A DNA stretch of 64,000 nucleotides, from positions 1 to 64,000 of the forward strand of contig CAVXTP010000007.1 of the NCBI GenBank assembly GCA_963764715.1, in the 5' to 3' direction. This DNA comes from an uncultured Acidobacteriota bacterium (GTDB lineage: Bacteria > Acidobacteriota > Thermoanaerobaculia > UBA5066 > Gp7-AA6). Positions 1 through 64,000 of this stretch are shown in pieces; positions within the stretch are counted from its first letter, which is position 1, and every line of letters begins with the position of its first letter. Below the pieces are notes generated by a model, which was not told the DNA's origin, did no database searches, and saw only the letters and a list, made by a program, of their open reading frames with translations. The position numbers and the translations under genes were made by a program.

Positions 1-18
1 TCCATAATCCCCGACTCC

Positions 19-783
19 ATGAGCCGCATCGTCGCGGTCGCAAATCAGAAGGGCGGGGTCGGAAAGACCACGACCGCGATCAACCTCGCGTCCGCGCTGG
101 CGGCGTTCGACCAGCGCGTCCTCCTGGTGGACCTCGACCCGCAGGCCAACGCCACCTCGGGTCTGGGGTTCTCGAAGCGCGAGGAATCCACGGTCTACAG
201 CGCTCTCGTGTCGGGCCAGATCGGGAGCTCGGTCCGGCCCACGAGCTTCAGCAACCTGTGGATCGTGCCGTCGGGCCGCGACCTCGTGGGGGCCGAGATC
301 GAGCTCGTCGAGCAGGTCGATCGGGAGGCGAGGCTCCGCTATGCCCTGGGAGACGTTCGCAGCTCGTACAACTTCGTGATCATCGACTGCCCCCCGTCGC
401 TCTCGCTCCTGACGGTCAACGCCCTCACCGCCGCCGACTCGGTGCTCGTGCCGATCCAGACCGAGTACTTCGCCCTCGAGGGCCTGACCGAGCTCCTCGA
501 GACCGTCGAGCGCGTCCGGGACTCGTTCAACCCGATGCTGTCGATGGAAGGCATCGTCTTGACCATGTTCGACGAGCGGACTAACCTCGCCCGACAGGTC
601 GTCGACGACATCCGCCAGCACTTCGGCGACAAGGTCTTCGAAACGGTGATTCCGAGAAACATCCGGCTCGGGGAGGCTCCCTCGTTCGGGAAGCCCGTCC
701 TCTCCTACGACATCAAGTCGAAGGGCGCCGAGGCGTACCTGTCCCTGGCCCGGGAGTTCCTGAAGCGGCGGGAGGCGAAATGA
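19..783 (+). CDS. parA: ParA/Soj chromosome partitioning ATPase
   Basis: Deviant Walker A NQKGGVGKTT, DLDPQAN and IIDCPPSL motifs; ATGA overlap with parB. Confidence 0.97.
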   Translation: MSRIVAVANQKGGVGKTTTAINLASALAAFDQRVLLVDLDPQANATSGLGFSKREESTVYSALVSGQIGSSVRPTSFSNLWIVPSGRDLVGAEIELVEQVDREARLRYALGDVRSSYNFVIIDCPPSLSLLTVNALTAADSVLVPIQTEYFALEGLTELLETVERVRDSFNPMLSMEGIVLTMFDERTNLARQVVDDIRQHFGDKVFETVIPRNIRLGEAPSFGKPVLSYDIKSKGAEAYLSLAREFLKRREAK

Positions 784-1643
784 CGCTCGGCAAGAAGCCC
801 GCACTCGGTCGAGGGCTCTCGGCCCTCCTTCCCGGGAAAGACGATGTTCCACGTGGAACGTCCCCCCGGGAGGCGGAGGTCGGGCTGTTGAAGCCCTCCC
901 GGTTTCAGCCCCGACGGGACTTCTCGGAAGCGACCCTGGCCGACCTCGCCCAGTCGATCAAGGAGATCGGGATCGTTCAGCCGATCGTCGTCGTACCGCG
1001 CGGCGAAGGGTTCGAGATCGTCGCGGGGGAGAGACGCTGGCGGGCGGCGAAGCTCGCCGGTCTCGAGCGAGTCCCTATCACCGTCCGCGACCGGGGGTCC
1101 GACCGCGACCTGCTCGAAGCGGCCCTGGTCGAGAACCTCCAGCGCGAGGACCTCAATCCGCTCGAGGCAGCCGAAGCCTACGCGCGATTGCGCGAGGAGT
1201 TCGCGCTGACCCAGGAGCAGATCGCGGAGCGCGTGGGCAAGGACCGGGCGACCGTAGCTAACTCATTGAGGCTACTAAAGTTATCTTTGCCGGTCAAGGA
1301 GAAGCTGCGTTCCGCGGAACTTTCGGCGGGCCATGCGAAGGCGCTCCTCATGCTCGCCTCCGTCGACGACCAGGAGCTCCTGGCCGAGGAGATCGTGCGG
1401 CGATCCCTCTCGGTGCGTCAGGCGGAGAAGCGCGCCGCGCGGATGGCGGGCGGCGACCGCGTCGTCAAGGAGAAGCGCCGCGATCCGTTCACGCGCGACG
1501 CCGAGGAGAAGCTCTCGCGCCGGCTTCAGACGAAGGTCAAGATCGTGCGGAAGCGCCGCGGCGGAAAAATCGAGCTCTCCTTCGGGTCCGAGGAAGAGCT
1601 GATCGGCCTTTTCGAGCGCATCATGAAGAACCAATGGCAGTGA
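780..1643 (+). CDS. parB: ParB/Spo0J partitioning protein
   Basis: N-terminal LGRGLSALL, GERRWRA and ENLQREDLNPLE motifs, HTH. Confidence 0.97.
   Translation: MTLGKKPALGRGLSALLPGKDDVPRGTSPREAEVGLLKPSRFQPRRDFSEATLADLAQSIKEIGIVQPIVVVPRGEGFEIVAGERRWRAAKLAGLERVPITVRDRGSDRDLLEAALVENLQREDLNPLEAAEAYARLREEFALTQEQIAERVGKDRATVANSLRLLKLSLPVKEKLRSAELSAGHAKALLMLASVDDQELLAEEIVRRSLSVRQAEKRAARMAGGDRVVKEKRRDPFTRDAEEKLSRRLQTKVKIVRKRRGGKIELSFGSEEELIGLFERIMKNQWQ
845..860. promoter_or_regulatory. parS: parS centromere-like site inside parB
   Basis: TGTTCCACGTGGAACG, with a perfect 14-bp palindromic core matching the parS consensus TGTTNCACGTGAAACA. Confidence 0.85.
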
Positions 1644-1721
1644 GGTCAGTCGGCAGTAAGCAGTGAGCAGTAAGCCGGGAGGATTCATCCGGCGCAGCGC
1701 TTACTGCTTACGGCTTACTCA
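1637..1721. repeat. Inverted heptamer tandem repeat (GCAGTRA)n...(TTACTGC)n
   Basis: GCAGTAA GCAGTGA GCAGTAA faces TTACTGC TTACGGC TTACTCA across a small GGAT-TC-ATCC palindrome. Confidence 0.7.
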
Positions 1722-1741
1722 CCATTTCCAAGGAGCCAACC

Positions 1742-2122
1742 ATGAAGTCCCGCAACGAGGGCGCGACGCTGAACGGCTTTCTCGACAAGGGCAGCCACTT
1801 CAAGGGCGAGCTCTCGTTCGAGGAGACCTTCCGCATCGACGGAAAGTTCGAAGGCACGATCCCGTCGGGCAGCGAGCTCATCCTCGGCGACTCCGCCGAG
1901 GTCGACGCCGACATCCGGGTCGAGCGTGTTTCGATCAACGGCTCGCTCAAAGGAACCGTTCGCGCGAGCGAGCGCATCGAGATCCATCCGCGCGCGCGCG
2001 TGACGGCGGACCTCCACGCGCCCGTTCTGAAGATCGAGGAGGGCGCGTACTTCCAGGGCTCCTGCGACATGGCCTCCGAATCGGCGCCGAAGCTGCTGGA
2101 AATGCCGGGGCCGCGTAAGTAG
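1742..2122 (+). CDS. Bactofilin (polymer-forming cytoskeletal protein)
   Basis: FKGELSFEETFRIDGKFEG...LKIEEGAYFQGSC beta-helix pattern; AGGAG RBS. Confidence 0.92.
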   Translation: MKSRNEGATLNGFLDKGSHFKGELSFEETFRIDGKFEGTIPSGSELILGDSAEVDADIRVERVSINGSLKGTVRASERIEIHPRARVTADLHAPVLKIEEGAYFQGSCDMASESAPKLLEMPGPRK

Positions 2123-2163
2123 CTGAGAAGGCAAGGGTTGATGCGGGAAGCCGGAGGCCGACC

Positions 2164-2198
2164 GCAGGAGGCAGACGGCAGGCGGCAGGAGACGGGAC
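2164..2198. repeat. Degenerate heptamer tract GCAGNNG x4-5
   Basis: GCAGGAG GCAGACG GCAGGCG GCAGGAG in the intergenic region before the atp genes. Confidence 0.5.
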
Positions 2199-2330
2199 GA
2201 TGGCGTCGCGGGCCGCGCATCGAACGGAATCCGCGCCCGAGTGAATCGCCGCGTCGGCCGCCCGTTCTTCCCTCGACTCGCGTCTCTCGACTGTGCTATT
2301 GATCCGCGGTTCCGTCGCCGGGAAATCTTC

Positions 2331-2765
2331 ATGATCGAGCTACCCAACGTCACGAGTCTCTATGTGCTCCTCGCCTTCGGGGTGAGCTACGCCATCCTGA
2401 AGAGGTATCTCTTCGTTCCGCTCGCCTCGATTCTCGAGGCGCGCGAGCGCGAGGAGGCCGAGGCGCAGAAGGCATACGCCGAGAGCCTCGTGACGCTCGA
2501 GAAGGCCGTCGCCGCGGGCGAGCAGAGGCTCGCCGAGGCGCGGCGCGAGGGCCTGAAGATCCGGGAGAGCCTGCGGGGCGAGGGCGCCGCCATCCTCGAC
2601 GAGAAGCTCGCCCTGGCGCGCCAGCAGGCCTCGGAAGAGATCGACCGCGGCGCGAAGGAGATCGCGGCGCGAGCGACGGAGCTCTCCGGGCAGCTTCCGG
2701 AGCGGGCCGTGAACCTCGCCCGGGAGCTCGCGGAGAAAATCCTCGGACGAAGGCTCGTCGCGTGA
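2331..2765 (+). CDS. atpF: ATP synthase F0 subunit b'
   Basis: Single N-terminal TM followed by a charged coiled coil; first of two b-type genes; start taken at ATG 2331. Confidence 0.85.
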   Translation: MIELPNVTSLYVLLAFGVSYAILKRYLFVPLASILEAREREEAEAQKAYAESLVTLEKAVAAGEQRLAEARREGLKIRESLRGEGAAILDEKLALARQQASEEIDRGAKEIAARATELSGQLPERAVNLARELAEKILGRRLVA

Positions 2766-3322
2766 GCCTTTCGGTCCTCCCGATCTTCACGGCGACGCTC
2801 CTTTTCTCCGCCGAAGAGGGGGAGCATGCGGCCGGTTTCCTGGGGATCCCGATGGTGATCTGGCAGATCGCCAACCTGGTCCTCTTTCTGGCCGTCCTCG
2901 TTTACTTCGTCGCCCGCCCCATGAGCGCCGCGTTCCGCAAGCGACAGAACGAGATCGAGGAACGCCGCCGGCAGGCCGAGAAGCAGCGCGCCGAGGTCGA
3001 CCGCCTCTCGGCCGACATCCGCGAACGCACCGCGAAGATCGAGCGCGAGATCGAGGAGATCCGGAAGGGGTCGATCGCCGAGGGAGAGCAGGCGCGCGCG
3101 GCGCTGGCGGCCCGGGCCGACGAAGAGGCGGCGCGCGCCGGCCGGGACGCGCAGGAAGAGATCGGGCGACGGCTCGCGGAGGCGAAAGCGGAGCTGCGCC
3201 GGACGGCGGCGGCCCTGACGGCGAAGAAGGCCGAGGAGATCCTCGGGCAGGCGATCACCCCGGAGGACCGCCGCCGCCTGGTCGACGACAGCGTCGAGAA
3301 GCTCCGGCAGGTTCCCCAATGA
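2762..3322 (+). CDS. atpF: ATP synthase F0 subunit b
   Basis: WQIANLVLFLAVLVYFVARP TM plus coiled coil; operon position. Confidence 0.9.
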   Translation: MSLSVLPIFTATLLFSAEEGEHAAGFLGIPMVIWQIANLVLFLAVLVYFVARPMSAAFRKRQNEIEERRRQAEKQRAEVDRLSADIRERTAKIEREIEEIRKGSIAEGEQARAALAARADEEAARAGRDAQEEIGRRLAEAKAELRRTAAALTAKKAEEILGQAITPEDRRRLVDDSVEKLRQVPQ

Positions 3323-3864
3323 GCGCCTTCACCCGACCCTACGCGCGGGCGTTCGTCGAGGCCGCGCCGAAGGGCTACGACTTCGCCGCTTTTCTCGAGG
3401 CGGGCGAGTCGATGGTGCGGGCTTTCGAGGCGAATCCGACGCTCCGGGCGTTCCTGCTGGCGCCGAACGTGCCGCGGGACGCCAAGAGCAAGACGATCGC
3501 CGAGCTCGCCAGGAAGACCGGGATGAACGAGTACGGCGCCCGCTTCCTCCAGGTGATGCTCCGCAACCGCCGGCTGCTCGAAGCCGGGGCGGTCTTCCGC
3601 GCCCTGCGCGATCTGAACGACGAGCTTCTCGGGGTGCTGCGGGTCCGGGTCACGGTCCCGGCCGAGCTCTCCGAGGGCGAAAAGGCGACGATCCAGCAGG
3701 TCATCGCCGAGCGGACCGGGAAGACGGTGAAGATGCAGATCGACCTCGACCCGAAGCTGCTCGGCGGCTTCGTGGCGCGGGCGGGATCGCGGGTGTTCGA
3801 CGGTTCGGTGGCCGCCGCGATCCGGCGGTTCCAGGCGCATGTGAACGAGACGTTGGGAGCGTGA
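3319..3864 (+). CDS. atpH: ATP synthase F1 delta
   Basis: RPYARA N-terminus, [22 protein letters not shown]-terminus. Confidence 0.93.
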
Positions 3865-3865
3865 G

Positions 3866-7757
<3,892 letters not shown>

Positions 7758-7763
7758 GACCCG

Positions 7764-8162
7764 ATGGCCCTCCAGCTTCTCGTCGTCACCCCGGAGCGCA
7801 AGGCCGTCGAGGCCGAAGCGGACGAGGTCGAGCTCCCGGGCTCGGAGGGATACCTCGGCATCCTCCCCGGCCACACGCCGCTCATCACGCTCTTGAAGCC
7901 CGGCGTCCTGTCGTTTCGCCGGGCCGGCCGGTCCGAGGCGTTCGCCGTCTCGACCGGGTTCGCCGAGATCGCGTCCGATCGCGTCTCGGTTCTCGTCGAC
8001 TCCGCCGAGCGGGGCTCGGAAGTCGACACCGCCGCCGCCGAGCGCGAGCGCGCGAGCGCCGAAGAGGAGCTCAAGACCGCCGGCGTCGAGACGCTCGACG
8101 CAATCCGCGCCCGCGTGGAGCTCGCCGAAGCGCGGCTCCTGGCGGCCCGCCGCCCCCAGTAG
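7764..8162 (+). CDS. atpC: ATP synthase F1 epsilon
   Basis: VVTPE and GYLGILPGHTPLIT motifs. Confidence 0.97.
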   Translation: MALQLLVVTPERKAVEAEADEVELPGSEGYLGILPGHTPLITLLKPGVLSFRRAGRSEAFAVSTGFAEIASDRVSVLVDSAERGSEVDTAAAERERASAEEELKTAGVETLDAIRARVELAEARLLAARRPQ

Positions 8163-8180
8163 TCCTTCGACGCGACTGTC

Positions 8181-8258
8181 CTCTTTGCGGCGCAGGCGCC
8201 GCAAACGGAGGCTACGTTCAGTCTGAACGAGCCGTCGTCGGTCAGCGCGACCCGACGG
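8181..8258. other. Three consecutive hairpins after atpC (terminator/stabiliser or structured RNA)
   Basis: TTTGCGGCGC/GCGCCGCAAA, CGTTCA/TGAACG and CCGTCG..GGTC/GACC.CGACGG stems. Confidence 0.5.
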
Positions 8259-8277
8259 GAGCAGCTAAGATCCGCCG

Positions 8278-9036
8278 GTGGCCGAAGGCGATCCTCCCGA
8301 AGACGAACACCGGATCATCGGGGCGGATCCCGCACCTACCGAAAGGCTCTTTCTCGCCGGGCCGCGGTCGCGCGTCAAGGAGTTCTTCTCGGTCCTCGAC
8401 ATCGCGCGGGAGTTCATCCGCGGGTTCCGAGCGCTCCACTTCGTCGGGCCCTGCGTCACGGTCTTCGGGTCCGCCCGCTTCCGCGAAGGGACGCCCTATT
8501 ACGAGCTGACCCGCCGCGTGGGCGAGGGGCTCGCGCGCCTCGGCTTCACGGTCCTGACGGGCGGCGGCCCTGGAGTGATGGAGGCGGCGGCGCGCGGGGC
8601 GAAGGAAGCCGGCGGCTACACCGTCGGCTGCAACATCGTGCTTCCCGAGGAGCAGAAGATCAATCCCTGGATCGACAAGTCGGTGACCTTCGAGCACTTC
8701 TTCGTCCGCAAGGTCATGCTCGTGAAGTACTCGTATGCCTTCGTCGTCATGCCGGGCGGGCTCGGGACGATGGACGAGCTCTTCGAGGCGCTGACGCTGA
8801 TCCAGACGAAGAAGGTCGAGAACTTTCCGGTCGTGATGATCTCGACCGAGTACTACCGGCCGATCATGGGGCTCCTCGCCAAGATGGTCGCCGCCGGGAC
8901 GATCTCCAACACCGACCTCGACCTCCTCCTCGTGACCGATTCGATCGAGGAGGCCATGGACCACATCCGCAAGCACGCGGTGAGGACGTTCGGCCTCGAT
9001 CAGCCCCGCCGGAAGATGACGATCCTCGGCGAATAG
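8278..9036 (+). CDS. LOG family Rossmann-fold protein (TIGR00730-like nucleotide phosphoribohydrolase)
   Basis: VTVFGSAR, TGGGPGVM, FFVRKVMLVKYS and PGGLGTMDELFE motifs. Confidence 0.92.
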   Translation: MAEGDPPEDEHRIIGADPAPTERLFLAGPRSRVKEFFSVLDIAREFIRGFRALHFVGPCVTVFGSARFREGTPYYELTRRVGEGLARLGFTVLTGGGPGVMEAAARGAKEAGGYTVGCNIVLPEEQKINPWIDKSVTFEHFFVRKVMLVKYSYAFVVMPGGLGTMDELFEALTLIQTKKVENFPVVMISTEYYRPIMGLLAKMVAAGTISNTDLDLLLVTDSIEEAMDHIRKHAVRTFGLDQPRRKMTILGE

Positions 9037-9041
9037 CCGGC

Positions 9042-9068
9042 GTAAACCGGGGGCGCTCTCCCGTCGTC
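9042..9068 (+). promoter_or_regulatory. Possible ECF sigma promoter
   Basis: GTAAAC-N17-CGTC upstream of the Spy/CpxP-like gene. Confidence 0.3.
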
Positions 9069-9121
9069 ATGTTCTCCGGGCGCGGCCGACCGAACGGCCG
9101 ACGCCCCAGGAAGGAGCCCTC

Positions 9122-9574
9122 ATGCGCCGCGTCCACCGGCTCGCCGCTCTCGCGTCCCTGTCCCTCGCGCTCGCCCTCCCGGGTCTCGCCCAGGAGGATC
9201 CGGCGAGCCGTCCCCACCCCGGCCGCCACCGGTTCCGGGAGTGCCTTTCGATTCTCGATCTGACCGATCAGCAGAAGGCCGACATCCTCGGCGTGCTCGA
9301 GGCGGCCAGGCCCGCCCTCGAGGCCGACCTCGCGGCCCTCAAGGCTGCGCGGGAAACGCTGCGGGCCGACCTCGACGCGCCGACGCCCGAGGCCTGCACC
9401 ATCGGGGCCGACGCGCTGGCGGTCAAGGCGGCCGTCGAAACCCTGAGGCAGGAGCGGGAGGGCGTGCGGACCTCGATCGAGGCGACACTGACGCCCGAGC
9501 AGAAGGCCCGGTTCGAGGGATGCCTCGACGCGCCGCGCGTGGGTGACGCGTCGTCCGACCAGGCGGCCGAGTAG
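9122..9574 (+). CDS. Spy/CpxP-family periplasmic protein
   Basis: Signal peptide, two LTxxQ motifs (LTDQQK, LTPEQK), AGGAG RBS. Confidence 0.8.
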   Translation: MRRVHRLAALASLSLALALPGLAQEDPASRPHPGRHRFRECLSILDLTDQQKADILGVLEAARPALEADLAALKAARETLRADLDAPTPEACTIGADALAVKAAVETLRQEREGVRTSIEATLTPEQKARFEGCLDAPRVGDASSDQAAE

Positions 9575-9658
9575 TTCCGGGGCGAGAGGGACCCCGCCGC
9601 GGCCCTGATCCGGTTGCATCAGGCGAGCCGCCGGCGGGGGACCTAGTCTGGAGCCTGG

Positions 9659-10072
9659 ATGTTTCGGCGAATCCTCGTCCCCGTCGACTTCACGAAGAAG
9701 AACCTGCGCGCCGTCCGGCTGGCCGCGAAGCTCGGGGCGCCGCGCCGCGCGCAGGTCACTCTCCTCCACGTCATCGAGCGCATCGACTTCGGGGATTCCG
9801 CAGCATACGCGAGCTTCTACCGAAAGCTCGAGATCGGCGCACGCCAGAAAATGAAGGGCCTGCTCGCGGCGGCGAAGGGCGTCTCGGCGAAAGCGGAGAT
9901 CCGGTACGGACGGCGGGTCGACGAGATCCTCCGCACCGTCGCGGAGCAGAAGATCGATCTCGTCGTGATGAGCTCCCACCGTCTCGCCCTCCGGCACCCG
10001 GGCGAGAACTGGGGAACGATCAGCTACAAGGTCGGCATCCTCTCCCGCTGCCCCGTGCTGCTCGTGAAGTAG
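9659..10072 (+). CDS. Universal stress protein (UspA family)
   Basis: FRRILVPVDF, DLVVMSSH and CPVLLVK motifs. Confidence 0.92.
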   Translation: MFRRILVPVDFTKKNLRAVRLAAKLGAPRRAQVTLLHVIERIDFGDSAAYASFYRKLEIGARQKMKGLLAAAKGVSAKAEIRYGRRVDEILRTVAEQKIDLVVMSSHRLALRHPGENWGTISYKVGILSRCPVLLVK

Positions 10073-10130
10073 GCGGCTGCCGGGCGCTACCCGTCCAGGG
10101 ATCCCGCAGGCCTACCGCGATCGACATGGC

Positions 10131-11819
10131 TTATGGTGCCCGGTACCCCGCGCCGCGCAGCGCCTGTCCCGGCGCCGCGCCGGTGATCTTGCCTCCGTCG
10201 ACGACGAGCACGCCGTTGACCGCGACGTACGGGAACCCGGAGCTGTAACGCCGGGGCTCTTCGTAGCTCGCGAGGTCCTTGACCTTCGCCATGTCGACGA
10301 CGACGAGGTCCGCCGCGAAGCCCTCTTTGACGAGGCCCCGGCCCTGCAGCCCGGCCGCCTCGGCGGGGAAGGAGGTCATCTTGCGGACCGCTTCCTCGAG
10401 GCGGACGACCTTCTCGTCGCGGACGTAATAGCCGAGGATGCGCGCCGTCGAGGCCCAGCCGCGCGGGTGCGACTTCTCTTCGGAAAAGATGCCGTCGGTC
10501 GCGCCGGCCGGCGAGTCGGTGCAGAACGCGACGAGCGGGCTCGCGAGCCCGGCCCGCACGTCCTTCTCGTCCATCATGAAGATGATGCAGGCCGTGTTGG
10601 CGCGGTCGGCGATGACGAGGTCGATCAGGGCGTCGCGCGGGTCCTTCTTCTCCTCGGCCGCGATCTGCGCGATGTTCTTGCCCTCGTAGGACTTCAACTT
10701 CGTGTTCAGAACCGAGGCGACGAGCACCCGGTCCGGCCCACCGGCGCCGAGGTACTGGTTGGACCACTGGCTCGTCTCTTCGAGCATCTCTTTCCTGGCC
10801 TTCTCGCGCAGCTTCGCGTCGGCGAGGCGTTTCAGGAGCGCGTCCCGCCCGCCCTCGCGGATCCACGGCGGCAGGCACGCGTCGAGACCGTTCGAGCCTG
10901 CGGTCCAGGGGTACTGGTTGGCCGCGACGTCGATGCCCTCGGCCCGCGCGGCGGCGATCCGATCGAGCACGGCCGGCATTTTTCCCCAGTTCGGCTTGTA
11001 AGCCGTCTTCAGGTGCCAGATCTGGCTGCGAATCGGGGCTTCCTTCGCGATGCGGAAGACCTCGTCGAGGGAGCTGTCGATGGCGTTGGCCTCGGAGCGC
11101 TGGTGAGTGAAGTAGGCCCCGCCGTATTTCGCCGCGACCTTCGCCATCGCGATCAGCTCGTCGGTCGAGTTGTACATGTCGGGCACGTACTGGAGCGAGG
11201 ATGAGACGCCGAGCGCCCCGTCGCGCATCGCCTGGTCGACGAGGTCGCACATCCGCTTCAATTCCTCGGGAGTCGCGCGCCGGTCGGCCTTGCCGATGAC
11301 GAAGTCGCGCAGCGTCCCGGCCCCCACGAAGGTGCCGAGGTTGATCGCCGTGCCGCGCTTGGCGAGCGTCTCAAAGAACCCGCCGATCGTCCGGAACTCC
11401 GGCGTGTAGCCGTAGCGGGCGTAGACCTCCTTCGCCTCGGCGAGCATCGCGTCGTTGACCGGGGCGATCGAGGCGCCCTCGCCGGTGACCTCGGTCGTGA
11501 TGCCCTGCGTGATTTTCGAGGCCGCGCGCTTGTCGACGAGGACGTTGTACTCGGACTGGCCGAGCAGGTCGATGAAGCCGGGCGTCACCAGCATGCCCGT
11601 GGCGTCGATCGTCCGTTTCGCGGGCCGGCCGGTCAGTACGCCGATCGCCGCGATCTTTCCGCCCCGCACCCCGACGTCCGCCGCGAACCACGGCGCGCCG
11701 CTTCCGTCGACGACGTGGCCGCCGGTGATCAGGAGATCGAAGGGCTCGTCGGGGGGCGGAGGCGGCGCGAACGCGAGCAGGCAGAGGGGGAGCGCCAGAA
11801 GCCAGAGCGTCTTTTTCAT
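10131..11819 (-). CDS. Secreted N-acyl-D-amino-acid deacylase family amidohydrolase
   Basis: Signal peptide, PGFID, HPRGW and EEAVRKMTS motifs. Confidence 0.88.
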   Translation of the reverse strand: MKKTLWLLALPLCLLAFAPPPPPDEPFDLLITGGHVVDGSGAPWFAADVGVRGGKIAAIGVLTGRPAKRTIDATGMLVTPGFIDLLGQSEYNVLVDKRAASKITQGITTEVTGEGASIAPVNDAMLAEAKEVYARYGYTPEFRTIGGFFETLAKRGTAINLGTFVGAGTLRDFVIGKADRRATPEELKRMCDLVDQAMRDGALGVSSSLQYVPDMYNSTDELIAMAKVAAKYGGAYFTHQRSEANAIDSSLDEVFRIAKEAPIRSQIWHLKTAYKPNWGKMPAVLDRIAAARAEGIDVAANQYPWTAGSNGLDACLPPWIREGGRDALLKRLADAKLREKARKEMLEETSQWSNQYLGAGGPDRVLVASVLNTKLKSYEGKNIAQIAAEEKKDPRDALIDLVIADRANTACIIFMMDEKDVRAGLASPLVAFCTDSPAGATDGIFSEEKSHPRGWASTARILGYYVRDEKVVRLEEAVRKMTSFPAEAAGLQGRGLVKEGFAADLVVVDMAKVKDLASYEEPRRYSSGFPYVAVNGVLVVDGGKITGAAPGQALRGAGYRAP

Positions 11820-11841
11820 GGGACCGTACTCTATGCCCGCT

Positions 11842-13164
11842 TCAGAGCCGGGCGAGCCCCGCCAGGTACGGCGCCTGCTTCGTCAGCCAGAGGGACACCT
11901 GCACGCAGGCGCCGACGAATCCGCCGCCGGCGATCGCGAGCGCGACGATCGTCCCCGACCGGCGCCCGGCGGCCCAGGCGACGGCGAAGACCGCGGCCGG
12001 GGCGAGGACGACGTAGAGCGGCAGCGAGAAGCGGTTCTCGACGGCGACCGGCAGGTACACGGCGAAGATCGCGAGCCCGACAAGCGTCGCGCCGGCGGAA
12101 TAGATCCTGGAAGGCGTCCGGCGCCCCTCGAAGAGCAGGACCACGAGGCCGAGCGCCGCCAGGTAGAAGAAGGCGTAGTTCGCGAGGGACAGCGGCCACC
12201 GGTAGGACGGCCGGGGATCACGGATGTACGTGAAGGGGAGGTCCTGGTCGATCATCGCGAAGCCGTGGGCCGCGAGGGTCCGGAGATATCCCAGGGGCCG
12301 CGTTCGCAGAAACTCGCGGGGCGTTTCGACGCCCTCGGGCCGCAGCGGATTCGCGTAGACGAGCGTGGCCTCCTGTCCGGGAACGACGAGCGTTCCGTAC
12401 TTCAGGATTCCCGTGCCCCAGCGGACCTGCTCCCGGTAGAGATGGCTGGCGGGAAGCGGCGACCATTCGCCGTACGCTTTCACGTTGCCGTGGAGCTGCG
12501 GCACAAACGTCACGGCGGCCGCGAGCGCGCCGAGCGCGAGATGACGCCGCACAGGCTCCTGGTACTGCCGCCCGCGGATCAGCCAAAGGACCGCGAGCGC
12601 CGGCAGGAGCGCGAGGTTCGCCGTCCGCACCGCGACCGCGAGACCGGCGGCGAAAAACGCCAGCAGGGCGCGGCGGGACGGCTGGCCGGGCTCGATCGAG
12701 ACGAAGAGCGAGAAACCGACGAGAGAGGCCGACAGGGAGTCCGAGAGAAGCTCCGTCGCGCGGATCAGGACGATCGGGTCGAGCGCCATCACCGCGAAGG
12801 TCGCCTCGAACACGCGGCGCGGGCGGAAGATGCGCGCGGCGACGCGGGCCGCGTAGAGCGACGTCGCAAGGTGCAGCAGGACCTGCGCCGCGGCGGCGAG
12901 CGCGCGGGTCGTCTCCGGAGAGGGCGCCGTGAATCCCGTGACGGCGGCCGCGAAGAGCGGATAGCCGTAGCCGCGCACACGCGAGAAGAGATTGCCGAGG
13001 CCCTCGGTCGAAACGATCTGAGACAGGACGTAGTAGTGGTACGAGTCGTAGATCACCCCGCGGAACCCGGCCCGGAAGAACAGCCACGCCAGGCCCGCGG
13101 CGGCCGCGCAGACGGCGGCCACGAAAGCGGCGCGGCGGCCGTCCTGTCCCGGATGCTCGTTCAC
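11842..13164 (-). CDS. Polytopic membrane protein, GT-C-like glycosyltransferase candidate
   Basis: About 10 TM segments, N-terminal loop YDSYHY..RGYGYPLF, ELLSDSL and ENRFSLP motifs. Confidence 0.6.
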   Translation of the reverse strand: MNEHPGQDGRRAAFVAAVCAAAAGLAWLFFRAGFRGVIYDSYHYYVLSQIVSTEGLGNLFSRVRGYGYPLFAAAVTGFTAPSPETTRALAAAAQVLLHLATSLYAARVAARIFRPRRVFEATFAVMALDPIVLIRATELLSDSLSASLVGFSLFVSIEPGQPSRRALLAFFAAGLAVAVRTANLALLPALAVLWLIRGRQYQEPVRRHLALGALAAAVTFVPQLHGNVKAYGEWSPLPASHLYREQVRWGTGILKYGTLVVPGQEATLVYANPLRPEGVETPREFLRTRPLGYLRTLAAHGFAMIDQDLPFTYIRDPRPSYRWPLSLANYAFFYLAALGLVVLLFEGRRTPSRIYSAGATLVGLAIFAVYLPVAVENRFSLPLYVVLAPAAVFAVAWAAGRRSGTIVALAIAGGGFVGACVQVSLWLTKQAPYLAGLARL

Positions 13165-13200
13165 GCTGCGTTCACGTCCCGGCGCCTAGGGTACGCTCGG

Positions 13201-13554
13201 ATGACGCGCTTTTCCGGACTCTCCCTGGCTTTCGCGCTGGCGGCCCTGCCCGTCTCGCCGACGCCGAAGCCGACTCCGGTCCCCCGGACGAAGAGCCACG
13301 CGCACGCGGTCGACGGCCGCGTCGTGTCGGTCGTCCCGTCCCGGTCGTTCGTGGTCAAGACGCCGGCCGGCGAGGAGTCGACGCTCGTCCTGACCGGGGC
13401 GACCCACCTGTCCGGCGGGCCGCTGAAGCCCGGCGGGCGCGTGGCGGTCCGATACATCGTGCGGGAAGGCAAGAAGGTCGCGACGTCGATCCGCGTCGAG
13501 GCTCCGCAGGGAGCCTCCCCCACGGCGACCGCCACGAGCCTCGGCTCCCAATAG
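13201..13554 (+). CDS. Small secreted OB-fold-like protein (DUF5666-like)
   Basis: Signal peptide plus GRVVSV...LKPGGRVAVRY...ATSIRV; it is the C-terminal part of the long shadow ORF 11455-13554. Confidence 0.6.
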   Translation: MTRFSGLSLAFALAALPVSPTPKPTPVPRTKSHAHAVDGRVVSVVPSRSFVVKTPAGEESTLVLTGATHLSGGPLKPGGRVAVRYIVREGKKVATSIRVEAPQGASPTATATSLGSQ

Positions 13555-13597
13555 ATCCGCGCTTGCCGGCCCGGGCGGCCCGGCTGACAATGCGGGG

Positions 13598-15274
13598 GTG
13601 ACCGGGAGCGCGCCGCAACGACCGCACCTCTCCCGCGAGGTGCTCGCCGCGGCGGCGCTCCTCGCGCTCGGAGTTGGAATCCGGGCGGTCTTCGCGGTCC
13701 GGTACCCGGCGACGGCGTTCTCGGACTTCCGCGCGCTCATCGAGTTCGGCCGCGTCATCGCGGGCCAGGGCCTCGCGCCCGACACCTGGCACTGGATCCA
13801 GTTCAACCCGGGGCTCCCGATGATCCTGGCGCTGCTTTCGGGATTCTCGGCCTCGTCCGAGCCGGCCGCGCGCATGGCGACCGCCGTCGCCACGGGACTC
13901 GTGCCGCTTCTTCCGTTCTTCCTCTGGCGCACGGTGCTGGCGCCGCGCTGGAGGGTCCTCGCCGGGGCGCTGCTGGCGCTCTGGCCCGGCCAGGTCTTCT
14001 TTTCCGGCGTCGTCGCCCAGGAGAACTGGGCGCTCCTTCCGACCGTCGCGCTGGGAGCGCTCGCGGTGCGCGCGCTGCGCAAGGAGGATGGAGCGTACCC
14101 GGTCGCGGCGGGGCTTCTTCTCGCCGCCGCCGCCGCGATCCGCCAGGAGCTTCTCGTCGTGCTCGCCCCGGCGGCGCTCGCCGCGGCGGGACTCTTCCGG
14201 CCCGACGGAGCGCGCGTGCGGCGAATGCTCCGGCTCGCGATTGCCGCGCTCCTGCCCCTTCTCGCCCTCGCGTTCCAGCGCCGCGCGGCGACCGGGCGTT
14301 TCGCGATCACGACCGAGCACGGTGGACTCGCGCTCCTCGGGAGCGTCGTGCCGGGCGCCGCCGGGCCCGGCTGGATCGACCCCAAGGCCTACATCGCAAG
14401 CGTCGATCCTTCCCTTCTGGAGGACCGGGACGCGGCGCGGAGCGCGGCATCCGGTCTCGCGTTCGCCGAGTGGAAGCGTCGGCCGGCTTTCCACGCGCTC
14501 CGGAGCGTCGCCGCGGCCGGACGGCTCGCGGTCGAGGGCGACGCCGACGATCTCTACTGGGGCGTCGGGGCCCCCGAGGCCCTTCCGCTCGCGGCCCGCG
14601 CGCGCGGAGCCGACTTCTTCGCCCGGTGGTTTCCGCGGCTTCGCTGGGAGCTCGCGCTGATCCAGGGCCTCTTTCTCGCGGCCGTCGTCCGGGGCGTCCG
14701 CCGGCGCGACGGCGCGGTCCTCGTCCTCGCCGCCTGCGTGCTGCTCAAGTTCGCGCTCCAGTCCGTCGCCTCGCCGCTCGGTCGCCTCATGGTGCCGGCG
14801 ACGGCCCTGGAGCTTCTCGTCATCGCTCTCGGCGCGGCCTCGCTCGCGTCGGCGGCGCCGCGGGCCTGGCTCGCGTCTCTCTCGCTCGCGCTCGGCGCGG
14901 CGGTGGTGCTCCTGCTCGCGGAGCCGGGGCTCAACGACCTCGTCGTCCGCCGCGACGAAGCGCCGCGGCCGGTGGCGCGCTTCCCGCTCGAGATCGCGGG
15001 CATGGAGAGGGTCTTCGCCCGGTGCACCGTCGAAGCCGGCGAGGTCACCTCGCTCGAGTGGCGGCGGGCCTGGATGCGTCCCTCCCCCGGCGGGCCGCCG
15101 GCGCGGGCGCGGTGCGAGCTGCCGTCGGTGCCGACCGGTTCGAGCCTTCGTCTGCGGCTCGACAAGCCCGGTGGCACCGGAAGAGATGTCGTTCTCTCCG
15201 AGGGCCAGACCTCCCGGACGGTCGAGCTTCCGGCGCCCGGCGGGTTCTCGTTCGGGCTCGAGGCCGGCCGCTGA
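13598..15274 (+). CDS. Polytopic membrane protein, GT-C-like
   Basis: Many TM segments, SDF acidic loop after TM1, periplasmic C-terminal domain. Confidence 0.55.
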   Translation: MTGSAPQRPHLSREVLAAAALLALGVGIRAVFAVRYPATAFSDFRALIEFGRVIAGQGLAPDTWHWIQFNPGLPMILALLSGFSASSEPAARMATAVATGLVPLLPFFLWRTVLAPRWRVLAGALLALWPGQVFFSGVVAQENWALLPTVALGALAVRALRKEDGAYPVAAGLLLAAAAAIRQELLVVLAPAALAAAGLFRPDGARVRRMLRLAIAALLPLLALAFQRRAATGRFAITTEHGGLALLGSVVPGAAGPGWIDPKAYIASVDPSLLEDRDAARSAASGLAFAEWKRRPAFHALRSVAAAGRLAVEGDADDLYWGVGAPEALPLAARARGADFFARWFPRLRWELALIQGLFLAAVVRGVRRRDGAVLVLAACVLLKFALQSVASPLGRLMVPATALELLVIALGAASLASAAPRAWLASLSLALGAAVVLLLAEPGLNDLVVRRDEAPRPVARFPLEIAGMERVFARCTVEAGEVTSLEWRRAWMRPSPGGPPARARCELPSVPTGSSLRLRLDKPGGTGRDVVLSEGQTSRTVELPAPGGFSFGLEAGR

Positions 15275-15277
15275 GCG

Positions 15278-17332
15278 CTAGCTGCGTCGGATTCTTCGCC
15301 GGGCCGTGTCGACGAGGAGCAGCCAGACCACCCACGCCGCCGCGGTGATCAGGGCCATCAGCCGCAGGTGGGGGAGGCGGAACACCGCGTCGAGCTCGTA
15401 GCTGCCGGCCGGGAGCTTCCAGCCCCGCAGGGAGTCGTTGACCCGGACGGCCTCGAGGCCAACGTTCCCGGCCCGCGCGGTCCATCCCGGGAAATAAATC
15501 TCGTTCTCGACCAGGAGGAGCGGGCGGTCCGTCGACACCCGATAGCTCAGGCGGTCCAGGCCGTATCGCGTCTGGCGGACGCGCGGATCCGGAGCCGCGG
15601 CGGCCGCCCGCGCCTGCAGGCCGGGAACGAAGACCTTTTCGTCCCGGGAGTCCGGAGGCGGCTCGACCAGGATCGGCAGCCATTCGCGCCGCATGTAGCC
15701 CAGCAACCGGTCGCTTCGGGTGACCACCGTCCGTGCGCGGAGGACCGTGCCGCCGAAATCCTCGAGGAGGTAGGACCCGGTCAGGTACCCGCTCGCGAGG
15801 TACGTCCCGTCTCCGTCGGTCCTCGCGGGCCGCGACGCCGGGGGCGTCGCGAAGACGGCCGGGTCGACCACGATGCCCGCGTCGTGCATCCGGGCGGGCG
15901 TCGGTGAAAAGACGCGGCAGACCGCGATGAAATCCGGCACCTTCCAGCCTTCGACGCGCGGCAGGACCAGTCCACCGCCGAGCGCGATCGAGGCGAGCAG
16001 CGCGAGGAAAGCGCGCGCCGGGTTCGCCCGGGGCTCGCGCCAGAAAAGGATGGCCGCGAGCGTCGCGAGGAAGACCGCGGCCGCCAGGGCCGGGCGCGGC
16101 CAGAAGGGCCCACCCGCGTAAACCCGGTCGATGCTCCAGCCCGCGAAGAGAGCGATCGGAATCAGCCGCCACGTCAACGTCCGTCCGCCGCCGCGGCGGC
16201 GCCGGACGTCCCGCCAGCCGGCCGCCGCGAGAATGAGGAGGACGATCGCGACGCCGCCGCGGTAGTCGCTCGGAGGAAACCGCGAATACCCGAGCGGCGG
16301 AACGAGGCTCCGAAGAAACCGGTGGACGGGAAGCGAATCGCCGGCGGCCATGGCCGCGGAAAGGAGACCGAGCGCCGCCCACGGCCAGAAGCGACGAAGG
16401 CTCGGCCACGACAGCAGACTTACGCCCGCGAGGACCGCGAGGCCCACGAAAGTCGAGATCATGCTCACGTCGCCAGGCATTCCGGCCGGCTCGAGCACGA
16501 GACCGGGCAGGTGGGCGGACGACAGCCACGCCCGGCGCATCCACGTCGCGTCGGCGTAGCGGATGAGCTCCCCTCGAAACATCCAGGCCGGACCGAGATG
16601 GATCGCGGCCATCAGCAGCCCGAGCCCGACCGATCCGCCGAGCGCGGCCGCCCATCGAACCGCGGTTCGATCGAACCGCCGCCGGACGAGGAGGAGCGCG
16701 GCGAAGACAGCGAGCAGAAACATGGCCGCGAGCAGATTGCCGGGATAGCCGCCGACGGTGAGGAGGAAGATGACGACGGGCGCCACGAGGAGCCGCCACG
16801 GCAGGCGCTTTTCGTCGGAAGCGGGCGGGACGGCGGCCCAGAAGATCCACGGCAGCATCGCGAACGAGCGCACGATGTCGACGTGCTCGGCGTTCGAGTA
16901 GAAGCCGCCGAAGAGCTGGAACGCGAACGCTCCGAGGAGGGCCTCGCGGCGCGAGCGGATGGTCGCCCGCAGGAGCGCGTACATTCCGAAAGCGCCCGCC
17001 AGAACGTGCAGGCACTGGAAGACGACGGCCGCGTGGAGCGTGTAGGGAATCCGGAAGAGCGGGAAGACCCACATCGGCGGGTACCAGAGCCCCGTCTGCA
17101 GGTTGATGAGGAAGGGATAACCCATCGACTGGAAGGGCATCCACATCGACAGGCCGCCGTGCGAGACCGCCTCGGTCCAGTAGGCGGTGGCGGCGTAGTA
17201 CGCCCCGACGAAGTCCCAGGGGAACCCGTAGCCCATGAAGTAGTGCCGGTGGAAGACGGCGAGGTTCTCGGCGGCGAGAAGGAGAAACGGGGCGAAGCGG
17301 AAGAGCCGGCGAAGCCCGGCGGTCCGGCGCAC
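15278..17332 (-). CDS. YfhO-like GT-C membrane glycosyltransferase
   Basis: WMPFQSMGYPF..N.Q...WYPP N-terminus and LLVENEIYFPGWTA...LPAGSYEL C-terminus. Confidence 0.75.
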   Translation of the reverse strand: MRRTAGLRRLFRFAPFLLLAAENLAVFHRHYFMGYGFPWDFVGAYYAATAYWTEAVSHGGLSMWMPFQSMGYPFLINLQTGLWYPPMWVFPLFRIPYTLHAAVVFQCLHVLAGAFGMYALLRATIRSRREALLGAFAFQLFGGFYSNAEHVDIVRSFAMLPWIFWAAVPPASDEKRLPWRLLVAPVVIFLLTVGGYPGNLLAAMFLLAVFAALLLVRRRFDRTAVRWAAALGGSVGLGLLMAAIHLGPAWMFRGELIRYADATWMRRAWLSSAHLPGLVLEPAGMPGDVSMISTFVGLAVLAGVSLLSWPSLRRFWPWAALGLLSAAMAAGDSLPVHRFLRSLVPPLGYSRFPPSDYRGGVAIVLLILAAAGWRDVRRRRGGGRTLTWRLIPIALFAGWSIDRVYAGGPFWPRPALAAAVFLATLAAILFWREPRANPARAFLALLASIALGGGLVLPRVEGWKVPDFIAVCRVFSPTPARMHDAGIVVDPAVFATPPASRPARTDGDGTYLASGYLTGSYLLEDFGGTVLRARTVVTRSDRLLGYMRREWLPILVEPPPDSRDEKVFVPGLQARAAAAAPDPRVRQTRYGLDRLSYRVSTDRPLLLVENEIYFPGWTARAGNVGLEAVRVNDSLRGWKLPAGSYELDAVFRLPHLRLMALITAAAWVVWLLLVDTARRRIRRS

Positions 17333-17339
17333 GGGGCCG

Positions 17340-20300
17340 CTACCGGGCCCGGGCAGGCGCTGCGGCCGCCGCCTCGAGAGCCGAGAGCGCCGCCGTCACG
17401 CGCGCGTCCCAGGAGTTCTCCCGGCCGAGCGCGCGCAGCCGGTCCCGGAACCGCGGATCGCGTCCGCGCTCGCGCGCTCGATCGAGCTCCCCGGCGAAGG
17501 CCGCCGCGTCGCGGGCGATCGCGACCTCGGGATACGCCGCGCACTCCGGCATGGGCGTCGTCACGACGGGCTTGCCGCCGGCGAAGTACTCGTAGAGCTT
17601 CAGCGGCGAGGTCGCCGTCGTGATCGGGTTGATCTGGAACGGGATCGTCGCGACGTCGAAGACCGAGAGGTACCCCGGCAGCAGGTGGTAGTCGCGCGGT
17701 CCGATCCAGCGCACGTTCTCGCGCTTCAGCATGGGCTTGCCCTGGAGGCTCTGGTCGTACATCGGGCCGATGAGGAGAAAGCTCCAGTCGGGCCGGCGGC
17801 GCGCGGCCTCGTCGACGAGCGCGTAGTCGAACCACTCGGCGAGGGCTCCGTAGTAGCCGGCGATCGGGCGGCCCGCCGCGAGAATCGGCGCGAGGTCGCG
17901 GTCGGCGGTGGGCGCCGCCGCGGGGGCGGCGAACCGCTCGTACTCGACGCCGTTCGGCAGGTACAGGGCGTCGGGCCGCTTCGCGAGAGCCTCCGCGTGG
18001 AGCCGCCGGGCGACCGCCGCAACGACCGTCGCCCCGGCGAGCGCCTCCGCGTGGTTCTTCTCGAGGAGCGCGCGGTCGTAGGGGAAGACCGAGAGGTCGT
18101 CGATCCAGTCGTAGACGACGCGGGCCCCGCTCGGAAACATCCGGGCCTGTTGAAAGTTGTACGGGAAGGACCAGAGGAGGGGCTCCGGGATCCGTTCGAG
18201 CACTCCCGCGGGGCCGCGGTAGAGCAAGAGGTTCGGCTCGATCTCCTTGAAGCCGTCGACCCTGTCCTGGGCGTTCGAGCAGTCGAAGATCGCCGTCCAG
18301 CCGGCGCGCGCGAAGGCGCGGGCGAGATGGTGCGGGCGCTGGAAGAGATGGATGCCCCAGCCGACCGAGGGCAGGAAGACGACCGTGCCGCGCGATCCGG
18401 GCCGCGCGAGAAAGCCCGGGAGCTCGACCGCGCGGCCGGCAGCGGCTCCCGGCGCGGCGGAGGCGGCCGGCCCGGCCCCCCACTTCTCCTCGTACTTGCG
18501 GCGATTCTCCTCGTACAGCGCGAAGTACGCCTTCTCGCCGAGCTTCCGGAACGAGGCCTTCTGGAAGTGGTGCACGAACGCGTCGCGCGCGCAGCGGATC
18601 TCGTAGCCCTGCGCGCGGGCGCGGCGGCAGTAGTCGTCGTCCTCGAACATCCCCGCGCCGAAGCGCTCGTCGAGAGGGCCGACCGCGTCCCAGGTTCCCC
18701 TGCGCAGCGCCGTGCAGAAGAACGCGAGCATCGGGATCGCGAAGGTCTCGCCGTCGTGCTCGCGGGCAAAGCGCGCCGCCCAGTCCGCGAGCCCCTCGAG
18801 GCCGCGATAGCCGACGGGAACCTGCGCCTCGTTGGAGATCGCGTTGGTCGCGGGCCCGACGAGGCCGAGCGTCGGGTTGGCGCGCAGATGCCGCACGAGC
18901 GCCGTCAGCCAGCCGCGGGTGACGACGGTGTCGTTGTTGAGCATGACGAGGATCGAGCCCGAAGCCGCCGCGAATCCCTGGTTGACGGCCGCCGCGAAGC
19001 CCCGGTTCCCGGCGTTGGCGATCACGCGGAGCGCGGGCCAGGCTCGCGCCGTCTCTTGGAGGAGGACGGCCGTCCCGTCGGTCGAGCCGTTGTCGACGGC
19101 GATCACCTCGAAGTTCGGCCACTCCGTGCGCCCCCGCAGGGCCGCGAGGCAGAGACGGTTGAGGTCGCGGTTGTCGTGCGTCACGACGACGATCGAGGCC
19201 TTGGGGAAGAACTGCGGGACCGCGTGGATCACGTCCTCGGGTGACGCGGCGGGATCGAGGACGAGGTCCGGAGGATCGGGCGAGCCGTCCCGCTCGCCCG
19301 TGGCGTCCACGAAAAGCCAGCCCCGCTCGGCGCGCAGCCGGCGCGCGAGGGCGAGCCGCGAGGGATCTTCCACGAAGAGCGCCGTGGCGCCGTGCGACTC
19401 GCCGGCCTCGCTTCCCGGCGCGAGACAAACGACGCGGTGCCCGGCCGCCGCGTAGCGATCGAAGATCGCGCGCGAGCGCGGCGGCAAGGCCTCCCGGGCG
19501 CCCCGCCCGAGCCAGACGACGTCGTACCGGCTCTCGTCGGCGATCGGGGGCGCGCTCCTCGCCGCGGCCGCCGCGTCGTCCGTGCCTGCCCAGTCGGCCG
19601 GCGGCCGCCGCAGAAGCCTCCGCGCCGCGCCGCCCAGGGTTCGGCGGACCCTCCAGTAGAGGTTCGCGGCCCGCCAGAGGTTGGAGGTCTGGATCTTCGC
19701 GAGCTCCTGCCGCGTCTCGCCCAGGCGCTCCTCGAGAAGCGCGCGCTGCCGGGCATGCGCCTTCTCGAGGGCCTCGAGGCGGCCCTCGGACTCGGCCAGG
19801 CGGGCCCGGATGGCCCGCGCCTCTTCGATGTTGGCCAGGAGCGCGTCGTCGAGGAGGCCGATCACCCGGTCGGTCAGGGGCGGCGCCGGCGGCGGCTGTG
19901 CGACGAGGCGTCCGGCGCGGTCGAGGTCCTCCTCGGCGAGAGTCTGCAGCCGCTCGGCCGCCTGCCGGAGCCGCGCCGAAAGTGAGGGACCGTCGCGCCG
20001 CGCGTCCTCGAGCTTCGCGAGGATGGCGTCGGCGCTCGCTTCCGGAAGCGAGAGACCCATTTCCGGAACGCCGAGGCGCGCGAGGAGGGCCGTCACTTTC
20101 GGGTCGTAGGCGAGGCCCACGCACGGCACGCCGCCGCGCGCGGCGAAGACGAGGGCGTGGAGCCGCATCCCGAGGACGAGATCGCACGCGCCGAGGAGAC
20201 CCGCGGTCTCCTCGGGAGCGAGAGGCCGGTTCAGGACGGCCGCGCGGTCGCGGCGCGCGAGGCCGGCGGCGAGGCGGGTCGCCTGCGCGAAGTCGTCCTG

Positions 20301-21053
20301 GTCCGTCCACGGGCTCTTCTCGAGCGGCACGAAGAGGAGCGTCGCTTCGTTGCGCCCGAGAAACCGGTCGAGCGCCTCGGCGACACGCGCCTCCCACGCC
20401 GCCTGGTCGACGCCGATCGACCACGGCCGCAGAGCCACGCCGACGATCGGGCCGCGCGGCTCGACGCCGAGCTCCCGGCAGATCGCGGCGGGGGCGGGCG
20501 CTCCCGCGGGGATCTCCAGCGCGAAGGCGGGATCCGCCGAAACGAGGATGCGCGCGGCGGGAACGCCGACCTCCACGAGCAGGGCCCGGGACGCCTCGTC
20601 CCGGACCGAGAGATGCACGGCGGTGTCGGCGGCCGCGCGGACGTAGCGCCTCGCGTCCTCCGATGCAAGCGGCCCGAAGCCGAGGCCGTAGAGGAGGGCC
20701 GGCTTCTTCGCGAGGGCCGCGAGCACCGCCGGCGCGGTGTAGAAGGCGATCTCCCCGTGCCGGGGCGTCAGCAAGGTCGAGGTGTCGAGGCCCCAGTAGT
20801 CCTGGAAAAGGCCGCCGCCGCCGACGATGACGGCGTCGCTTCCGGCGATCCGCTGCTGGAGGGCGGCGACGTCGCGCCAGGCGATCGACTCGACGCCGTG
20901 GCGGCGCGCGGTCGCGTCCGGGTCTCCCGAGACGACGGCGAAGGCGATGCCGGGGACCCTCCGCCGCAGGCCGGCGAGGATCGAGGAGAGGATCGCCTCG
21001 TCGCCCGTGTTCCCGAAGCCGTAGTAGCCGGCGAGAACGGCCGTGCGACTCAT
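17340..21053 (-). CDS. csaB: Fusion: CsaB polysaccharide pyruvyltransferase + coiled coil + GT2 + GT4-like glycosyltransferase
   Basis: GYYGFGNTGDEAIL, GGGGLFQD and GMRLHALVFA (CsaB); VDNGSTDGT, LNNDTVV and GMFEDDDYC (GT2); QRPHHLA and SPLKLYEYFAGGKPVV (GT4-like); start MSRTAVL. Confidence 0.85.
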   Translation of the reverse strand: MSRTAVLAGYYGFGNTGDEAILSSILAGLRRRVPGIAFAVVSGDPDATARRHGVESIAWRDVAALQQRIAGSDAVIVGGGGLFQDYWGLDTSTLLTPRHGEIAFYTAPAVLAALAKKPALLYGLGFGPLASEDARRYVRAAADTAVHLSVRDEASRALLVEVGVPAARILVSADPAFALEIPAGAPAPAAICRELGVEPRGPIVGVALRPWSIGVDQAAWEARVAEALDRFLGRNEATLLFVPLEKSPWTDQDDFAQATRLAAGLARRDRAAVLNRPLAPEETAGLLGACDLVLGMRLHALVFAARGGVPCVGLAYDPKVTALLARLGVPEMGLSLPEASADAILAKLEDARRDGPSLSARLRQAAERLQTLAEEDLDRAGRLVAQPPPAPPLTDRVIGLLDDALLANIEEARAIRARLAESEGRLEALEKAHARQRALLEERLGETRQELAKIQTSNLWRAANLYWRVRRTLGGAARRLLRRPPADWAGTDDAAAAARSAPPIADESRYDVVWLGRGAREALPPRSRAIFDRYAAAGHRVVCLAPGSEAGESHGATALFVEDPSRLALARRLRAERGWLFVDATGERDGSPDPPDLVLDPAASPEDVIHAVPQFFPKASIVVVTHDNRDLNRLCLAALRGRTEWPNFEVIAVDNGSTDGTAVLLQETARAWPALRVIANAGNRGFAAAVNQGFAAASGSILVMLNNDTVVTRGWLTALVRHLRANPTLGLVGPATNAISNEAQVPVGYRGLEGLADWAARFAREHDGETFAIPMLAFFCTALRRGTWDAVGPLDERFGAGMFEDDDYCRRARAQGYEIRCARDAFVHHFQKASFRKLGEKAYFALYEENRRKYEEKWGAGPAASAAPGAAAGRAVELPGFLARPGSRGTVVFLPSVGWGIHLFQRPHHLARAFARAGWTAIFDCSNAQDRVDGFKEIEPNLLLYRGPAGVLERIPEPLLWSFPYNFQQARMFPSGARVVYDWIDDLSVFPYDRALLEKNHAEALAGATVVAAVARRLHAEALAKRPDALYLPNGVEYERFAAPAAAPTADRDLAPILAAGRPIAGYYGALAEWFDYALVDEAARRRPDWSFLLIGPMYDQSLQGKPMLKRENVRWIGPRDYHLLPGYLSVFDVATIPFQINPITTATSPLKLYEYFAGGKPVVTTPMPECAAYPEVAIARDAAAFAGELDRARERGRDPRFRDRLRALGRENSWDARVTAALSALEAAAAAPARAR

Positions 21054-21121
21054 CCGCGCCAGTGTCTCCCAGGTGACAGCCGGCGGCAAGGCGCGGGCGG
21101 ATCGCGGTTATGCTCGCGCCG

Positions 21122-22543
21122 ATGAAGCGGCACCGCCCGATCGGCGCGCTCCTCGCGGCGATCCTCCTCTCGGCCGCCGCCGTTTCCCCTTCCGGATGCC
21201 GCAAGGACCCCGCGGACGCGTGGCAGGGCATGAACGTCGTCTGGATCTCGTTCGACTCGGTGCGCGCCGACCACTGCTCCTTCGAGGGGTACGGCCGCAA
21301 GACGACGCCGCAGCTCGACGCCCTCGCCGCCCGCGGCGTGCGGTTCTCGCGCACGATCGCCCAGGCCCCGTACACGCTCCCGTCCTATGCCTCGATGCTG
21401 ACCTCCCGGTACGTGGCCGAGCTCGCCGTGCAGGAGCAGCGGGACGAGAAGGACGCGGCGAAGGTCCTCGGGATCGCGCCGGGGCCCTCCGAGGGCGACG
21501 TCCTCGTCTCCGAAGCCCTCCGCGGCGCGGGCTACCGGACGGCGGCGTTCGTCCAGAGCTGGATCTCGCGGCCCATGGGGTTCGAGCAGGGCTGGGACCT
21601 CTTCCGGTCCAAGCAGGAGTCGCTCGCGCAGAAGATGCCGGAAGTCCTGCGGTTCATCGAGGAGAACAAGGACCGGCGGTTCTTCGCCTTCGTCTATTCG
21701 ACCGACACGCACTACCCGTTCCTCCACGCCCACGCGCGCCGCAATCTCTACGGCGAGTACGAGAGCGGCTTCGACTTCGACCTCGACAACATCCACCAGG
21801 TCCGGGAGGGGAAGCTCGACCCGTCGTCCGAGGACATCGCCAACGCCATGGCCATGTACGACGAGGGCCTCCACTGGACCGACGCCGACCTCGCGCCGCT
21901 CTTCGACCTCCTCCGGAAGACCGGCCTCGCCGAGAAGACGATCGTCGTGTTCAACGCCGATCACGGCGAGGAGTTCGACGAGCACGGCGTCATCAGCCAC
22001 GGCCAGACCTACTACGACGCCGTCGTGCGGGTGCCGCTCGTCATCGCGGCGCCGGGCCCGCCGGCCGCCGGGCGCGCCGTCACGGAGCTCGTGCAGAACC
22101 TGGACGTCGCGCCGACCCTCCTCGACATGGTCGGCGTCGAGCGGCCGAAGGCCTGGAGCGGCCGCAGCCTCAAGTGGGCGCTCGCGGGGGCGCCGGATCC
22201 GTCGCCCTCGCCGGCGCTGGCGTTCTCGGAGGGCGCCTGGACCTTCTGGATCGGGAGCGTGTTCCAGGGCGACCGCAAGTTCATCCTCGTCACGCCCCAG
22301 GAGCGGATGCTCTTCGACCTCGCGAAGGACCCGGGCGAGAAGACGAACCTCGCGCTGAAGGACACCGACTCCGTGCGCACGCTCTACCACGCCCTGATGA
22401 AGCACCTCGGCGGGACGCCGGGGCCGGGCGCCGCCGGCCGGCCCTCCTACGAGACCTGGATGAAACAGGTCATGGGCCACTACGGCCTCGGCGAGGAGAG
22501 CGACGTCGTCAAGGAGCTCCGCTCCCTCGGCTACCTGAAATAA
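21122..22543 (+). CDS. Sulfatase-like (alkaline phosphatase superfamily) lipoprotein
   Basis: Lipobox SGC, DSVRADH, TLPSY, ADHGEEF and LRSLGYL motifs. Confidence 0.85.
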   Translation: MKRHRPIGALLAAILLSAAAVSPSGCRKDPADAWQGMNVVWISFDSVRADHCSFEGYGRKTTPQLDALAARGVRFSRTIAQAPYTLPSYASMLTSRYVAELAVQEQRDEKDAAKVLGIAPGPSEGDVLVSEALRGAGYRTAAFVQSWISRPMGFEQGWDLFRSKQESLAQKMPEVLRFIEENKDRRFFAFVYSTDTHYPFLHAHARRNLYGEYESGFDFDLDNIHQVREGKLDPSSEDIANAMAMYDEGLHWTDADLAPLFDLLRKTGLAEKTIVVFNADHGEEFDEHGVISHGQTYYDAVVRVPLVIAAPGPPAAGRAVTELVQNLDVAPTLLDMVGVERPKAWSGRSLKWALAGAPDPSPSPALAFSEGAWTFWIGSVFQGDRKFILVTPQERMLFDLAKDPGEKTNLALKDTDSVRTLYHALMKHLGGTPGPGAAGRPSYETWMKQVMGHYGLGEESDVVKELRSLGYLK

Positions 22544-22567
22544 CTTCCGCCGTGTCTGGCTCCGGTC

Positions 22568-22640
22568 GTAGGGGCGGGGCTTGTGGCCGCCCTGCCAGAA
22601 CGGATCGCCGCACGAGGGCGGGGACTAGCCCCGCCCCTAC
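22568..22640. repeat. GTAG-type REP doublet (REPIN-like)
   Basis: GTAGGGGCGGGGCTTGTGGCCGCCC and an inverted copy at 22616-22640 (22/25 identical), between convergent genes. Confidence 0.8.
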
Positions 22641-22675
22641 TCCCGAGCGCGATCCGGCGGTCCACCGCCGCGCCC

Positions 22676-24085
22676 TCAGACCGCCGGGAAGCTCGCCACG
22701 AAGACCGTGCCGCCGCCGTCGTTCTCGCGGACCGCGATCTCGCCGCCGTGCGCCTCGACGACCTGCTCGACGATGGCGAGGCCGAGCCCCGAGCCCTGCG
22801 GATGGCTCGCCCGCGTCCTGTCGAGCCGCACGAAGCGCTCGAAGATGCGGTCCCGGTCGGCGGGCGCGATGCCCGGGCCCCGGTCGGCGACCTCGATGAA
22901 CGCCCGGCCCTCGCGCGTTCCGACCCGGACCTCGACCATCGTGTTGGGAGCGGTGTAGAGGACGGCGTTGGAGACGAGGTTCGAGACGAGGCGGGAAAGC
23001 CCCGCGCGCTCGCCGCGCACGCGCGCGGGCCCCTGACGCGAGAGCGCGCAGACGATGCCGCGGCTCGAGCCGAGCGGGGCGGCCGCGGCGAGCGAGTCCT
23101 CCGCGACCTCGTGCAGGTCGAGCTCCTCCATGCGCCGGGGCGGCGCCGCGTCGCCGCGGGCGAGCAGCATCAGCCCGTCGACCTCCCGGGCGAGTCCGCG
23201 GGAAACCTCGGCGATCGTCTGGAGGGAGCGGCGCCGTTCCTCCTCCGTGGCTTCCGGGCGGAGGGCATCCTGCGCCTCTCCGAGAAGGACCGCGGTCGGC
23301 GTCTTGAGCTCGTGGGCCGCGTCGGCGGTCAGCCGCCGTTGGGCGCGGAACGCCCGCTCGAGCCGCTCGAAGAGCGAGTTGATGACCGCCGAGAGCCGCC
23401 GGAACTCCTCGCCGCCCGAGGTCACCGCCACCCGGCGCGAAAGGTCCGTCGCCTCGGCCTCCTCCGCCAGCCGCGTGACCTCTTCGACGGGGCGGATCGC
23501 CCGGTGGACCGCGAAGCCCAGGATCGTCGCCGTGCCGAGCACGCCGAGGAGCACGAAGCCCGCGAGCGCCTGGTCCACGCGGGCGAGTGAGCGCAGCGTC
23601 GGGCCGATCCACCGGAAGAGGACGAGGGTCGCGCCCCGGGCCTTTCCCTGGAGCGGCGTGACGAGGACCCGGCACGTGCGGCGCTGCCCGCTGTACGGCT
23701 CGACCGCGGTGTAGGGCCTGTCGCTCCGGCCGCGGTAGGGCTCGAAGTTGACGTTCACGTGCGAGCGCAGGAGGTCGCCCGTCAGAGCCACGGGGACCTC
23801 GCCGTTGAAGAGAATCGCCGAATGGTTGGCGAGGCGGAACTCGAACATGTTGGCTTCGAGACCGGCCTTCAGGGCCTGCCGCTCCTGCTCCTCGAGGCCC
23901 AGGAGCTCGTAGTCGGAGCCGATCGCCGAGGCGAGCGTGTCGAGCTCGCCGTCCACCTCCTCGAACGAGAGCCGGCGGATCAGCGTGCGCGCGCCGAGCG
24001 CCAGCGCGACGAGAAAGACGGCCGAAACGACGGCGCCCGAGAGGGCGATGCGCGTGCGCGCACGGCGGAAGCGCGGGAGCCTCAC
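22676..24085 (-). CDS. HAMP sensor histidine kinase
   Basis: Two TM segments, DAAHELKTP H-box, NLVSNA, DRGPGI and GSGLGLAIV motifs. Confidence 0.95.
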   Translation of the reverse strand: MRLPRFRRARTRIALSGAVVSAVFLVALALGARTLIRRLSFEEVDGELDTLASAIGSDYELLGLEEQERQALKAGLEANMFEFRLANHSAILFNGEVPVALTGDLLRSHVNVNFEPYRGRSDRPYTAVEPYSGQRRTCRVLVTPLQGKARGATLVLFRWIGPTLRSLARVDQALAGFVLLGVLGTATILGFAVHRAIRPVEEVTRLAEEAEATDLSRRVAVTSGGEEFRRLSAVINSLFERLERAFRAQRRLTADAAHELKTPTAVLLGEAQDALRPEATEEERRRSLQTIAEVSRGLAREVDGLMLLARGDAAPPRRMEELDLHEVAEDSLAAAAPLGSSRGIVCALSRQGPARVRGERAGLSRLVSNLVSNAVLYTAPNTMVEVRVGTREGRAFIEVADRGPGIAPADRDRIFERFVRLDRTRASHPQGSGLGLAIVEQVVEAHGGEIAVRENDGGGTVFVASFPAV

Positions 24086-24747
24086 CGCAGGCGATACCCG
24101 GCGCCGCGCACGGTCTCGATCGAGGACGGCGCCTTCGGCCGGTCGATTTTGCGGCGCAGGCGCCCGACGAGGACGTCGATGGTGTTCGACATCGGCTCCT
24201 CCCGCTCGCCCCAGGCCTGCTCGAGTATCTCCTCGCGCGAGACGACCGCGCCGGGGGTGCGCATGAGGAGCTCGAGGATGGTGAACTCGCGTGCCGTCAG
24301 AGCGAGCGTCTCGCGGCCCCGCCAGGCGGCGCGGCGGGCCGGATCCAGGCGCAGCTCGCCCGCGACGAGCTCCCGGGGCGCGCGGAACTCGTTCCGGCGC
24401 AGGAGCGCCTGCGCGCGCGCGGCGAGCACCTCGAGGTCGAACGGCTTGCCGAGGTAGTCGTCGGCGCCATCGGAGAGGCCCTCGATCTCGGCCTCGGCGT
24501 GGTCCATCGCCGTCAGCATGAGGATCGAGTGGCGGAAGCCCTTCGCCCGCGCCCGCCGGCAGACGTCGAGGCCGTCCCCGTCCGGAAGGCGGCGGTCGAG
24601 CACGAGGAGGTCGTAGGCGTGGACCCCGAGGAGCTCCTCGGCCTCGTCGATCGACCGCGCCTCGTCGCAGGCGAGGCCCGCGCGCGAGAGCGTGCGCACG
24701 ACGAGAGAGCGCAACCGCTCGTCGTCCTCGAGGATCAGGGCCCGCAT
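24082..24747 (-). CDS. OmpR-family response regulator
   Basis: LEDD, LDRRLP, GADDYLGKPF and IETVRGAGY motifs. Confidence 0.95.
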   Translation of the reverse strand: MRALILEDDERLRSLVVRTLSRAGLACDEARSIDEAEELLGVHAYDLLVLDRRLPDGDGLDVCRRARAKGFRHSILMLTAMDHAEAEIEGLSDGADDYLGKPFDLEVLAARAQALLRRNEFRAPRELVAGELRLDPARRAAWRGRETLALTAREFTILELLMRTPGAVVSREEILEQAWGEREEPMSNTIDVLVGRLRRKIDRPKAPSSIETVRGAGYRLR

Positions 24748-24758
24748 CGGATTCGAAC

Positions 24759-24846
24759 GGGGTCAGGTCTTCATTTTTCGAATTTCCGAACTCGCCCGAT
24801 CAGGGTACCAGCGTGGCTGAAATCCGAAAAATGAAGACCTGACCCC
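24759..24846. mobile_element. Non-autonomous miniature inverted-repeat element (ends match the RAYT element)
   Basis: GGGGTCAGGTCTTCATTTTTCGAATTTC...GAAATCCGAAAAATGAAGACCTGACCCC, 28-bp arms with 1 mismatch. Confidence 0.88.
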
Positions 24847-24857
24847 CCACCAGACGC

Positions 24858-26708
24858 CTACCAGACGAGGTTGAACGTCTTGACCAGGAAGACCGCCATC
24901 TGGGCGCGCGTGTTCGGGTTGTCCGGGCAGTAGCGCAGAGGCCCCGTCAAACACCCTCCGGTGACGCCGAGGGTGTAGAGCTCCTCGATGAAGTCGTCGA
25001 AGCCCGTCCCGGGCGTGCAGGCGACGTCCGCGAAGACTCCCGTGCACGGCGCCGGGACGTGGGAGGAGCCGTAGAGCGTCTTGATGAGAAACGGCGCCAT
25101 CTGCTTGCGCGTGACCGTGTTGTTGGGACAGTAGAGTCCGCTGCCGCAGCCCGTCGTGATCCCGAGACTCGCGAGCTCTTCGATCCAGTCGCCGAAGCCC
25201 GAGCCGGGAGTACAGGTCACGTCGGGAAAGACGCCCGTGCACGGGGGCGGTACATGGGCGGCGCCGTACTTCGCCTTGAGCAGGAAGACGGCCATCTGCG
25301 CGCGCGTGACCGGGTTGCCCGGGCAGTAGTTGCCGCCCGCGCAGCCTCCGGTGATGCCGAGCTGGAAGATCGTCTCGACGTAGTGGAAGAACGGGTTCGA
25401 CGTCGGCACGTCGGGGAAGGTCGCCTTGGCGGAGGTGCAGGTGGCGGCCTGGATGTACGGCAGGAGCTGCTCGGTGATGCAGCGCGTGTGGAACAGGAGG
25501 TTCACGTTCGAGTCGCCGGGCGGGAGCAGGTGGCAGTAGCTCATGATCGTTCCGCCGCCGGGTGGAACGGAGGTCGGGCCGCTGTAGCAGCCGGCCTCCC
25601 CCGAGTAGCACATGTCGATCGGCGGCACGTAGCAGTGCGTGTGCGCGCTCCCGGCGTTGTGGCCGAGCTCGTGGGCCGAGGCCAGCAGGTCCCAGACCTG
25701 CGCGGGCCAGTCCCCGAAGAGCTGGCCCATGCCGTAGGCGCCGCCCCAGTGTCCGGGGGGGTTGGTGGCGAAGTCCGGGATGCAGAGGGCGGGCCGCCAC
25801 GCGATTCCGCCGGTCACGGGCTGCCCGGACGCGAGATACACGGTCGAGCGCGGAAAGGAGCCCTGGCTCCGGTTGGCGTGGTACCAGTCGCCGAGCTGGT
25901 AGAGCTGGTCGAGGGTCGAAGGGCCGTTCCAGGGATCCGCAATCGTCCAGACGTGGACCTCGGTCACGGTGAAATGGAACGCGAGGTCTCGCTCGTAGAT
26001 GAGGTCGATCTGCGCCGCGAGGGTCAGCAGGTAGGCGGTCATCGCGGCCGCGTCGCCGCCGAACTTGGCCAGGAATTCTTGGTCGGTCTCCAGGATGAGC
26101 TTGGCGCTCTGGAACCCGACGATCTCGGGCGTCGAGGCGGGGCCGCCGGGCACGATGGCCGGGGGCGCCTCGGGAAGCGAATCCGACCCGCACATCCAGG
26201 GCGGCGCGGCCGGGCGCGCGGCGGCCGGGGACGTGGAGTCGCGGACGACGGCGCGGCGGCGCGATTCGTCGGGTCCGACGTAGGTCGTGCCCGCGCTCGA
26301 GCGCACCCACGAGACGAGCGTGTCGGGCAGCGCGGCCAAGTACACGAGGGTGTCGTCCTCGCCCGGCACGTGGCCCTCGAAGTGGGCGACTTCCGGCAGG
26401 GGACGGAACGAGTCGCCGCTCTCGCCCGTGATCCGGACGCGGGCATCGGGGTCCGCGATCTCGAAGCGTCGGAAGACGACGTCCTTCCGCACGCCCGGCG
26501 ACGTCGGAAAGTCGGCGACCCGGAAGGGCTCGCGCCCCGTCCGCCGCAGCGCCGCGAGGACCGTGCGGTCGAGCGACACTTCTTCCTGGCCGTCGACCAC
26601 CGCGCGACGGGAACGATAGGGACTCGGCAGAGAGGGGATGGCGGCGAGAGCGATCGCCGACGCCAGGAGGAACGCGGCCGCCCCGACCGCGACGGCTCGG
26701 GATTTCAT
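24858..26708 (-). CDS. Secreted M12/reprolysin-like zinc metalloprotease with C-terminal Cys-rich SLH-like repeats
   Basis: HELGHNAGSAH, GTIMSY Met-turn, three GITxGC...YCP...TRxQMAxFL repeats. Confidence 0.85.
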   Translation of the reverse strand: MKSRAVAVGAAAFLLASAIALAAIPSLPSPYRSRRAVVDGQEEVSLDRTVLAALRRTGREPFRVADFPTSPGVRKDVVFRRFEIADPDARVRITGESGDSFRPLPEVAHFEGHVPGEDDTLVYLAALPDTLVSWVRSSAGTTYVGPDESRRRAVVRDSTSPAAARPAAPPWMCGSDSLPEAPPAIVPGGPASTPEIVGFQSAKLILETDQEFLAKFGGDAAAMTAYLLTLAAQIDLIYERDLAFHFTVTEVHVWTIADPWNGPSTLDQLYQLGDWYHANRSQGSFPRSTVYLASGQPVTGGIAWRPALCIPDFATNPPGHWGGAYGMGQLFGDWPAQVWDLLASAHELGHNAGSAHTHCYVPPIDMCYSGEAGCYSGPTSVPPGGGTIMSYCHLLPPGDSNVNLLFHTRCITEQLLPYIQAATCTSAKATFPDVPTSNPFFHYVETIFQLGITGGCAGGNYCPGNPVTRAQMAVFLLKAKYGAAHVPPPCTGVFPDVTCTPGSGFGDWIEELASLGITTGCGSGLYCPNNTVTRKQMAPFLIKTLYGSSHVPAPCTGVFADVACTPGTGFDDFIEELYTLGVTGGCLTGPLRYCPDNPNTRAQMAVFLVKTFNLVW

Positions 26709-26747
26709 GGGGGCCTCCGTTTGGCCCGAATTCTAGCGGGGTATAGC

Positions 26748-26829
26748 GGGGTCAGGTCTTCATTTTTCGGATTTTGGAATCGGACCCGCCTTCGCCACGG
26801 TCCGAACCGAAATCTGAAGACCTGACCCC
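26748..26829. mobile_element. Second miniature inverted-repeat element
   Basis: Left arm GGGGTCAGGTCTTCATTTTTCGGATTTT; right arm GAAATC-TGAAGACCTGACCCC with a 7-bp deletion; internal TCGGACC/GGTCCGA hairpin. Confidence 0.85.
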
Positions 26830-26846
26830 ATCTTAACTCGTCTTAA

Positions 26847-28742
26847 CTACTGCAGGCCGAAGGTCTTGACCAGGAACACCGCCATCTGTCCGCGCGTGTT
26901 GGGATCGGCCGGGCAGTAGCGGAGCGGACTCGTCAGGCAACCGCCCGTGATCGCGTCGGCGTAGAGCTCCTCGATCCAGGGCGCCGAGGCGTCGGCCATC
27001 GGCACGTCGGCGAAGACGCCCGAGGCCGCGGGCGGCACGTGGCCGGAACCGAGCTTGGTCTTGAGCAGGAAGGTCGCCATCTGCCTGCGCGTGACCGCGG
27101 AGTTGGGACAGTAGAGCCCGCTCCCGCACCCGCTCGTCACGCCGAGGCTCGCGAGCTCCTCGATCCAGGCGGCGCCGAACGATCCGGCCGGCACGTCGGC
27201 GAACACCGTGCCGGTCGCCGCGGGCGGAACGTGGGCCGAGCCGTACTTCGACTTGAGGAGGAAAACCGCCATCTGCGCCCGCGTCACCGGAGAGCCCGGG
27301 CAGTAGTAGCTCGGCGCGCACCCGCCGGTGACGCCGTTTGCGGCGAGCGTCTCGACGTAGTCGAAGAACTGGTGCGAGGGCGGAACGTCGAGGAACGTCG
27401 AGGCCTGCGTCAGGCAGGAGGCGGAGTTGATCTCCGGGAGCATCTGCTCGTCGATGCAGCGCTGGTGGAACTCGAGCGAGACGTAGCTCCACCCGAGAAG
27501 GTGGCAATAGCTCATGATCGTGCCGTTGCCGGCCCCCGGGTTCTCGACCGGACCGGAGTAGCAGCCGCTCTCGCCGTTGTAGCAGTGGTCGATCGGCGGC
27601 GAGTAGCAGTGCGTGTGGTGCGAGCCCGCGTTGTGCCCGGTCTCGTGCGCCGTGGCGAACTGGTCCCAGAGGCTCAGCGGATAGGTTCCGTTGACCTGGG
27701 TCACGGCATAGGCGCCGCCGTAGTGCCCGCTTCCCGACGAGAAGTCGCCCGAGCACAGAACCGAGAGCCACGCGATGCCGCCCGACACCGCCTTGCCCGA
27801 GAGGAACTGGACCATCGCCCGCGGGTAGCTCGCCGGCGGGCGGTTCGCGTGCCACCAGTCGCCGACCTCGTCGAGCTGCGTGCGGGTCGCCGTCGAGACG
27901 TAGGGATCGCTCGCGGCGCCGCCCGTCCAGACGTGGACCTCGGCGAGCGCGAGATGGAGGGAGAGGTCGCGCTCGTAGGCGACGTTGATGGCCCCGTAGA
28001 GCGTCGCGACCCAGGTGGCGAGCGCGTTGGGGTCGTAGACGACGGGATTTGAGTTCGGGACCGGGAACTTGGCCAGGAGCTCCCAGTCCGTTTCGACGCG
28101 CACCGCGGCCTGCTTGAGGCCGGCCAGGGGCGCCGCCGCCGCCGATGGATAGGAGGGCTCGGCCTGCGCGGTCAGGGCCGCCGGCAGCTCGTCGGCGCCG
28201 CAGGACCAGGGCTGATCGAGGGACATCGCGTTGGCGGGGGAGTCGGCGGTGCGCACGACGAAGTCCCTGGCCGCGGAGGCCGGTCCGACGAACACGAACG
28301 TGCCGTCCTGGAGCCGCAGGTACGCGACGACCGCGTCCTCCCGCGCGGCGAGATACACGCTCGAGTCCGGCGACCCCTCGATCGTTCCCTTGAAGTGCGC
28401 GAGCGACGGAAACGGCCGGGACTCCTCCCCGGCGGGGCCGGAGATCGTCACGCGCGCGTCCGGCGTCGTGACCTCGAAGCGCTCGACCACGAGCGTTCCG
28501 AAGGCGCCGGGGGCGACGGGGAACCCTTCGATGCGCACGTCGGCGCGCGCCGCCCGAAGAGCCGCGAGCGCGCCGGAGTCGAGATCGACGGCCTCCTGGC
28601 CCGGCGCGGAGAGCCGCACGGCGGTCTCGACCGAGACGGTCGGCCGATAGGGGCTCGGGATCGTCGCCGCAGACGCCAGGAAGCTCCCGGCGGCTCCCGC
28701 GAGGATCCCGAGAAGGGCAGCGCGCAGGCTCCGTCCGCTCAT
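26847..28742 (-). CDS. Paralogous M12/reprolysin-like metalloprotease with SLH-like repeats
   Basis: HETGHNAGSHH, GTIMSYCHL, same C-terminal module. Confidence 0.85.
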   Translation of the reverse strand: MSGRSLRAALLGILAGAAGSFLASAATIPSPYRPTVSVETAVRLSAPGQEAVDLDSGALAALRAARADVRIEGFPVAPGAFGTLVVERFEVTTPDARVTISGPAGEESRPFPSLAHFKGTIEGSPDSSVYLAAREDAVVAYLRLQDGTFVFVGPASAARDFVVRTADSPANAMSLDQPWSCGADELPAALTAQAEPSYPSAAAAPLAGLKQAAVRVETDWELLAKFPVPNSNPVVYDPNALATWVATLYGAINVAYERDLSLHLALAEVHVWTGGAASDPYVSTATRTQLDEVGDWWHANRPPASYPRAMVQFLSGKAVSGGIAWLSVLCSGDFSSGSGHYGGAYAVTQVNGTYPLSLWDQFATAHETGHNAGSHHTHCYSPPIDHCYNGESGCYSGPVENPGAGNGTIMSYCHLLGWSYVSLEFHQRCIDEQMLPEINSASCLTQASTFLDVPPSHQFFDYVETLAANGVTGGCAPSYYCPGSPVTRAQMAVFLLKSKYGSAHVPPAATGTVFADVPAGSFGAAWIEELASLGVTSGCGSGLYCPNSAVTRRQMATFLLKTKLGSGHVPPAASGVFADVPMADASAPWIEELYADAITGGCLTSPLRYCPADPNTRGQMAVFLVKTFGLQ

Positions 28743-28935
28743 CCGCTCCTCCTCCCGATTCCGACAGCTCGACTGATCCCTCCGGGAATCGCAAGGACCG
28801 GGCCAGCAGGCGGGGCCGGCAAGCGTAGGCGAGGAAAGGCGTTAGGCGCCGTGACGTCGGTCACCTGACGGCGGTTGTCAGCGCCGCGAGGCCCGCGGTG
28901 ACATCGGGGCGAGGGTCGGGTATGTTCACGCCCTC

Positions 28936-29571
28936 ATGTCGAACTTGCTCGCGCTCGCTCTCGCCGCGTCTCTCCAGGCGGCTTCCCCGGCCTCCCCGCC
29001 GGCGTCGATCCTCGGGCAGTGGGAATCCGCGGTGCGCAACAAGGGCGGGATCGGGAACATCCTCGAGTTCCTGCCCGACGGCCGCGTCACGCAGATCTCC
29101 GCGGCCATGGGCGACACGACGTACGAGGTGCAGGGGGAGTGGCTCCGGACGTTTTACACCGACGAAGCCACCGGCCAGGTCCGCGAGTCGGAGGTGATCC
29201 TCGAGTTCGAAGGCGGCGACCGGTTCGCGGAGAAGGGCGCCGACGGCGAAGCGCAGGGCTACTCGGACCGGATCGGCCGGGCCGTGCCGGGGGCGTCGCC
29301 GATCGTCGGCGAGTGGTGCTCGCTCTTTCTCGACATGCTGACGAACTACCGCCAGTTCACACCCGACGGAAAGCTCTTCGTGCGCATGCCGATCGTCACG
29401 CTGCGGGGGACCTGGAAGGTCGAGGGCGGGGAGCTGACCGTGGAGATCTTCGGACAGCCGCCGGGCAAATACCCGTACCGGATCGAGAACGGCCAGCTCT
29501 TCATCAAGAGCCGCGACGGCTCCGATCGCGTCTACAAGCGAACCGAATCCACGCTGCTCAAGGGCTACTGA
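28936..29571 (+). CDS. Secreted hypothetical protein with two lipocalin-like/beta-rich repeats
   Basis: Signal peptide; SILGQW...EFLPDG repeated as PIVGEW...QFTPDG. Confidence 0.7.
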   Translation: MSNLLALALAASLQAASPASPPASILGQWESAVRNKGGIGNILEFLPDGRVTQISAAMGDTTYEVQGEWLRTFYTDEATGQVRESEVILEFEGGDRFAEKGADGEAQGYSDRIGRAVPGASPIVGEWCSLFLDMLTNYRQFTPDGKLFVRMPIVTLRGTWKVEGGELTVEIFGQPPGKYPYRIENGQLFIKSRDGSDRVYKRTESTLLKGY

Positions 29572-29607
29572 GCCGGGCCCTCGCGACGCCCCTCGGCGGA
29601 GCCCGCC

Positions 29608-32359
29608 TCAGGGGAGCTCGAACGTCCGGACGAGGAACGCCGCCATCTGTCCGCGCGTCGCCGCCGCGCCGGGACAGTAGACGCCCGCGCCGCAGCCTCC
29701 GGTGATGCCGCGCGCCGCGAGGTCCTCGATCCAGGGGTCGAAGATCGCGCCCGTGCAGGGAACGTCGGCGAAGACCGTTCCCGTGCAGGCGGGCGGAAGA
29801 TAGCCCGAGCCGAGGTCGGTCTTCAGGAGGAAGGCGGACATCTGGGCGCGCGTCACGGCCGACGCCGGACAGTAGTTGCCGCCGCCGCAGCCTCCGGTGA
29901 TGCCGCGCGCCGCGAGGTCTTCGATCCAGGGGTCGAAGGGGCCTCCCGTGCAGGGAACGTCGAGAAAGACCGCTCCGGAGCAGGGCGGCGGCGCATAGCC
30001 GGATCCGAGCTTCGACTTGAGCAGGAAGACCGCCATCTGCGCGCGGGTCAGGGAGGCGTTGCGGCAATAGAGCCCGCTACCGCAGCCGGCCGTCACGCCG
30101 TTGCGGACCAGCTTCTCGACGTCGCCGTGGAAGATGTCGCCCTGCGGCGACGTCGAGGAAGTCGGCGAAAAAGCCGCCGGGCAGGGTCCCGGCGAGCGGG
30201 CCGGAGATTTCGAGCGTGACGTCGTAGAGCGTCCCCGGGGGAAGCGCCGGCGTGGTCGCGTCCGCGCTCCCGCCCGACGTGACCGAGGCCAGCGGCGCCG
30301 CGACACCGCCGAACGTGATCGCGGCCCCCAACGCGAAGCCGCTTCCGGCGAGCACGACAGGGGTGCCGCCCGCGGACGGGCCGGACGACGGCGTCACGGA
30401 CGTGACGGTCGGCGGGTCGCCGGTTCCGACGATCGTGAAGATGGAAAAGACGCTCGTGTTCGACTGGCCGTCGGGATTGGTGACGGCGATCGGGTACGGC
30501 CCGGACGCCGCGCCGGTGGTGTCGAGGTCGAGCGTCAACGACTTGGGACCGTTGTAGGCCACGCCGTTGACCACGACGCCGCCGCCGAGCGACGCCGCGA
30601 TCCGCTTCGGAAAGCCGGGACCCGGGTCGAAGTAGTCGCCGTCGAGGGTTCCCGAAACGTCGACGAGGACCGAGGCGAGCCCGACGGACACGCTCGACGG
30701 CACGGGCGAGACCGGGCGCGGCGGGGGCGGCGCCAGCACCTGCGCCACCTGCACGCCCCACGAGTCGTCGGCGTCGCAGTACTGCTGGATCGTCCAGAGC
30801 GTCATGTCGTCCTCCGGATCGACGCTCGTGAAGGAGTAGTCGCCCCATCGGCGGGGCGAGCCCGGATCCCCCGCCGGGTTGTACGCCGCAGCGGTCGACG
30901 TGTACTCCACCGGGGGCTGCAGAACGCCGGCCGGGGTCGAGGCCAGGCGTTCCGTGACGGCCGCCTGGATCGGCTGGGCGGCTCCCGCGACGCTCGCGCC
31001 GAGAACGGCGCGGCCCTGGCCGGACACGGCGATCGCCGGCATCCAGTAGAAGCGCGGAGCGGCCGCGGCGGCGTCGAAAAGCGTCCCGGACTGGACGAGC
31101 GAGGGCGTGCCGGTCGAGACGTCGATCTCGTACCAGCGCGACCCGTCGCGGTCGCCGGGGGAATCGCCCGCGCCGTCGACCGCGATGTTGTGCGCGGTCC
31201 AGACGTGCCCGCCGCGCAGGCTCGCCGAGGAGAGCCGGTCGTCGAGCGCGTCGAGCTCCCCGCTCGGGCCGAAGAGGTTGCCGGCGTGAGGGACCGTCAG
31301 CGGCAGCGCCGTCGCCGGGACCGTCAGCGGAAGGTTGGCCGAGATCGAGGCGGGCGGCCAGGCGCCGGGAGCCGCGTACGCGAGCTTTCGAAAAACGAGC
31401 GTTCCGAAGCCGGCATTGTCGACGCCGACGATCCACGACTCGAGCGACGCGGCGTCGAAAAGGTCGTCGACGCCCTGCGGCGTGTAGGGGCCGGAGCCCG
31501 TCGGCGTACCGGTCAGGTTGCGGTAGGCGCGGGCGGCCCCGTTCGCGAGCAGGTTGCCGCCTCCCGACGTCAGGACCTCGCTCTTGCGGAGCGCGTGGAC
31601 GGTGACTCCCTGGAAAGCGCCGGCGGCGTCGAAGATGTTGCCGCCGACGAGGAGCGCGTTGGCGTCGACGCCGAGAGACGCCGAGTCGAAGAAGGTGTTG
31701 GTGTCGCCGGCCGGATCGTCGAGGTCGTGCTGGAGGTAGAAGTACGTCCAGACGGTCGCGCCGGAGATGATCCCGTTCGACGCCGCGTCGGTCACGGCCA
31801 CGAGCACCCGGTTGCTCCCGGTCTCGAAGGTCAGGGCGGTCACGAACCACCGCGCGGAGAGCCGGTCGTAACGGACGCGCGGCGTCCCCGTCCCGTCCCC
31901 GTTGCGCACGCTCGTGAAGAAGGTGTCGAGGTCGACGTCGAGGACGCCGTCGGCGGCTCCGGAGGCCTTCGCAAACGTGCGGATGCGGCCGTTGACGCCG
32001 ACGAGAAACTGGTCCGGCCCGGCCGCCCCCATCGTGTCCGGCGGAAAGGCGCCGGAGTCGGCGAGGGTCGCGCCGAGAAAGCTCATCCCGACGGCGAGCG
32101 GGCTTTCCGGCCCGGCCGCCGCCTCCGGCGCGCGAGAGGCCGTGCCCCGCGGGGACGGCGCACCCGCCCGGAGGTTCCGCCGGTGGGCCGCCCGGCGCGG
32201 CGGAGTCGCGCGTGGCGCCGCTTTCGGCGCTTCGGCCGCGAGGGCCATGAGCTGGCGGACCGAGAGGCGGTACCCGCCCGCGTCGGCGGCGCCGGCCGTC
32301 GCCCGGCCGAGCGCAGCGAGCGCGAGGACGGACGCGGCCGCTCGAATTCTGGAGTGCAT
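29608..32359 (-). pseudogene. Large secreted protein (IPT/TIG domains + SLH-like repeats) interrupted by a +1 frameshift at about 30148
   Basis: ...FADFLDV (ORF 30077-32359) continues as PQGDIFHGDVEKL (ORF 29608-30306) if one base of GTC-G-CCG is removed. Confidence 0.8.
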
Positions 32360-32411
32360 CTGGGCTCCCGTGCCGGGATGGGCGGTAGATTAGCAGCACG
32401 GAGGTGCGTCG

Positions 32412-33416
32412 ATGCGATGGACGGCCGGTACGTTGGGGTTCCTCTGCGCGGCGGCGATGGCGGCGGCCGATCCGCCGACGCTGCGGTACGTCCCGAAGCA
32501 CGACGAGCTGAAGTACACGTTCGGCGGCGTCGCTCCGACGCATCACATCGCCCCGGGAACGAGGATCATCAGCTGGACGGAGGATTGCTACGACGGCGCG
32601 GTGACCCAGCCCGGGCAGCTCCCGAGCAAGGTCCAGCCGGCCGGGCACGACAACCCGCAGACGGGACCGTTCTACGTGGACGGGGCGCAGCCGGGCGACA
32701 CGCTCGCGATCCACATCGAGAAGCTCGAGCCGGCGCGGGCCTACGGCATCTCCTCTCAGTTCCCCGGGTTCGGCGCCCTGTCCGGCACCGACCGCACCGC
32801 GGTGCTCCAGCCGGATCTGCCCGAGCGCGTCTGGTTCTACGAGGTCGATCGCGCCCGGAACGTGGCGCGCACGCGCTCCTCCGACGGCAAGCGCTCCTGG
32901 GAGGTGCCGCTCGCGCCCTTCCTCGGATGTCTCGGCGTTTCGCCGCCGCACGGCGAGGCGCGGTCCACGATCGTGCCCGACAATTTCGGCGGCAACATGG
33001 ACTGCCCGGAAGTGCGCGCCGGCAACACCGTCTACCTCGGCGTGCGCGTCCCGGGAGGGCTCCTGTCCTTCGGCGACGGGCACTACGCCATGGGCGACGG
33101 CGAGATCATCGGGACGGCCATCGAGGGAGCGATGAACGTCGAGCTGACGGTCGAGCTCATCAAGGGCCGGGAGACCCCGTGGCCGCGGATCGAGAACGGC
33201 GAGTGGATGATGTCGCTCGGCGCGGCGCGGCCGCTCGAGGACGCCGCCCGCATCGCTTTCAAGGACATGGTCCAGTGGGTCATGGAGAAGAGCGGGCTCG
33301 ACGCCCTGGACGCCTACCAGTTCGTCTCCCAGAACGCCGTCTCTCCCGTCGTCGAGATGGTCGATCCGCTCTACACCGTCATCGTCAAGATCCCCAAGGC
33401 CCGCCTGCCGAAATAG
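32412..33416 (+). CDS. Secreted acetamidase/formamidase family protein
   Basis: NPQTGPFYVDGAQPGD, FGGNMD and GDGHYAMGDGEI motifs; GGAGG RBS. Confidence 0.9.
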   Translation: MRWTAGTLGFLCAAAMAAADPPTLRYVPKHDELKYTFGGVAPTHHIAPGTRIISWTEDCYDGAVTQPGQLPSKVQPAGHDNPQTGPFYVDGAQPGDTLAIHIEKLEPARAYGISSQFPGFGALSGTDRTAVLQPDLPERVWFYEVDRARNVARTRSSDGKRSWEVPLAPFLGCLGVSPPHGEARSTIVPDNFGGNMDCPEVRAGNTVYLGVRVPGGLLSFGDGHYAMGDGEIIGTAIEGAMNVELTVELIKGRETPWPRIENGEWMMSLGAARPLEDAARIAFKDMVQWVMEKSGLDALDAYQFVSQNAVSPVVEMVDPLYTVIVKIPKARLPK

Positions 33417-33417
33417 C

Positions 33418-34449
33418 GGGGTCAGGTCTTCATTTTTCGGATTTTCCGGGGCCCCGGCGGCTTCGCGACAATTCTCTTATGAATGGCTCGACCCTTGCGC
33501 CTCGAGCACGCCGGGGCCCTGTGGCATGTGACGAGCCGGGGGAATGAGCGACGAGCCATCTTCCGGAATGATGCCGACCGGAAGCGGTTTCTGTCGATCC
33601 TCGCCGACACTGTCGAACGGTTCGCCTGGACGCTCCACGCCTACGTGCTCATGGGGAACCACTACCACCTGCTCCTGGAGACACCCGAGCCCAACCTTTC
33701 TCGCGGCATGCATCGGATCAACGCCATTTACTCGCAAGGGTTCAACAAGCTCCATGAGCGTGCGGGTCACCTGCTGCAGGGGCGCTTCAAGGCAATCCTG
33801 ATCGAACGAGAGCCCCATCTGCTGGAGCTCGTCCGATACGTCGTCTTGAATCCGGTGCGCGCCGGGATTGCCGAGAGCGCCGGCGAGTGGCCGTGGAGCA
33901 ACTACCGCGCGACCGCGGGACTGCAGCGTCCGCCGCAGTGGCTGGAAACCGCGTGGACCATCGGGCAGTTCGGGGGCGGCGAGGGGGCCCGGACCGCCTA
34001 TCGGGAGTTCGTCGCCGCCGGAGCCGCGGGGCTCGCCGAGCCGTGGAAGCGCATTGCGGGTCAGCTCTTCCTCGGTGGCGAAGAATTTCGGCACCGGATG
34101 CGGGAGCTGGTCAAGAACGTTTCCGTCAGCACGGAAGTGCCACGTGCGCAACGCCTTCCGAGCCGACCGTCGCTGGAGGAGGTCGTCGGCGCGTCGGCGC
34201 GAGTTCTGCAGGTCGACGCTCGCGAGGTCCGTCGACCGAAGCGAACGCCGCTGAGGCTGGCGATCTCCTACATCGCTCGACAAGACACTCTGACGACTCT
34301 GGCGGATCTCGGAGGCGTCCTGTGCGTTTCGGCGTCGTCCGCCTGCGAGATCGCGGCGTCGGCGAGGCGTCTGCGGCAGCGGTCTCCCGAGTTTCGGATG
34401 CTCCTGAAGAAGATCCGTTCCGAAATCCGAAAAATGAAGACCTGACCCC
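33418..34449. mobile_element. Inverted-repeat-bounded HUH/Y1 transposase element
   Basis: 28-bp inverted repeats at 33418-33445 and 34422-34449 flank the transposase gene; no target-site duplication visible. Confidence 0.9.
33483..34445 (+). CDS. REP-associated tyrosine transposase (RAYT/IS200-like HUH Y1) with C-terminal helical DNA-binding-like domain
   Basis: WHVTSRGNER, YVLMGNHYHLL (HUH), RYVVLNPVRAG and WPWSNY motifs; stop codon lies inside the right inverted repeat; codon usage looks less GC-biased than neighbours. Confidence 0.93.
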   Translation: MARPLRLEHAGALWHVTSRGNERRAIFRNDADRKRFLSILADTVERFAWTLHAYVLMGNHYHLLLETPEPNLSRGMHRINAIYSQGFNKLHERAGHLLQGRFKAILIEREPHLLELVRYVVLNPVRAGIAESAGEWPWSNYRATAGLQRPPQWLETAWTIGQFGGGEGARTAYREFVAAGAAGLAEPWKRIAGQLFLGGEEFRHRMRELVKNVSVSTEVPRAQRLPSRPSLEEVVGASARVLQVDAREVRRPKRTPLRLAISYIARQDTLTTLADLGGVLCVSASSACEIAASARRLRQRSPEFRMLLKKIRSEIRKMKT

Positions 34450-34460
34450 ATAATACGTGC

Positions 34461-35138
34461 ATGCGGGTGTGGAAGAAGGTGGTGATCGGGCTCGGCGTGC
34501 TCGTCGTCCTCGCCGTCGGCGGCTTCACCTACATGATCGGCGGCCCGCGCAACCTGATCGGCATGCTGCGCTACGACCAGCGCGAAGAAGGGACGCTGAA
34601 GGTCGGCGACCGGGCGCCAGACGTCGGCCTCATCGCGCTCGACGGCTCGACGCCCGTCCGGCTCTCGAGCGAGCTCGGCGGAAAGCCGACGGTCCTGATC
34701 TTCGGCAGCTTCACCTGACCCCCCTTCCGCCGCTCGGTCGAGCGGGTCCAGGCGATGCGCCGGAAGTACGCCGACCACGCGCGATTCGTCACGCTCTACA
34801 TCAAGGAAGCACACCCGCTCGACGAGTGGCAGATGGACTCGAACGTCGACGAGGGCGTCTGCTATCCGCAGCCCACGAATCTCGGCGACCGCCTGAAGAT
34901 CGCCAACGACTTCGTCCGGCGCTTCCACTACGACGGCCCGATGTACGTCGACCCGATCGAGAACCCGGCCAACGCGGCCTACGCGGGCTGGCCCGAGCGC
35001 CTCTACGTCGTCGACGAGTCCGGCACGATCGTCTACAAGGGCAAGCCGGGGCCCTTCGGGTACCACCCCGAGGAGGTCGAGACCTGGCTCGCGAAACGGT
35101 TCCCGGAGGTCAGCGCGCCGCCGGCGCCGGCCTCCTGA
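34461..35138 (+). CDS. Iodothyronine deiodinase-like selenoprotein (Sec at UGA 34716-34718), 225 aa
   Basis: FGSFT-UGA-PPF in frame with YIKEAHPLDEW and YAGWPERLYVV; N-terminal TM; SECIS-like hairpin downstream. Confidence 0.9.
34730..34745 (+). promoter_or_regulatory. Bacterial SECIS-like hairpin
   Basis: Stem CCGCTC/GAGCGG with loop GGTC, starting 11 nt after the in-frame TGA. Confidence 0.75.
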
Positions 35139-35610
35139 ACTCGTTGCGCCGTTTCCAGAGGTACACGAGAATCGCCAGGTTGATCGCGAGCAGGACGTAG
35201 CGCCGCGCGCTGCCCGGCCGGCGCGCGATCTCGTAGATCTCGGCCGGCACCGCGGCCGCCGTCAGCAGGATCGTGAGATAGGGCGACCACCAGAGGCGCA
35301 GCAGGAGGCACGTGCCCTCGGCCGCGAAGACGAGCCCGATCACGACGGCGGCGAGGCCGAGCGCCTGGACCTGGCCCGGCGTGAAGGCTGAGAGAATCGC
35401 GGCGACGTGCCGGACGGTGACCCGCCCTTCGTCGACGCCGAACGCGCGCGCGATCTCCAGGGGCTGGGAGTGGCCGGGCAGCCGGGCGATCCTCAGCGCG
35501 GCCACCCCGACGAGCAGGAAAGCGGCGCATTTGAGGAACTTGAACACGATGATCCCGACGAATCCGGCGGTCAGCGGCGGGCGAGCCGGGGGCGCTCCGG
35601 ACGTGGGCAT
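35110..35610 (-). CDS. DUF2127-like membrane protein
   Basis: IIVFKFLK, AEGTCLLL..WW..YLTI..T...VPAEIYE and NLAILVYL motifs; overlaps the 3' end of the deiodinase gene. Confidence 0.75.
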   Translation of the reverse strand: MPTSGAPPARPPLTAGFVGIIVFKFLKCAAFLLVGVAALRIARLPGHSQPLEIARAFGVDEGRVTVRHVAAILSAFTPGQVQALGLAAVVIGLVFAAEGTCLLLRLWWSPYLTILLTAAAVPAEIYEIARRPGSARRYVLLAINLAILVYLWKRRNEFRRPAPAAR

Positions 35611-35697
35611 GGAAACCCGGAGTGTCCCACACCACCCCCGCGGGGCCCGTTTCCGGTTATGCTCGTCGGGCCCCGTTCGGGGCTTCGGAGGTCCTCG

Positions 35698-37641
35698 ATG
35701 TCCCCTGGCTCCACCCCCCGTCGCCGCATCGTCTTCGCGGTCGTCGGGTTTCTGTTCGCCCTCTCTCTCCGGGCCGCCACCTACCAGGCCGGCTCGGACG
35801 CCGACCTCGCGCGCCGCGCGCCGGTGATCGTCCGGGCCTCGGTCGTCTCGAAGGAAGCGCGTCTCGAAAGCCTCGGCGGCCGGCTGCAGCCCTTCACCTT
35901 CGTCACGCTGGCGACCCTGGAGAAGATCCGGGGAGAGGTTCCGGCGGCCTTCTCCGTCCGGCTCCCGGGAGGACGCGTCGGGGACACCGTGGCGTGGATC
36001 CCCGGCACGCCCGTCTTTCGCGTCGGCGCCGAGGTCGTATTGCTCCTCGAGCGCGTCGAGGGGTCCGTGCGGACCTACCGGCTGACCGAGTTCGGCATGT
36101 CGAAGTTCGACCTCGAGGCGGACGACGACGGACGCGTCTTCGCCGTGCGCCGTGCGTTCGACTCCCGGGAGGACATCGTCGCCGCCGACCGCGGCGACGT
36201 CCTCGCCGCGCTCGACGAGAAGTCCACGATCCCGGCCCGCGACGCCGAGTCGTTCCTCGCGGCGCTGCGGGCGATCGGCGCCGGGCGGGAGCCGGGCGAG
36301 ATCGCGTGGCGCGAGCGGTCGTCGAAGGACGGCGCCGGCCGCCGTCCGAAGTGGAGCAACATCGGCGGACGCGAACCGGGCGACTGCGACACCGACGGTC
36401 CGTGTCTCTTCCGGTGGTTCTGGGACACGGGGGCCTCGGTCGACGGGGTCGTGACCGTGACCGGGACCCAGACGAACCTGACGGCCGACGACGCGGCGGG
36501 CTGCGGCACCGACTCGATCTGCGACGTGCAGAACGGGATCGACGGCTGGACCGGGATCGCGGGGACCCACGTCGTGTACGGCGGCGTGTCGCCGGCGGGA
36601 AACGTGCGGATCGAGCTCGATTCGATCCGGGACTTCAACGGCGGCAGCGCCTGGACGACCGCCCTCGGCTGCGGCGGCGGGGTCATCGGCCTCGGCGGTC
36701 CCATGGAGGCGACCGGGCCCCGCACGTACCGCGGCGACGCCACCTACTACGCGACGCAGAGCGGCAACGTGTCGATGCGCAAGATCACGTGCGCCGCGGG
36801 CTACTCCGCCCGCACCTTCAAGACCGCCGTGATGCACGAGATCGGTCACACCCTCGGCCTCGGGCACCCCGACGACGACGTCAGCACGCACAGCACCACC
36901 CCGTCGAGTGCGTGGACCGGCGCCGTGATGCACTCCGTCGTCCCCGCTTCGGCGCCCGAGGCCCCCCAGGCCGACGACATCCAGGGCATCGAGTATCTCT
37001 ACACGACGGGCCCCCTCGGCACGCTGCCGTCGGCGAGCTTCACGTTCGCGCCGGCCGCGCCGGTCGCGGGCGCCCCGGTCCAGTTCACCGACGGCTCGGC
37101 CGGCGGCACGACGGTCTGGACGTGGAGCTTCGGCGACCCGAGCTCGGGCTCGAGCAACGCCTCGACGGCGCGCAACCCGAGCCACACCTTCGCGTCCCCC
37201 GGCGTCTACACGATCACTCTCGCCGCGGCGAGCCCGAGCGGAACGGGGACGACGTCGAAGACCGTGACGGTCGCGCCGGGATCGACCGCCTCGTGCACGC
37301 CGAGCACGACGACGCTCTGCCTGAGCAGCAACCGCTTCGCGGTCACGGCCGCCTACCGCTCCAATCAGAGCAGCGGCAACGGAACGGGCACCGAGCTGAC
37401 GGCCGACTCGGGCTACTTCACCTTCTTCAGCGCCGCCAACATCGAGGTCGTCGTCAAGGTCCTGAACGCCTGCGGGCTCCAGCCGCCCAGGTTCTGGGTC
37501 TTCGCGGCCGGCCTGACGAACGTCGAGGTCACGCTGACGGTGAGGGACACCGTGTCCGGCGCGGTCAAGACCTACGTCAACCCGCTCGGAACGCCGTACG
37601 GCCCGGTCCAGGACACGAGCGCCTTCTCGACCTGCCCCTGA
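35698..37641 (+). CDS. Secreted matrixin (M10-like) metalloprotease with PKD domain and C-terminal beta domain
   Basis: HEIGHTLGLGH, AVMHS Met-turn, WSFGD..NPSHTF PKD motif; GGAGG RBS before ATG 35698. Confidence 0.85.
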   Translation: MSPGSTPRRRIVFAVVGFLFALSLRAATYQAGSDADLARRAPVIVRASVVSKEARLESLGGRLQPFTFVTLATLEKIRGEVPAAFSVRLPGGRVGDTVAWIPGTPVFRVGAEVVLLLERVEGSVRTYRLTEFGMSKFDLEADDDGRVFAVRRAFDSREDIVAADRGDVLAALDEKSTIPARDAESFLAALRAIGAGREPGEIAWRERSSKDGAGRRPKWSNIGGREPGDCDTDGPCLFRWFWDTGASVDGVVTVTGTQTNLTADDAAGCGTDSICDVQNGIDGWTGIAGTHVVYGGVSPAGNVRIELDSIRDFNGGSAWTTALGCGGGVIGLGGPMEATGPRTYRGDATYYATQSGNVSMRKITCAAGYSARTFKTAVMHEIGHTLGLGHPDDDVSTHSTTPSSAWTGAVMHSVVPASAPEAPQADDIQGIEYLYTTGPLGTLPSASFTFAPAAPVAGAPVQFTDGSAGGTTVWTWSFGDPSSGSSNASTARNPSHTFASPGVYTITLAAASPSGTGTTSKTVTVAPGSTASCTPSTTTLCLSSNRFAVTAAYRSNQSSGNGTGTELTADSGYFTFFSAANIEVVVKVLNACGLQPPRFWVFAAGLTNVEVTLTVRDTVSGAVKTYVNPLGTPYGPVQDTSAFSTCP

Positions 37642-37647
37642 GCCGGG

Positions 37648-38829
37648 CTACGCGCGCCGCTTTCGCAGGTCGGCTCCCGCGAGCCGCCGCGACGCGTCCC
37701 GGAGGGTCGACTCCCGCTTCGCGAAGTTGAACCGCGCCTTCGTCTTCCCGCCCCCGCGGGCGTAAAAGCTCGAGCCCGGCACGGCGGTGACGCCGACCTT
37801 CCGGGCGAGAAAGTCGACGAAGGCCTCGTCGTCCTTCCAGCCGAGCGCGGCGGCGTCGGCCATCACGTAGTAGGCGCCTTCGGGCGGCGAAAACGTGAGG
37901 CCGGCCGCCGACAGGGCCGAGAGCAGGATCTCGCGACGCGCCGCGTACTGGCGGCGCAGGTCGGCGTAGTAGGCGTCCGGCAGCGCCAGCGCCGCGAGGC
38001 CGGCGGCCTGGAAGAGCGTCGGCGCGCAGATCGTCAGGTAGTCGTGGACTTTGCGCACGAGGCCGGTCAGCCGCGGCGCGGCGACGGCCCAGCCCACCCG
38101 CCAGCCGGTCACGGCGTAGGTCTTGCCGAGCCCCGAGAGCGTCACCGTCCGGTCCTCCATGCCGGGCAGGGACCCGAGGCTGACGTGGCGGTGCGGCTCG
38201 AACCAGATGTGCTCGTAGATCTCGTCGGTGACGGCGACGAGGCCGTGGCGCTGGCAGACCTTCGCGATCTCCGCCAGCTCCTCGCGGGAGAAGACGCGGC
38301 CCGACGGATTGCCGGGCGTGTTGACGAGGACGAGCCGGGTGCGGGGTGTGATCGCCCTCGCGAGGCGGCCCGGGTCGAGGCGGAAATCGCGGCCCGTGAG
38401 CGGGACGAAGCGCGGCCGGACGCCGGCGAGAACGCAGGCGGGCACGTAATTCTCGTACCAGGGCTCGAAGATCACGGCCTCGTCTCCGGGCTCGGTCAGC
38501 GCGAGGACCGCCGCGGCGACCGCCTCCGAGACGCCGCAGGTGATCGTGACCTCGGTGTCGGGGTCGGCGCGGATCCCGTTGAGGCGCCCGGTCTTGGCGG
38601 CGACGGCGGCGCGGAACTCCGGCATGCCCCACGTAAATCCGTACTGGTGGCTCGCCGGGTCTTCGGCGGCTCTCGCCAGCGCGGCGACGAGCGATGCGGG
38701 AGGCTCGAAGTCGGGCAGCCCCTGCGCGAGGTTCACGCCGCCGACCTCGGCATGGAGCCGCGTCATCTCCCGGATCACGGACTCGCAGAACGGACGCGTG
38801 CGCCGGGAGAGGGCGCGGACCGAAGTCAT
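37648..38829 (-). CDS. PLP-dependent aminotransferase class I/II
   Basis: NLAQGLPDF, NTPGNPSG, DEIYEH and GKTYAVTGWRVG motifs. Confidence 0.93.
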   Translation of the reverse strand: MTSVRALSRRTRPFCESVIREMTRLHAEVGGVNLAQGLPDFEPPASLVAALARAAEDPASHQYGFTWGMPEFRAAVAAKTGRLNGIRADPDTEVTITCGVSEAVAAAVLALTEPGDEAVIFEPWYENYVPACVLAGVRPRFVPLTGRDFRLDPGRLARAITPRTRLVLVNTPGNPSGRVFSREELAEIAKVCQRHGLVAVTDEIYEHIWFEPHRHVSLGSLPGMEDRTVTLSGLGKTYAVTGWRVGWAVAAPRLTGLVRKVHDYLTICAPTLFQAAGLAALALPDAYYADLRRQYAARREILLSALSAAGLTFSPPEGAYYVMADAAALGWKDDEAFVDFLARKVGVTAVPGSSFYARGGGKTKARFNFAKRESTLRDASRRLAGADLRKRRA

Positions 38830-38952
38830 CGGACCCGGATTATGACGCGGTGCGGCGCAGGTTCGGCTTCGGCGCGAACGGCTTCGGTGCTAACATTCGT
38901 CGAACCTGGCGCTCTCGGGTGCGACGCTTCGGTTCGAGGAGGGGAGAACCGC

Positions 38953-39357
38953 ATGGCAGGATGGGGCCGGGATCAACACCAGCCGGAGCCCTGGACGTAC
39001 GAGGGCCGCGCGATCCTGAACGCCGCCGGGTGGACGCTGGCCAAGACGATCTTCGAGGCCGACGCCCGCCGCATCGTGGCCGCCGTCAACGACGTCCTGG
39101 GGATCCCGACGGCCGCCCTGGAGTCGGGCTTCATCCGCGAGATCCTGGTTCCGCGGCCCGAATCCACGAGCGCGGTGACGATCCGGATCCACCCGCTGCC
39201 GGCCGAAACGGCCGCGCTCGACCCGGCGGAGTTCTTCATCCACGACCGCCGCGTCGGCGACCGGCGGCAGGGCGACCGCCGCAAGGGCGATCGTCGCCGC
39301 GGAATGGCCGAAAACCCGCGGATCTTCTCGGTCGCCGACGGGTCCTCGGGCCGCTAA
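38953..39357 (+). CDS. Small hypothetical protein with C-terminal (D)RR repeats
   Basis: GGAG RBS before ATG 38953; DRRVGDRRQGDRRKGDRRR. Confidence 0.7.
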   Translation: MAGWGRDQHQPEPWTYEGRAILNAAGWTLAKTIFEADARRIVAAVNDVLGIPTAALESGFIREILVPRPESTSAVTIRIHPLPAETAALDPAEFFIHDRRVGDRRQGDRRKGDRRRGMAENPRIFSVADGSSGR

Positions 39358-40487
39358 CGCGCGGCCGGGCCGCCGCCCGGCGCCTTCGACGCTCCCGCGG
39401 CGTTGACGACGACGTGCCCCTTCATCGACGCGCCGTGGACCGTGCAGTAGTAATTGAACGAGCCCGCCTGCGTGAACGTGAAGGAATACTGGAAGGGTCC
39501 CGTGTGCGCACCGGAGGCGAAGATCCCGTCGCCTTCGCAGGACCCCGGATCGTAGTAGCCGCCGTTCGTGCACCTTCCGGACGTCACGCCGTGCTGCATC
39601 GTGCCGTCCCAGACCCAGGTCACCGTGTCGCCGACCTGGACCGTGGTCGTGCTGCTGTGGCTCTGGTCGTCCGTGAAGGCCATGCCCGCCTGTCCCACCT
39701 GGACGGTGTGGTTGACGGACCCCGCGACGGGCGTGGTGTCCTCGGCGCCGCGCACGAAGATCGGGTCGGTCGTGTTGTTGTCGAGAACGGACGCGTAGGA
39801 GAAGACCTCGCCCGAGGCCGCGACCACGACGAGGGCGTTTTCGGTCGCGTGCGCGGCCTGGCCCGCGACCTCGAAGATCTTGTTGACCTGCACGCCCGAG
39901 TGCCCGGCCACGCTGCGGGTCACGGGGGAGCCGACCGCGACGCCGCCGTCGAAGATCGTGAAGGTCACGTTGACGGAAGCGTCCTCCCGGTTGAACACGC
40001 CGACGTTGGTCCGGAAGCCCTGGTTCGGGCCGCCGTTGCGGATCGAGGTCAGGACGGACCGGGCATGCGCCTCGGAGTTGTCGAGGCCGGGGATGAACAT
40101 CCCGACGGTCGGCGTCGGGGCGGTCGAGAAGAGCCGGCTCGTCACGACGAGCTGCCCGGCCGCGCCGGTGAACTCGAACTCGACGCCGCCCGCGGTGTTG
40201 GGCGCGAGGAACGTCGCCGCGACCATGTCGTCGAAGGCCCGCGACTCCCGGGGCGCCAGCGTGAACTGGACCTGCGGCGCGCCGACGGCCGAGCACGGCG
40301 ACGGGATGAAGCAACGGTAGCGGGCCGTCACGCCGAGGGGCGTCGCGTAAGAGGTGTTGAAGGCGCGAACGTCCGAGAAGAACGGCGCGCCACCGACGAT
40401 CGAGGCGGCCGCCGGAAGCGTGACCTCTTCACCGCGGGCGAGAAGCGTGACGAGCAGGACGCCGAAGCCGAGAAGGATCTTGCGCAT
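39354..40487 (-). CDS. Secreted protein with C-terminal cupredoxin (plastocyanin-like) domain
   Basis: Signal peptide; GDTVTWVW..MQHGV and YYCTVHGASMKG type-1 copper ligands. Confidence 0.8.
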   Translation of the reverse strand: MRKILLGFGVLLVTLLARGEEVTLPAAASIVGGAPFFSDVRAFNTSYATPLGVTARYRCFIPSPCSAVGAPQVQFTLAPRESRAFDDMVAATFLAPNTAGGVEFEFTGAAGQLVVTSRLFSTAPTPTVGMFIPGLDNSEAHARSVLTSIRNGGPNQGFRTNVGVFNREDASVNVTFTIFDGGVAVGSPVTRSVAGHSGVQVNKIFEVAGQAAHATENALVVVAASGEVFSYASVLDNNTTDPIFVRGAEDTTPVAGSVNHTVQVGQAGMAFTDDQSHSSTTTVQVGDTVTWVWDGTMQHGVTSGRCTNGGYYDPGSCEGDGIFASGAHTGPFQYSFTFTQAGSFNYYCTVHGASMKGHVVVNAAGASKAPGGGPAAR

Positions 40488-40586
40488 GGTCTTTTCCGGC
40501 CAGCCGGCCGGACCCCCACGACCGAGGCTATGACCGCTCCGCCGGCCCCCGCCGCGATTTAGGGAACGTTTAGGGCCCGGGCGGGG

Positions 40587-41543
40587 TCAGGGCAGCGTCG
40601 CCAGACCCGTCCGGGGCTGGTACGTCGATCCCGCCGGCAGGACGGCCAGACGCACCCCCGTCGCGCCGAGAACCGAGGTGGCGTTCGGGGTGATCGCCGC
40701 CCCCCGGGCGTCGTAGACGACCGCGACGCTCTCGCCGAGGACCTTCCAGACTCCGGCCGGCCCGACCTCGAGGGCGGTCGATTCGTCGATGCCGATGCCG
40801 ACGAGGGAAGGGTTCTCGAGGATGACCGAGATCAGGCGGTTGTTGCGCCGGCGCCGGACGTGGTGCTGGTCGATGACGACGCCCGGAAGGAGTCCGAACC
40901 CTTCGGCCGTGACGACGTTCTCGCGCGCGATCGTCATGAAGGCGTCGCTCGAGTCCTTCTCGGGAGGCCGGCTTCCGCCGGGGCGGCGTTCGTCCCCCGT
41001 GATCATCGGCGTCGTCATGACGGCGGCGCCCGCGGACGTGCCGCCCACGACTGCGCCGGCCCGGTACCGCCCGGCGATCGCGGCCTGGACCGGGGTGTGG
41101 AGCAGGGCCGCCGTCAGACGCGACTGGTCGCCGCCGCCGAACCAGATTCCGGTGACGCCGTCGAGCCGCCGCGCCGCGCTCTCGGAATCGGCCTCGGCAT
41201 GAGTCAAAAGGACCCGTTCGGCCGAGGCCCCGAGCCTGCGGAGGTGCTCGACCATCTCGACACCCGCGTCGGCGGACTCCGACGCCATGGGGAAGACGAC
41301 GATGCGGGCCCTCCCGGCGCCGCCGGCGAGCGCCACGAAGCGCTCGACGATCGAATCCGGGATGGGCCCTCCGCCGACGATCAACAGCGTTCCCTTCGGC
41401 GCCGCGGCCGCGCTCGAGGCGGGCGGCGGCGTGCCGGCGGAACAGGCGAGCACGCCAGCGAGCGCGAGGACGGCCGCGAGGCATCTCGCGTGGCGACCCA
41501 CGTTCGGCGGAACTCTCAACGCGACCTCCTGACCGGAAGTCAT
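40587..41543 (-). CDS. Cyanophycinase (S51 peptidase), probable lipoprotein
   Basis: GGGDQSRL, GTSAGAAVM, IDQH and GIGIDESTAL motifs; lipobox VLAC; start uncertain. Confidence 0.85.
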   Translation of the reverse strand: MTSGQEVALRVPPNVGRHARCLAAVLALAGVLACSAGTPPPASSAAAAPKGTLLIVGGGPIPDSIVERFVALAGGAGRARIVVFPMASESADAGVEMVEHLRRLGASAERVLLTHAEADSESAARRLDGVTGIWFGGGDQSRLTAALLHTPVQAAIAGRYRAGAVVGGTSAGAAVMTTPMITGDERRPGGSRPPEKDSSDAFMTIARENVVTAEGFGLLPGVVIDQHHVRRRRNNRLISVILENPSLVGIGIDESTALEVGPAGVWKVLGESVAVVYDARGAAITPNATSVLGATGVRLAVLPAGSTYQPRTGLATLP

Positions 41544-41762
41544 CGGCCTCCGGAAAGCCCATCATCGCGTACGCGATTTTGAATTCTCGCCGCGCGAGCG
41601 CTTTCGCACGTTTCGCTCTTTACGCGGCGTGAAACCGCGATAGCATAAATGCAACTTTCAACGGGAGCCGTCCACTCGATCTCGGAGGCGTGCGCGCACG
41701 ATGAGTCGAAGCCACTGGAACGCGGCGGAGTTTCTCGCTTTTCTTTGAGGAGGAGGTCGCCT

Positions 41763-44747
41763 ATGGGAAGGTCCTATCTCGCTCGAGTGCTGATCTGGTT
41801 CGTGGCGCTCGCGGGCCTCGGACTCCACGCCCTCGCGCAGACGAACACCGGCAACATCTACGGCACCGTCGTCGATGATCAGAACAACGGTCTGCCGGGC
41901 GGCACCGTTCTCCTCGAAGGCCCTCAGGCGCCGCGCACGACCACGGTCGACGCGGGCGGGCGGTTCCGGTTCCTCAGGATCCCGGGCGGGACCTACACGA
42001 TCACGGTGACGATGCCGAGCTTCACGACCGCCAAGCGCGAGAACGTGATCGTCACGCTCGGCAAGGACACCGACGTCGGCATCCAGCTGCGGCTGTCTTC
42101 CATCCAGGAGACGGTGACGGTCACCGATACGACCCCGCTCCTCGACACGCGCAAGGTCCAGACGGGCGCGACGTTTGGAAAGACCGAGCTCGAAGAGATC
42201 CCGACCGCCCGCGACATCTACGCCCTGATCCAGCAGGTGCCCGGCGTGCAGCTCGACACCGTCAACATCGCGGGCAACGCGAGCGCGGTGGCGGGAGGGC
42301 CCGACTTCATCAGCAAGGGCTCGGGCAACGTCACCTACCAGGTCGACGGATCGACGATCACCGACAACACCTACGGGAACCCGCTCGGCCGGCAGAACGG
42401 GGGCACGAACACGTTCTTCGACTACTCGACCTTCGACGACGTCGAGGTGACGACGGGCGGCTCGCTGCTCGAGCTCCAGAACCCCGGTGTGCAGATCAAC
42501 GTCGTGACCAAGCGGGGTACGAACGAGCTCAAGGGCTCGGCCCGCTTCCTTTACGCCTCGGCCAACTGGCAGTCGAACAACGAATCCCAGGAGGCCCTCG
42601 ACCAGGGGTTCCAGACCAACAAGACGCGCTTCATCCGCGAGTACGGCGGCGAGCTCGGCGGACCGATCATCCACGACAAGCTGTGGCTGTGGGCCGCCGG
42701 CTCCCGGCAGGACATCTCCGTCCAGACGACTCAACCGACGGCGGCCGAGGGCTCTTATTCCCAGACGGTGACCCTCGCTCCGTGGTCGGCGAAACTGAAC
42801 TGGCAGGTGAGCTCTCCGAACTCCCTGAACGCCTACTTCTCGCGCAGCAACCGGATCGAGGACGGCCGGATCTCCAGCGCGAACGTCACGACGCGTTCGC
42901 CCGAGACCTGGACGAACCTCAACATCCCCACGAACTTCTACAAGCTCGAAGACAACCACGTGTTCTCGGCGTCCCTCTTCGCCTCGGTCTTCGCGAACTA
43001 CCAGGGGGTGGTCTACAACGACGTGCCGCGCGGCGGCCTCGACGCCCAGATCGACTACTACGACGGCGTCTGGCACAACACCTGGAACTACTTCTTCGCC
43101 AAGGACCCCCAGAAGGCGGCGAACCTGCAGGTGTCGAAGTTCTTCAACACCGGCAACGTGAACCACGAGGTCAAGTTCAGCTTCAACTACCGAAACCAGA
43201 TCGCCGACTCGGCGACGGGCCTTCCCGGCGACCAGCTCCAGGGCCAGGAGTACACCTCCTCGGCCTACGCGCTCGTCTCCCGCGGCGTCCGCACGACCTA
43301 CACCACCAACTACTGGACGGGCACGCTCGGCGACACGGTCACCTGGGGCAACCTGACGGTCAATGCCGGCATCCGGTACGATCTCCAGCAATCGCGCAAC
43401 CTGCCGGGGCAGTCCTTCGGCAATGAGGTGTTCCCGGAGATCCTGCCGACCGTCAACTTCCACGGCGTCCAGGACTGGCAGTTCGAGTACACCAACTGGC
43501 AGCCGCGCATCTCGGCGACGTACGCGCTCGGCGAGAAGAAGAACACCCTGTTGCGGGCCTCGTATGCGAGCTATGCCGACCAGCTCGGCTACATCTCGTA
43601 TTACGGAAGCGGCGTCCCGATAGCCAACGGCTATTACTACTACTGGGACGACATCAACGGAGACCACCACGTCGACCGGAACGAGGTCCTGATCGACGAT
43701 GGGATCTACTCGTTCTACAACGGGGTCGATCCCGCGACGCTTCCGAACATACCCAACCAGGTCCAGGACGGCTTCAAGACGCCGTACACGTCCGAAGTGA
43801 CGGCGGGCATCGACCAGCAGATCTTCAACGACTTCGCCGTCTCGGGGACGTTCACGTATCGCAACACGACCCACCTGCAGGACTCGATTCCGCTGGGCTC
43901 GAGCGCCGGGACGTACGACTACCTCGGCAACGTCACCGGAACGGCGGTTTACGACAACGCGTCGAATCCGTTCGTCCTCGACTTCTCGGTGCCCTGCGTC
44001 CCGCTCCAGGCGGCGAGCGCTCCGTGCGGCCCGGGGGCGTACGGGCTCAATCTTCCGGAGGCTCCCGCCGGAAATCTTTTCTACAACCGCCCGGAGGCGA
44101 GCCAGCGTTTCTTCGGGGCCGAGTTCTCGGCCGTCAAGCGACTATCGAACCGCTGGATGCTGCGCGGGTCGTTCGGCTGGCAAAGCTTCAAGCAGTACAT
44201 CACGCCGCAGTCGGTGACCAATCCGAACAACCTCTGGGCCTCGGGCGGCCAGAACCAGAACGGCGTGCCCGCGGTCGGTTACTCGTCCAAGGCCTACGTC
44301 TTCATCGGCGCCGACTGGCAGTTCAACGTCACCGGCCTCTACCAGGGCCCGTGGGGCATCAATCTCGGCGCCAATTTCTACGGGCGCCAGGGATACCCGA
44401 TGCCCTACTACGTCCGGGCGCGAACCCGGGACGTCCTGAATCAGCGGGTCAACCTCCTGATCGGCTCGGTCGACACGGTCCGGCTCGACAACGTGTACAA
44501 CTTCGACCTGCGCCTCGAGAAGGCGTTCAAGATCGGGCCGGTGACGGCGACGGCCGCGGCGGAGGTCTTCAACGTGGCCAACTCCAACACCGTTCTGCAG
44601 CGGTACGCGCGCGCCGGCAACTGGGACGTGCGGGACTACGACCCGGCCAATCCCAATGCCGCATTCGAGCAGGACCCGAACTTCAACTACATTCAGGAGA
44701 CCCTGAGCCCGCGCATCCTGCGGCTGGGCATCCGGGTTTCGTTCTAG
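41763..44747 (+). CDS. TonB-dependent receptor (Oar-like, N-terminal carboxypeptidase-regulatory-like domain)
   Basis: GGAGGAGG RBS, INVVTKRGTNELKG motif, C-terminal PRILRLGIRVSF. Confidence 0.92.
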   Translation: MGRSYLARVLIWFVALAGLGLHALAQTNTGNIYGTVVDDQNNGLPGGTVLLEGPQAPRTTTVDAGGRFRFLRIPGGTYTITVTMPSFTTAKRENVIVTLGKDTDVGIQLRLSSIQETVTVTDTTPLLDTRKVQTGATFGKTELEEIPTARDIYALIQQVPGVQLDTVNIAGNASAVAGGPDFISKGSGNVTYQVDGSTITDNTYGNPLGRQNGGTNTFFDYSTFDDVEVTTGGSLLELQNPGVQINVVTKRGTNELKGSARFLYASANWQSNNESQEALDQGFQTNKTRFIREYGGELGGPIIHDKLWLWAAGSRQDISVQTTQPTAAEGSYSQTVTLAPWSAKLNWQVSSPNSLNAYFSRSNRIEDGRISSANVTTRSPETWTNLNIPTNFYKLEDNHVFSASLFASVFANYQGVVYNDVPRGGLDAQIDYYDGVWHNTWNYFFAKDPQKAANLQVSKFFNTGNVNHEVKFSFNYRNQIADSATGLPGDQLQGQEYTSSAYALVSRGVRTTYTTNYWTGTLGDTVTWGNLTVNAGIRYDLQQSRNLPGQSFGNEVFPEILPTVNFHGVQDWQFEYTNWQPRISATYALGEKKNTLLRASYASYADQLGYISYYGSGVPIANGYYYYWDDINGDHHVDRNEVLIDDGIYSFYNGVDPATLPNIPNQVQDGFKTPYTSEVTAGIDQQIFNDFAVSGTFTYRNTTHLQDSIPLGSSAGTYDYLGNVTGTAVYDNASNPFVLDFSVPCVPLQAASAPCGPGAYGLNLPEAPAGNLFYNRPEASQRFFGAEFSAVKRLSNRWMLRGSFGWQSFKQYITPQSVTNPNNLWASGGQNQNGVPAVGYSSKAYVFIGADWQFNVTGLYQGPWGINLGANFYGRQGYPMPYYVRARTRDVLNQRVNLLIGSVDTVRLDNVYNFDLRLEKAFKIGPVTATAAAEVFNVANSNTVLQRYARAGNWDVRDYDPANPNAAFEQDPNFNYIQETLSPRILRLGIRVSF

Positions 44748-44766
44748 AGTCCGCGCTCTCTCTTCG

Positions 44767-44806
44767 GAGGCCCGCCCGGGAATTCCGGGCGGGCCTCTCG
44801 GTTTTT
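44767..44806 (+). terminator. Rho-independent terminator
   Basis: GAGGCCCGCCCGG/CCGGGCGGGCCTC stem followed by a T-run. Confidence 0.75.
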
Positions 44807-44814
44807 CTGCCGGG

Positions 44815-46914
44815 ATGAAACGCCGCCTCGCCGTCGTCCTCCTCGCTTGCGCGGCGGCCGCCTGCCGGCGCGAGAGCCCCTCCGCCGCGGGACCGCCGGT
44901 GGTCCGGGCCCCCGGCCCGCGGGTCCCGCGCGACGTCGTTCTCATCACGATCGATACGCTCCGCTACGACGCCACGGGATTCGACGGCAACCCGAACGGC
45001 ACGACGCCGAACCTCGACCGCTTCGCCGGAGAGGGCCGCGTGTTCACGCAGGCCCACTCGCACAATGTCGTGACGCTGCCCTCGCACACGAACATCCTGA
45101 CGGGGATGCTCCCATACCAGCACGGCGTGCGGGAGAACGCGGGCTTCAAGCTCTCCCCGAAGATCGACACCGTGGCGACGCGCCTCAAGGCGAAGGGCTA
45201 CGCGACCGGCGCCTTCGTCGGCGCCTTCGTTCTCGACTCGCGCTACGGCCTCGCGCGCGGCTTCGACGTCTACGACGAACTCTACAGGCACCTCGACGAA
45301 CAGCTCGACTTCAACATCCAGCAGGCCCGCGGCGAGGACGTGGTCAAGGCCGCCCTCGAGTGGTACCAGGAACAGGCCGGCAAGCCGCGCTTTCTGTGGG
45401 TCCACGTCTACGACCCCCACGCGCCGTACGAGCCGCCGGCTCCCTACGCCGACCGCTTCGAGGACAAGTACCTCGGCGAGGTGGCCTACGCCGACGGCGC
45501 CCTGGCGCCCCTGCTCTCGGCGGTGCGTGCGGTCGATCCGCCGCCGCTTCTCGTCGTGACCGGCGACCACGGCGAAGCCCGCGGCGATCACGGCGAGCTC
45601 ACCCACGGCCTGTTCTGCTACGAGGCGACACTCCACATTCCACTCATGATGTGGTGCCCCCCATTGCTTCCTCCCGGCAAGGACGCCGTCCCGGCCCGCC
45701 ACGTCGACATCGTGCCCACGATGCTCGACGCGATCGGCGAGGCGCCCGTCGCGGAGCTGCCCGGCCAGTCGCTGCTGCCGCCGGGCCGACGGGAGGGCGA
45801 GGCCGGAAACTACTTCGAGGCCCTGTCGGCCTCCTTCAACCGGGGCTGGGCGCCGCTGCGGGGGCTGCTCTCCGGGGGCAGCAAGTACATCGAGCTGCCT
45901 CTGCCCGAGCTCTACGACGTCCCGAAGGACCCGGCCGAGGCGAACAATCTCCTGTCCTCGGCGCCCGACGCGCTGCGGCGCCTGCGCAAGCGGCTCATGG
46001 AGCTTCCCACGGCCGTCATGGACCGGGGAACGGTCGGCGCGGAAGAGGCCGCGAAGCTGCGGAGCCTCGGATACCTCGCCGGCTCGGACGAAAAGAAGGC
46101 GAGCTACGGCCCCGCCGACGATCCCAAGAACCTCGTCGGCGTCGACCGAAAGATCCACCTGTACGTCGGCGCCTACGAATCGAAGGACTACGACGAGGCC
46201 CTGCGCCTGGCAAAGGAACTCGTCGCCGAGAACCCGAAGATGAAGCTCGGATACCAGCACCTCGCCACGGCCCAGCAGGCGCGGGGCGACCTCGAGGCGG
46301 CCGTCCGGACCTTCGACAAGGCCACCGCCAACGGAGTCGGCGGGGAGAGCACCGACCGGCGCAAGGCCCTCATCCTGTCCGAGCTCGGCCGTCCGGCGGA
46401 AGCCGTCAAGGTGCTCGCGCCCTACGAGGAGACCGAAGATCCGGAAACGCTCAACTCGCTCGGCATCGCGCTCTCAGACGCCGGCCGAGCGAAGGAGGCG
46501 CTAACGGTCTTCGGACGGTCGCTCGAGATCGATCCGTCCAACATCGACGCCTACCAGAACATCGGCATCGCCTACCTGCGGCTGAACCAGAACGAGGAGG
46601 CGAAGAAGTACCTCGAGCAGGCGATCGCGCGCGGCAAGCGGCACGTCCGCGCCTGGAACGCGCTCGGGGTGGCCTGCCTGCGCCTGGGCGACCCGCGTCG
46701 GGCGGTCGAGAGCTGGCAGAAGGCCGTGGAGCTCAACCCCGAGCAGTACGATGCGCTCTACAACATCGGCCGCGTCGCCGGCCAGGTGGGCGACTGGAAG
46801 ACCGCCCGGGCCGCACTCGAACGGTTCGTGAGCACGGCCCCGCCGAAGCAGTACGCCCGCGACCTGCGGGAAGTCCGTGCCGCGCTCGCCGACATGTCCC
46901 GCCGCGGCCTCTGA
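44815..46914 (+). CDS. Sulfatase-like lipoprotein with C-terminal TPR repeats
   Basis: Lipobox AAAC, IDTLRYD, TLPSHTNILTG, GDHGE motifs, TPR repeats. Confidence 0.88.
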   Translation: MKRRLAVVLLACAAAACRRESPSAAGPPVVRAPGPRVPRDVVLITIDTLRYDATGFDGNPNGTTPNLDRFAGEGRVFTQAHSHNVVTLPSHTNILTGMLPYQHGVRENAGFKLSPKIDTVATRLKAKGYATGAFVGAFVLDSRYGLARGFDVYDELYRHLDEQLDFNIQQARGEDVVKAALEWYQEQAGKPRFLWVHVYDPHAPYEPPAPYADRFEDKYLGEVAYADGALAPLLSAVRAVDPPPLLVVTGDHGEARGDHGELTHGLFCYEATLHIPLMMWCPPLLPPGKDAVPARHVDIVPTMLDAIGEAPVAELPGQSLLPPGRREGEAGNYFEALSASFNRGWAPLRGLLSGGSKYIELPLPELYDVPKDPAEANNLLSSAPDALRRLRKRLMELPTAVMDRGTVGAEEAAKLRSLGYLAGSDEKKASYGPADDPKNLVGVDRKIHLYVGAYESKDYDEALRLAKELVAENPKMKLGYQHLATAQQARGDLEAAVRTFDKATANGVGGESTDRRKALILSELGRPAEAVKVLAPYEETEDPETLNSLGIALSDAGRAKEALTVFGRSLEIDPSNIDAYQNIGIAYLRLNQNEEAKKYLEQAIARGKRHVRAWNALGVACLRLGDPRRAVESWQKAVELNPEQYDALYNIGRVAGQVGDWKTARAALERFVSTAPPKQYARDLREVRAALADMSRRGL

Positions 46915-46936
46915 TTCCCCATAGAATCCCCGACCT

Positions 46937-48445
46937 ATGAAGTATCTGCTGAGACTCCTCGGCGCGGCGGCCGTCTCCGCCGGCCTCGCTCGGGCGGCGG
47001 AGCCGCCGACGACCTGGGTCATCGCGGGCGCCAAGGTCGCGGACGGGACGGGGGCGCCGCTCGTCGCGCAGGACGTGCGTGTCGACGGCGACCGCATCGT
47101 GGCCGTGGGGAAGATCTCGCGCCTTCCCGGAGAGCGCATCGTCGACGGAACGGGCCTCGTCCTGTCCCCCGGATTCATCGACGTCCACAATCACTCGGAA
47201 ACCGGCCTCGTGAAGGACCCGATGGCGGAATCGCAGGTCTCGCAGGGCATCACGACGCTCGTCATCGGGCCCGACGGCGAATCGCCCTGGCCGATCGGCG
47301 AGTACCTCGATGCGCGGCGCAAGTCGCCGCCTTCGGTCAACGTCATGACGATGGTCGGCCACGCGACCGTTCGCGAGCTCGTCATGGGCAAGGACTACCG
47401 GCGCGTCGCGACGCCCGAAGAAGTCGCGAAGATGGCGGCGCTCGTCGAGCAGGGGATGCGCGAGGGCGGTGCGGGCCTCTCCTCCGGCCTCGAATACGAC
47501 ATGGGCAGTTACGCCGCGACCGAGGAGCTCATCGCGCTCGGAAAGGCGTCGGCCCGCTACGGCGGCTTCTACATGACGCACGTGCGGGACGAAGCCGAGA
47601 AGACCTTCGCCGCATTCGAAGAGGCCATCGCGATCGGCGAGAAGGGGGGGCTCCCCCTCGAGATCTCCCACATCAAGCTCGGAACGGTCGGGGTCTGGGG
47701 AAAGACGAAGGAGGCGATCGCATTGATCGACGCGGCGCGCGCCCGCGGCTTCGATGCCACCGCCGACTGCTATCCGTACGAGGCCTGGCATTCGAACCTC
47801 GAGGTCATCGTTCCCGACAAGCAGTACGACAACACCGAGAGCGTCGGCGAGGCGATTCGCGTGCTCGGCGGTCCCACGCGGATCACCGTGACCGCCTGCA
47901 AGGCCCATCCGAACTACGCCGGCAAGAACCTCGAGGAGATCGCGAAACTGGAGGGAATGACGCCGGTCGCCCTGTACTCGAAGATGGTCAAGGAAGGCGG
48001 CGCGGACATCATCGGCCACTCGATGAAGGAAGAGGACGTCCTCGCCCTCTACAGGCAGCCGTGGGTCATGGTCGCCTCCGACGGCGGCATCGACAACGAC
48101 CACCCGCGGGGCGCTGGCACCTTCCCGCGCGTGCTCGGCCGCTTCGTGCGCGAGAAGCACCTCTTCACGCTCGAGGAGGCGGTCCGCAAGATGACGTCGC
48201 TGCCGGCCTCGCGGATGAAGCTCGCCGACCGCGGCCGGATCGCCCCCGGGATGAAGGCCGACCTCGTCCTCTTCGATCCCGCGACCGTCATCGACCGCTC
48301 GACGTTCGCGGAGCCGCGCCGGCTCGCGGACGGCATCGTCCTGACGGTCGTCAACGGCGAGGCGGTCTGGAAGGACCGGAAGACGACGGGGGCGAAGCCC
48401 GGACGAGTCCTGACCCTGGCGGGAAACGCGATCGAGGCGAAGTAG
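46937..48445 (+). CDS. Secreted D-aminoacylase family amidohydrolase
   Basis: PGFIDVHNH and HPRGAGTFPRVLG motifs. Confidence 0.88.
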   Translation: MKYLLRLLGAAAVSAGLARAAEPPTTWVIAGAKVADGTGAPLVAQDVRVDGDRIVAVGKISRLPGERIVDGTGLVLSPGFIDVHNHSETGLVKDPMAESQVSQGITTLVIGPDGESPWPIGEYLDARRKSPPSVNVMTMVGHATVRELVMGKDYRRVATPEEVAKMAALVEQGMREGGAGLSSGLEYDMGSYAATEELIALGKASARYGGFYMTHVRDEAEKTFAAFEEAIAIGEKGGLPLEISHIKLGTVGVWGKTKEAIALIDAARARGFDATADCYPYEAWHSNLEVIVPDKQYDNTESVGEAIRVLGGPTRITVTACKAHPNYAGKNLEEIAKLEGMTPVALYSKMVKEGGADIIGHSMKEEDVLALYRQPWVMVASDGGIDNDHPRGAGTFPRVLGRFVREKHLFTLEEAVRKMTSLPASRMKLADRGRIAPGMKADLVLFDPATVIDRSTFAEPRRLADGIVLTVVNGEAVWKDRKTTGAKPGRVLTLAGNAIEAK

Positions 48446-48492
48446 AATCGGCGTCCCGCCGGGGCCGATCGGCACTTCGGGCCCGGAGGAAC

Positions 48493-50844
48493 ATGAGAAA
48501 GCTCTCGCTCGCCACAGTCCTCACCCTCGCCCTGGTTCTCGCCGGCGGCGCGACCGTGCTTCTCTCGTCGGTCGCCTCGGTGTCGGTCCCCGTCATCACG
48601 GAGCCCGCGTCGGACGGCCAGGTCATCAACCCCTACGACGTCCACATGGTCGCGGGCCCCTTCGTGGGCTCGCCCGGCGAGAGCCACGTCTGCAGCGACT
48701 GGGAGATCCGGACGGCGGGCTCGGACGAGCTCGTCTGGAGCGCTGCCTGCGCCACGGGATCGGGCAAGGTGCACGTTCACCTGGGCGACGGCACGTTCAC
48801 GGGGCCCCTCGACGGCCGGCACCAGCTGAACTTCGGAAGCGCATACCGGCTGCGCGTGCGCTTCCTCGGCGACGCGGAGCCGGCCGGCAGCGACTGGAGC
48901 GACTGGGCCGTCCGCGAGTTCGCGACGACGGCCGCGACGGTGATCCAGCCGATCCTGCTCTCCGACGTGTCCGTCGTCCCGACGCCGCGGTGGCGCGACG
49001 ACGCCGGGCACGACGTCGTCCTGCCGGCCGCCGGCGCCCGCGCGGGAAGCCTGCGGCTCGACGTGCTCGGAGGCGGAACGGTCCTCACGTTCACGGGGCT
49101 CGACGGCGCGGTCAACCGCCTGTCGAATCCGGGCCCCGTCGCGGCGCACGGCGCCCTGCGGGTCATCGCCGTCGCCGGCTCGGCCCCGCTCGATCTGCCG
49201 GCGTCCACCGTGTTCTTCACGGACGGGAGCGGCGAGGACCGGCAGGTCTTTCTTCCGCCGATCGCTCTCTCCGCGGACGCGATCGCCTCCTGGTGGATCG
49301 CGGAGGGCGGCGGGGCCTTCACCGACGCGACGGGCGGCGACCCGGCGGCCACGCCCGCGTTCGACGCTCCCGTGACCGAGCCGCCCGTGCCCTGGGCCGT
49401 GAAGCAGCCGGGGCTGCGGGTCGATCGCGTGGCGACCGGCTTCCAGCTCCCCGTCAACATCGCGTTCGTTCCGGCGCCGGGCTCCGCGCCGGATGCCCCT
49501 CTCTTCTACGTCACGGAGCTCTACGGCTCGGTCAAGGTCGTCCTGCGCGACGGGACGGTCTCCGACTACGCGACGGGCCTCCTGAACTTCGACCCCGCCG
49601 GATCCTTCCCGGGCTCGGGTGAGAAAGGCCTCGCCGGGATCGTCGTCGATCCGGGCTCGGGCGACGTGTATGTCAGCTCGGTCTTCGCGGTTGCCGGCGT
49701 GACCGACTTTCACTTCCCCGAGGTCCGCCGCCTCCACAGCGACGACGGCGGCCGGACGGCCTCGGCGCAGGACCCGATCCTGCAGTTTCCGGACGAGCCC
49801 ATGGGCGCGTCGCACCAGACCTCGAACCTGACGATCGGTCCCGACGGCAAGCTCTACGTCCACATCGGCGACGGCCTGCTGACGACGCCGGCGCAGGACT
49901 TGAACTCGGTGCGCGGGAAGATCCTCCGGGTCAACCTCGACGGCTCGGCCCCCGAGGACAATCCCTTCTACGACGCGACGGACGGCCTGACGAACCGGGA
50001 CCTCATCTTCGCCTCGGGGCTGCGCAATCCGTTCGGCGGCGCCTGGCGGGACGTCGACGGTTCGCACTGGGAAGTCGAGAACGGGCCGGGCACCGACCGC
50101 CTGGCGAAGATCGTCGCCGGTCGCAACTACCTCTGGGACGGCACCGACGGCAGCATGACGAACTACGCCGCGTTCACCTGGTTTCCTTCGCACGCTCCGG
50201 TCAACATCGCCTTCGTGCAGCTCTCGACCTTCGCGGGAAGCGGCTTTCCCGCCGACCGCCTCAACCACGCGTTCGTCACGGAGTCGGGCGCGACCTACGC
50301 GGCCGGCCCTCAGGCGCTCGGCAAGCGCGTCGTCGAATTCGTGCTCGACGCGGACGGCAATCTCGTGCGCGGCCCCCTGCCCGTCGTCGAGTACCTCGGC
50401 TCCGGACGCGGCACGGCGGTCGGCCTCGCGGCCGGCCCCGACGGTCTCTACTTCACCGACCTCTACAAGGACTTCGGCGCCGCGACGCCGATCGATCCGG
50501 GCGCGAACGTCTTCCGGATCGTCTGGACGGGAGTGGCGGACTTCACGGCCGAGTCGGGAACGTCCGGCCGGGCGCCGTTCGCCGTCCAGTTCCGCGACGC
50601 CTCCAGCGTCCCCTCGGCCTCGGCGTGGCACTGGGAGTTCGGCGACGGCGAAACGAGCGAAGAGCACGAGCCGCTCCACGTCTATCGCCTGCCGGGCGCC
50701 TACGACGTTCGGCTGACGGTCACCGGCGCGCCGGGAACGGTCGCGAAGCAGAAGCCGGCCTTCGTTGCCGTTCAATCCCCGGCCCGGAGCCCCCTGGCCG
50801 TTCCCCGGGTGCAGCCCACCCCCCGGGTCCTGTCGCCGAGGTAG
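48493..50844 (+). CDS. PQQ-dependent sugar dehydrogenase-like beta-propeller with PKD domain
   Basis: GPDGKLYVHIGD, GKILRVNLDGSAPEDNPF, GLRNPF and WEFGDG motifs; GGAGG RBS before ATG 48493. Confidence 0.85.
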   Translation: MRKLSLATVLTLALVLAGGATVLLSSVASVSVPVITEPASDGQVINPYDVHMVAGPFVGSPGESHVCSDWEIRTAGSDELVWSAACATGSGKVHVHLGDGTFTGPLDGRHQLNFGSAYRLRVRFLGDAEPAGSDWSDWAVREFATTAATVIQPILLSDVSVVPTPRWRDDAGHDVVLPAAGARAGSLRLDVLGGGTVLTFTGLDGAVNRLSNPGPVAAHGALRVIAVAGSAPLDLPASTVFFTDGSGEDRQVFLPPIALSADAIASWWIAEGGGAFTDATGGDPAATPAFDAPVTEPPVPWAVKQPGLRVDRVATGFQLPVNIAFVPAPGSAPDAPLFYVTELYGSVKVVLRDGTVSDYATGLLNFDPAGSFPGSGEKGLAGIVVDPGSGDVYVSSVFAVAGVTDFHFPEVRRLHSDDGGRTASAQDPILQFPDEPMGASHQTSNLTIGPDGKLYVHIGDGLLTTPAQDLNSVRGKILRVNLDGSAPEDNPFYDATDGLTNRDLIFASGLRNPFGGAWRDVDGSHWEVENGPGTDRLAKIVAGRNYLWDGTDGSMTNYAAFTWFPSHAPVNIAFVQLSTFAGSGFPADRLNHAFVTESGATYAAGPQALGKRVVEFVLDADGNLVRGPLPVVEYLGSGRGTAVGLAAGPDGLYFTDLYKDFGAATPIDPGANVFRIVWTGVADFTAESGTSGRAPFAVQFRDASSVPSASAWHWEFGDGETSEEHEPLHVYRLPGAYDVRLTVTGAPGTVAKQKPAFVAVQSPARSPLAVPRVQPTPRVLSPR

Positions 50845-50863
50845 CCACCTTACAATTGGCCGG

Positions 50864-52057
50864 ATGGAGACTTCCGAGGAAGAGCGGGCGGTCCGCCGCC
50901 GTCCCCTGCGGTGGGCCGTGGGCGCCGCGGCGCTCCTGCTCCTCGCCATCCTGCTGACGGCCCTTTCGCGGCCCCGGGGGGTCCCGGTCCAGGTCGTCGG
51001 GGTCAAGCGCGGGGACCTGATCGTTCCGGTCCAGTGCGACGGGACGCTGGAGCCCCCGCCCGGCGGCGAGCTGCGCTCTCCCGAGAGCGCGGCGGTGGCC
51101 GAGCTTGCCGCCCGGGACGGCGACCGCGTCTCGGCGGGGACGCGGCTCGTGCGGCTCGAGAACGCCGAGCTCTCGCAGAAGGCGCTCGACGCCCGATCCG
51201 AGGCCCTGCGCCTGGCGGCGGACCGGGCGAGCGCCGAGGCCGAGCTCGCCGAGCTTGCCCGCGAGGAGAAGCACCGGCGAGAAGTCTTCGAGGCGGACGG
51301 GCGGCTGCTTTCGTCCGGCGCGATCTCGCGCGCCGCCGCCGAGGCCGACGAGCGGTCGCTTCGCCAGGCGGAAGACAACCTGCGCGCGGCGCGCACGCGG
51401 CTGTCGGGGCTCGACGGCCCCCTGTCGCGCCTCGCGCTGGCGGAACGAGCGGCCGACGAGTTCGAGCGGCGCGTCGCGGCGCTCGACGTCCGCGCGCCGT
51501 CGGCCGGCGTCGTCTACGGCCTTCCGCGGCGCGTCGGCGAAACCGTCTCCGCCGGCCAGGTCGTGGCGAGCGTCGTCGAGGCGGCGCACCGGCGCCTGCG
51601 GGCCCGCGTCGACCAGCCGGACCTGCCGCGGGTGGCGACGGGCCAGCGCGTCATCGTGGCCTTCGACGGCCTGCCGCGGCAGCGCTGGGAGGGCCGCGTG
51701 ACGTTCGTCTCGCCGGGGCTCTCGACGGTGGGCGGCCGCGAGGTTGGCGAAGTCCTCGGCGAGGTCGACGATCCGAAGGGAGAGCTTCCGACCAACGCCG
51801 CCGTCGAAGTCCAGATCGTGACGGGAGAAAAGAGCGGCGCGCTCGTCATCCCCCGGGCCGCGGTCCTCCGCGACGGCGACCGGCGCTACGTGTACCTGCT
51901 CGAAAAGGGCCGGGCGCGCCGGCGCGAGGTCCAGGTCGGGCTGTCCGGCCTGAACGACGTCGAGATCGCCTCCGGCGTCTCCGAGAAGGACTCGGTCATC
52001 CTTCCCGGCTCGACCACCCTGTCGGAGGGCCTGCGGGTCCGCTCCGGCGGCGCGTAA
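50864..52057 (+). CDS. Efflux periplasmic adaptor (MacA/HlyD family)
   Basis: N-terminal TM, coiled coil, VRAPSAGVV motif, beta-barrel domain. Confidence 0.88.
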   Translation: METSEEERAVRRRPLRWAVGAAALLLLAILLTALSRPRGVPVQVVGVKRGDLIVPVQCDGTLEPPPGGELRSPESAAVAELAARDGDRVSAGTRLVRLENAELSQKALDARSEALRLAADRASAEAELAELAREEKHRREVFEADGRLLSSGAISRAAAEADERSLRQAEDNLRAARTRLSGLDGPLSRLALAERAADEFERRVAALDVRAPSAGVVYGLPRRVGETVSAGQVVASVVEAAHRRLRARVDQPDLPRVATGQRVIVAFDGLPRQRWEGRVTFVSPGLSTVGGREVGEVLGEVDDPKGELPTNAAVEVQIVTGEKSGALVIPRAAVLRDGDRRYVYLLEKGRARRREVQVGLSGLNDVEIASGVSEKDSVILPGSTTLSEGLRVRSGGA

Positions 52058-52075
52058 GGCCCGGCCCCTCGACCC

Positions 52076-53281
52076 ATGTTCAACCGCGAAGTCTTCGGCA
52101 TGGCGCTCGACCGGTTCCGAAAGCACCCGGTCCAGACCTCGCTCACGCTCGCCGGCCTCGTCGTGGGAACCGCCGCGATCATCCTCGTCGTCAGCCTGGG
52201 GCTGACGGGGCGGCAGTACGTGCTGCGCCAGATCGAGGGCGTCGGCTCGCGGCTGGTCTGGGCGAACTACCGCGGCACGGTCAGCTCCGGCGTCTCGCGC
52301 ACCGCGGACGACTTCATGACGGACACGGACGTCAAGGCGATCGCCGCCCGCAACGACCTCTTTTCGGGCGTCACGGGGATCGTGACGCTCCGCGGCAACG
52401 TGACCGTCCAGTCGCAGTCGAAGACGCTGACGGTCCTCGGCGTCATGCCCAACTACGGGGAGGTCCGCAAGAACATGCGGATCCTGCGGGGCCGCTTCTT
52501 CGACGACGACGACGCGCTCGAGCGCGCCCGGGTCTGCGTCGTGAACCGGGCCCTCTACGACCAGCTCTTCGCCAACGACGAGTCGCCCGACAAGACGATC
52601 CGCACGCTCGGCACGACCTTCCAGGTCATCGGCGAGTTCGAGGAGCCGGTCGACACCCTCGGCCGCGGCGAGGTCGTGCCGGAGACGATCCTCATCCCGA
52701 TCACCGTGGCCTGGTACTACACGCCGACCCGCCAGCTGAAGACGCTCTTCGCCGAGACCCGGGACTTCGAGTCGCTGCCGGCCGGCGTCGAGGCGGTCCA
52801 GGAGATCCTGCGGGAGCGCCACCGCCCCGGGTCGGTCTACGAGGTCGAGAGCATGACGACGGTCGTGCGGCTGGCGCGCGCCATCTCGGTCGCGCTCATC
52901 GTCGTCTTCATCCTCGCGGCCGCGGTCTCGGTCGTCGTCGGCGGCGTCGGGATCATGAACATCCTGCTCGCCTCGGTCGAGCAGCGGACGCGGGAGATCG
53001 GCGTGCGGATGTCGGTCGGCGCGCGCCGGCGGGACATCCTGGGCCAGTTTCTCTTCGAGGCCCTCGCCCTCGGCGTGGCCGGGGCCTCGATCGGCGTGGC
53101 GATCGGCGTCGGGCTTCCGTACCTCTCGAGCCTGCTGATCAAGAACGTCGACATCCAGGTCTCGGTCCTCTCGGCCGTGCTCGCGTTTCTTTTTTCCTGT
53201 GCCGTGGCAGTCATTTTCGGCGCGGTACCGGCGTACCGCGCATCGAGCTTGAACCCGTCGGAGGCGCTTCACCATGAATAG
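52076..53281 (+). CDS. MacB/FtsX-family ABC permease
   Basis: VGGVGIMNILLASVEQRTREIGVRMSVGA and PAYRASSLNPSEAL motifs. Confidence 0.93.
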   Translation: MFNREVFGMALDRFRKHPVQTSLTLAGLVVGTAAIILVVSLGLTGRQYVLRQIEGVGSRLVWANYRGTVSSGVSRTADDFMTDTDVKAIAARNDLFSGVTGIVTLRGNVTVQSQSKTLTVLGVMPNYGEVRKNMRILRGRFFDDDDALERARVCVVNRALYDQLFANDESPDKTIRTLGTTFQVIGEFEEPVDTLGRGEVVPETILIPITVAWYYTPTRQLKTLFAETRDFESLPAGVEAVQEILRERHRPGSVYEVESMTTVVRLARAISVALIVVFILAAAVSVVVGGVGIMNILLASVEQRTREIGVRMSVGARRRDILGQFLFEALALGVAGASIGVAIGVGLPYLSSLLIKNVDIQVSVLSAVLAFLFSCAVAVIFGAVPAYRASSLNPSEALHHE

Positions 53282-54602
53282 TCGCTGGACCATTCGTTTC
53301 GCCCTGTTCGTTCTGTCGGCCCCGGCCGCGCTCCTCGCGCAGGCCGCCGGGCCGGAGCCGCTGACGCTGCGGCAAGCCGTCGAGCTGGCGCTGGAGCGGG
53401 CCCCGCAGCTCGCCTCGGTGCGGGCCGCGCACGAGGAAGGCGCGGCCTCGGCCGCCCTCGCCCGCGACGCCTTCCACCCCTCGGCGTACTTCGGGACGAC
53501 GCCCGGCTACACCTACGGCCTGCCGACGACGGTGGCGGGACAGGTGCCGGCGATCGCGTCCGTCGAGATCCGCCAGACGATCTACGACGCGAACCGGCGC
53601 TCCGTGGCTCTCCAGGCGCAGGCGACCGAGTCGGCCCTGGACGCCTCGCTCGCGCAGACCTGCCGGTCGACGATCGAGGCCGTCGTCGGCGCCTACGCCC
53701 GGTCGTTCCTCGACGGCGTGCAGGTCGAGGCCGCGCGCCGGCGCCTGGACGCCTCGGAGGCGATGGCCGGGCGCGTCACGGCGCTCGGCGAGGAGGGCCG
53801 GCGCACCCGGCTCGACGTCGAGCGCGCGACACTCGGCGCGGCGCGGGCCCGGCAGAAGCTCCTCAACGCGGAATCGGACCGGGACCTCTCCGAGCTCGAG
53901 CTCAAGCGCCTCATCGGCTGGCCCGGAAGCGCCCCGCTCCGCCTGGCGGGGGACCCCGACTCCGTCATTCCCGAGCTCCAGCAGACCGAGAACCTCAACG
54001 CCGCGCTGGCGGCGGACCCCGCGCTCAAGGCGCTCGGCCGCGAGGTCGAGCTCCTCGGCCAGTCGGCAAAGCTCGAGTCGAAGCGCTGGCTGCCGGTCAT
54101 CGAGGCGTCGGCGCACTATCAGCGGCTGGCGAAGTTCAACAACTACGACGACTACTACCTGTCGTTCACGCCCAACTCCGTGGCGGTCGGCGTGTCGGTC
54201 CTGCTCCCGCTCTGGACGGGCGGCCGCTTCGACGACGGACAGCGCAAGGCGCGCGCGCGGCTCGACCGCGCGGAGGCGGACCTGCGCGTTCGGCACGGCG
54301 ACGTCGCGATGGAGGTGAGCCGGGCCGAGGCCGCGGTGGCCCGCGCGACGGCGGAGAAGAGCCTCTCGCGGCGGGCCCGGGGCATCGCCGACCAGACCCG
54401 CTCGGCCGAAGAGATGCTGGTGCGCGAGGGCCGCAGCGAGCCGACCGACCTCGACGAGAGCGAGATCGCGCTGGCGGACTCGGACGAGGAGGCCGCACGC
54501 GCCAGCCTCGACTCGGTGCTCGAGCGGGTGCGGCTGCTTTCGCTGCGGGGAGAGCTCGGGACGGCGCTGCTCGGCGTCGAGCCCCCCTGCGCTGTTCCGT
54601 AG
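53274..54602 (+). CDS. TolC-family outer membrane protein
   Basis: LTLRQAVELALERAP, two OEP repeats, LPLWTGG motif. Confidence 0.88.
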   Translation: MNSRWTIRFALFVLSAPAALLAQAAGPEPLTLRQAVELALERAPQLASVRAAHEEGAASAALARDAFHPSAYFGTTPGYTYGLPTTVAGQVPAIASVEIRQTIYDANRRSVALQAQATESALDASLAQTCRSTIEAVVGAYARSFLDGVQVEAARRRLDASEAMAGRVTALGEEGRRTRLDVERATLGAARARQKLLNAESDRDLSELELKRLIGWPGSAPLRLAGDPDSVIPELQQTENLNAALAADPALKALGREVELLGQSAKLESKRWLPVIEASAHYQRLAKFNNYDDYYLSFTPNSVAVGVSVLLPLWTGGRFDDGQRKARARLDRAEADLRVRHGDVAMEVSRAEAAVARATAEKSLSRRARGIADQTRSAEEMLVREGRSEPTDLDESEIALADSDEEAARASLDSVLERVRLLSLRGELGTALLGVEPPCAVP

Positions 54603-54618
54603 GGGCGGCCGGGAGCCC

Positions 54619-55563
54619 CTAGCGCGTCTTCGCCGGCGTGGGCGCCGGCGTCACGGCCGCCGTCCGGTTGGCGGCGAGGAGCTTCGCGAGCACTTCGTCG
54701 TAGTACGGCTTCTCGCGCAGGCCCGCGTACTTGCCCGGGAAGTAGGCGACCGTCACGTCCGCGAGGCCCGCGGCGCCGTCGAAGGCATTCAACACGACGG
54801 CCAGGCGTTGATCGTGGGGCAGGCGGATGTTGTCGATCATCGGGAAGTCGAAGTACGCCAGCCAGAATTCGGTCGCCGTGGTGTCGGCCCGTCCGTTCTC
54901 CTCGGTCCGGACGGTGATCCGGAGCTGGAGCTGCTCGAGCTCGTTGTTGACGCCGAGCACCTCGAGCCGGAAGTTGCGGCGGATCCCGTCGACCTCGAGG
55001 TCCCGGGCGATGAAGGGGACCTCGCCCGTGCCGTCGGGGGACGGGAACGCGAGCGTCTTCGTGTTCACGGTCGCGTCGAAGGTCGCGCCGCCCTCCTCGA
55101 TGACGAGCATCTGCTTCTTGGCGACCTCCTCGGCGACGCGCGCGAGGCGCGCGAGGTATTCGCGGCGCTCCGGGCTCTGCCTCGCCTGCCGCTCGATGTG
55201 GAGAAAGAGCGGCTTGAGGTTCAGCGACTCGTGGAAGTTGTAGACGAGAAGCTCAAGGTTCAGGAGCTTCTGGTCGAGCGTCTGCGGCCCGGCTCCCAGA
55301 AAGGACGAGATGATCGAGGTGAACATGTCCTTGCGCAGCGCGCTCTCGGACTCCTCCCGCCGGCTGATCAGCTCCGAGTAGAGGCGGGCGTTGGTGTCGG
55401 CCGTCTGCATGCGCTCGCGCAGCTCCGCGTCCCGGTGCTCGCGCTCGCGCAGGTACGAGGACGTCCAGAAGCCGAGCACCGCCACGGCGAGGGCCGTGAG
55501 GAGCCCGCCGACCGGATGCAGCAGGATCCCGGCCTTGTCCCAGGCGTCGCGCTTCTCGGCCAT
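54619..55563 (-). CDS. Hypothetical protein with N-terminal TM
   Basis: Start MAEKRDAWDK coupled to the upstream stop (TAATG); typical codon usage. Confidence 0.7.
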   Translation of the reverse strand: MAEKRDAWDKAGILLHPVGGLLTALAVAVLGFWTSSYLREREHRDAELRERMQTADTNARLYSELISRREESESALRKDMFTSIISSFLGAGPQTLDQKLLNLELLVYNFHESLNLKPLFLHIERQARQSPERREYLARLARVAEEVAKKQMLVIEEGGATFDATVNTKTLAFPSPDGTGEVPFIARDLEVDGIRRNFRLEVLGVNNELEQLQLRITVRTEENGRADTTATEFWLAYFDFPMIDNIRLPHDQRLAVVLNAFDGAAGLADVTVAYFPGKYAGLREKPYYDEVLAKLLAANRTAAVTPAPTPAKTR

Positions 55564-55892
55564 TACTTCCGCGTGAGCGAGACCTTGCCCGCATGCTCCG
55601 TGACCGCGAGGTCGTAGCGGCTGGGCTTCTCGAAGACGGCGACGCCGAGCGAAGCCGTCCCGCCCTTGTAGTCGATCGAGAGCTTGCACTGCCCGCTCGC
55701 CGCGATCTTGAGGCTGTATCCGCCGAACTCGTCGGTCGAGGCCGTCGCCGTCGTGCCGGCGCAGTCGAGCTTCAGCGCGACCCCCCTGGCGATCGGCTTG
55801 CCGTTCTCGCTGACCGTGCCGTGGATCTCGGCCGCGGAAGCCCCGGCGGCCAGGGCCAACCCGAGGATCGCCATTCCCGCTCGTCTCATCAT
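55563..55892 (-). CDS. Small secreted beta-sandwich protein
   Basis: GGAGG RBS, signal peptide, IHGTV...TDEFGGYSL prealbumin-like pattern, Cys pair. Confidence 0.65.
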   Translation of the reverse strand: MMRRAGMAILGLALAAGASAAEIHGTVSENGKPIARGVALKLDCAGTTATASTDEFGGYSLKIAASGQCKLSIDYKGGTASLGVAVFEKPSRYDLAVTEHAGKVSLTRK

Positions 55893-56035
55893 CTTCCTGA
55901 CCTCCATTGCCGATTGGCTAACCCGAACCCGGCCGCAAGGCATTCCATTCGCATGGATCCGGTCGCCGGGGTGACCAGCCGCACACGCGGCCGACACCCG
56001 GGCGCGGGAGGCGGTGTGGGACAATCCGGCCAAAA

Positions 56036-58606
56036 ATGACCCGGCGTCTTCTGTCGCGCTTCCTCGCCGTCGCGGCCCTCGCCGCAGTCTATGTCGCGGC
56101 AGCGCGTCTCGGGCTCTCGCTGGCGTTTTTGCACCCCAGCGCGACACCGGTCTGGGCCCCGACCGGCATCGCCCTGGCGGCCCTGCTGATCCTCGGGTAC
56201 GACCTCTGGCCGGGGGTCTTCATCGGCGCCCTGGCGGCGAACTTGTGGACGTCCGGCGCGCTCGCGCCTTCCCTCGGGATCGCCGTGGGCAACACCCTCG
56301 AGGCCGTCGTCGGCGTCTGGCTCGTCCATCGCTTCGCCGGCGGGCGCCACGCCTTCGAACGGCCGCGGGACATCTTCCGCTTCGCCTGGCTCGCCGCGGG
56401 AGCGGCCACCGCGTTGAGCGCCACGCTCGGGACGGCGAGCCTGTGCCTCGGGGGCCTCGCGCCGTGGTCGAACTTCGGGCCGATCTGGCTGACCTGGTGG
56501 CTGGGCGACGGCTCGGGCGCCCTGCTCGTGACGCCGGTCCTGCTGACGTGGACGCTGCGCAACCACCCCCGCGAGTCGGGCGAGCGGCTCGAGGCGGGCG
56601 TACTCCTTCTCGGCGTGGTCCTGGTCGGGCTAATCGTCTTCGGCGGGTTCATCCCGACGCCCTCCTCGACCCGGGACCTTCCGCTCGAGTTCCTGTGCCT
56701 TCCGCTCCTCGTCACGATCGCGTTCCGCATGGGAGTCCGCGAGTCCGCCCTCGCCAACCTTCTTCTCGCCGTCGTGGCGATCACCTGCACGCTGCGCGGG
56801 ACGGGCCCGTTCCACCGGCCCGACTACAACGAGTCGCTCCTGCTGCTCCAGGCGTTTTCGGGGGTCGTGGCGCTGACGACGGCGGCGCTCGCCGCGGTCG
56901 TGTCCGAGCGGCGGCGCGTGACGCAGTTCGCGGCCGTGCTCGAGTCGGCCGTCGACAGCGCGGTCGAAGGCGTCGTCATCCTCTCGGGCGGCGCCTCGCC
57001 CTCGCGGCCGCGCATCACGTTCGCCAACGGCGGGTTCCTGCGGATGACGGGCCTCGCGCGGACCGACGTCCTCGGGAAGACCCTCGACGTCGTGAGCGTG
57101 GCGCCGGGCGAGGCCCTGGGGGACGCGAGGCGGGCCTTCGCGGTCGGCGAGGCGTTCCAGCGCGAGCTCGTCGTCAAGCGCGCCGACGGCACCGAGCTCG
57201 CCGTGGAGCTCCAGCTCATGCCGGTCCGGGGCCGGAAGGCCGGCTCGATCTCCTGGATCGCCATCCTGCGCGACGTCAGCGAGCGCCGCCAGCACGTCGC
57301 GGCGCTCGAGCACCAGGCCCTCCACGACTCCCTGACGGGCCTGCCGAACCGGCTCCTTCTCCAGGACCGGCTCGAGCAGATGCTGCGCGGGTCGCGGCGC
57401 GAAGGCGGCTCGCTCGCCGTCCTGTTGATCGACCTCGACGGCTTCAAGGAGATCAACGATTCCTACGGGCACTCCGTGGGCGACGTCGTGCTCGCGCAGG
57501 TCGGGCCGAGGCTGCGCGGCGTCCTGCGCTCGGTCGACACGATCGCTCGATTCGGCGGGGACGAGTTCGTCGTGCTGCTCCCGGCCTCCGGCGGGCGGGC
57601 CGACGCCGGACGCATGGCCGCGAAGATCCTCGAGACCCTCGAAGCGCCCTTCGTCGTCGACGAGCACACGCTCGAGATCTCGGCGTCGATCGGCATCGCG
57701 CTGTCCCCCGAGAACGGGACCGACGGGGCGATGCTGCTGCGGGCGGCCGACGTCGCGATGTACGGCGCCAAGCGCTCGAGCAACGGATATGCGGTCTACT
57801 CGGCGAAGGAGGACGTCTTCTCCCGGAGCCGCCTCGCCCTCCTCGAGGAGCTGCGCCACGGCCTCCAGGCCGGCGAGTTCTTCCTCGTCTACCAGCCCGA
57901 GGTCGACCTGCGGACGGGACGCCTCGAGCGCGCCGAGGCCCTCGTGCGGTGGCGGCACCCCGAGCGGGGCCTCATCCTGCCGGACGAGTTCATCTCCGGG
58001 GCGGAGCGGATCGGCCTGATCCGCGAGCTGACGGACTGGGTCCTCGAGACGAGCCTGAGGCAGTGCGCCGAGTGGAAGGCGGCGGGCGCGGTCGTTCCGA
58101 TCGCCGTCAACGCGTCCGTGCGGATCCTCCGCGACAGCGGGCTCGCCGAGCGCGTCCGCCGGATCCTCGAGCGGCTGCGCCTGGACCCGAAGCTCCTGAC
58201 GTTCGAGATCACCGAGAGCGTCACGGCCGAGCCGCTGCACGCCCTGTCGACGCTGGCGGAGCTGCGCGAGGCCGGCGTGCGGCTGGCGATCGACGACTTC
58301 GGCGTCGGTTCGCTCTCCCTCCGCACGCTCAAGCAGCTCCCGGTCGACGAGATCAAGATCGACCGCTCGTTCGTCACGGGAATGGACACGCAGGAGGCCA
58401 ACGCGGCCGTCGTCCGCTCCGTGATCGACCTCGCGCACCACCTCGGGTGCCGGGCCGTCGCCGAAGGCGTCGAGAGCCCGCGGGAGTGGGACCGCCTGGC
58501 CACGATGGGTTGCGATCTCGTCCAGGGCCACTTCGTCAGCCCGCCGCTCGAGGCCGGCGAGGTGGTGCGCTGGATGGCCGAGCCCCACCCGCTCGCCCGC
58601 CGCTGA
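56036..58606 (+). CDS. MASE1-PAS-GGDEF-EAL c-di-GMP signalling protein
   Basis: MASE1 TM region (WAPTGIALA, WWLGD), HDSLTGLPNR, GGDEF, EALVRW and DDFG motifs. Confidence 0.95.
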   Translation: MTRRLLSRFLAVAALAAVYVAAARLGLSLAFLHPSATPVWAPTGIALAALLILGYDLWPGVFIGALAANLWTSGALAPSLGIAVGNTLEAVVGVWLVHRFAGGRHAFERPRDIFRFAWLAAGAATALSATLGTASLCLGGLAPWSNFGPIWLTWWLGDGSGALLVTPVLLTWTLRNHPRESGERLEAGVLLLGVVLVGLIVFGGFIPTPSSTRDLPLEFLCLPLLVTIAFRMGVRESALANLLLAVVAITCTLRGTGPFHRPDYNESLLLLQAFSGVVALTTAALAAVVSERRRVTQFAAVLESAVDSAVEGVVILSGGASPSRPRITFANGGFLRMTGLARTDVLGKTLDVVSVAPGEALGDARRAFAVGEAFQRELVVKRADGTELAVELQLMPVRGRKAGSISWIAILRDVSERRQHVAALEHQALHDSLTGLPNRLLLQDRLEQMLRGSRREGGSLAVLLIDLDGFKEINDSYGHSVGDVVLAQVGPRLRGVLRSVDTIARFGGDEFVVLLPASGGRADAGRMAAKILETLEAPFVVDEHTLEISASIGIALSPENGTDGAMLLRAADVAMYGAKRSSNGYAVYSAKEDVFSRSRLALLEELRHGLQAGEFFLVYQPEVDLRTGRLERAEALVRWRHPERGLILPDEFISGAERIGLIRELTDWVLETSLRQCAEWKAAGAVVPIAVNASVRILRDSGLAERVRRILERLRLDPKLLTFEITESVTAEPLHALSTLAELREAGVRLAIDDFGVGSLSLRTLKQLPVDEIKIDRSFVTGMDTQEANAAVVRSVIDLAHHLGCRAVAEGVESPREWDRLATMGCDLVQGHFVSPPLEAGEVVRWMAEPHPLARR

Positions 58607-58682
58607 GACTTTACGAGGCCTTCACGCCCTCCTCGGCCGCGCCGGGCAAGCTCGCGCTCCACCCGAAACGAGGAGCGCGAGG

Positions 58683-58880
58683 ATGCGAAACACCCGATCC
58701 ATGGAATGGACCTGCCCGAAGTGCCGCACGCGCAACGCCCGCCCGATCCCGGGCAACACGCCCGAGGGAAAGCTCATCGCCGTGCGGTGCGACTCCTGCG
58801 GGGCTGCGTACTACGCCACCGCCGTCGTGCGCGCGCAGCCCGGCGCGCCGCCGGCGGTCTACGGGGTGACCTGGGTGTGA
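58683..58880 (+). CDS. Small zinc-ribbon protein
   Basis: CPKC...CDSC; start may be 58701. Confidence 0.6.
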   Translation: MRNTRSMEWTCPKCRTRNARPIPGNTPEGKLIAVRCDSCGAAYYATAVVRAQPGAPPAVYGVTWV

Positions 58881-58913
58881 CCTCGAACGATGGCGGCCAG
58901 CGCGCGGCGATTC

Positions 58914-61112
58914 CTACTGCAGGTTGAAGGTCTTCGTGAGGAATACGGCCATCTGCCCGCGGGTGGCGGCGTTGGTCGGGCAATAGGCTCCGCCGCCGCA
59001 ACCTCCGGTGATGAACCGGGCGACGAGCTCGTTGATCCACGCTGCAAAGGGGTTGGAGCACGGCACGTCGAAGAAGAGCGGGTTGTTGCAGACTGGGGGC
59101 GTGTAGCCGGGAGCCTCGAAGGCCTTGATCAGAAACACGGCCATCTGCTGTCGCAGGACGGGGTCGGTGGGGCAGAACGTCGTACCGCCGCCGCAGCCGC
59201 CGGTGACGCCCTCGGTCACGAGCTCGTAGATCCAGGGGGCGAAGCCGGAGGAGCAGGGCACGTCGGTGAAGGTCGCGGAGGTGCAGGGCGGAGGGGTGTA
59301 GCAGAGGCCGTGCTTGGCCTTCATCAGGAAAACGGCCATCTGCTGGCGAAGTGTCGGATTGTCGACGCCGTAGAGGCCGCTGCCCACGCCCGCGGTGATG
59401 TTGTTGGAGACGAGGGCCGTGACGAAGGAATAGAACTGGTGCCCGCCCGGCACGTCCAGGAAGTCGGCCACCCAGCCCCTGGTGATCGTCCCCGTGGTGC
59501 CGCTCGGGGTCGTGACCACGACGTCGTGAGACGTTCCGGGATCGAAGGCGGGCATCGTGGCGTTCAGCGTATGGTCGTCCGTGAAGGTGACGGTGACCGG
59601 TGTGCCGCCCACAGTGACGGTCGTCGGATCGGCGAAGTCGGTGCCCGAGATCGTGGCTGCCGTGCCACCGGCGGCCGGTCCCGAGGGCGGGTCGATCGAG
59701 AAGGCGATTCGCTGCGAGAACTCCGAGGTGTTGCCGGCGGGGTCGGTGGCCGTAGCCGAAATCCGAGCACCGGGTTCCGTTTCGACGGAAAGCGTGACGT
59801 CGATGGACGCATTGCCGCTTCCGTCCGTGGTGACCTGCGACGAGCCGAGGTAGGTCTCGCCCTCGAGAAACTCGCGTGGGAAGTCCGGGCACGCCGGGTT
59901 GGCGTAGAAGTCCAGGTCGAAGGTCGTCGATGGCGCGCTGTTGAGCTTTCCGAGGATCCGCGTACTCGCGGCGCCGACCAGCCCGTTGTGCTCGACGGAC
60001 AGGATGAGCGGAAAGTTCTGACCGTGGTTGGGGCCTTCGTCCGCGTCGAGCGGGTCGTTGAAATAGAGCCCAGGGTCGAAAATGATCCCGAACGTACCGT
60101 TGTCGTGAATGGAGTTGCCCCGGATTTGATTATCGACGGCCGACCCGGCGCTCAAGTAGACGCCGGAGCCTCCGTTGTAGGCGATGACGTTGGCCTCGCC
60201 GGGTGACGTGCCGCCGACGATGACGCCGGAACCTAAGGTGTCGATGCCCGTCCCGTTGCCGAGGGGCCCGGTGCCGGCGGCGTTGGTGCCGATGAGGTTG
60301 CCTTGAATGATCCAGGTGGAGAGGTTGAAGTGGAGCGCGATCCCGCTGCCGCCGTTTCCGGAGATGACGTTGCCCTCCCCGGCCGCGCTTCCGCCGACAG
60401 TGGCCCCGGCGCCGGGGATGAAGGGTGCAGAGATGATGCCCTGCCCGTTCCCGAGAGACTTCGTTCCAGTGAGATCCGTGCCGACGAGGTTGCCCTGAAT
60501 GGTCACGCCGGAGCTCGCCACTGCGATTCCGGCGATGTTGCCGGAGATCAGGTTGCGATCCGCGGGCGCGGTCCCGCCGATCACGGTGGTCAGGTCCGTT
60601 CCGGCGTAATAGATGCCCGTGACGTTCTCATACGCGTAGGTTTCGCCCGGGACCGGTCCGATGAAGTTCCCCCTCACGAACGCGCCGGGACCGTTCAGCT
60701 CGATGCCTCTCCCCCAACGGATGAACGCGAGACCGCGGATCGTCGTCCCGCCGGCAGAGGCTCCGACAGAGAGCCCGTTGTCATTGATGCCGGGGATGCC
60801 GTCGAGCAGGATCGTGAGCACGGCGTTCGTAGCAATCGGGTCCGTATTGACGCTCGAGCCGGGTTGCGTGTAGCCGTCGATCGTCACCCCATCGGTGATC
60901 TGCGGAAGGTCCGTCGCCGGCGTGATCGTCTGAACGCCGCCGCCCGGGATGTTGAAGGCGATCGTGTCCGCGCCCGCGTTCGCGTTGGCGTCCAGGATCG
61001 CCTGGCGAAGCGATCCGGCGCCCGAGTCGTTGGTATTGGTGACCGTGAATGTGGCTGCCGCCAGGGACGAAGCCGCGAGGAGAGACAGGAACGCGAGTCG
61101 GAATGGCCGCAT
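58914..61112 (-). CDS. Secreted beta-helix (CSLREA-like) + IPT/TIG + SLH-like repeat protein
   Basis: VTNTNDSGAGSLRQAI, IQGNLIGT repeats, GNTSEFS, SLH-like module; AGGAGG RBS before ATG 61112. Confidence 0.85.
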   Translation of the reverse strand: MRPFRLAFLSLLAASSLAAATFTVTNTNDSGAGSLRQAILDANANAGADTIAFNIPGGGVQTITPATDLPQITDGVTIDGYTQPGSSVNTDPIATNAVLTILLDGIPGINDNGLSVGASAGGTTIRGLAFIRWGRGIELNGPGAFVRGNFIGPVPGETYAYENVTGIYYAGTDLTTVIGGTAPADRNLISGNIAGIAVASSGVTIQGNLVGTDLTGTKSLGNGQGIISAPFIPGAGATVGGSAAGEGNVISGNGGSGIALHFNLSTWIIQGNLIGTNAAGTGPLGNGTGIDTLGSGVIVGGTSPGEANVIAYNGGSGVYLSAGSAVDNQIRGNSIHDNGTFGIIFDPGLYFNDPLDADEGPNHGQNFPLILSVEHNGLVGAASTRILGKLNSAPSTTFDLDFYANPACPDFPREFLEGETYLGSSQVTTDGSGNASIDVTLSVETEPGARISATATDPAGNTSEFSQRIAFSIDPPSGPAAGGTAATISGTDFADPTTVTVGGTPVTVTFTDDHTLNATMPAFDPGTSHDVVVTTPSGTTGTITRGWVADFLDVPGGHQFYSFVTALVSNNITAGVGSGLYGVDNPTLRQQMAVFLMKAKHGLCYTPPPCTSATFTDVPCSSGFAPWIYELVTEGVTGGCGGGTTFCPTDPVLRQQMAVFLIKAFEAPGYTPPVCNNPLFFDVPCSNPFAAWINELVARFITGGCGGGAYCPTNAATRGQMAVFLTKTFNLQ

Positions 61113-61350
61113 AGAACCTCCTGTCGCCATGGAAGTGACCTCTACACAACACGCGCGGAGGCCCCGGCGCAGGGATCATTCCCTCGGCCGGTCTCCGCAA
61201 GGCCCGGCCGGGGCGAGATGGAAAAGCAGTCGGGACAGGAGGTTACGGTGCTCCTCCAGGGCGGGCCGCCGGCGACCGTGGGGCGCCTGAATTCCGCGAG
61301 ACACGCGGGAGCACGGCGGACGGTGGAGGACGGGCGGCTAAGGGAGAGTT

Positions 61351-63324
61351 CTAGGGCCCGTAGAGCAGGAGCCCGAAGGCCTTGACCAGGAAGACGGCCA
61401 TCTGCCCGCGCGTGTTGGGGTTGAGCGGGCAGTAGTTGCCGCCGCCGCACCCTCCGGTGATCTGCTCGGCCGCGAGCTGTTCGATCCAGTCGGCGAACGG
61501 GGACGGGCAATCCACGTCGCCGAAGACGTGCGCGCAGGCCGGCGGCACGAAGGAGGAGCCGTGCTTGGCCTTCAGCAGGAACACGGCCATCTGGTCGCGG
61601 CGCACGGGATTGGTCGGGCAGTAGTTGCCGCCGCCGCACCCTCCGGTGATGGTTTCGGCCGCGAGCTGATTGACCCAGTCGACGAAGACCCCGCCGGGGC
61701 AGGGCTCGTCCGTGAAGACCGTTGCCGAGCAGGCGGGAGGCGCGTAGCCGCTCCCGTGCTTGCCCTTCAGGAGGAAGACGGCCATCTGGGCGCGGGTGAC
61801 GGAGTTGCCCGGGCAGTAGTTGCCGCCGCCGCAGCCGCCCGTGACTCCGTTGTGGAAGAGGTTCTCGACGAACCTGTAGAACGGATGCGATGTCGGGACG
61901 TCCGGGAACGACTCGCCGAGGTGCAGCGTCCAGGTCTTCGCGGGGAGCCCGCCGGAGTCGGGCCGGCCGGCGATCGTGGCCGGGCTCAGGTCCTCGGTGA
62001 ACGTGGCGTCCCAGTGCGGCGCGGGGCGCGTGCCGGAGACCGTCATGAGGTAACAGCCGCCCGGATCGGTCGCGCAGTCGGACACGGAGCCGCCGGTGAC
62101 GGTGCCGTAGCCCGCCACGTCGTCGTCGGTCGTGTAGGTCGGGCCGGGCGGACCGGTGAGGCCGGACGCCGCGCCGCCGAAGCTCTGGGGAATCGTCGAG
62201 GTGTTTTGCCAGGCGGGCGCCACCGCCGCGGTCTCGCCCGCCTCAAAGACGCCGTTGGCGTTGGAGTTCGAGCCCGCGACCCCGACGCCGTCGACCGCCA
62301 GCGACTGCGGGACCGTGCCGGCCGGCAGAATGGCCATTCCCGGAACCGCCAGGCCCGTCGAGCCGCCCGCGAGCGTGCGGACGGGAGCGGCGTTGCCGGT
62401 GGCGGTCCGGTTGTAGGCCGTGACGGAGTTCCCGTTCTGGTTCGACACCAGAAGCTGCTGGTTGGGGAGGTCGACGTAGACCCCGACGGGATAGTTCAAC
62501 CCCGTCGAGGCGCCCGCGATCGTGCGCAGGGGAGCCGTGTTGCCAGTGGCCGTCCGGCCGTAGACGGTGACCTTCACCGGGCTGGCGTTCGTGACCACGA
62601 TCTCGTCGTTCGTGCGGTCGAGCGCGAAGCCGATGGGGGTCGAGAGAGCGGTCGCGGCGCCGGTCAGCGTGCGAAGGGGTAAGACGTTTCCGTTCGCCGT
62701 GCGGCTGTAGACCGTCACCGAGTCGGGAGCCGGGGGAGTCGCGGAGCCGGCCGCGTTCACGACGAAGATCTCGTTGCTCAGCGGGTCGACCATGAGCATG
62801 TGCGAGAAGTTCAGGCCGGTCGCAGCTCCCGCGATGGTCCTCAGGGGCACGGCGTCGCCGTCCGCGGTGCGGCTGAACACCACGATGGACGAGGCCGTCG
62901 AGGTGTCGGCCGCCGACCGGTTCCCGACGATCAGCTCGTCGTGGAGCGGGTCGAAATCGATGCCCACGGGGGAGTCGAGCTTGGTCGAGCCACCGACGAT
63001 CGTGCGGACGGGGGCGGTGTCGCCGCTCGCGGTTCGCGCGTAGACGGTGACCGAGTTGCCGAAGTAGTTGGTGACGAACATCTCGTCGTGGACCAGATCG
63101 AGCGCGATGCCCCTCGGGCCGTTCAGGCCCGTCGCGGCTCCGCCGAGCGTTCGCAGAGGCGCGATGTCGCCGCTGTCGGTCCGGTTGTAGACGGTGATCG
63201 TGTCGCTGGAGCCGTTGGCGACGAAGAGCTCCTGGGCCCTCGCCGCACGGAGTCCGACGATCGTGCCGAGGAGCGCGAGGAACGGAGGGAGAGCGTGGCG
63301 ACGACTCAGGACGAACCGGAGCAT
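61351..63324 (-). CDS. Secreted beta-propeller (NHL/YVTN-like repeats) + SLH-like repeat protein
   Basis: About 6 repeats of TVYxRTAxGxxAPxRTxxGxxTxLxxP; AAGGAGG RBS before ATG 63324. Confidence 0.85.
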   Translation of the reverse strand: MLRFVLSRRHALPPFLALLGTIVGLRAARAQELFVANGSSDTITVYNRTDSGDIAPLRTLGGAATGLNGPRGIALDLVHDEMFVTNYFGNSVTVYARTASGDTAPVRTIVGGSTKLDSPVGIDFDPLHDELIVGNRSAADTSTASSIVVFSRTADGDAVPLRTIAGAATGLNFSHMLMVDPLSNEIFVVNAAGSATPPAPDSVTVYSRTANGNVLPLRTLTGAATALSTPIGFALDRTNDEIVVTNASPVKVTVYGRTATGNTAPLRTIAGASTGLNYPVGVYVDLPNQQLLVSNQNGNSVTAYNRTATGNAAPVRTLAGGSTGLAVPGMAILPAGTVPQSLAVDGVGVAGSNSNANGVFEAGETAAVAPAWQNTSTIPQSFGGAASGLTGPPGPTYTTDDDVAGYGTVTGGSVSDCATDPGGCYLMTVSGTRPAPHWDATFTEDLSPATIAGRPDSGGLPAKTWTLHLGESFPDVPTSHPFYRFVENLFHNGVTGGCGGGNYCPGNSVTRAQMAVFLLKGKHGSGYAPPACSATVFTDEPCPGGVFVDWVNQLAAETITGGCGGGNYCPTNPVRRDQMAVFLLKAKHGSSFVPPACAHVFGDVDCPSPFADWIEQLAAEQITGGCGGGNYCPLNPNTRGQMAVFLVKAFGLLLYGP

Positions 63325-63514
63325 GTCTGCCTCCTTGTCGAGGGAGGACGAGGGTGCCGGCCGGAGCACATCCAACCCGGAGTCGAAGGCGGGACTCTAG
63401 CATGGGGGCGTAGGCGACCCGGCCGCCAGCCGATGAGTGGTGCCCTTGCCGTCCCGGTGCGCCAGCCCGGCTCCGACGGGACTACGACGCGATGTTGCCG
63501 AACTCCCCGCCAGG

Positions 63515-64000
63515 CTAAGGGTCTGACCGCGTGGGCTCGGACCCGGGCGGTTGCGGAGGCGCCGGGATGCCGACGTTGGCCACGGCAAAGAACTCGCCGC
63601 GCGGCAGTTGTTGGTAAGTCTCGTTGCCGCGATTCCAGTCGTAGCGCAACGTGCCGAGGTCCCCGGCAATGGTCCACCAATCGCCGATCGTGTAAACGTG
63701 GCCTCGCCCGTCGGCCATCATTCCCGGCAGCCGCCACGGCGTGCGCCCGTCCTGATCCACGATCAGTCCGTGGTCGGTGATCGCGTGGCCCGTCGCAGCC
63801 TCGAGCGAGACGCTCAGCAGATGGAAATCCCGGAACTCCTGGTTCCCGAAGGCCCGGTTCGCGCGCTGGTAATAGAACACGCGATTTCCGCCGATGGCGA
63901 GGCCGCCGAGGTAGTTGAAGCCGATGTGCTGGATCGGGGTGAACGCGGACGCCATGGGCCGGGTCGAGTCGAACGCGTAGAGCATGCCGCCGTTGGGGAA
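63515..64000 (-). CDS. Partial hypothetical protein (C-terminus, runs off the window)
   Basis: Open frame continues to the window edge; beta-propeller-like composition. Confidence 0.55.
   Translation of the reverse strand, partial: FPNGGMLYAFDSTRPMASAFTPIQHIGFNYLGGLAIGGNRVFYYQRANRAFGNQEFRDFHLLSVSLEAATGHAITDHGLIVDQDGRTPWRLPGMMADGRGHVYTIGDWWTIAGDLGTLRYDWNRGNETYQQLPRGEFFAVANVGIPAPPQPPGSEPTRSDP

Follow-up and report, generated by a model that had tools for sequence, protein, structure and literature searches.

In 2005, Zhang, Fomenko and Gladyshev described deiodinase-like selenoproteins of prokaryotes, together with bacterial SECIS elements, from Sargasso Sea data (PMC1088965). The set comprised four Sec-containing and six Cys-containing sequences from marine metagenomes, and the authors regarded the function as not known and favoured "a redox function". 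Reviews of 2022 and 2026 count the deiodinase-like protein among the prokaryotic selenoprotein families, and both tabulate the family motif as UxxC; the word "Acidobacteri" is absent from both. A literature search combining deiodinase, Acidobacteria and selenocysteine found no report, and no experimental work on these proteins was found in the literature mentioning a "bacterial deiodinase".

The gene analysed here lies in a 64,000-nucleotide stretch of DNA (the window) from an uncultured Acidobacteriota bacterium, and it belongs to the kind of bacterial selenoprotein already described in 2005. The features in common with the 2005 proteins are the PF00837 domain, the occurrence of Sec and Cys forms together, and a SECIS element right after the UGA whose small apical loop contains a G. 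The comparison with the reviews was made at the motif that they tabulate, which does not fit: the present clade shows U-P-P-F instead, and in all 109 relatives Phe stands at U+3. Moreover, the 2005 sequences are marine, whereas this clade consists of soil and sediment Acidobacteriota, mostly metagenome-assembled genomes (MAGs) of Thermoanaerobaculia, and its proteins carry an N-terminal hydrophobic helix. The gene changes no concept, and is best regarded as a sound, unexceptional addition to an established family. The region 34461-35138 is very probably one gene for an N-terminally membrane-anchored member of the iodothyronine deiodinase family with a catalytic Sec, and the sequence comparisons indicate that Sec recoding of this one gene is almost certainly genuine. 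The features are collected in Table 1.

Table 1. Coordinates of the selenoprotein gene, its functional elements and its neighbours in the window.
Feature	Position	Strand	Remarks
Deiodinase-family selenoprotein CDS, complete	34461..35138	+	225 residues; own TGA stop at 35136-35138
N-terminal hydrophobic helix	34482..34538	+	residues 8-26; predicted membrane anchor or signal-anchor
Thioredoxin-fold deiodinase catalytic domain	34584..35099	+	residues 42-213; Pfam PF00837 match
UGA codon for selenocysteine 86	34716..34718	+	context S83-F-T85-U86-P-P-F
Bacterial SECIS hairpin	34730..34745	+	stem CCGCTC 34730-34735 / GAGCGG 34740-34745; apical loop GGUC (GGTC in the DNA) 34736-34739
Cys134 (TGC)	34860..34862	+	the protein has no other cysteine; putative resolving partner of Sec86
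Acetamidase/formamidase-family gene	32412-33416		neighbour
IS200-like Y1 transposase-family gene	33483-34445		neighbour
DUF2127 gene	from 35110		convergent neighbour
PKD metallopeptidase gene; aminotransferase gene			further neighbours

The ORFs 34461-34718 and 34755-35138, whose starts are 294 nt (98 codons) apart in the ORF listing, share one frame, and the TGA that ends the first of them is the only stop between them and the sole in-frame stop before the terminal one. Translation through this TGA gives ...LIFGSFT-U-PPFRRSVERV...LYIKEAHPLDEW...AAYAGWPERLYVV..., and the start ATG is consistent with how full-length homologues begin in the alignment (M-[RHK]-x-W-...). An earlier sequence-only reading had claimed the two ORFs split by a lone TGA, a hairpin 11 nt past the UGA and an N-terminal transmembrane helix, and all of these were recovered, the hairpin spacing being exact. 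The hydrophobic segment has a Kyte-Doolittle mean of 2.33 (the maximum elsewhere in the protein is 0.75) and falls within a helix at residues 2-26 of an AlphaFold2 model (pLDDT 88.1). Among the 109 relatives (111 extracted proteins minus L031 and L051, in which no start codon was located by the script), 92 show a stretch that reaches 1.6 or more within the first 70 residues, as extracted. The flank charges of the protein under the positive-inside rule are +3 vs +2; the N-flank carries the higher charge in 58 of the relatives and the lower one in 22, with 29 ties.

The assignment to the deiodinase family is based on several searches. The Pfam PF00837 match (E 3.5e-35; 121.9 bits vs a cut-off of 27) covers model positions 69-236 of 237, and phmmer finds mouse Dio3 (4tr3, E 1e-25) and Dio2 (9h48, E 1.1e-20), with 34% and 30% identity, respectively, across the catalytic core. 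In a Foldseek search with the AlphaFold2 model these same two structures were the best PDB matches (4tr3: E 2.3e-16, target TM 0.82, rmsd 2.3 over 178 columns; 9h48: TM 0.82), about seven orders of magnitude in E-value before proteins of the ResA/TlpA/peroxiredoxin type, and the sequence alignment with them is continuous over the deiodinase-specific insertion save for a gap of three residues. The best NCBIfam match was NF038285 "deiodinase_rel", a hypothetical equivalog for deiodinase family proteins with 347 positions (E 5.2e-57; model positions 177-340); membership in this equivalog was rejected at 193.8 bits against a cut-off of 250, and since only the C-terminal half is matched, the N-terminal ~175 residues of the model are absent from our protein.

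The resemblance to animal deiodinases, which had been noticed from motifs, extends to the active site. Codon 86 aligns with the Sec-to-Cys position of the mouse structures, which read FGS(C/A)T-C(Sec mutant)-PPF and YI(E/D)EAHPSDGW in the alignment. The animal enzymes and the present protein thus have in common Sec in S-x-T-U-P-P-F, an N-terminal membrane helix, Y-I-x-E-A-H-P-x-D-x-W bordering the deiodinase insertion and a Glu-Arg pair (here E179-R180). Residues S83, T85, U86, Y113, E116, H118 and W123 do not vary in any of the 109 relatives and align with Dio2 Ser127, Thr129, Sec130, Tyr157, Glu160, His162 and Trp167, of which all except Sec130 belong to a proposed proton relay according to PMC11592359, from which the roles of the animal catalytic and substrate residues were also taken. 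Other positions differ. The relay residue Dio2 His182 is replaced by Pro138 (Pro in 106/109 relatives), the carboxylate clamp Dio3 Arg275/Dio2 Lys241 by Pro196 (Pro in 88/109), next to which Lys195 is Lys in 80/109, and Dio3 Phe258/Dio2 Phe224 by Pro178, invariant in 109/109 within W-P-E-R. The animal proximal Cys position is Phe84 here (Cys in 2/109 relatives); of the distal Cys residues, Dio2 Cys205 lies within a two-residue insertion missing from the present protein, and its counterpart in Dio3 is matched by Gly159. The animal resolving Cys positions are thus empty, and the lone Cys134 is located instead inside the insertion. The absence of the relay His, the clamp, Phe258/Phe224 and both Cys residues speaks against a deiodinase of the thyronine type; the relay His, the basic clamp and the resolving Cys that mark a functional thyroid-hormone deiodinase in the sense of Dio1-3 are all missing, and a thyronine substrate is not expected from the sequence.

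Conservation of the UGA was examined in related loci picked solely by similarity to the part of the protein after the UGA. TGA is found at codon 86 in 80/80 of these loci and in 29/29 further loci of the phylum, with identity down to 42%, obtained from a sample of 401 genomes; as the relatives are not independent, these counts, like those over the 109 relatives given above, overstate the statistical weight. The relatives are Acidobacteriota/Thermoanaerobaculia MAGs with up to 93% identity. Within the phylum sample, TGA lies in 52/56 matching places (its position was checked at the 30 places with loci), which means that in Acidobacteriota this is mainly a selenoprotein family. Upstream of the TGA, the codons change in the manner of a coding sequence read in the same frame; Pro at -10, for instance, is kept in 81/81 via three codons. 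At the protein level, purifying selection acts on both halves of the gene. Cys occupies the position of codon 86 in 11/14 full-length database homologues, and three distant Cys-form homologues fetched as DNA (L135, L136, L137) have TGC at the aligned codon; a fourth homologue lacking TGA, L138, was left out because it gave no tblastn match at E <= 1e-3. The alignment of homologues that had been suggested as a check thus yields TGA in relatives and TGC in Cys forms.

The hairpin was compared with that of E. coli fdhF (formate dehydrogenase H, UGA-140; NC_000913.3), whose geometry in strain K-12 is, as had been claimed, the UGA, 11 nt and then GGUUGCA-GGUC-UGCACC. In both elements 11 nt separate the UGA from the upper stem, and the loop is GGUC; the fdhF stem contains a bulged U, whereas the present stem has 6 bp without a bulge, and as a result the loop begins 17 nt past the UGA here vs 18 in fdhF. 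In animal deiodinases the SECIS is a 3'-UTR element, whereas here it is a hairpin within the coding region, to be read by SelB. The hairpin alone would prove nothing, given that the single-sequence fold of 34710-34775 is unexceptional (z = 0.46; 132/200 shuffles fold as well) in a genome of 70% G+C. The strict set-up of a 6-bp stem, a GGTC loop and an offset of 11 occurs at only 2/72,220 TGA triplets of the genome, and in the other instance the frame is open for just 9 codons downstream. Selection on the hairpin is decided by comparative evidence (TGA conservation, covariation, frozen sites and other clades) and not by fold energy. Across relatives, 93.9% of stem cells are paired vs 88.0 +/- 0.8 in shuffles, and the covariation score is 0.145 vs 0.058 in shuffles, neither value being reached in any of 500 shuffles; slid controls score at most 0.042. 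Both sides have changed at three of the six stem pairs, as in pair 25-32 (UA 63, UG 8, GC 5) and pair 21-36 (GC 39, CG 13), and the apical loop GGUC is invariant (81/81). This test covered the 6-pair helix only, and no longer lower helix is supported. Synonymous sites within the hairpin are frozen (Ser TCG 73/73, Val GTC 81/81, Glu GAG 65/66, Arg CGC 77/81); over codons +5 to +8 the synonymous entropy amounts to 0-0.36 bit, vs 0.7-1.7 for the same amino acids elsewhere. Other clades have a different peptide and a different stem there, yet still a hairpin with a G-rich loop (GGUCA, [AC]GGU[GU], CGUGU or GGU), and the three Cys-form homologues with TGC show no such hairpin. The outermost pair is unpaired in 24/79 distinct sequences, and a few relatives have internal mismatches (pair 25-32 in three, pair 24-33 in two). 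A search of Rfam with the hairpin at E up to 10 matched no SECIS family; an sRNA match on the opposite strand was dismissed as chance.

The genome (96.8% complete) contains the Sec machinery for which a search had been proposed. Hits to selB (311.5 bits), selA (460.4 bits) and selD (378.3 bits) are each above their cut-offs, the SelB protein has a SelB-wing_3 domain, and a tRNA-Sec with anticodon TCA scores 66.4 bits on the Rfam tRNA-Sec model, also above the cut-off. The case that the sequence-only reading had named as speaking against it, a genome devoid of Sec machinery with homologues that all carry Cys, is not what was found: the machinery is present and the relatives keep TGA. A non-exhaustive genome scan for a UGA followed by a hairpin and an open frame gave 13 candidates, of which, besides the present gene, only two are credible, both of them formate-dehydrogenase-like molybdopterin oxidoreductase genes with a UGA, 11 nt, a 7-bp stem and a GGUCU loop. 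Candidate C6:34694-35449 was rejected, since it matches no Pfam family and its Arg-rich sequence looks like an off-frame translation; the nine remaining candidates were set aside on peptide context alone. All 53 homologue-bearing genomes of the phylum sample have selA, vs 301/401 overall (compared by eye).

Three other explanations of the in-frame TGA were considered. That it is a nonsense mutation, a pseudogene or a sequencing error in the assembly is suggested by nothing further than the stop codon itself, and we regard this as practically negligible, because the identical TGA is present in all the other assemblies listed above, both halves of the gene are under purifying selection, and the related loci, being 65-93% identical, cannot all repeat a single faulty assembly. 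In two runs, metagenome contigs also span the codon (X1 record 2; X2 records 14 and 15), and no alternative letter appears at the TGA among the 40 listed of 120 differences, a point that is weak because the listing covers only this part of them. Four sequencing runs aligned at the locus gave fragments of relatives only; the best DNA runs share at most 0.31 of sampled words and hence represent relatives and not the same strain, and the sequencing-run search found no RNA runs carrying the locus. It could also be argued that there are two separate genes, one for an 85-residue membrane peptide ending at 34718 and an independent 127-residue ORF from ATG 34755, as gene callers produce just this split in most listed relatives and an ATG lies 36 nt past the TGA. 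This is extremely improbable, considering that the break would fall inside the beta1-alpha1 active-site loop of one thioredoxin-fold domain that aligns across it with Dio3, that the Met at codon +13 is kept in only 45/81 relatives, that full-length Cys forms are known, and that TGA, hairpin and frame relation are conserved together. SelB-dependent insertion of Cys has been reported in some bacteria, and three JGI gene calls (P0012, P0017, P0045) print W at codon 86, so that decoding of the UGA without Sec-tRNA(Sec) may be proposed, by a Cys-charged tRNA(Sec)-like tRNA or by near-cognate read-through, with Cys or Trp at position 86. We consider this very improbable: selA, selD and selB are canonical and accompanied by one UCA tRNA, TGA is an ordinary stop here (it ends both this gene and its upstream neighbour), the same signal is found in the two formate-dehydrogenase-like enzymes, and the W calls are most easily put down to gene callers applying code 4 to short contigs. 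The central claim of the sequence-only reading, namely a deiodinase-like gene of an Acidobacterium in which an fdhF-type hairpin recodes UGA as Sec and which annotation splits, is thus backed by the machinery, the TGA conservation, the Cys/TGC forms and the covariation.

What the selenoprotein does is a separate matter, on which the sequence-only reading had itself been guarded, naming a reductive dehalogenase or thiol-oxidoreductase. ResA and TlpA typically have an N-terminal anchor, and the same gene product could, behind its membrane anchor, be a thiol-disulfide oxidoreductase or a peroxidase of the same type as ResA, TlpA or the peroxiredoxins, its likeness to deiodinases reflecting common ancestry only. 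The residues that hold thyronine in the animal enzymes are missing (Arg275/Lys241 to Pro196), and the Dio3 Phe258 position is the invariant Pro178, which we take to be the site of the cis-proline loop of thioredoxin-like oxidoreductases. With the ResA/TlpA/DsbE type the protein shares a thioredoxin fold behind an N-terminal anchor and Pro at the cis-Pro position; such proteins are its next-best structural neighbours after Dio3/Dio2 (E ~1e-8 to 1e-7, identity 12-20%), together with 1-Cys peroxiredoxins, the Pfam Redoxin model scores just below threshold (24.9 vs 26.6 bits), and a redox function was also favoured by the authors of the 2005 paper (PMC1088965). On the other side, the ResA/TlpA/DsbE type has CxxC and lacks the deiodinase insertion, whereas the reverse is true here: S-x-T-U-P-P-F, Y-x-x-E-x-H-x-x-[DE]-x-W and the insertion are all intact, CxxC/UxxC is absent, the T-x-x-C spacing of peroxiredoxins is absent from the sequence, and the Foldseek E-values are ~1e-16 for Dio3/Dio2 vs ~1e-8 for the oxidoreductases. 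We see the chances of this oxidoreductase or peroxidase explanation as even. Considered as a reaction, another thiol-dependent reduction (of peroxide, disulfide or similar) would be about an evenly balanced guess from sequence, and reductive dehalogenation of halogenated aromatics is possible and doubtful as the physiological reaction.

For the family member with a recoded Sec, the following course of events may be proposed. The hairpin would be bound by the C-terminal winged-helix domain of SelB. SelA and SelD would supply the Sec-tRNA(Sec) (anticodon UCA) that SelB delivers, and Sec would be inserted in place of termination. In the S-x-T-U-P-P-F loop, backed by the network of Tyr113, Glu116, His118 and Trp123 shared with deiodinases, the selenolate of Sec86 could attack an electrophilic atom of the substrate (halogen, peroxide oxygen or disulfide sulfur). 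Cys134 would then resolve the Se-X or Se-OH so formed, giving a selenenylsulfide that an external thiol reductant would reduce. Cys134 is shared by 90/109 Sec-form relatives (84/103 distinct sequences); the other 19 have a single Cys at 151 (11 relatives), 173 (five) or 84 (two), or none (one), and among the homologues listed most Cys forms lack a second Cys. The resolving role of Cys134 is a weakly founded, putative assignment, and a two-residue redox cycle of Sec86 and Cys134 has perhaps an equal chance of being right or wrong.

It is distinctly unlikely, though worth stating, that these proteins are true membrane-bound Se-dependent reductive dehalogenases that remove I or Br from halogenated phenolics occurring naturally in soils and sediments. 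If they were, the chemistry of thyroid deiodination, with its active site, proton network and anchor, would have existed in bacteria before its recruitment by animals, the resolving Cys would have moved among four positions (84, 134, 151 and 173) as the clades diverged, and there would be a cultivable-lineage model of the ancestral deiodinase as well as a new Se-dependent player in the soil halogen cycle. In the present clade the animal active-site motifs are better preserved than in the marine UxxC form, and the clade therefore offers a reasonable entry point to the role of deiodinases before thyroid hormones.

The neighbourhood of the gene was compared over 80 close and 29 phylum-level loci, and no conserved neighbour pointing to a pathway was found among them. 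The Y1 transposase gene co-occurs in 14/80 close loci, DUF2127 in 5/80, the peptidase in 23/80 and the acetamidase/formamidase gene (FmdA) in 46/80, the last in only 3/29 phylum-level loci; this is shallow synteny, and no operon partner is proposed. A homologue is present in 53/401 genomes of the phylum sample. As the sequence-only reading had anticipated, annotation splits such genes: 106/120 listed database relatives start after the UGA and are fragments of 124-149 aa, and three further listed relatives carry a spurious Trp at codon 86. With such fragments and Trp calls in the databases, the selenoproteomes of Acidobacteriota are under-counted.

The reading frame, TGA, hairpin and N-terminal helix reported for the selenoprotein by the sequence-only reading proved to be exact, since both sequence and coordinates agree (see the table below). 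Residues 8-26 are the sole strongly hydrophobic stretch of the product (Kyte-Doolittle mean of 2.33, compared to no more than 0.75 elsewhere in the protein); for the orientation of membrane anchors the positive-inside rule applies. Residues 42-213 were identified as an iodothyronine deiodinase domain (PF00837; Pfam, E 3.5e-35, 121.9 bits, cut-off 27), the second Pfam match, Redoxin, being below threshold. Among solved structures, mouse Dio3 (PDB 4tr3, E 1e-25) and Dio2 (PDB 9h48, E 1.1e-20) are closest in sequence. An AlphaFold2 model generated with 19 aligned sequences as input (pLDDT 88.1) has a helix at residues 2-26, and a Foldseek search with this model found the same two structures (4tr3, E 2.3e-16, TM 0.82, rmsd 2.3; 9h48, E 2.9e-15, TM 0.82), followed at about 1e-8 by ResA/DsbE/TlpA-type oxidoreductases and 1-Cys peroxiredoxins. 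Thioredoxin-like proteins possess a cis-proline loop. The original Dio3 structure paper reportedly stands behind 4tr3. Membership in the NCBIfam equivalog NF038285 ('deiodinase_rel') was rejected, because the match covered only the C-terminal half of the model and reached 193.8 bits, below the cut-off of 250 bits.

Coordinates of the selenoprotein gene elements in the window and of two further genes with an in-frame UGA in the same genome (G000; C11 and C18 are contigs)
Feature	Position	Strand	Remark
Selenoprotein gene, 225 residues read through UGA	ATG 34461 to TGA 35136-35138	+	Single interrupting stop
In-frame UGA (Sec86), motif ...LIFGSFT-U-PPFRRSVERV...	34716-34718	+	Read-through translation
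Hairpin CCGCTC-GGTC-GAGCGG	34730-34745	+	Starts 11 nt 3' of TGA
L139, molybdopterin oxidoreductase, ...CNRT-U-HAPSV...	G000:C11:66174-69590	-	In-frame UGA and hairpin
L140, molybdopterin oxidoreductase, ...QARL-U-HSPTV...	G000:C18:37359-40565	-	In-frame UGA and hairpin

The folding energy of the hairpin is unremarkable when this single sequence is considered alone (z = 0.46). The strict configuration (offset of 11, 6-bp stem and GGTC loop) follows 2 of the 72,220 TGA triplets of this 70% G+C genome, and the second instance is located outside any coding frame. When 81 sequences (79 distinct) are aligned without gaps, the GGTC loop is invariant and the six stem pairs are formed in 93.9% of the cells, compared to 88.0 +/- 0.8 in shuffles, none of which (0/500) reached the observed value; sliding the 3' arm decreased pairing to 24-70%. 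Both-sided changes can be observed in three of the six stem pairs; one U-A pair is replaced by G-C in 5 sequences and by U-G in 8, and the outer pair, G-C in 39 and C-G in 13, does not form in 24. Codons +5 to +8 are CGC for Arg (77/81), TCG for Ser (73/73), GTC for Val (81/81) and GAG for Glu (65/66), compared to a codon entropy of 0.7-1.7 bits for these amino acids in the rest of the gene; these synonymous sites are frozen by the hairpin. Distant clades have other peptides at this site (e.g. ...RREVPALN... and ...RARVARLE...) yet retain a hairpin whose stems differ and which has loops such as [AC]GGU[GU], CGUGU, GGUCA or GGU. Nothing comparable was found at the aligned site of the three TGC-form homologues, and no Rfam family matched the hairpin.

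In Escherichia coli fdhF (NC_000913.3), the UGA is followed after 11 nt by GGUUGCA-GGUC-UGCACC, the spacer and the GGUC loop thus being common to both genes. A genome scan for a UGA with a hairpin and an open frame yielded 13 sites, two of which, L139 and L140, are formate-dehydrogenase-type molybdopterin oxidoreductases, with 7-bp stems 11 nt after the UGA and GGUCU loops, and serve as internal positive controls for the SECIS of this organism. All these lines taken together, the hairpin is a predicted SelB-type SECIS, and its earlier description as fdhF-like agrees with spacing and loop. Metagenome run X1 has two contigs with C>G at 34730 and two with G>C at 34745 (each side counted separately). 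These two positions form the outermost stem pair, for which the C-G/G-C swap also occurs among MAGs.

The genome (26 contigs, 96.8% complete) contains selA (460.4 bits), selB (311.5 bits) and selD (378.3 bits), each above the curated cut-off, and one tRNA that matches the Rfam tRNA-Sec model with 66.4 bits and was classified by ARAGORN as tRNA-SeC with the anticodon TCA. The SelB ORF has a SelB-wing_3 domain at its C-terminus. All four components, for which a search had been suggested, are thus present, and the genome is predicted to be equipped to decode UGA as Sec. L140 and selB share a contig, at a distance of about 22 kb.

Relatives were searched for with the post-UGA part in one genome per species, and the best 80 of 139 were kept; nearly all of these are Acidobacteriota/Thermoanaerobaculia MAGs with 65-93% identity, and all 80 have TGA in the motif GS[FY]T-U-PPF. 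In a sample of 401 genomes spread evenly over the phylum, matches (E <= 1e-10) were found in 53 genomes, with a TGA inside 52 of the 56 matching places (50/398 genomes and 49/53 places without G024, G152 and G049, which are flagged as unpublished). TGA occupies the active-site codon in all 30 returned phylum loci (29 besides the window), down to 42% identity. As compared by eye, all 53 homologue-bearing genomes fall among the 301 of 401 with selA, a co-occurrence given no p-value because kin are not independent. At the Sec position, full-length database homologues have C (11/14) or W (3/14), and TGC was identified at the aligned codon in three of the four no-TGA homologues examined as DNA, the fourth giving no alignment. 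The proposed comparison of Cys and UGA at this codon thus separates the loci with TGA (80/80 and 30/30) from distant forms with Cys (TGC). Locus L082 (DASQNT010000455.1) has 71% identity and shares the TGA and the hairpin, but its taxonomic label is Polyangiaceae (Myxococcota), unlike that of the other 79 close relatives (Acidobacteriota); mis-binning or lateral transfer may account for this label.

Conservation of the TGA, the hairpin and the Sec machinery support the original claim of one deiodinase-like gene with a Sec UGA, and we consider recoding to Sec highly probable. Most of the remaining probability falls to decoding of the UGA by a non-Sec route; reports of SelB-dependent Cys insertion exist. 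The interrupting stop could also be taken literally, as the boundary between two genes or the mark of a pseudogene, readings that rank after non-Sec decoding and are very unlikely, given that domain structure and conservation argue against both. The recoded selenoprotein gene is real and well supported, and is a clear-cut case of UGA recoding in a bacterium.

Among the 120 best database relatives, 106 have 124-149 residues (50-58% of the query), which corresponds to the post-UGA part; they include NCBI and ENA entries, whose contigs reach 2.27 Mb, and bear out the expectation that the gene is split or missed in annotation. Three JGI full-length gene calls (P0012, P0017 and P0045) have Trp at the Sec position (FGSFT-W-PPF), likely owing to a TGA=Trp code chosen by the gene caller on short contigs. 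Such entries disguise selenoproteins as apparently complete proteins.

As described in the available text of Zhang, Fomenko and Gladyshev (2005; PMC1088965), Sec and Cys deiodinase homologues (4 and 6 sequences) with a bacterial SECIS were found in the Sargasso Sea, and a redox function was suggested. The available parts of two reviews (2022, PMC9312934; 2026, PMC13188914) list a 'deiodinase-like protein, PF00837, UxxC' as one of the selenoprotein families of prokaryotes; 'Acidobacteri' occurs in the available text of neither. In the full-text literature searched, no paper joining deiodinase, Acidobacteria and selenocysteine was found (supplements may list related sequences), and the phrase 'bacterial deiodinase' was found in the 2005 study and thyroid-microbiome reviews only. 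This kind of protein is thus known since 2005, and the acidobacterial gene extends the family. Whereas the published motif is UxxC, all 109 sequences examined have Phe at U+3; either the marine representatives form a separate subfamily or the tabulated UxxC is generic. The new element is a large clade in Acidobacteriota that has the animal-type U-P-P-F site instead of UxxC, an N-terminal helix and a very uniform fdhF-like SECIS.

Residue roles were assigned by alignment to Dio2 and Dio3, as given in the available text of PMC11592359 (relay His182, clamp Arg275/Lys241, gating Phe and cysteines), and residues were counted in 109 relatives (103 distinct; L031 and L051 dropped). Ser83, Thr85, Sec86, Tyr113, Glu116, His118 and Trp123, which correspond to Dio2 Ser127, Thr129, Sec130, Tyr157, Glu160, His162 and Trp167, are invariant (109/109); Glu179 is also kept relative to the animal deiodinases (Glu in 98, Asp in 11). 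In contrast, the second relay His of Dio2 (His182) is replaced by Pro138, the carboxylate clamp (Dio3 Arg275, Dio2 Lys241) by Pro196, the gating Phe by an invariant Pro178 and the animal proximal Cys by Phe84, and the distal Cys205 of Dio2 falls within an insertion missing from the bacterial protein. The single cysteine, Cys134 (34860-34862), borders the deiodinase insertion and is present in 90 of the 109 Sec forms; the other 19, clade-specific exceptions (loci L116-L134), have Cys151 (11), Cys173 (5), Cys84 at the animal 'proximal' site (2) or none (1), these counts including the unpublished genomes L129 and L134. Within the catalytic domain, each clade of Sec forms has a single cysteine at a position of its own. 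A second cysteine is absent from most of the listed Cys-form homologues. This pattern looks like a resolving cysteine that may have moved among clades. The Sec86 selenolate would abstract an electrophilic atom from the substrate and would be regenerated via a selenenylsulfide with the lone Cys and an external thiol, cytoplasmic or periplasmic, a cycle with about an even chance of being right. That the enzyme dehalogenates its natural substrate is a guess and rather unlikely; generic thiol-dependent reduction, at least as likely, could equally well be right or wrong.

No conserved neighbour gene was found beyond close relatives in the close-relative and phylum-level loci. A 320-residue ORF (33483-34445, plus strand) stops 15 nt before the selenoprotein start; its IS200-like Y1 transposase domain (PF01797, E 2.1e-10) is confined to the first 120 residues. 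Of the 80 related loci, 14 have a Y1-type ORF in this position (52-74% identity), a pattern more in line with a resident domesticated gene than with an active insertion sequence. The selenoprotein gene and a convergent DUF2127 membrane-protein gene share 29 nt at their 3' ends (35110-35138); the latter is a minus-strand ORF listed from 35110, with the Pfam match within its last ~140 residues.
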